From Catajapyx aquilonaris (Eukaryota): a stretch of DNA of 40,691 nt. This document shows, one piece after another, positions 1-40,691 of the stretch; position 1 is the stretch's first letter; each line of letters starts with the position of its first letter. The stretch covers positions 1 to 40,691 of the forward strand of contig KZ538914.1 in NCBI GenBank assembly GCA_000934665.2, given 5' to 3'. The translations under genes were made by a program, and so were the position numbers. The notes under the pieces were generated by a model. The model made no database searches. It saw only the letters and a program-made list of their open reading frames with translations, and was not told the origin of the DNA.

Positions 1-33
1 CCCCCCCGAACAAAAATCCTGTATACGGCGCTG
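1..33. mobile_element. End of a hAT-like MITE, truncated by the window edge
   Basis: C-run followed by GAACAAAAATCCTGTATACGGCGCTG; the CAGCGCCG terminus is of the same type as at 32294. Confidence 0.45.
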
Positions 34-357
34 CGTCCACAGGTACTAGAGGTGAGCCCCGCCAACAAATTGTCACGCTAATTGCTCTCAACTATATCTG
101 AAACAGCGCTTATTCTCTTCTCTAATTAGCTTTAATCCTGCCGTGTTTTGGTTACCAGTACCCTTAAAAGTAAACTTGAACCTGAACTTTCGCGACAACA
201 AGTCTCTCTGCTATATATTGCGTCTTGCAACAAAGGAGACGACAGGATTTAGGAACAGGTATCACTTTCAATTAAAATCCATCCATTAATTACATGTGGC
301 TGTAACTCAGAAGAGGTACCGTTCCGTGCTTCTAGCCGCATGAATGTTTATTTCATA

Positions 358-677
358 CGAGATGCGGCACCCGGTGTTGCCCGGGAAGAAATGAATGAAG
401 GCAAAACACCTGCCAGTACCCCCGTCAACTGTCTGTCATTCTGTGTGTCCGCCCACCAATGCCATCTGTGGTCCTGCTACTCCAACAGCTTCAACCTCTC
501 CCGCCTGTATAACGGCAACCGTCATTTGCCTGCCATCTGTAGTCAACCCCCAACACCTCCATCCTCTCTCGGCCTGGGGGTGGAGCACAGATGGCAGGTA
601 AATGACGGTTGGCAGGCGGACAGACAGACAGAGAGACAAACAGACAGACTCACAAACGGCTTTATTTATATAGAAGA
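358..677 (-). mobile_element. Non-autonomous Helitron
   Basis: On the minus strand: A|TCTTCTATATAAATAAAG...(GTCT)n 5' end; 3' hairpin CCCGG-GCAACA-CCGGG, 8 nt, then CTCG|T (variant of CTAG); sits between A and T with no TSD. Confidence 0.7.
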
Positions 678-2981
678 TTTCTAGAGATGAGTTTTTGTAT
701 GAGCGCAACCGAGTGCATACCCACACTCGCGCAAGTCCATTGTTCCGACAGCAACGTTGCCACAGTTACTCCTCAGGGGCCAAATTCATACCGGTTCGTT
801 TCAGAGCATTGGCAGGGTTGAATACGATTACATACGGATGTTATATACCACACATTTGGATGCTATAATGTATGCCAACCTCCTTTCGACTATGAGATTC
901 AAGCCATATTAAATCAAAGTCCTGCTGTAATGGCATCAATCAACGCCGTATGAAGTCCGCAATTCACATGATTGGCTGCTTTCAACTTCTAGCCCCAATT
1001 AGTCATTGTGCAAGAACCCCTTCACATCCCACTTACAGGAGCCACAACCTGTGAAGCCTGATTTAATATGTTTGCATTCCGTCCCTCAAACCCGAACCCC
1101 ATCCTTTCGATCATAATAACCTGTTGATGTCTACAGTGATATCGTAGAAAAATATGTCGCTATTCTGATGCAATACGATTTGAATTTTTGAAGTTACAAT
1201 AATGCTTAAGAAATATGATGCCAATTATTGTCCAAGCATAAGCATATCATTTATTAACTACACCCAGAGTCTCATTCAAAAAAATACCCAAGTCACGAAA
1301 TAATTACTCTCTCAAGTAAGCCTAACAGGAAAAAGAACAGTGACAAAATAGCTTCTACAGTAAATTGATAGCTTCCTTCGCAAAAAGCTCTTCCGATAAA
1401 ATATCTGATAATCACATCTGCAGTTCAGGCACGTGCTACCTTTCTTTTCCTCTCGCCCGTGACATAGTGCTTTTAGGTCGATATTTAATACTACACTGTA
1501 GCTTGTAAAGTCCCCCCTTTTTTTTGTTTCACCTATTTCTTTCAATTTATCCTGCAACAAAATAAGTAGTACACACTAAATAGCTAAATACTAGCACTGG
1601 TAGTGCATGATCAACGTCGACCCATTCATACTTTTAGTAAATATGTCGATTACCTAACACGGACATGTGCATGCATCTATAGGTGGACTGACAACGATTT
1701 TGGTCGTGCTATAGTATCAATACACTGAATGTTGCCCTGCGAAACATGGTCAACATGACAGGTGACTAGCTGTCATGGTTCTGTTGTGCCCTCGTCAACC
1801 CTGATGTAATCAATCAGTTCTAAGCCAGGTTTTTTTTATCAGTTACTGCAGAAAATTTTTATATAACAAAAGTTTGGTCAGTATTAGCACGTACAGGGAT
1901 TTGCGCCTGCAGGTTATGTCTCATGTGAGACAAGGGTGCTGTTGCATAATATGTCAGGATGAGGAATTTCCATTCGGTGGACATGTTCATCCTTCAAATG
2001 ACGTTCGAAAAGTGTTCGGACAATTTGGGTTTAGTATTATACGATACCGTATAGTGGAAACATACAGAAAATTTCGCATATAAATTCCGCTATATAGGCC
2101 TATATGTTTCACTACAGTACAAAGTAGCCCTTGTCTTCAAAGAGTATATCAAAATATTGTCATCACTTCCACATTTTGAACACGATTAAATCCTCTACCT
2201 CACTTCTGGATAAATATCTCCTCTTACAATGCGCTTCAAAAATAAACCCCCCTATTCAACCTCTATACAATAATATTCAGGTAATATTTCCTGACAGCTA
2301 CAGTACTTCTTTAGAAACTTTCCACACGAAAAAAAATCCGCTTGCCTCCAAGGCACCCATTATCTTCCTTACACGACTGAAACTATCTGGCTTTTATATT
2401 TTGCATAATCACTGCATATACACAGAATAGAATCCGCCTTGTTGCTAATTATTTAATGAACACCAGCCACGGATTTGACTCTCATTAAACCCTGATGCAA
2501 GAGCAATAACCTCCGTGCAATTCAAAAAAAAAAAAAAAAAAAAAAACCTTTGAGCCTGACAAGACTGCCTGTACCGTAACCTCGTTGTATATGCAGGACT
2601 GTCGGCGAAACTCTGGCACTAATAGGCACTAATGCACCACTAACCAAAAACATAATTTTATCCCACTAATTAAGTTGTGAGGCTGGGGATGGCGGCATCA
2701 TTTGCATTTTCCTCCTACCTCTTACTACTTGTTTTTTTAAATGAACGCGCTTTCAAATACAGTTAGCTATCAGTTAGTTACCTAATATATCCGCCAATTG
2801 TGATATGCCGGAAGTGGACCAAAGTGCACAGGTTGATCCTAACCTCCCCCTATACAACTGCTCAAATATATATCTAGTCAAACGAACCAAAATAACGTTT
2901 GTCAGTTTGGTTGTCATTAATACAAATATTTGGCTCATTCCCAGTATTAACTCAGATGTGACTAGCGTCCTAGGTCCTACA

Positions 2982-3191
2982 CAGGGTGTTTCAACTTTTT
3001 TGTCCGAACAGTTATCGGAAATATTTCACTATAAGCTGCTACTTTGTAAGCAGTGACTTGCAACCGGTTTGTCGGAGGAATGGGGAACATTCCCTGTGAA
3101 TCTTAGGTTGAAGTGGCATACACTGCTTACAAAGTAGCAGCTTAGTGCAATATTTCCGATAACTGTTCGGACAAAAAGTTGAGACACCCTA
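2982..3191. mobile_element. Tc1/mariner-type MITE (CAGGGTG termini), copy 1, internally deleted
   Basis: Long TIRs CAGGGTGTTTCAACTTTTTTGTCCGAACAGTTATCGGAAATATT and its complement ending GAGACACCCTA, TA on the right flank. Confidence 0.8.
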
Positions 3192-3262
3192 TAGAAGGCA
3201 CTTGTACAGTTAGATTTTAGACTTTTCTCATCCAGTATATAGAAAGCCCCCAGTCAAATATA

Positions 3263-3739
3263 CAGGGTGTCTCAACTTTTTTTGTCCGAACAGGTATCGG
3301 AAAATTGCACGTAGCTGCTACTTTGTAATCAGCAAGGGGGTAATCACTTCGGTACTCCGGTGTACACCTGCAAGTGGTACTCCTTGGTACTCCTCAGGTA
3401 CCTCACTCTGTATTACTCCTTGGTACTCCTTGAATTTGGTACTCCAGTGTACACATTTCAGTCGAGTGATTACCCCCTTGGTAAGCAGTGACTTGCAACC
3501 GATGATTTGTCGGAGGAATGGGGAATTGGGAAAAAGAGGCTCACACATCCCATGGCATGTGTGACCCTCTTTTTTCCATGCTTGACCCTCAATTTTCAGC
3601 GGGCAGCGCGTATGCCACTTCAACCTACGATTCGCAGGGAATATTCCCCGTTCCCCCAAAAAATCACCGTTTGCAAGTCACTGCTTACAAAGTAGCAGCT
3701 ACGTGCTACTGTTCGGACAAAAAAAGTTGAAACACCCTG
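3263..3739. mobile_element. Tc1/mariner-type MITE, copy 2, carrying a nested insertion
   Basis: TA|CAGGGTGTCTCAACTTTTTTTGTCCGAACAG...CTGTTCGGACAAAAAAAGTTGAAACACCCTG|TA. Confidence 0.85.
3333..3480. mobile_element. 148-bp MITE with 8-bp TSD (P-element- or hAT-type)
   Basis: 16-bp TIR CAAGGGGGTAATCACT/AGTGATTACCCCCTTG; TSD GTAATCAG (3325-3332) / GTAAGCAG (3481-3488); internal GGTACTCC repeats; absent from copy 1. Confidence 0.8.
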
Positions 3740-4201
3740 TATATAGAACACTTGTACAGTTGTTTAAGTCTGTTAATTCTTAATTTGCTCATTTAAAATA
3801 TTTTTAAATCAGGCATATCTGAGTTAATAAACCCCAACACTAAGCAATTGCTTCACTTACTGTAATCGATAATGCAAATTACAAAACCTCACATTTCATG
3901 TACCTCTGCCAGTGCTTACAGTAAAAAATCGCCACCTCTAACCGTGAAAAAATAGCCTGCGGCTCCTGTTGAAATATTACCTGACATTAACGCGTAAAAA
4001 ATCCGGCAGCCCTTTTCATTTTTACTTCCTCCTGCTACTACCTGTCAACATGGTGTCGCCCGCTCTTCCGTTATATGAACCTACAGTAAATGACCACCAA
4101 GGGTATAGCCCCCACTTTGTATAGATCGCCATGCACCGGCTACTGAAACATTTATTCAAGAGACCTAACCCAATTTCTCCTCTCTTGATCCCTCCCTGCA
4201 G

Positions 4202-13238
<9,037 letters not shown>

Positions 13239-13969
13239 AACTCATATCTAGGTGCCCTATGCCATTCCTACTTCTCCCTGTGCCAATTGCCTCCTTAGGA
13301 CTCATCCACACCGGTCTAGAGTGGGGGAAAAAATCAGCTACCTCGTGGCAAGAACGTGGGACCACTGCTGGATGTACCAGCTAACATCATCACCCCACAT
13401 ATAAAGCATCCCTACCCCATGCAAAAAAAAAGCGCAGTCTGTATAATCACCGTGTATTGTTAGAGACAAAAAAAAACAAAGCAAACAAAAAAAAATCAAT
13501 GTCCGCCATGTGGATGAGCGTCCATTTGGTGTTGTCGTTGTATTTTTTTCCTTCCCACATATCTGGCGGATGGAGCCAAGTGCGCGGATCCATGCAGATC
13601 ATACATATTATGCGCCTGTGTGTGATGAGTGTGCGCTTTGTGTGACCACAGGGCTGTCCAAAGTGGGGGCAAAATCCCTCATACCCATTCTCTAAACCAT
13701 TCCTCCCAGCAACTGTACCTGCACGGCCAACATGAACATCTAGTCACTTCTTTCAAGTGTTTGTGGACACGTGTGAACAAGAGAGAAAGAGCGAGAGCGA
13801 GAGAGAGAGAGAGAAAGAAAGAAAAAAAAAAGTGCTAAAATCCATACTTTGACTTTGTTTCAAGCCTTTGGTGGTAACCTGTGGTTCATTCGACTTGCCC
13901 TATTTGGCTCGTCTTGTATTGCCTAAGGTTGCGATGTCTAGAACTGGCTAAGAAGGGTTAAACAAAAAT

Positions 13970-13975
13970 AATAAA
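13970..13975 (+). terminator. Candidate polyadenylation signal for the cyclase gene
   Basis: AATAAA about 730 nt after the stop codon; another lies near 14776. Not verifiable without transcript data. Confidence 0.35.
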
Positions 13976-16263
13976 ATAAGTATCGCACAGTGAAAAATTG
14001 ATTGCTTTGTGTGATGGGTTACCCACTTCTACCTCCAATATGAACACTCATTTCCGGCAGATAAATTGATGATTTTGGTAATCGAAAGGGCAATGTGCAT
14101 ATTCAACTTGACATTAGCATAACAATAGCATAATGCTCTAATTCTCCACAAGCACAGTGACAGCATTAAAATCAATTCAGTTTACCACAATCACACTGCC
14201 CTTATATTTCAAAAATTAATATCAAGCACTTACGAGGATTACCTGCGGCTACACTGTAACTCCCATCAGCTTTCATTGCAGTATCACAGCTCCTACTTCA
14301 GGAAGATGTCATCCACAGGTACGTTAAATTTCAGCAATGCTCACTCAGTCACAGGGGCCATTGGCGCAGGACCTTTATGGTCGGATCACCGTAACTCTGA
14401 GTCACATGGACTACTACAGCTGTAGCCAAGAAACTGCAGAGTCCAGAAAAGTTGAAACACTCCCACTCCAAAGCTACACACTACAGCTCCCATCCATCTT
14501 GACCTTGTGAAGCATGCTTCTCCTTATCATGAGCACCACTGATTAGGGCACCTAATATGAAAGGTAAATGGGACTTGTCACCAAATGGGATCAAAATCAA
14601 ACTGCATTGTACCAGGGCAAAAAATTGCCATCAACTTTTAATTGCATTTTTTTCTTCAAGTTGGTCTTGTCTCAATTACAAAGCAATGAAGCCTAGTGGG
14701 CACACTTGTCAAACAATTCTAGTTTCCAGTATGTTCTTTTTCGGATAACAGGCAATGAAGATTTCCATACAAAAAAATAAAAATTAAAAAAAGGGCATTA
14801 GAACTTAACAAAGGCTGCACCAAGACTCAATTTCGAGATCAAAATTTACCCCACAATTTGGACACTCCTGGGAAACTCCCCTTCCCACATCTACCATTCC
14901 TCTCTAGCACACCGCCCATTGAACACACTTAAACCTTGGTCAACTGGCTGCAAATCATGGTCAAATACATGCTTTCCATTGCAAGCAGACAGACTAGAAG
15001 CAAGCAGAAGTAATCCACACGCAAAATTAGCCATGTAAGAAATCCAAAAGAAACTTGCACACTTCTCGTGATACAAAGACAGTATATTATGTACAAATAT
15101 ACACTGCACAAACCATGCCGAGGAATATTTGCCATTGCGCAGACAACTTGTGCCAGTAAATCCACTGGAGTCTTAATTGGAATGACTGTTTATGGACTCC
15201 CAGGCAAAACCGTGTCTTGGGCAGCAAGTACTCTTTTTCGTCACTTGCCCTTGGTCAGATTACATGTTACGACTACAGCATACTACTGGGGGAAGGGGAA
15301 ACTCGAAGGATGCCAAACTGCATTAACCCTTTAACTGCTAAGTTACATGTGCTACAACAGACTTGTGGTTCTCCAGTGTGGCTGCAGAACTCTTGACTAC
15401 ATATCCTCATTTCAAGTACAATTCTAGTTAACTCGATTGGCATGTTTTTATAATTCTGATAGAAAAAAAAAAATCCTACATGGATGCCAAGGAGGACAAG
15501 ATTGTCAAATCGTCTCTGTTCCACTCGGTGGAAAATATGGATTCGATGCAAGGCCAGCTTCATTTATCACAAGATAAGCGTTCCAAAACTTTGTATACTG
15601 GTGCTTCGATTCTGTGTTAGGACACTCATGTTTCATCAGGTGCATAAAAAAGCGCAGGCAAAGAAAACGGATTGCTATCTCATGGCAAGAAGCTAGACAA
15701 CTAACTAGTGGCCCAAGTGCTTCAACAATGTCTACAGACCACCATTATCTAGTGGACCGGTTGCCTGAGTCAAGAGGAAGTACGATTTTGTGCCTTCTTA
15801 TACAGTAATGTAAATCTAACTGGAATGAGCCACGGAGTTAAATAACGCAGTTACAGGGTTAAAACAGCACATGCCAAGAATCCTATCAACAAAACTTGGG
15901 AGGGGGGATGACAGTACATGATGCTGGCACAATATTTCAACATGCCCTTTTTTCCAGTTACATAACAGTTCAGGATATATAGAAGCCCTTCATACTTTAA
16001 ACACAGTGCAAAAGTAACAAACTCGGCATAAATCAGTGCATTCACATGGCTAGATAAGCACAGCAAAATACAACAAATGCTCCCTTCCCGGGAACCAAAG
16101 GGAACACAATCAAAGTAGTAGCAGGCTAATGCAATATCCCACCACCTGGAAACAATTTGCATCTTGGGAGCGACAGTACTGACGAACATTTTGTAAGAAC
16201 AATTGTCCAAAAATTGCTTTGAGAAAACTGGAAAACCTGTTTCCATACACAACCTGAAGAGCA

Positions 16264-16434
16264 TTACTTTGCTTCAAGTGTTCATACATCACCAACACAA
16301 TCGACCTTACTTTGATTCAAGTGTTCATACATCACCAACACAATCGAGCTTACTTTGCTTCAAGTGTTCATACATCACCAACACAATCGAGCTTACTTTG
16401 CTTCAAGTGTTCATACATCACCAACACAATCGAC
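16264..16434. repeat. Tandem repeat, 43-bp unit x4
   Basis: TTACTTTGCTTCAAGTGTTCATACATCACCAACACAATCGASC; units start at 16264, 16307, 16350 and 16393. Confidence 0.95.
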
Positions 16435-17342
16435 TTGGACTATGACTTGGACACAAAATGAGAACATTTTTTAAAATGCGCCTTGCCTCCAAAAAAGACA
16501 TCAAAATCAAAATATACAAAAGAAATTAGAAAGGGGCCCAGATAAATGAGCAACATAAATCGAATTTTGTTCAGGACATAACTTGTTCTCACAAAATGGC
16601 CGTCAAGTGTACTAAAATCACAGTAACAGAAGTATTGGGTCAAGTCAACGGTTGTTCTCTCGAGGCTTCTGCTATACTTGGGTTTTCACTTCTCACCAAT
16701 GAGAAAACTGAATCTCATCAATGAGAAGATTAAGACAGGGCACAACAGTTTCTCTTTTCAAAAATATGGCGCCCTTACACAAGAAGCAAGGCCTTGAGAA
16801 GCACTCGACAGATTCCCACCCACTTGACACCTCACCTCCTAATGGAAGATGTAGTACGTATGGCAAGGGATGCACAAATAACTCCGATACAAATACCTGC
16901 ATTCTCCAAGCCTCATATACCCAGTAACCAGAGTCAACTTCACAAGACACACACACGCACGGTACAAATGAAAGAGAAAAAAAAACACTATCACACAGAA
17001 TAATGCAGGTACTCTGGTGGTTACCCAGTGCTTCAAAATTTACAACCACCCAAATAGTGCTGCCTTTAAAATACAAGACCCCCGCAAGGGGGTTACCTGT
17101 TCACCCAGCTTCAATTGCTTTGTCCAGAACAACAACAAACAGAAAGAAACAAGTACATCACCACCGCTTCATCACTCTTCTAATTATTGCAATTAGTAAT
17201 TCCTGGTCAACGGGCATTTCAACACCTTCAGCCACACACAGAATTATCCAGTCCAATTTTCTGACACACCACAGGTGATCCCAGTGCCCTCGTGCATTAC
17301 TCTGTGCTCCCTTGCTCCTGAGCATCACCGAGGGTGCTGACA

Positions 17343-17420
17343 CTATGATGTGCGGGTTGGCCTCTGACCTTTCACCACAACAGGGCGGTTCCTGATGGTG
17401 CCCCTCTTCCTCTTGGTCGT
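17343..17420 (-). CDS. STT3B: STT3B last coding exon
   Basis: ttgcag|[25 protein letters not shown] (TAG); resembles the basic STT3B C-terminal tail. Confidence 0.88.
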   Translation of the reverse strand, partial: TTKRKRGTIRNRPVVVKGQRPTRTS

Positions 17421-20400
17421 CTGCAATGAGGGAAAGTTAATGATTATTATACACTTATCTGTGCCACAACCTGGGACATTCGTGCAGTGAAAGCAAATGG
17501 AAGGTGAACCTGTGCATCCAAACACCAACACGAATAGCATGCAACATTGCTCTACAGCCTCTACATTCACTCTGCATTCAAAGTAATAGTGCGCTCACAC
17601 ACAAGTATATTTATACTGTAATGACTACCTCACGAACACCTTTTTGAAAGGGCTATGATGGTGCCTGGCTCATGGGGTCCAAAAGCTATCAAGGAACATC
17701 AATGGCCAAAAAAAACAGGGTGCAAGAGAGTGTGATAATGACAGAAAAGTGAAAGCTTGAGGTGAGACTGTATACTCAACATTGCGGATTTCTAATATTT
17801 TTTTCTCTAATTTAAGTGGTAACAGAGAGGAGGTGATTGGTAATACAATTTTAATTGTTCCATCACTGGCAGATGGCAACCAATTTTTAAAATTAGTTCT
17901 GACTATATATGACACTGAAAATGACTGTGTGCTGTCCCCTCAATTAGTGGCACCTTATCCAAATACACCATCACGTTTCAACCTAAAAAAAAATTCAAGT
18001 ATGTCGTCTTGAAAGCAGTGTTGCTAAAAGGAGTACAAAGGCAAAGAAACTACTGAAGATGCACATGACATGTACTATATCGCCCAAAAAGATAGAGACG
18101 ATTTTGCATTTGACTCAAGTGCAACTTGCACTTGAATCAAATGCCAATCGTCTCTATCTTTTTGAGCGATATAGTACATGAGTGCTTGGTCACAGCATGC
18201 AACTTTTAGTCTTGCAGTTATGAGCATCACTTAACCCAAGGTCTGCTCCACCACACTTTAACACTATTAAGAGCCTGGGTGGTTTTTCGCGTGTTTGCAA
18301 GGATCTGCAAAAAACTCACTTGCTTTGTCACTTGAGGAACGAACTTTTAAAGCCACCGTATCAGCATATGATACGCCCGTCTTATTAGGGTTAACAACGT
18401 GTTCTTCCGTTTATGACCAGTTGCACCACTCAAGGTAATTCTGGACTAAGAACGTCTTAGCTTGCTTATTTCTAAGTCTTTTGTGTTGCCAAACAAAAAC
18501 AGAAATAAACCCTCAGGGGTGCAAACCAGCCTGGATCAAAAGAACTGCCCAGTTAAACTTAAGATGCACAACCTTCAAGTGAGAATTCCATTAAAATGTG
18601 GCAACTATTCTCTAAAATGTGACAGGGATCATTTCAACATATTACCAGGGGGTGGGAAGTGAATCACTAGTCACTTAAGTTCTGCAGTCTGGTATTGCTG
18701 GTGTCTTCTAATCGTAATATTTATAAGGTAACTCTCTTTAGTCAAAATTTGAAGGCTTAGTGTAAATGTTCACCCAGGAATTTTTGGGGCACGGCACCAC
18801 ATCTAGTAGTAGTCATAGGGCACAATGCTCTGCGATAAAATTTCCCTGTATAGCATTTCGTAAGCGACTGCAAGGCAATATTATAGTTAACAGACGAGAA
18901 GCAGGTTTCGACTAGCAGGTTTCGACTAGCAAGGGGGCACGCTCAGACAGGCTTCAAAAAATTCTAATTTTCACTGTGCAATGCAGAGAGCAACCAATCC
19001 ATCAATCAATCCATCCATCAATCAATGTTAAACTGCTGCCAATGCACAATTCATGCATATGTTGTGCTTGTTATATGAGAATGTACTATGCTTACTGCAC
19101 CCCAGCTGCAGTACAGCAATATTTTAAAAGGTGCTACCATTCATTCCTGACTTAGGTTTTCATATGATCAAGAGCTTTTTAAAAGGTGGGGTAAATCTTA
19201 ACACTACGCATTCCCTCAAGTATTCCCCATACATGTCATCCATTCATTGTTGGGAAAAACTTGAAAATCATATCAAAGAACTAAAAAAAATGCAAATGCA
19301 GGTCTCTTCTGACAGGAAAAATATTCCAGCCAGCCAAACGTGTGCAATTTAAGTTCCTTGCACCGCTTGAATATCCCTTGGGTTAAAAGGCACACTGCCG
19401 ACTTGTGTGCTTCACAAGCAGGCACAAGTTGCTCAGATGACCAATACTAGTGCAGTGAATACAAGTGCAACTGGCCACTCAAAGTACAGCTGAATCAATA
19501 AAACATGTCTCATGAACACTTACCTCTTCATGTTATTTTGCCTGGGAGATGGAAAATATGGCCGTAAGGCAACATACATGGACAGAAAACAACACATAAA
19601 ATTGCACACAGGCAGTCTGGAGATTTTTCGCTCATTCTCTCTCATGAAGGGCATGGCATCCAACCAGATTCTCACGCATTTTTGCAAAAGTTTCGCCTTT
19701 GTTGCAAACATTTCACCAGGCATGCACTGTTTCCACATCCATAACATCACAAGCCTTGAATGCTAACCTTCTTGGACACAAAGATTTGGCTCCTCTTCAC
19801 TTTCCTGTCCTGCGGTAGGATCCTTGGTCTGTTGAACTCCCTGGGATGTTTCACTCGGTATATGCGCACAAGCCAGTGCTCTGATGTGTATGCTTCTTCC
19901 AGGTAAGTCAGCTGCACATCACGATTGCCAATCACAGCATTCCGAGTTCTGTCGTAGCCAGCTGGTGTGCGGAAGTCCAGCTGAAAAATTCACGTTTTCA
20001 ACCTCTCACAATAACTAGCCCAAGTTTATCAAGGGCTCTTATATTCCACTTCTGGAATCAGTGAATGGCATTCAAAATTGGTTGCATATTTCCATTTTAA
20101 AGGAAACTCAAAGCATGCATTTCTGAATTCAAGTGCAAAAGGCACACATCTTCTGTTGGGAGCACAAAAACCACCAGGAGTGACTCATGATTTACATCTC
20201 TTTGAGAATAAGATATTCACACCCACCTTGAGATCACCAAAGCGATAGTAACTCAGCTTGTACATGAGACAATTTAGAAGCACTGGAGATCCTTCTGAAT
20301 CAACCCGAAACTCGCCTCGTTCAGTGAAGTAATCACTCTCCTGCAAAAAGAAAATGTCAGTAACATATAACTTCATTTCAACACCATTTCTACTGACCCG

Positions 20401-22482
20401 TATTTCCTTTGGATGCTCTCCTTCAGCAATCCGTACCATCCACAAGAATTTGTTGATGTCGTCACCTGAGTAGCCAATCAACCCTCCAAAAATGACCAGA
20501 ACATAGTCTACATCTAGGGTGCGCATTACTTCATAGGCGCGGCTCTCGTTAGCAGCCATGGCCTTTCCCACTAGAGCTATGTGAGAGTTGTTCCAAGTGT
20601 TGTTGTCCACTAATGTAGTCCTGTTACCCATGCCAGCTATCTGATATCCATAATCCCACCAAGACATCACTCTGGCATCCGGGTCAGTGTTGCGTGAAAG
20701 CCAGCGATATGCTTCCCTGAAGTCATCCAAGATTTGCCGAGAGCCATCCTGTCCATATGATGCCAGCACAATGCTGGGACTAGAGTATGCATTGCTTGTG
20801 ACCCAGGTGCAGTGGACAGCAAACATCATCAAGGTCATCAAAGTTGCTACTACCACGATGCTACGAATGTTCACTCCCAGTCCTTCCGAGTCACGCCGTA
20901 TCTCATGCCGCATCTTGGGCAGCTTCCCTGCCTACATGATGTGTGTTAAATCCCATATAGCACGTGACCTAATATCTAAGACCTACCTTGTCATACATAT
21001 TCCGATTACGTTCGTTGGACTCATCCTCACTGCCACCACTACTGTCCCTAGAGCCATCCCCTCGAGACTTCTTGCCTGTCTCTTCCTCCTTCAGGTACAA
21101 CTCAAACAGGCGTGAGAAGGCAATGGCACTCAAGATGCACACTACAGGTGTCAGAGTCAGCATCAGGCGGACCATCACACCAGCAAAGTACACAGCACTC
21201 AAGGCATATAGCACCACTGCAAGAAGAAACTTCTGCCCAATTCTGCATAATTGGAGAGCATCATCACTTACCAAAGACTCTCTCATCATTAATAGCCTTA
21301 ACGCAATACCACAGCCCAACTGGGAATGTGGGCACAAGAATGTGGAGATCAAAGAAGAACGAGAACCAAGTGGTGGGTTGATGTTCCGAGACAGAAGCAA
21401 TGATAGGAATGTGCACTTTGGCATACCCAGTATCCCACAATGAGTAGAACCTGCAATTGTGAGTATTATTAGCATGCTTAAAGTAAGCAACGTATAAAAA
21501 CATACCTTCCACTCCAAGGTGCAATGACCCCAGCATATGTAAGCCCCACCACAGACAGAAAGACAAGTCCTGCTGACCCAAGTCCAGCCAGAGTGAAGAA
21601 GTAACGAAAATCGGCCCTAGGCAGGGCAGACTGCAGGTACTTCAGGACTGCCACTGCATTCAGCAAGACAAACACTCCTGCAATTTCAAAAAAATAGGAT
21701 ATTTAAGTCAGTGTAAAAACATGCACCATGACAAAGCAAAAGTAAGTTCCTACCAGCACTAGCCATATGTTCGCTGGTGCGCACCGGTTGGAAACCCACA
21801 AACGGCACCTGCATGGACAACAGCAATCCCAAGACGTAGAAGGCTGAATATGCCACGTAAAGACGCTGTGAGAAACGTCCCATGGCCAGCAGCGCAAACA
21901 CATGCAGGGGTATGAGGTTGATGATGAACACATAGCCTCCCCAAGCTGATACCTAAAAGGGCAAGCATTACACTGGGAGTGAGACACGAGTTCAGGGCCC
22001 CAATAAACATCCCCTTCCCCAGTCCAGTGGTGACTCCGCACCATGTAAAAGTAGGAGAGAGCCGTCATGCAGGCCCAGAAGATGGAGCCGCTCTTGATTG
22101 CCTTCACCCACAGGTAATAGGTGAACTGCAGGGCGAAGATGGCAATTCCCTCGTTGTCATAGCTACCAGCCACTGAGCGGCTGATGTAGCCGGGCACAAT
22201 GGCAATGAAGCAGGCGGCAAACAGGCCAGCACCTGATGACCACAGTTCCTTCGTCAAGAGGTAGGTGGCACATGCCGTCAGCCCACTGGGGATAGAAACA
22301 TTGCTTAGACACCTTGCCAAATTGACACTTCAGTTACCTTTCCCCAATCACCTGTATGCCTTTTACTTATCAAAATTCAGCTGCAACCCTCAACATCTAA
22401 TCCACAGCCCAATTTCAATCCTGTCCATACATAATTCTAACAGACAGACACTGAAACACATGCGGCATTCAATAGTGTTGTC

Positions 22483-22529
<47 letters not shown>

Positions 22530-25500
22530 AATTATTTTCAATACATGCTTGACTTCATAATCAAAGCATATCCAACATATCAGAAGTAATCTTTTCCCTT
22601 GGAATAAATGCATCAAAGTGGCAAAACACCCTCACTGGTGATGTACGGGACAGTAACTGATGCTTCCTGAATAACTCACACCAAATAGGTGCAACACTGT
22701 CTAATGAGGCATAAAATTAGATTTGACAGTGACTTCACAGTGAAGTGCATAAATTCAGGAACTTCTTGGGGCTTGCTTCAGCACATTGCTCTCTCCTTGC
22801 CACTCTGTGTGTTGGTGGAAACTAGCAAGCTGGTCAGACATTACCCAATATACTCACTGAATACCCCTAATATACCTGTAGGGGTATCAGGAAATTATTA
22901 CCAATGCTACTAGTAGGCATAATTGCATAATGCATCGATATCCCAGATGATCAGTAATAAACAACCTACATCCGGCCCGTGGGCCCGGCATTAGGTATAA
23001 AGGCTCCAATGTACACAACATAATAAAAATAAAGGTCCGTGCTACATACCTCTGATGAGGTCAGCACTACCCCGGATTATTATATTATTAATAAACAACG
23101 TACAGATCAGAGTACAGTCTTTTTAAATGCCATCAAAATGAAGTTATCCTTCTGGAAAGCAATGATTATGTAGTCAGCTAGATTGGCATCAAATATACAG
23201 GGTGTCCATAACATCTGGAACCAATGGCAGTATTGTTTCCTGATTGCAGATGAGCTAGAGCACTGATGAAAGATGACTGAGTGGTGACAATTCTTCTCTA
23301 TGGACGAGAGGGATGGACACAGAGGGATGTGGCAACAAAGTTCAACAGGAGACATCCAGAGAGGTCAATAAGCCAATTAGCAATTTTCCAACTGCACTAT
23401 GGCTTATTGACATCAACGGATGCCTCCTATTGAACTCGGCCCCCACTTCCCTAAGCGTCCATCCCTCTCGTCAACAAATAAGAATTATCACCACTCAGGT
23501 CATCTTTTGTCAGTGCTGTAGCTCATCTGTAATCAAAAAACAACACTGCCATTGGTTCCAGATTTTATGACCACCCTGTATAATAATAAAATAATCAATG
23601 GCACTTTTGCACAGTTTACATTTATCACTATCGACACATAGACACTTCTGCCTATAGCGAGAATGCAGCACTGTAAATAGTGGACTGAGGATTTATCCTT
23701 GTCATTGTTGGCAACAAGAGCTTGTTTCTTTATATCAAACAACACTTTTACTTACCAGGAGGAGGAGACAGAGTCCAAAAGCAAAGAGGAATGGATGTGG
23801 AAAAGGGAATGTTTACATTATGTCAGGTTATTTAATTTTAATCAACCTTAATTTTGCACTGGATATTGCCTTTTGGCCTCTGCGAAGCAATTTCCAAGAG
23901 AATGTCAGTTGCCTTTGATCACTTTGGATCACACCTTCTCTTCATACAATTCTGGGTGCTACATCTAGTTAATTAAGAGAAAGCCATAGCCTATGCAATG
24001 AACAAAAAAAGAAACTAACTGTATTACTAAGATCTCAACGCAGGGGAGGCAGAGTGGCGCTGCGGTAATGTATGCGCCCACAGATGTAAGGGTCCCGGGT
24101 TCGATACAAAGCCTGGGCATTTTCTCCTTTATATCGTGCATAGTTGGGTTGTCTCTGGCTTCGTCTCGGGTGGAATTCCTTGAGACTAACCACCCGGGGC
24201 AGTTCACAAAATGACCAACAATGACATTGCACTGCACGTTGCACATCCCCTCCCACTCATCCCCCCTTCGCTCGCAGTACGCGGGCGTTATGGCAAAAGG
24301 ACCAACTTCTATGGGCTTGTGGATGCCCTTTGTTGGCAGTGCCCTAAACCCAATGCTTATTAAGATCTCAACACTATTGAACTATGACCAGGAATGGAGA
24401 ACATGTTAAATTTTTTTTGGTCCCAATAATGATCTTGGCTGTTCTCCAGCTGGGCACTGCAGCTGAGAAAAACTATTCTTATCATGGCATAATATCTTGT
24501 AGCTATAAATTCAGTTGGGGAGCTCATATTTAATTGCAAGCTGAGTCTGGGGTGTTGTAAACTAAGATCTCACATTGCAGTCACCTTGACCAAGAAAGGC
24601 TTGGAGATGACTTAGGGAGTTGTTCCTCACCCAATCATTCACTGCCAGTGGACTTTGGCCAGGCTAGGTGCATATTTGAATTGGGAATGTATCTGATACC
24701 ATTTTCCCTTTGCCAAACAATTGGTTGCAAATGAGACTGCTGTGTCCCTTATCCTCCCTTTCTACTTGCTTGTTGCTTACATTGCATTTATTGGCCATTG
24801 GAGATGTGTAGCAATTACTTGCATCATCGTTGCACCAAGAGTCACCATAACAAGCAAAAAGACAAAGGTTACTGGTCACCCAAAGATCGAGTGTACCTTA
24901 GAATGCCAGAAGATATCGGTAACAGGATGTTACTGTACAGTTCCTAAAGTCACACCTAAAAACCAGTTATTATACCTCCTAGCTTTAGTTTCTTGTTCCT
25001 GAAAAAAACCCAAACCTGTAACTAGCCATTACCATCTTTTTGACACGAAAGTACATTTCCAACTTAGGGTTAATCATTTTTCTTGTTTGGTTCACTGTCG
25101 CCTAGCCATTCATGGATAATTCATGAACATAATTATGCTACACCTGCTGTGCCCTTGAGTTTTCATGCCAGGAAACTTTCCCACTGATACTGAAGTGTAC
25201 AGTACCGTTCATATAGAATGGTACAGTGTTGGACATTAATTGCTTCTGCCAGCGACATTTTCCTAAGCGGCAGAAAAACGAATCTTGCTTGCACTATCCA
25301 TTGCTTCGATAAGTTCATCTGCTGCTTCGGAAAATGTCGCTAGCCGTATGACACGATTAATGTCCAACACTGTACGACTCTATATGGACAAAATGTTTAT
25401 TCTGTTCTCAACCCCTGGATCACCTGCATGCTTTTAGGGGTCGTGAGGAAGGCCGGGAAAATTAAAATCAAGAGAAAAAGAGAAGAAAAAAACAAGGCAA

Positions 25501-28500
25501 AGTAAGAAAATGTAAGGGGGGAAATTCATCTCAAATCTACGTTAGAATTGTACCAGGTTGAACATTTCAGTAATAAAAAATTTCGGAAAAAGTCGGGATG
25601 GGGTCATACGGGTCGCCAGAGGTCGAGGACAAGTTGTCCATAGGGTCCAGACGAAATCAGTTTGGGAATAATGCTGGATAGTCAGGATAAACATGTCGTC
25701 CATATGGTCTTACCATTCTTTATGAGCGGGACTGTACTTCAGCAGGGTGGGGCAGGACAGGGGGTAAAGGTGAAATTTCAAAAAGGAAAAGGCTGGGACT
25801 GGCAAGGGAACAACATGGAACAATGTGACAGGGGCTGTTGGGGTGAAGTGGAGGGGTCCCTGACAAGAGGAATGGAGGATTGCTAATTTTCTAGCCTTCC
25901 CATTGGTTCCATGCTGGCATAGCGAGCACACCAAAACTCCAGCATTCAGCCATGTTGTTCCCAAAATCCTTCACATTTTTGCACTCATTGTCAGTCTAGA
26001 AAATGTAAGAGTACATTCTTGCCACCACAATGCAAATGCAAACAAGGGCAAAACAATGCCTGCTGGCATTCCCTGTGTGGTGCAAATAAATTGTGGTGTT
26101 GCTGCTCATACTGCCACATCATCACAGGCTAAGTTTATCATAAACTAAGCCTACGTCAGATTCTACAGGAACAAAAATTCCACCACCTATAATCACTACA
26201 GAAGCTACTTATTTTATGACTTTGTTCCCCTTTACGTCAAACTGGAAACAATGACACTGGCATGTTCATAGAGGACTGCCAGACTGTGCACATACACACG
26301 TTACTTAACAATAGAAATCTTACCGTAAAGGATTGCATCTATAATATTAAAATGGTTGCGATCTATGAATAAGCCCTCTGATTGGTCCACCGCCATATTG
26401 TTACCGCCACCACTTCCTATTGGCCCCCGTCCACTGTTACTGCAACGTATTGTTACCATGACACCTCCGATTGGCCCCCGTTCACCGCATGCGCAATGGG
26501 GGTGGGACCCGTTCAGTTGCATGTTGACCTCCGCGCGTGAAGCTTAATTTTTTTCCGCCTCTCCCGCCGTCATCGTCACCCGGACCTGTCCCCCCATGTG
26601 TCCCGCCTTCACTGCGGGTCGCTGGTTATTGAAAAATGGCCATATGCACTGGTGTAGAAATGTAAGTTCGAAATTCAAACATTACCATTACTGATCGGAC
26701 TGCTTTGGAACTACGCACGTAGGCCTACCCATGTGGTGCTTTCACAGATGGGAAGTACAGTACACCATCTTCGAGGCACTTCTTTCGGTGTAGTGTCAGA
26801 AACTGATGACTATCATCGAATCCGTAAAATTGGACGTAAAAAGGCAGGTTGCAAATCTCCCGCGTTCGAATCAGCACCGTGCCCGATTTAGGAATGTCCT
26901 GGAATGTATATCGTTGGTTTTCCAGTTGTGCCAACTGGCAGGTTGTTTACAGTCAGTAAAAGTTGAGTTGGCACAACTGGCAACCAACAATGCAATCATA
27001 TTACACTGTACTCCTGATTATCCAGGTGTGGATTATCCGTGCATCGCCATAATAATATACACATTTAAGTCAAAAAAACTGTGTCGCATTTTTATCCCAG
27101 TACCAGTGCCAACATTGGTACTGCAAAGTTAACAGTGCACAGTGTGTCCAAACGCGAGAACACTTGGACAAAAATGGTAAAACCAAGTCGGCAGAGTCAT
27201 GTCAAATCTGCCATACTGTAAGAAATTAATGTCTGAACATTGGGTGGAACATATTCCAAATTCAGGCTAATCCGGATTTTAAGCTGTGCATAAAATACCT
27301 TTGGCTAAGTACTGCTTACCCTCATGTAGCAATTTGAATGTGATCTTGAAATATCGGTGCCAGGCACTCCTTTGTTGAGGCCTCCATCACGCATATTTGT
27401 CACGTCATTCATTTGATTTGAAAGACGAAAAGTAACGAATTTCACAATATTTCACTTCGAATCTCACATTAAAGGAAAGACTAGACTCCCTAGATATAGA
27501 CTCACTTCGTTTCAATACCACATAATGCCACATTTTTTCCAAAAAGGGGGCAGCATTTGTCATGCTACCCCGACAAAAGTTGCAATTATGTGCACTTAAA
27601 ACTAAGTGAATCTACAACAGGGGAGTAGTCATTCGTTTGGTGCGTCATTCAAAAGGAAATTTGTGAAATTCACTACTTTTCATCTTGAAAATCAGAGAAA
27701 TATCGTGACCTTCGTGACAAATCCGTGCGGAATGGAATCCATTTTTGTCCAAGCATTTCCGCGTTTGGACACACTGCAGTGGTACGAAAATTCCACCCAA
27801 TATCAGTATATCTCGCCAACGAAAAAATATACCATGCTTTTTCTAGGAGGCAAAGTAAAAATCTATGGTTAAGTATTACTTTTTGGATTAATCCAAGCAG
27901 CATGCTCTCCATACAGTAGTGCATCAACAACCTGTGAATAGCTCCCTTTCCAGGACAATTTTCCGATCATCCAGCAACACCAGTGCAGTCATTAGCCCAG
28001 ATAATCAGGAGTACAGTGTACCTATATGCACAGACCGTAGGGTCGCCCAGCTGTATTGTTGTACAAACATTGGGTAGGCTCGGTTCGCCATCTTCAATCA
28101 CATGCATCATTGGAACCACAGATAGGAGCAGTATTTTCAAACTGCACACCCTTATAAACCCATTGACAAGTTTTTGGCAGGTTTTTGGGCTGCTTCTTTC
28201 TCTTTTTTTTGTCTAAAATGCAACGTAGGAGTGATATTAATAACAACTTCGCACCAAAATTAATCATTTTAATTCGTGGCCTGGTCTTTTTGATTGTAAA
28301 ATGCCGGGGGGGAAATTCATTTACAGGGTGTCCCGGAAATAAACTTTTTAGAATAGTCCGGCTCTCAGAAAGTCGATAGGCCTAACAAGTTTACTCAGTC
28401 ACTACACATTGTTCTTATGGTTACATAATATTACCACAACACTGTACTATGATAAACTCCCAAGGGTCCAGACTTTACCGGACAACCTGTACTGAGGGCG

Positions 28501-31269
28501 CATGTTTACATAAACGATCACTGGGAGCAATGTGACCTTGGCATATACGACTCAACTTGGTGGGAACAGGGGGGAATCTGGGGTTGCTATGGTAGGTGAG
28601 TCATCATCCAAGAGATGGCAGAAGCATATTGAACCGCGTTTGGAACCGCAAAGTTTGCCTTCTCTATTCACATCCTAGGGCGCCAAATTCAAAAACCCTT
28701 AGGACATCAAAATAATTATGATGTACTTAGCCGTCAAAGGGTTACTTTAGTGGGGGCTTAACGTCTGCCTATTTCTGCCGCTAGGCTCAACACCGACGCC
28801 AGGGGGTGGTCCTCCTCCTGGAAATTTTGCCACTCTGGGGATCTTTAACGTGCACTCACGTAATGTCACAAGTACACGGGACCGACGGCTTTACTTCCCC
28901 TCCGAAGGAAGGCGCGCACTCACTTTTCTTCCACGCGGAGAAAAGTCACCGACCTCGGCCGAGTTCGAACCCACATCTTTGGGACCACAGGCAAGCGTGC
29001 TAACCACTAGTCCACCGGGCCCGGGCCGTCAAAGGGTTACTATCAGGAGGGAGGGGAGGAGGGAGGGGAGTATGATGCGGATATTGTTGGATGAACATCA
29101 TTAACAACATGGCCAACACCGCAGGCCCCAGGCTCAGAAAAAAGCGAGAGAAGCGAGTGGTTTTCTTGGCCTGCGCCCCAGAAAAATGTGAGCGAAGCGA
29201 GGGTTTTTCTAGTCACATTTAAAAATCTTTTATGCATAAATATATGGTGCTCATACTATTCTGGTAAGTTACCACATGAAATAAATGTCAAATAAGTTGC
29301 CGATAAAATTTGTCCTCAACACCAGCTTATTGGTGCTACCCACTTTCTCTGAGATTGTTATTTGTTGACCTTATGGCAGGATTCATGGCCAACAGAAGCT
29401 CCCCTTTAACATGAGCCCCCCTTAAAGGTAGAACCTTGACTTTTGTGAACCTTTGTTTTCACAGGCAGAAAAAATTACAAGCAAAAGATATCCCCTAATA
29501 AATTACCAAAGATGCTTTTGCTAGGTATCCTAAGCCAGTTACAACATATTTTGTCTTACTGATGCTTCAGTGCATATGAACCTGTTTTATAAAAGTTATG
29601 TCTTGCTCATCTGCATTCATAACAATGAAAAGCTCCTAGGTACTTGAATCACATTGGTAAAAATGTACACAAATGCAACAAAAATACCAAATACTGTCTG
29701 CAGTTTCCCCCAAAAACAAAAATGGAAAAGCCATGAGTACTACGTGTCACCTTACAATATTTGCTTGCTCTACTAAAAACTGCAACAGAATAAAAACCAT
29801 TTGAGGCCAAATGATCCCACCGAGATTTGAACTCGGACCACTCGACTCAAGAGTCCAGTGTGCTAACCGTTACACCATGGAATCGCACTGGCCTCTCTGG
29901 ATATTACGTATCATGCATTAAAGAACACACTTACTTGCTTGGATTCAGAATCTAAATATTAAAATATTGAAGTAAAACAGTACCTAAAGATCGGGGCCAA
30001 GAACACACAGATGTCTCTAATGTGGACGGGAATGTTGAGAAGTGAGAGCACGTAGTGAATGCTTCCTGAAGTGATCATGAGGCCAGGGTACACTGTGCCA
30101 CCAACAATGCGACCCAGAGGGTACCAGGCCCTCTCGTCAAACCAGTTCAGGAAGTTGTAGAAGCCATGTTGTACCATGTACGCAGTGGAACGGAAGTTGA
30201 ACCTGTTGAAGAATAACACCATGTTAACACCCAAAAATACAAAGATAACACTTGATCAACTTGCCCTTCAACGTCTTAAAACAGTTCTGTAACATTTTGG
30301 GGCAGGGGCACACATGTGACATGCACATCCCTGTCTAGGGGCCATCCATATACAACACCTGATTTTCATCATTCTTAAAGGGGCACTCCTTCAACAAATG
30401 GGCACCATAAATCAGGCAATGATTGGATTTTAATTGTGAAAGCACTTTCTCACAACTTAAAGGTAACCCCAGGGCGCAAGGTCAAAGTTGGCTGGAACGC
30501 TATCATCTATTGGCTAATGACGTGGCAGTACTGAAAGCGAGATCTGAAGAGTCACAGTCAGCTTCACCTCACAACCCTTGACCCTGGGAGAGAATCAGTG
30601 AGTCAACTGCCTCTGCACCTTTGCTGAAGTGTTACTGATTTATCCCCTTGCCTGATGAACAACATGATGCATTGCTCCTGACCTTGACCTCTCTTTCTCT
30701 CATCCTGGGGTTACCCTCTGCTTTGATAAAAACCAATCACACTCCCAGAATTCAGATTTATTGCTTTATTTTTAGTGCCAACTCCCCCACATAAGATAAT
30801 CACAAACAGCTCCAGTCCCCCCCACCCTCTCAAAAATTATGTCATGCTAACTATGGAAATCCCCTTTTTTGTTTTTCATCTCATAAATTTAGGAAATTTA
30901 GGAAAATTTTTGATTGATGTACTGAACATATGTGACAAACAGAAGAGGAGGGCAGGGTGTCATTCTTTGAACACACCCATGGCACGCGATAAATAACAAT
31001 TTATAAGGGCGACACGGTGGCGGAGTGGTTAGCGCTGCAGCCTTCCACCTCTAAGGTCCCGAGTTCGATCCCCGGGTTGGACGGAGGATACTTATGTGGA
31101 TAGAGTTTCAAAGGGTGCTCTCCGTATTCACGTGGGTTTTCTCGGGGTTCTCCCGTTTCCTCCCGCAATTTAAATCCATCACAGCACAGGCAATGATTAA
31201 AGACGGTTATTCAAAAGATGATCCCCTAAGAGGCCTAACACAGGGTATCCATTATTCTTATTCTTATTC

Positions 31270-31316
<47 letters not shown>

Positions 31317-32723
31317 GAATAACAATTTATAAATGTTCAATAAATTTGCCACTAATTGTTCAGGACTCATATGCTTGTCATGGAGGAAAATATTCACTAC
31401 CGCGAGTGATGTCAACATGACACGTGGTGAGTGCTTGCAGTTGGTCGGCAGGTGTGGAACTAGCCTGCCTGTCAGCCAGCTGGATTCAGAACACACGACC
31501 CTCTTGATGTCAGGAGAGTTATGCTCGCGTGCCAGAGGCCTGGAGAGCAAAATTCTCAAGCTGGCCTTGGTTCGAACTAGTCTAAACACCAGTTTTCCAT
31601 GGCTACATGATGAAACATGCTCCATGCTCTCTAGCAACTACAAGCTAATATACCACACTGTCTGGAAAACAGCAGCCATTGAAGAGACCTAAATTCATGG
31701 CCGCCACCCCCCCCCCCCCCNAACAGACATGTGTCAATGTTCTAGGCGAAATATTTGCAGACACAAGCATAGGGTCTTGTTAACTTTTATTTTGGCATTC
31801 CAGCATGACTTCACAATCAAGCATCCACATCATCATGCTGGCATCAACTGTCCCCTAAGAGGCATTTATAGATGCCCAAGTTGACTTCCACCTTTGAATG
31901 GTGATCAAGCATACATGTGTCTACTTGTAGAGTTAAAGTACAGCTACTTTCAGGAGTTCACATTATTATCATTAGCTGCTAACAGGACATCTTGAAGCAC
32001 TGTCTAGCTTGCCAACGAATTGGTGTAACTATTGACGGTAAGGGGCAATATATGAAATTTTTTTGTCACTTTTTGTACAAAATGTCTCTCTGCAATGATT
32101 AACATGCAGCCTCCTGCAACTTATATTTTTATAACTTTAAAGTAACTGTTTACTACTTAGCAGCTTAGTAGTGATTATCACTAATACTTCAGTTGGAAAA
32201 GGCAATCATCAGAATCGTAAACACGGGTATGTCAGTACCACCATTTCCATCTCAATACGAATTCCATGAAGCCTATGATATGTGTGACTCAACCAGCGCC
32301 GGATTTAAGGCAAGGCAACCTAGGCAGTTGCCTAGGGCAGCAGATTTCAAGGGGCGGCAAATTTAGGCATACAAAAAAAAAAGTGAGTGAAAAATTAATA
32401 ATAAATAATTAAGCAAGTGGAAGCAGCGCCGGACTTACTATTGGGCAGAGCAGGGAATTGCCTAGGGGTGGCCGCAAGTTGCAATAAATATTTTTCAAAT
32501 AGCTACTACAATAATAATAGGAAATAAATGCGAAAATTTTTTAACATTCAAAGATTTCGGCGGGGGGTTCCCAGCGCCGGATTTACCACTAGGCTTATAC
32601 GGGGGCGGCCATAAGTTGAAATAGTTGAAATATAAATTTTTATCTAATATAAAATGAAATGACGGAGAGAACTCGACCAAAAAATATTGAGTTTTTAAGC
32701 AGCATTGCGGGGATTGGGGGGGG

Positions 32724-32757
<34 letters not shown>

Positions 32758-34413
32758 TCTCAACTCCCTAGGGGCGGCCGAGGGGGTAAATCCGGCACAG
32801 ACTCAACGGAATCAAATTGTTATCCTTCCAAGACTAATGTTCATAACCAATAAATTTTTCTAGGCATCATCTTTCTGCACTGAATCAAACTAAATCACTA
32901 CACAGCCCCTCAACGCATCACCAGATTCACTACAAACATGAAAACAAAGGAGCGGAACACGTGATGTCATGTGTAGCAAGGAAAGCTTTCAACTCGTGGT
33001 AAAAAATTGACCAAACTATGCATGGAAAAGCAGAAGCTACAGTTTCACAATAATAAGAAGTGGGAGCAAAATACAACTTCAGCTACACAAAATCTCGACA
33101 GGCTCTCTCAGCCTCCAGGGAACTTTTAACCAAATTTCAGCAGCATTCAGGGAAGCCCCTCCCTCCACCCACAAGTCCTCCTTTTCCATAATCCACCATC
33201 AATTATTCACTGGAGCAGGCGCCCCTTTTGAATAGGAATGACCCTCCAATGGGCCTCCTGGGGACCAGAGAGAGGCACGAAAGAGGATTTTGATCATAAA
33301 AAATACGTTGGCCCAAACTTTATTGGATGGACTCGGAAGCAGGATGGATGGCAAGTTGCAAAAAGGTTCACATGGGCACATTTGCAACTCTCGTGTGCTC
33401 TGTGTTTTACTACGACAGCACAGTGAAAAGAACCATATGTTTGCTCGTATACCCAGCAGGCCTGACACCTTTTCTCCGTAACATCCGCATACAAGTCCTA
33501 CCACACTTGACTACGAAAGTACTGCTCGTATTCACAACCCAGCCGCGAACAACCTCAAGTCCTAAATCCACTAATCATCTAGCAATACGCACCAGTTTCA
33601 ACTGGGCATACAAATGCGTTTTATGTTCTTGTCTCTTTAAAAAACGACCACATTAGAATACCAGGCTACTAAAGCCCTTTCAACTAGCAATTCCCTCAGA
33701 GCTCCTCCACCGCTGGTCATTATGATATTTCACATTCCCCCCGGAAAATCTTTGCATCCTTAACGCAACCGAACGCGATTCTCGCATGCAGCCCAAGTTT
33801 TTCTCCTACATTTTTAAAAAAATCCCCTACTTCCCACCAATACCGCATCAGTCAGCACCAAATTTGCCTTCCACCCATGCTAAATCTCAGCCCTGCCACC
33901 ACGTTGACTAATATGGCTCAGAATCCATGTCATACAAGCCATAGGGAACAGCTTGATCCAATTTGTCCTAAAAAAATCAAATCCTTTTATTGACCAAGTT
34001 GGGTTGCAGGCTCCGGAAATTAGGACGTGGCACCCATGGGAAAGCAGCCTCCCCTCAATTAGGACACCCCCTTCCTCTTAAGATGGTCCTGTACACGCCA
34101 ATCCCAAAGGACATGTCCCAAGGCTCCAAATCCCAACTGGGACACCCCCGGAGCCAAATGGAGGATGCTGCCGGCTGGCTGCCGGGGGGGAGGTGCGTCC
34201 GGATTCCGGGGAAAAAAAGGGGGGGGAGAAAAACCGGGAACAATCTAGCAGTACTGACCAAGGGTCGAATTCGTGGATGATGCTTTCGAATCGGATGACA
34301 GCGAAGAGTCGAGACGAAAATCCAGCAATCCATGCTAGGAAAAGGATGACAAAAACCAGGAGACTTTTGCAACCGGCAGGGTTGAAATAAGATGTCTTTC
34401 CGAGGCTCGCCAT
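17343..34413 (-). CDS. STT3B: Dolichyl-diphosphooligosaccharide--protein glycosyltransferase subunit STT3B; complement(join(17343..17420,19768..19980,20227..20340,20398..20931,20987..21216,21272..21450,21506..21677,21754..21952,22042..22285,29984..30202,34259..34413)), 2337 nt, 778 aa
   Basis: Motifs [41 protein letters not shown] and DINKFLWM are present. B-type features: [11 protein letters not shown], acidic/Ser linker ending NMYDKAGK, basic C-terminus TTKRKRG. All 10 introns are GT-AG with consistent phase. Confidence 0.95.
18069..18180. repeat. 112-bp near-perfect palindrome (foldback/MITE-like)
   Basis: CATGTACTATATCGCCCAAAAAGATAGAGACGATT...GTGCAA-C-TTGCAC...AATCGTCTCTATCTTTTTGAGCGATATAGTACATG. 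Confidence 0.9.
19768..19980 (-). CDS. STT3B: STT3B exon 10
   Basis: tttcag|[18 protein letters not shown]...[16 protein letters not shown]...FVSKK|gttagc. Confidence 0.95.
20227..20340 (-). CDS. STT3B: STT3B exon 9
   Basis: ttgcag|[14 protein letters not shown]...[14 protein letters not shown]|gtgggt. Confidence 0.95.
20398..20931 (-). CDS. STT3B: STT3B exon 8
   Basis: atgtag|[10 protein letters not shown]...WWDYGYQ...[21 protein letters not shown]|gtcagt. Confidence 0.95.
20987..21216 (-). CDS. STT3B: STT3B exon 7
   Basis: ttgcag|[25 protein letters not shown]...NMYDK|gtaggt. Confidence 0.94.
21272..21450 (-). CDS. STT3B: STT3B exon 6
   Basis: ttgcag|[29 protein letters not shown]...NDERVF G|gtaagt. 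Confidence 0.95.
21506..21677 (-). CDS. STT3B: STT3B exon 5
   Basis: ttgcag|GA VFVLLNA...VIAPWSG AG|gtatgt. Confidence 0.94.
21754..21952 (-). CDS. STT3B: STT3B exon 4
   Basis: ttttag|[17 protein letters not shown]...[12 protein letters not shown]|gtagga. Confidence 0.95.
22042..22285 (-). CDS. STT3B: STT3B exon 3
   Basis: ccccag|T GLTACATY...[16 protein letters not shown]...YFYM|gtgcgg. Confidence 0.95.
22487..22526. repeat. (CT)n microsatellite
   Basis: Seen directly; similar (GA)n tracts near 13790 and 32725. Confidence 0.9.
22971..23092 (+). mobile_element. 3' fragment of SINE family A
   Basis: GCCCGTGGGCC...AATAAAGGTCCGTGC...AGCACTACCC followed by (ATT)n, matching the 3' end of the copy at 36685. 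Confidence 0.65.
23198..23578. mobile_element. Tc1/mariner-type MITE with long (about 120-bp) diverged TIRs
   Basis: TA|CAGGGTGTCCATAACATCTGGAACCAATGGCAG...CTGCCATTGGTTCCAGATTTTATGACCACCCTG|TA. Confidence 0.85.
24042..24315 (+). mobile_element. tRNA-derived SINE, family A
   Basis: A box TGGCGCTGCGG, B box GGTTCGATAC; body TCTCTGGCTTCGTCTCGGGTGG...CACAAAATGACC...TTGCACATCCCCTCC shared with the copies at 36685 and 37480. Confidence 0.8.
25224..25372. mobile_element. Tc1-type MITE
   Basis: TA|CAGTGTTGGACATTAAT...ATTAATGTCCAACACTG|TA with inner inverted repeat AGCGACATTTTCC/GGAAAATGTCGCT. Confidence 0.8.
28324..28489. mobile_element. Degenerate Tc1/mariner-type MITE
   Basis: TA|CAGGGTGTCCCGGAAA...TTTACCGGACAACCTG|TA. 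Confidence 0.55.
28747..29024 (-). mobile_element. tRNA-derived SINE with a Deu/Nin-like central domain, 17-bp TSD
   Basis: Minus strand: TGGACTAGTGG (A box), GGTTCGAACTC (B box), CTTCGGAGGGGAAGTAAAGCCGTCGGTCCC...GCACGTTAAAGATCCCC...GACGTTAAGCCCC. TSD GCCGTCAAAGGGTTACT at 28730-28746 and 29025-29041. Confidence 0.85.
29812..29884 (-). tRNA. tRNA-Gln-derived gene or pseudogene with an 8-nt anticodon loop (CT-CTTG-AG)
   Basis: GATTCCA-TG-GTGT AACGGTTA GCAC-A-CTGGA CTCTTGAG TCGAG-TGGT-CCGAG TTCAAAT CTCGG-TGGGATC-A closely follows the animal tRNA-Gln sequence. One G-G mismatch in the anticodon stem; T5 terminator 15 nt downstream (29792-29796). Confidence 0.8.
29984..30202 (-). CDS. STT3B: STT3B exon 2
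   Basis: caacag|[10 protein letters not shown]...[16 protein letters not shown]...LAPIF AG|gtactg. Confidence 0.95.
30376..30780. mobile_element. Old degenerate Kolobok-type MITE related to 4964-5377
   Basis: TTAAAGGGGCACTCC start; GGTAACCCCAGGGCGCAAGGTCAAAGT resembles GGTAATCCCAGGGCGAGGTGTCAAAGT; inverted partner CCTGGGGTTACC near 30705. Confidence 0.55.
31007..31317 (+). mobile_element. Full-length tRNA-derived SINE with a V/Meta-like core, (TTA)n tail and 15-bp TSD
   Basis: TGGCGGAGTGG (A box), GAGTTCGATCCC (B box), core GTGGGTTTTCTCGGGGTTCTCCCGTTTCCTCCC; TSD AATAACAATTTATAA at 30992-31006 and 31318-31332. Confidence 0.9.
32294..32799. mobile_element. Composite hAT-type MITE
   Basis: CAGCGCCGGAYTTA left ends at 32294, about 32423 and 32572; one right end TAAATCCGGCACA; 8-bp TSD GACTCAAC at 32286-32293 and 32800-32807. 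Confidence 0.75.
34259..34413 (-). CDS. STT3B: STT3B exon 1 (coding part)
   Basis: ATG at 34413 (AACATGG context); [10 protein letters not shown]...IIHEFDP TG|gtcagt. Confidence 0.92.
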
Positions 34414-34600
34414 GTTGAATTGACGAGACCCCCTCTCACACACTCGATCCCTCCCCGGCTCCCCGGCCGGTACACGTTGATGATGAGGAGCTTCCACGTG
34501 CCGATATGTATCTAACCGGTTTACACTATAAAGCTAGATAGAGCGTACCTGGTGTTTGGCTATTATTAGTGTCTACTACTTGCAGTTTTTTGGAAGTAAA
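34414..34600 (-). promoter_or_regulatory. STT3B 5' UTR / promoter region
   Basis: Immediately upstream of the ATG, CpG-rich, with a strand-composition switch; the exact TSS cannot be determined. Confidence 0.5.
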
Positions 34601-35042
34601 TTGTTATATTAGAGGCTGGGGGTATTGATCCGGGTGGGCCTAAATAGTGGGATGGGCGCCTCACGGTTTAGAGCAAGGAACGGACCGGATGGCGCTTGGT
34701 CAAGTAGCGCCTCTGTGTTCTGTGGGCGCCGGGACTTTTGGAATGTCTATTGTGCGGTTTGGAGTTGTTGGTTGTTATTGTGGGACGAACGTTGCATCGG
34801 GGCTGATTGTGCATCGGGATTGTGTAGGTGGGCATGTAGGTGAGTTAATGGTGGTTAGGGATAGCAGGTGGAATTTGCGGAAGGGGTACTGACAGTGAGT
34901 GATAAGTCAGATTGTGTTGTGTGTACCGTATACCGGGTGTACCTCATCCGGCTCTGCGTCTGACACTATATGACACCAGACTATATACCTTAAGGGGGGG
35001 GACACGGGGGCACGTGCCCCCCCCCCCCGAGGAAAAAAAACG

Positions 35043-35171
35043 NNNNNNNNNNNNNNNNNNNNNNNNNNNNNNNNNNNNNNNNNNNNNNNNNNNNNNNNNN
35101 NNNNNNNNNNNNNNNNNNNNNNNNNNNNNNNNNNNNNNNNNNNNNNNNNNNNNNNNNNNNNNNNNNNNNNN
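35043..35171. other. Assembly gap (129 N) inside a G/C-run hAT-like MITE (right end ...GGGTCCGCCCCTG at 35214)
   Basis: N run flanked by GGGGGCACGTGCCCCC and AAAAAATTTCTGGGTCCGCCCCTG. Confidence 0.85.
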
Positions 35172-35336
35172 CCCCCCCCCCCCCCGCCAGAAAAAATTTC
35201 TGGGTCCGCCCCTGGGTAGGCCTACTTTTTCCGTTTGCTGATACCCACTATGCATATTTTCTGGAACAGGTATACCCTTTAGTGTTACTCCATGGAAATG
35301 CAGTCATTGTTGACACTGTTTACTGCATGAAAATGT

Positions 35337-35518
35337 GAAAGGTGGGATTGTTGACTATAACAAAAGGGCAGGCAGGCCTGCCCTTTTGTTATAGTCAACA
35401 ATCCCACCTTTCGAAGGTACTTTTCCGTTCGCTGATACCAACTACGCATATTTTCTGGAACAGGCCTGTTCCAGAAAATATGCGTAGTTGGTATCAGCGA
35501 ACGGAAAAGTACCTTCGA
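35337..35518. repeat. Two abutting perfect palindromes (37-bp arms with a 2-nt spacer; 54-bp arms with no spacer)
   Basis: 35337-35412 and 35411-35518, checked base by base; a diverged third arm lies at 35224-35270. Confidence 0.95.
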
Positions 35519-36538
35519 TTGTACTGTCACTTTTTGAGCTGGAAAATTGGTTTTTTGGTTCAGCCGGCAATGTTTGTTTTACCCCCCTTTTAAAAAATGC
35601 TTAACAGCTTCTTGTAGGGGATTCTATCTACTTCTAATATGGAATATAGATACTATAGAAGATAAGTTCTTTCTTATTAAAAGTAGATAAATCCTGTCGT
35701 ACTATTGAAGCAGTTGTGGGGATTCTTCAAGGTTACAGTGGAAGTTTATTGTGTGGTTTGGGCATTAGCATAATTTTAGTCAATCTCGAAGACGTGGATA
35801 GCAATTGATCTAGTTGCCATGGAAAAAAAACCCAAACTTCCACTGCAATGTCATTTTGGATGAGACTTCGGACTGGAAGAGAATAAAGCGATTTCTCATC
35901 TCTTTGATGACTGGGGAGTTTTTTTTTTGCTTAGAACCGCCCCCCTTGACCTTGCCCCTATAAGACCATAATTTTGGCCCTGAGTGGGGGATAAAAAATT
36001 GTTGATCCTCCTGGCTAGGGAACAATGACCACTTCTTCTTGAGGCATGTGTGCCATTGTTTGAGTTGAACTTTGGACTGCTATCACACCCAGGCTTCTTT
36101 CCAGAAGAGCAGATATCAAATTCCAAGCTGTAATGCAATGCCTGGGATGCTGTTTGTAAGGCTAAATATAAAGTCTCAGCAACTTGTATAATTACGTACC
36201 TTCATGCTGGACGGTACCATCTGTTTTACAGGGTGTTTCAGAAGTTACTGACAAATTTTCAGGAAGGCCTTATATGAGCCTGAGGATAACTTTAAATAGA
36301 GAGGTCATTTCGTGTCTGCCGCTTATAGTTACGAGATAATGGGCTATGTATCGTGCAGTGTAGCATATTCTGGAGGGTTTTCATCTGACCACATACAGGG
36401 TGCATCGAAAACTATGCATTCTCTGCTAGTGAGTGGTACCAGTGGTACAGGTGATGCAATCTGTGGCATCAATGAAAACTGTATGCATGGTAACATTTGC
36501 ACACCAAGTGTAATTGTTATCGCAGAAATTATCAACTA

Positions 36539-36681
36539 CAGCAACTTATCAAAATTATGCCGACTGGCTGTATGCGAGCTTTACAGCAACATATTATGGA
36601 CTGCCATACAGCTCCCTAGTCCATGCTATGTTGCTGTAAAGCTCGCATACAGCCAGCCGGCATAATTTTGATAAGTTGCTG
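36539..36681. mobile_element. Palindromic TA-flanked MITE
   Basis: TA|CAGCAACTTATCAAAATTATGCCG...CGGCATAATTTTGATAAGTTGCTG|TA, arms about 54 bp. Confidence 0.8.
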
Positions 36682-36684
36682 TAG

Positions 36685-37056
36685 CGGAGTGGCGCTGCGG
36701 TAACGTGTGCGCCCACAGATGTTAAGGTCCCGGGTTCAATCCCAGCCCGGGGTTACCCCCTTCATATCGTGCAGAGTTCGGGGTCATCTCTGGCTTCGTC
36801 TCGGGTGGTATCTCCGTTAAGACAAAACCACATGGGGGGGAGGTCACAAAATGACCACAGTAACGACACTGCACTGCACCTTGCACATCCCCTCCTGTCA
36901 ACCTGCCCGTGGGCCGGGCGTTTCAAAAACTGTGGTTCCAATGGACTATGTATCCTACAACAACGGTACAATAAAGGTCCGTGCGAGAAACACCAATAGG
37001 GGTAAAGCACTACCCAAGGATGATGATGATTATTGTTGTTGTTGGTTGTTGTTGTT

Positions 37057-37090
<34 letters not shown>

Positions 37091-37114
37091 TATTATATAT
37101 AATTATATATAATA

Positions 37115-37167
<53 letters not shown>
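36685..37167 (+). mobile_element. SINE family A, near full length, with a compound microsatellite tail
   Basis: TGGCGCTGCGG / GGTTCAATCCC boxes, family A body, then (GAT)n(GTT)n(AAT)n(TAT)n; the tail resumes at 38013. Confidence 0.8.
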
Positions 37168-37168
<1 letters not shown>

Positions 37169-38012
37169 TAGCAGGTTACCCGGCGTTGCCCAGGTATGTT
37201 GGGGTGCCGGTACAGATTATCTGTGATAGATTACCTGTTTGTCTTATAGCGTACAGTCGACACGGATATTCTGATTGGATGTGTAAAAGGAGGAATGCGG
37301 ATGGAGTTGGCCCAGGAAAAGACTGCACAGCCATGTGTTTTTCCCCCTGCATTTTTGACCCCTTGACCCCCCCTCCCTCCCCCAACCCCACTTCACACCC
37401 CCACCTCGTTCCATATGTTTGCTCTGGATAACTTTACAAATGTACGTACAGATGTATGATGGGAAATTTTGTTTTCAACACGGAGTAATATAAAGTTGTG
37501 CTGCGGGAACGTCGGGTTCGATCCCAGCCCGGGGTTCCCTCCTTCATCCCGTGCAGAGTTGGGTCGTCTCTGGCTTCGTTTCGGGTGGAATCTCCTCAGA
37601 CTAATTCACCCGGGGGAGTTCACAAAATATACCGTTTGAGAATTGCTCCCACCTTGCACATCCCCTCCCAGTCACCCTGCCCGTGGGCTCGGGCGCTACG
37701 TCAAAAAGGTTCTATCAAGACAAAATAAAGGTTCTCTCCCGGCGGTACGATGCAGGGAGGTAAATAGCTAAAAAAAGAGAGGCATTTCCATGGGAATGCA
37801 AATTGATTTATTGCTATTGATGTAAGCTAATTGTTGAGGCAGGAATATGCGTGTTGTGGGAGTTAGGTACATTTTCGGAAGCTGAAACATGCGGCGTTAG
37901 ATTCCTTGGAAGAAGTAACCCCCGATATGCTAATTTAAGGCGGTGTAGGGGCCTTCCCCTGGATTTCTATAAGGGACAAACATCCAAACTTCCTTATTTA
38001 TAGATATAGAGA
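37168..38012 (-). mobile_element. Non-autonomous Helitron inserted in the SINE tail
   Basis: Minus strand A|TCTCTATATCTATAAATAAGG 5' end; 3' hairpin CCTGG-GCAACG-CCGGG, 7 nt, CTAG|T; (TTA)n on both flanks, no TSD. Confidence 0.8.
37480..37760 (+). mobile_element. SINE family A copy inside the Helitron
   Basis: GGGTTCGATCCCAGCCCGGGG...TCTCTGGCTTCGTTTCGGGTGG...TTGCACATCCCCTCC...AATAAAGGT. Confidence 0.75.
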
Positions 38013-38295
38013 TTATTATTATTATTATATTAAATATCGTGGACTGCCATACCTGCACAAAAATTTCAGCAGTTGCATGAATCTCTCGGAGTTTCATCAC
38101 AACTTGTGCAAGATCATCTTCTGTGGTCATTGGGGGTTTATGCAAAACTACTCTTTTTACACTTTTTAAAAGGAAATATATACTGATAGGGTTTTGCAGG
38201 AGTTACAAGAAGTATTTACTCTATGAGATGCCATCTATAGACATAGCTTGACTGCTATAAAAATTATTTGTGTATATTGGCATCATGGGCTATTC

Positions 38296-38426
38296 TGCCA
38301 TCAGGTGCAGGAAGACCGTAACTCAAAAACTAGTAAGGGTGAAGTAGAGGGGATTAGTGCAGGGCATGCATGCGACTTTTACCCTTACTAATTTTTGAGT
38401 TACGGTCTTCTTACATCTGAAGGCAG
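38296..38426. repeat. Inverted repeat (MITE-like)
   Basis: GAAGACCGTAACTCAAAAACTAGTAAGGGT / ACCCTTACTAATTTTTGAGTTACGGTCTTC with extended flanking complementarity. Confidence 0.7.
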
Positions 38427-39478
38427 TATTGCTATGGGATCATTTTTATAGCCTACAAACTCTTTGTTGATTCAATTAGGTGAGGCAGTTGCTTTGGTAA
38501 GTACTACAGTGTAATGCAGTGGTGTTTGGTGTATAATTTTAGATATCTAGGCTTAAAATTGCTGAACTTTGACAATTCATATAAATGGTTTGGTGAAACA
38601 GGCGTTATTTAAATCGATAGTGGGGTGACACTACAAAAAAGTCCAGGTTTGTTATCATTTTAATTGCATACAATTACTTTTTAGAGCATTGCTGTTATTA
38701 TTTGAATTGAATATTTAGGGAAAAGCTACTTTTTTTTGTTTTAGGTCCATTTAGGCCAGACCTATAGCCCCCAACAGTGGGTTATGACATTTGTCAATTT
38801 GTAATTTCTACCGCAGTACTAATTTGCCACTTTTTTGCTATGAAACAGTTTCTTATAAATCATTAAGTCTCTATTACAGGGCTATTCAACTGGCATGTCA
38901 GGCTTATGCCTAATATCATAATTTGACAAATTCCATTCATTAACAGCACACACATAACCAAAATAACTTATAGGCATTTAAAAAACTGTATATCTACACT
39001 ATGTGACAGGTTTAGAGACTGAGAAACAAAACCACATACCAGTATGCTATAGTAGGCATAGACCTAATAAGGGTCAAAGATAAAAACCAGATAATTAAAA
39101 CAAGTCCATTCCTACAGTAACAACACACGAAAAAAGGGGGCCATATTCACTGTTCATTGTTTATTGTAAAGCAAGGACTTGGTAGTTATCAGGGTTTTAT
39201 AATTCAGGAATTTCTATCGTCCCCCTACAGGGTACAGTAAAGGGATTACAAATTTAGAATTCAGATATGTAATTATAATTTAAAAATATATAAATTTGTT
39301 ATCCCTTGACATTTGGACAGTTGTTAGATATTTAGTTATTGTGTTAGTTTTTCATTTGCTCATAAAGAGAAAAATAATAAAAATTATTAAACAAAACATT
39401 TCAGATATCTGCGTCAAATTACTCACAGGCCTTCAGCAAATTTTTAAAAATAGCAAAATGGTTAACTTACAACAAATA

Positions 39479-39829
39479 CAGGAAGTCCTCGGTTTACGAA
39501 CTTATAGCAATCCGTACTTACGAACGGGCTCCCAAACCTCTCCATAAGGATGATTTATAATTATTCCTCCACTTTAAATCACTTCTGCATACGTTGACTG
39601 ACACGAAGTTAATCATAAATACCTCTTGTAAATACCGTATAATTAATAATTGGGAAACTACGTTCTTCCGTGCCTGTAACAAACACACATGATGAACGCG
39701 GTTCGTTGAAGCAGCAGCTTTACGCTGCATATAATTATGCGCTGTTCCTCAGGGATTCGAGTTATGTACAAATCTGACTTACGGACATTTTGAGGAACGT
39801 AACCCCCGTTCGTAGACCGGGACTTCCTG
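39479..39829. mobile_element. Tigger/pogo-like non-autonomous DNA transposon
   Basis: TA|CAGGAAGTCCTCGGTTTACGAAC...GTTCGTAGACCGGGACTTCCTG|TA. Confidence 0.8.
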
Positions 39830-40596
39830 TAGGTTGCAAACTGTTGACCTAATTCTTGCACATTTGCAGCCTTGAAACAGCCTCATTCAAAATTTTGTGA
39901 GCCATTCGAGTAGAATAAAATTATGTGAATGAAACCATCTAAAAAATTATGTTTTAATATTTGGAAAATGTGGAAGATTGTTTCTTAAGTATCAAAATGC
40001 CCAGAGAGGTTCCAGCAGCATCAGGGTTCTGAAGACGCCAATATATTGCTTACAGAGTAAAAATAGAGAAGAGTGAAATAGAGTATAAGGAATTCTGTAA
40101 TGTGGAAACTGGAAAATGTGTGTCCCCCGAAACAGGGCCACAGGGGTAGGAAAATAAATAAAAAGTAAAAATAATATATTGCTTACAGTTGAATTAAGGA
40201 AAATTTTGCAGACATAACGAGCTTCATCAATTATTAATATTATTTAAGTTGAGCCACAAAGCTGCAGACCACTATAACAGCAGAAAATGTGTGCAGCATT
40301 TGCATTATTTTACCAGCAGATTTCTATAAAATTAGAATCATGTGTATAATATGGACTCATTTTAAACCCATGGTTTGTTAATTCTACACTACATTAGATC
40401 ATACATCATATGGAAAAATGAGAGAGAAAATATCACAATATGAAACTGTGCTTGATCATGGATGAGAGTGCATTATTTTATAGATATTGTACAGTCTGTC
40501 CTCTACATATATTTCGGGCACTGCATTAGATCTACTTTTATACGACCTCAAGCAAGGGGTTAGCCACTTTCCTCCAGAGATGGGCAGTATTTAAAT

Positions 40597-40691
40597 ACAA
40601 CAACAACAACAACAACAACAACATCACGACATTTCCCTATGAGGGGTAGTCAGCGATGAAGGGAGACGCAAGCTAACCCAACATATGAACT
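40597..40691 (-). mobile_element. Probable retroposon 3' end with a (TTG)n tail, cut by the window edge
   Basis: (CAA)n on + followed by unique sequence; this tail type is common in RTE-related elements; no TSD visible. Confidence 0.3.

Follow-up and report, generated by a model that had tools for sequence, protein, structure and literature searches.

The yeast suppressor SUF16 is a +1 frameshift suppressor tRNA with an anticodon loop of 8 nt. Another suppressor, sufG, is described as a natural derivative of tRNA-Gln that acts on CAAA, and an E. coli tRNA-Gln into which one base had been inserted, so that it carries a CUUG anticodon, reads the quadruplet CAAG (PMC9094753). A natural 8-nt anticodon loop that is active in decoding has also been reported for yeast mitochondrial tRNA-Thr1 (PMC3113583, PMC4267643). 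A case of another kind is mascRNA, a mammalian RNA with a cloverleaf that lacks a conserved anticodon loop and binds glutaminyl-tRNA synthetase (GlnRS) while remaining uncharged (PMC9976931), and tRNA pseudogenes are described as common in large eukaryotic genomes (PMC8450103, PMC2888827).

The locus considered here lies in the window, the whole stretch of 40,691 nt of Catajapyx aquilonaris DNA (contig KZ538914.1) that was analysed. With the +1 suppressors (sufD, sufG, SUF16 and the engineered E. coli tRNA-Gln) it shares the one extra base of the anticodon loop, and with the last of these the very same CUUG anticodon (PMC9094753). The suppressors, in contrast, are otherwise intact working tRNAs that were discovered through their activity, whereas the body of the present gene is not intact. 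Mitochondrial tRNA-Thr1, which likewise has a natural loop of 8 nt, has features of its own, in that it is a mitochondrial molecule, conserved among budding yeasts, that reads the triplets CUN and is served by a dedicated synthetase (PMC3113583, PMC4267643).

The whole tRNA-like gene is 73 nt long and occupies positions 29812–29884 of the window's minus strand, with its 5′ end at 29884 and its 3′ end at 29812. The tRNA model of Rfam (RF00005) matches it far above chance, with 50.3 bits (E 5.3e-08) as compared with a gathering score of 29, which places it in the family; a tRNA-Gln model that we built from 28 distinct tRNA-Gln genes (R1) gives 75.6 bits (E 2.3e-20), and ARAGORN calls it 'tRNA-??? 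anticodon (cttg)'. The minus strand is also the sense strand of the host gene, whose exon 2 (29984–30205, minus strand; the 3′ end taken from the sequence, the 5′ end approximate) matches positions 36–105 of the Pfam STT3 profile with 75 bits. The neighbouring exons correspond to profile positions 2–35 (upstream, at about 34.2 kb) and 106–192 (downstream, at about 22.0–22.3 kb). Since exon 2 ends at 29984 and the intron opens with GT at 29983, the tRNA-like gene begins 99 nt inside the intron. An earlier, sequence-only reading had placed a 73-nt tRNA-Gln-like gene on the STT3 sense strand, 99 nt into intron 2 and followed by five T; ARAGORN and Rfam agree with its coordinates, and the Pfam exon limits bear out the rest for the exons visible in the window. 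Pfam identifies the host gene as STT3 only, and we presume that it is STT3B rather than STT3A. Over 29300–30400, contigs of a further organism (organism C, run X8) align only at 30063–30206, in a part of the STT3 exon, with 17–26 differences, and neither run X5 (a second sample of organism A) nor run X6 (organism B) gave any alignment, such gaps in cover carrying no evidential weight.

Runs of T terminate transcription by Pol III. A plausible terminator of this kind, TTTTT at 29792–29796 (minus strand), follows the 3′ end of the gene after a trailer of 15 nt. A scan for bacterial-type promoters and terminators, signals that are irrelevant to Pol III, returned 0 sites. Two candidate features of the surroundings were tried and rejected. 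As a target-site duplication, a 10-nt repeat (9/10 alike, 29758–29767 and 29932–29941) is uninformative, since our own estimate puts the number of such pairs arising by chance in 221 nt at about 0.7, and 11 nt of the leader (29886–29896) are 91% complementary to 29850–29860 at the anticodon arm, which is likewise within chance.

The gene can be drawn as a cloverleaf with four paired arms, in which 20 of the 21 pairs are standard. The acceptor stem is formed by G1–C72, A2–U71, U3–A70, U4–G69, C5–G68, C6–G67 and A7–U66 and is followed by the discriminator A; its A2:U71 pair represents a compensatory change. The T arm (nt 49–65; 29820–29836, minus strand) is the same as that of canonical eukaryotic tRNA-Gln and, judged by the B-box consensus, contains that region of the Pol III promoter. 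Positions 8–25 (29860–29877, minus strand), presumably the A-box region by its consensus, comprise U8, G9 and a D arm GUGU/GCAC with the loop AACGGUUA, and deviate from the consensus of the comparison genes introduced below solely at position 16, where the C of this gene is found in 9 of 83. The D and T arms, that is, the internal promoter regions, are intact, as is the downstream T5 run. The sole non-standard pair lies in the anticodon arm (nt 27–44; 29841–29858, minus strand), whose stem CUGGA/UCGAG contains a G29–G41 mismatch, flagged as a non-standard pair by cmscan and cmsearch and already noticed in the sequence-only reading. The anticodon loop, CU-CUUG-AG (29846–29853, minus strand, the four middle letters at 29848–29851), has 8 nt where a tRNA has 7, ARAGORN reporting a four-letter anticodon and cmscan one inserted base, just as that reading had held.

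A 20-nt word that includes the T arm was used to fetch 123 metagenome loci in which it occurs exactly. Among the 111 tRNAs carrying the word that ARAGORN found there, 91 are tRNA-Gln, every one with the anticodon ctg (65) or ttg (26), and none of the 111 has a four-letter anticodon. From these loci a comparison set of 83 clean 72-nt eukaryotic tRNA-Gln genes was obtained, all of them belonging to unknown eukaryotes in metagenomes rather than to the host organism and all selected for the exact T-arm word. G2, C71 and A38 are present in 83/83 of these genes, A46 and U73 in 82/83 and C41 in 78/83, while in the tRNA-like gene positions 2, 71, 38, 46, 73 and 41 read A, U, G, G, A and G, respectively. 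The A–T pair at 2:71, to which attention had been drawn on the strength of the sequence alone, is therefore a departure from a G2:C71 pair found throughout the set, and the last letter of the anticodon loop is G as compared with A in 83/83. Neither the CUG or UUG anticodon in a 7-nt CU-NNN-AA loop nor the G2:C71, A38, A46 and U73 of a working tRNA-Gln is found. The nearest of the 83 genes is 9 differences and one inserted base away, the median distance of the set to its own consensus being 2. Relative to the eukaryotic tRNA-Gln consensus the gene carries about ten substitutions in addition to the inserted base; five changes fall at fixed or nearly fixed positions, and four of the ten (positions 4, 16, 26 and 44) are ordinary variants found in 9–20 of the 83 genes.

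The model scores tell a similar story. The 75.6 bits obtained with R1 lie outside the range of canonical tRNA-Gln genes (93.8–104.3 bits); L011 and L110, two copies with visible damage, reach 83.8 and 78.6 bits, and a bacterial tRNA-Glu with the same T arm reaches 75.0 bits. With the Rfam tRNA model the gene has 50.3 bits; of 18 loci tested with it, the canonical tRNA-Gln genes range over 62.6–70, and L011 and L110 have 49.0 and 46.3. The scores of the tRNA-like gene thus fall with those of damaged copies, outside the canonical range. Descent from tRNA-Gln is established. For tRNAscan-SE, an overall score below 55 bits, where the primary or the secondary score is low as well, is given as one criterion of a pseudogene (PMC8450103, PMC2888827), and the 50.3 bits must be read in the knowledge that they come from Rfam's model, which is different from tRNAscan-SE's own.

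The anticodon arm deserves separate consideration. Fold prediction, which leaves aside base modifications and proteins, gives P(C32:G39) 0.99 and P(U33:A38) 0.85 within the loop, and the zipped form, at −23.4 kcal/mol versus −19.1 for the open one, is favoured by 4.3. The centroid fold has 4 pairs, the G–G mismatch, 4 further pairs and a CUUG tetraloop, two of its outer pairs reaching past the anticodon arm so that the D stem is sacrificed. The zipping-up onto a CUUG tetraloop that the sequence-only reading had proposed is, accordingly, real in silico. In 28 canonical tRNA-Gln genes the same prediction gives P(32:38) = 0, and closure is lost when the last loop base is changed back to A in silico. 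As the G at the end of the loop pairs with C32, the anticodon loop is predicted to close.

Taken together, these data argue that the locus is probably a decayed single-copy paralogue of cytosolic tRNA-Gln in the second intron of an STT3B-type gene, hence either a tRNA pseudogene or, at the very most, a tRNA-like gene that does not decode. Transcription by Pol III may persist, and the RNA would take on a tRNA-like fold; glutaminyl-tRNA synthetase would presumably charge it poorly, and, being unable to present an anticodon, it would take no part in decoding. The gene resembles tRNA pseudogenes of the tRNAscan-SE type in its recognizable cloverleaf and isotype origin, in a score well under that of working genes, in the lesions of its anticodon loop and stem, in being a lone dispersed copy with unrelated flanks and in the presence of other damaged copies in the same genome. 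Indeed, no second copy of the gene or its flanks exists within the window, and two further single-copy contigs of run X1 (depths 33.2 and 25.4) resemble the tRNA in its 3′ part alone, over 33 and 35 nt, the sequence on either side being unlike. At the loose ends of these two contigs, one has a 7-nt anticodon loop with an AAC centre and the other a loop of about 10 nt; such differing lesions point to several tRNA-Gln-like loci in the genome, each damaged in its own way. The idea that one of the run X1 contigs (record 2) shares A73 and U71 with the present gene was dropped, since its 2 differences are explained equally well by the ending ...ACCU of a canonical gene with a T after it; record 3, with 4 differences, is likewise compatible with a canonical 3′ half. 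Canonical tRNA-Gln genes of organism A were absent from the aligned contigs, from which any resembling human DNA are removed, so that this absence carries no weight. An exact scan for the 28-nt 3′ word of the variant yielded 0 occurrences in a prokaryote genome collection and 0 in a viral one, neither of which includes animals.

Some features speak against simple decay. Better preserved than many tRNA pseudogenes, the gene has kept 20 of its 21 pairs, a T5 run resembling a terminator and intact promoter regions, and this near-intact cloverleaf, with its compensatory 2:71 change and untouched T arm, makes a transcribed and possibly functional RNA conceivable. Random substitution of the consensus nevertheless leaves at most one broken pair with P 0.074 for 10 substitutions and 0.29 for 6, and leaves the T arm untouched under ten substitutions with P 0.053, which is low but not significant; the test thus detects no significant selection on structure. 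The sequence-only reading had also entertained a young pseudogene. The pseudogene is what fits best, whereas its youth is doubtful, given the at least 9 differences and one inserted base that separate the gene from every one of the 83 comparison genes. The interpretation offered in that reading is, overall, partly supported.

Alternatively, the gene might specify a non-decoding mimic, a tRNA-shaped RNA made by Pol III or by processing of the intron, with the anticodon arm as a closed hairpin. By analogy with mammalian mascRNA, such an RNA could bind tRNA-handling proteins such as GlnRS, or it could give rise to small RNA fragments. We regard this as unlikely. The retained cloverleaf, the intact promoter regions and T5 run and the predicted closure of the arm onto a CUUG tetraloop, a loop termed thermodynamically stable in the title of PMC10401711, are what such a mimic would offer, and the uncharged interaction of mascRNA with GlnRS makes a role conceivable for a tRNA-Gln-shaped molecule that, like mascRNA, has a cloverleaf without a usable anticodon loop. 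Unlike the present stand-alone tRNA-type gene, mascRNA is cut from the Pol II lncRNA MALAT1 and is conserved, and the Rfam mascRNA-menRNA model finds nothing at 29812–29884 up to E 1. Moreover, structure is kept no better than random change permits, and the differing loops of the other tRNA-Gln-like loci of run X1 are as decay predicts. A second tRNA-like gene of the window (4674–4747) speaks for the mimic, being likewise intronic and sense and having an anticodon arm of 8 pairs that closes on a tetraloop (z −3.46), but it scores just 36.9 bits with R1, and the two genes are unrelated in sequence and have no shared flanks; this second gene is the only one matched by the mascRNA-menRNA model (25.3 bits, under the gathering score of 42.5). 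Neither headline proposal of the sequence-only reading, the quadruplet decoder or the mimic, is supported by anything that we tested.

As a separate observation, the anticodon arm is closed in both tRNA-like genes of the window, which are unrelated to each other and lie within 25 kb, each in an intron and in the sense orientation.

It is improbable that the gene is the head of a tRNA-derived SINE or another repeat. Animals are described as commonly having tRNA-derived SINEs (PMC8450103), and two weak R1 matches of about 12 bits each, at 28950–29021 (minus strand) and 36699–36758 (plus strand), resemble SINE heads. The flanks of the gene are, on the contrary, unique inside the window, the only other matching run X1 contigs match within the tRNA alone, and the T5 run comes directly after the gene, with no common body or tail. 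The many copies sharing a body and a tail that define a SINE were found neither in the window nor among the run X1 contigs.

The 8-nt loop could instead belong to a functional +1 frameshift suppressor that reads CAAG, as the sequence-only reading had suggested. It would be a nuclear, Pol III-transcribed quadruplet decoder, charged with Gln or another amino acid, whose CUUG would cause +1 shifts at some sites and whose A2:U71 and A73 would hand it to a different or relaxed charging system. This we hold to be highly improbable, both for the suppressor as such and for the charging scheme just outlined. By their place in the sequence, U33 and the purine 3′ of the four-letter anticodon do stand where a quadruplet decoder requires them, U33, CUUG and A being all in register, the cloverleaf and promoter regions are kept, and decoding of CAAG by the engineered E. 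coli tRNA-Gln (PMC9094753) indicates that the mechanism could in principle operate in a tRNA that is otherwise intact, unlike the one at hand. Against it, G2:C71, U73, A38 and A46 are all altered, the anticodon stem has a G–G mismatch, the pairing of C32 with G is predicted to shut the loop, the scores are within the range of damaged copies and 0 of the 111 tRNAs with the same T arm have a four-letter anticodon. The elements of Gln identity, as documented in E. coli and not in animals, are the anticodon, the acceptor stem and the discriminator (PMC9976931). Since CAA followed by G is very common, a general suppressor would also be costly, and the expectation voiced in PMC9094753 is that quadruplet tRNAs occur in nature less often than other variants of the code.

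Least credible of all is that the extra base is an artefact of assembly or sequencing, absent from the DNA of the organism: the window is a draft with 132 N, but no support for an artefact was found, the base stands within a run of just two T rather than a long homopolymer, and a separately built 1846-nt contig of run X1 (depth 27.7) has 0 differing letters and 0 gaps across 29300–30400, which excludes an assembly or consensus slip at the level of assembled contigs, the contig not counting as an independent individual insofar as run X1 may be the sample behind the window's assembly.

Because the sequence of the locus is unique, any tRNA-seq reads from it could be traced unambiguously. If expressed and charged, it would be the first natural nuclear tRNA-Gln of the quadruplet type. 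If the ordinary reading as a decayed tRNA-Gln copy is right, it is one more degenerate copy of a tRNA gene, of little consequence and useful chiefly as a warning that an anticodon loop of 8 nt, when met in a draft animal genome, is by itself no sign of four-base decoding.

The gene analysed here, a tRNA-like sequence of 73 nt, lies on the minus strand of the window at 29812–29884. ARAGORN assigned it no tRNA type and returned a four-letter anticodon, cttg, while the Rfam tRNA model, whose gathering score is 29, matched it with 50.3 bits (E 5.3e-08); in that alignment the anticodon loop carries a single inserted base, and one pair of the anticodon stem is non-standard. The acceptor stem is fully paired, A2–U71 and a U4–G69 wobble included, and both the D arm and the T arm are regular. 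In the anticodon stem, CUGGA/UCGAG, G29 faces G41, and the stem encloses the loop CU-CUUG-AG. The discriminator base is A, and a T5 run (29796–29792, minus strand) follows 15 nt downstream. All the elements that the sequence-only reading had described for a tRNA-Gln-like gene with an 8-nt CUUG loop were therefore recovered by ARAGORN, Rfam and inspection. Its 'sense strand' is correct with respect to the host gene, the sole correction being that this is the minus strand of the window. Pfam places the STT3 profile on that strand, with positions 2–35 in an ORF near 34.2 kb, 36–105 in the ORF at 29962–30255 and 106–192 near 22.0–22.3 kb. Since the exon upstream of the tRNA-like gene ends at 29984, the latter begins 99 nt past the 5′ end of the second intron visible in the window. 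Of the two paralogues, we take the host to be probably STT3B rather than STT3A. The 11 nt directly upstream of the gene (29886–29896) are 91% complementary to 29850–29860, the 5′ strand of the anticodon stem and the start of the loop, which is within chance at that length.

Sequence comparison clearly points to descent from tRNA-Gln. When a metagenome collection was scanned for a 20-nt word taken from the T arm of the gene, at least 123 loci were retrieved, and among the matches listed ARAGORN called 142 tRNAs, 111 of which contain the word. Tallied over these matches, 91 of the 111 are tRNA-Gln (65 ctg, 26 ttg), the remainder being Pro, Lys, Glu and single others; none has a four-letter anticodon, and in 16 loci the word falls outside any called tRNA. 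Eighty-nine occurrences among the matches listed could be cut out whole and with the tRNA-Gln loop motif. The comparison set comprises the 83 with a length of 72 nt and at least six of seven acceptor pairs, six others (70, 71, 73, 73, 73 and 77 nt) being left out. These 83 genes were all chosen by the exact T-arm word and come from eukaryotes in metagenomes, not from this organism. The consensus they give is the well-known tRNA-Gln of eukaryotes, and the gene, one loop U removed, agrees with it in 62 of 72 columns.

The 10 differing columns fall into two groups, all frequencies referring to the 83 genes among the matches listed. Four are ordinary variants (U at position 4, 19/83; C at 16, 9/83; A at 26, 20/83; U at 44, 20/83), and six strike fixed or nearly fixed positions: G2 and C71 (both 83/83) are replaced by A and U, A38 (83/83) by G, C41 (78/83, the other five U) by G, which creates the G–G mismatch, A46 (82/83) by G and the discriminator U73 (82/83) by A. 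In E. coli, Gln identity resides in the anticodon, acceptor stem and discriminator (PMC9976931). Within the same set, the closest gene differs from ours at nine positions, the median distance of a member to the consensus being two. The scores agree with this drift. With the Rfam tRNA model, canonical tRNA-Gln genes in 18 tested loci of the 123 (among the matches listed) reach 62.6–70 bits, and two visibly damaged copies, L011 and L110, reach 49.0 and 46.3, the gene standing at 50.3. With R1, a covariance model that we built from 28 distinct tRNA-Gln sequences with all seven acceptor pairs (among the matches listed), canonical genes in 32 of these 123 loci score 93.8–104.3 bits, the damaged copies 83.8 and 78.6, and the gene 75.6, which is no better than a bacterial tRNA-Glu sharing the T arm by chance (75.0).

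Another retrieved metagenome contig, L076, carries tandem tRNA-Gln genes about 290 nt apart (matches 254–325, 543–614 and 830–900). In the third member the body is that of tRNA-Gln, but the anticodon is CTA and the D arm is shortened; ARAGORN labels it tRNA-Pyl, and it scores 67.3 bits with Rfam and 89.4 bits with R1. Eukaryotes in which UAG is read as Gln would be expected to have a glutamine-type amber suppressor of this kind.

Folding predictions, which treat the RNA as naked and ignore base modifications, indicate that the anticodon loop is closed. The centroid fold contains the acceptor arm, the T arm and a lengthened anticodon arm that ends in a CUUG tetraloop; when folding is constrained to the cloverleaf, the zipped form is predicted at −23.4 kcal/mol against −19.1 for the open loop. 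The pairs C32:G39 and U33:A38 have predicted probabilities of 0.99 and 0.85, whereas that of 32:38 is 0 in 28 canonical tRNA-Gln genes (among the matches listed). Working tRNAs generally avoid Watson–Crick pairing at 32:38. Restoring A in silico at the last loop position abolished closure, and removing the extra U left the loop closed; the substitution would thus be what closes the loop, the inserted base being a second, separate lesion. The title of PMC10401711 terms the CUUG tetraloop thermodynamically stable.

A non-decoding tRNA mimic, as the sequence-only reading had proposed, is possible, with a small chance. There is a precedent in mascRNA, which has the cloverleaf but no conserved anticodon loop and which binds GlnRS and is not charged (PMC9976931). 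Compensation at 2:71 and the preservation of the arms hint at selection, yet lie inside the range of chance. Random substitutions were placed on the consensus with two transitions per transversion: with ten of them, at most one pair was broken with P 0.074 and the T arm stayed untouched with P 0.053; with six, the values were 0.29 and 0.19.

That the gene is the head of a SINE is largely excluded. Two further contigs come from X1, a public sequencing run. Within the 3′ part of the gene (window 29807–29849), one of 3437 nt (depth 33.2) matches over no more than 33 nt and one of 7345 nt (depth 25.4) over no more than 35 nt, and both pass into unlike sequence on either side. Their loose ends (30 letters each) hold tRNA-Gln D-arm and anticodon-stem sequence with different loop letters, one loop having 7 nt with central AAC, the other about 10 nt. 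They differ from the gene at two and four positions, as expected of a canonical tRNA-Gln 3′ half, so that sharing of derived positions cannot be claimed. No canonical copy appeared among the contigs, a set from which those resembling human DNA, as canonical tRNA-Gln does, are removed. The two contigs show that single-copy tRNA-Gln-like loci recur in the genome, that the anticodon-loop lesion differs from one locus to the next, and that likeness ends at the tRNA borders, a pattern that fits scattered decaying gene copies and not a SINE.

A true quadruplet decoder, also proposed from sequence alone, is very unlikely. By analogy it might be entertained, since an E. coli tRNA-Gln given one extra anticodon base to read CAAG 'functionally decodes a quadruplet codon', and a CAAA suppressor, sufG, derives from tRNA-Gln; the authors of the same paper, however, anticipate that quadruplet tRNAs are rare in nature (PMC9094753). 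A literature search not designed to prove absence turned up no description of a nuclear tRNA-Gln that naturally has a loop of 8 nt. Finally, an extra base absent from the organism's DNA is largely excluded. The public runs matching the window comprise four of one sample of 'organism A', a possible source of the assembly, and a few weaker ones. Four runs were compared with positions 29300–30400, and one X1 contig of 1846 nt (depth 27.7) spans the whole interval without a differing letter or gap, so the base is present in the reads and no assembly slip, X1 not being an independent individual.

The window holds a second odd tRNA-like gene (4674–4747, plus strand), with 52.9 bits on the Rfam tRNA model, 'anticodon (cgat)' in ARAGORN, and 36.9 bits on R1, hence not tRNA-Gln-like. 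It is predicted to fold into a perfect cloverleaf, the anticodon arm forming a hairpin of 8 pairs closed by a loop of 4 nt (MFE −32 kcal/mol, z −3.46, 0/200 shuffles as good), and a T5 run lies about 45 nt downstream. Flanked by a kinase-like exon (4189–4371) and a cyclase exon (5397–5873) of a plus-strand receptor guanylate cyclase gene, it is intronic and sense, like the 29812–29884 gene. Two weak R1 matches (about 12 bits, E about 0.2, G+C 0.62 each), at 28950–29021 (minus strand, within the STT3 intron that holds the 29812–29884 gene and about 800 nt downstream of it) and 36699–36758 (plus strand), look like heads of tRNA-derived SINEs. Hairpins at 35334–35415 and 35429–35500 (each on both strands) and at 18083–18166 (minus strand) match microRNA models below gathering scores (mir-2985, 40.5 and 39.5 bits; mir-581, 41.2 per strand), and the near equality between strands suggests palindromic, MITE-like repeats rather than microRNA genes. 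With 132 N (runs at about 34970–35170, single positions near 6880, 7450 and 31720) and long microsatellites at 10740–10860, 31240–31320 and 36990–37170, the window bears the marks of a draft from an animal genome rich in repeats.

In animal genomes, tRNAscan-SE, for which a score below 55 bits is one pseudogene criterion, finds tRNA-like pseudogenes in large numbers (PMC8450103), and their count climbs steeply with genome size (PMC2888827). The pseudogene proposed by the sequence-only reading is the alternative that we retain: the 29812–29884 gene is most likely a decayed tRNA-Gln paralogue. As both the promoter regions and the terminator seem intact, transcription may persist, but the product is unlikely to be charged with Gln or to present an anticodon.
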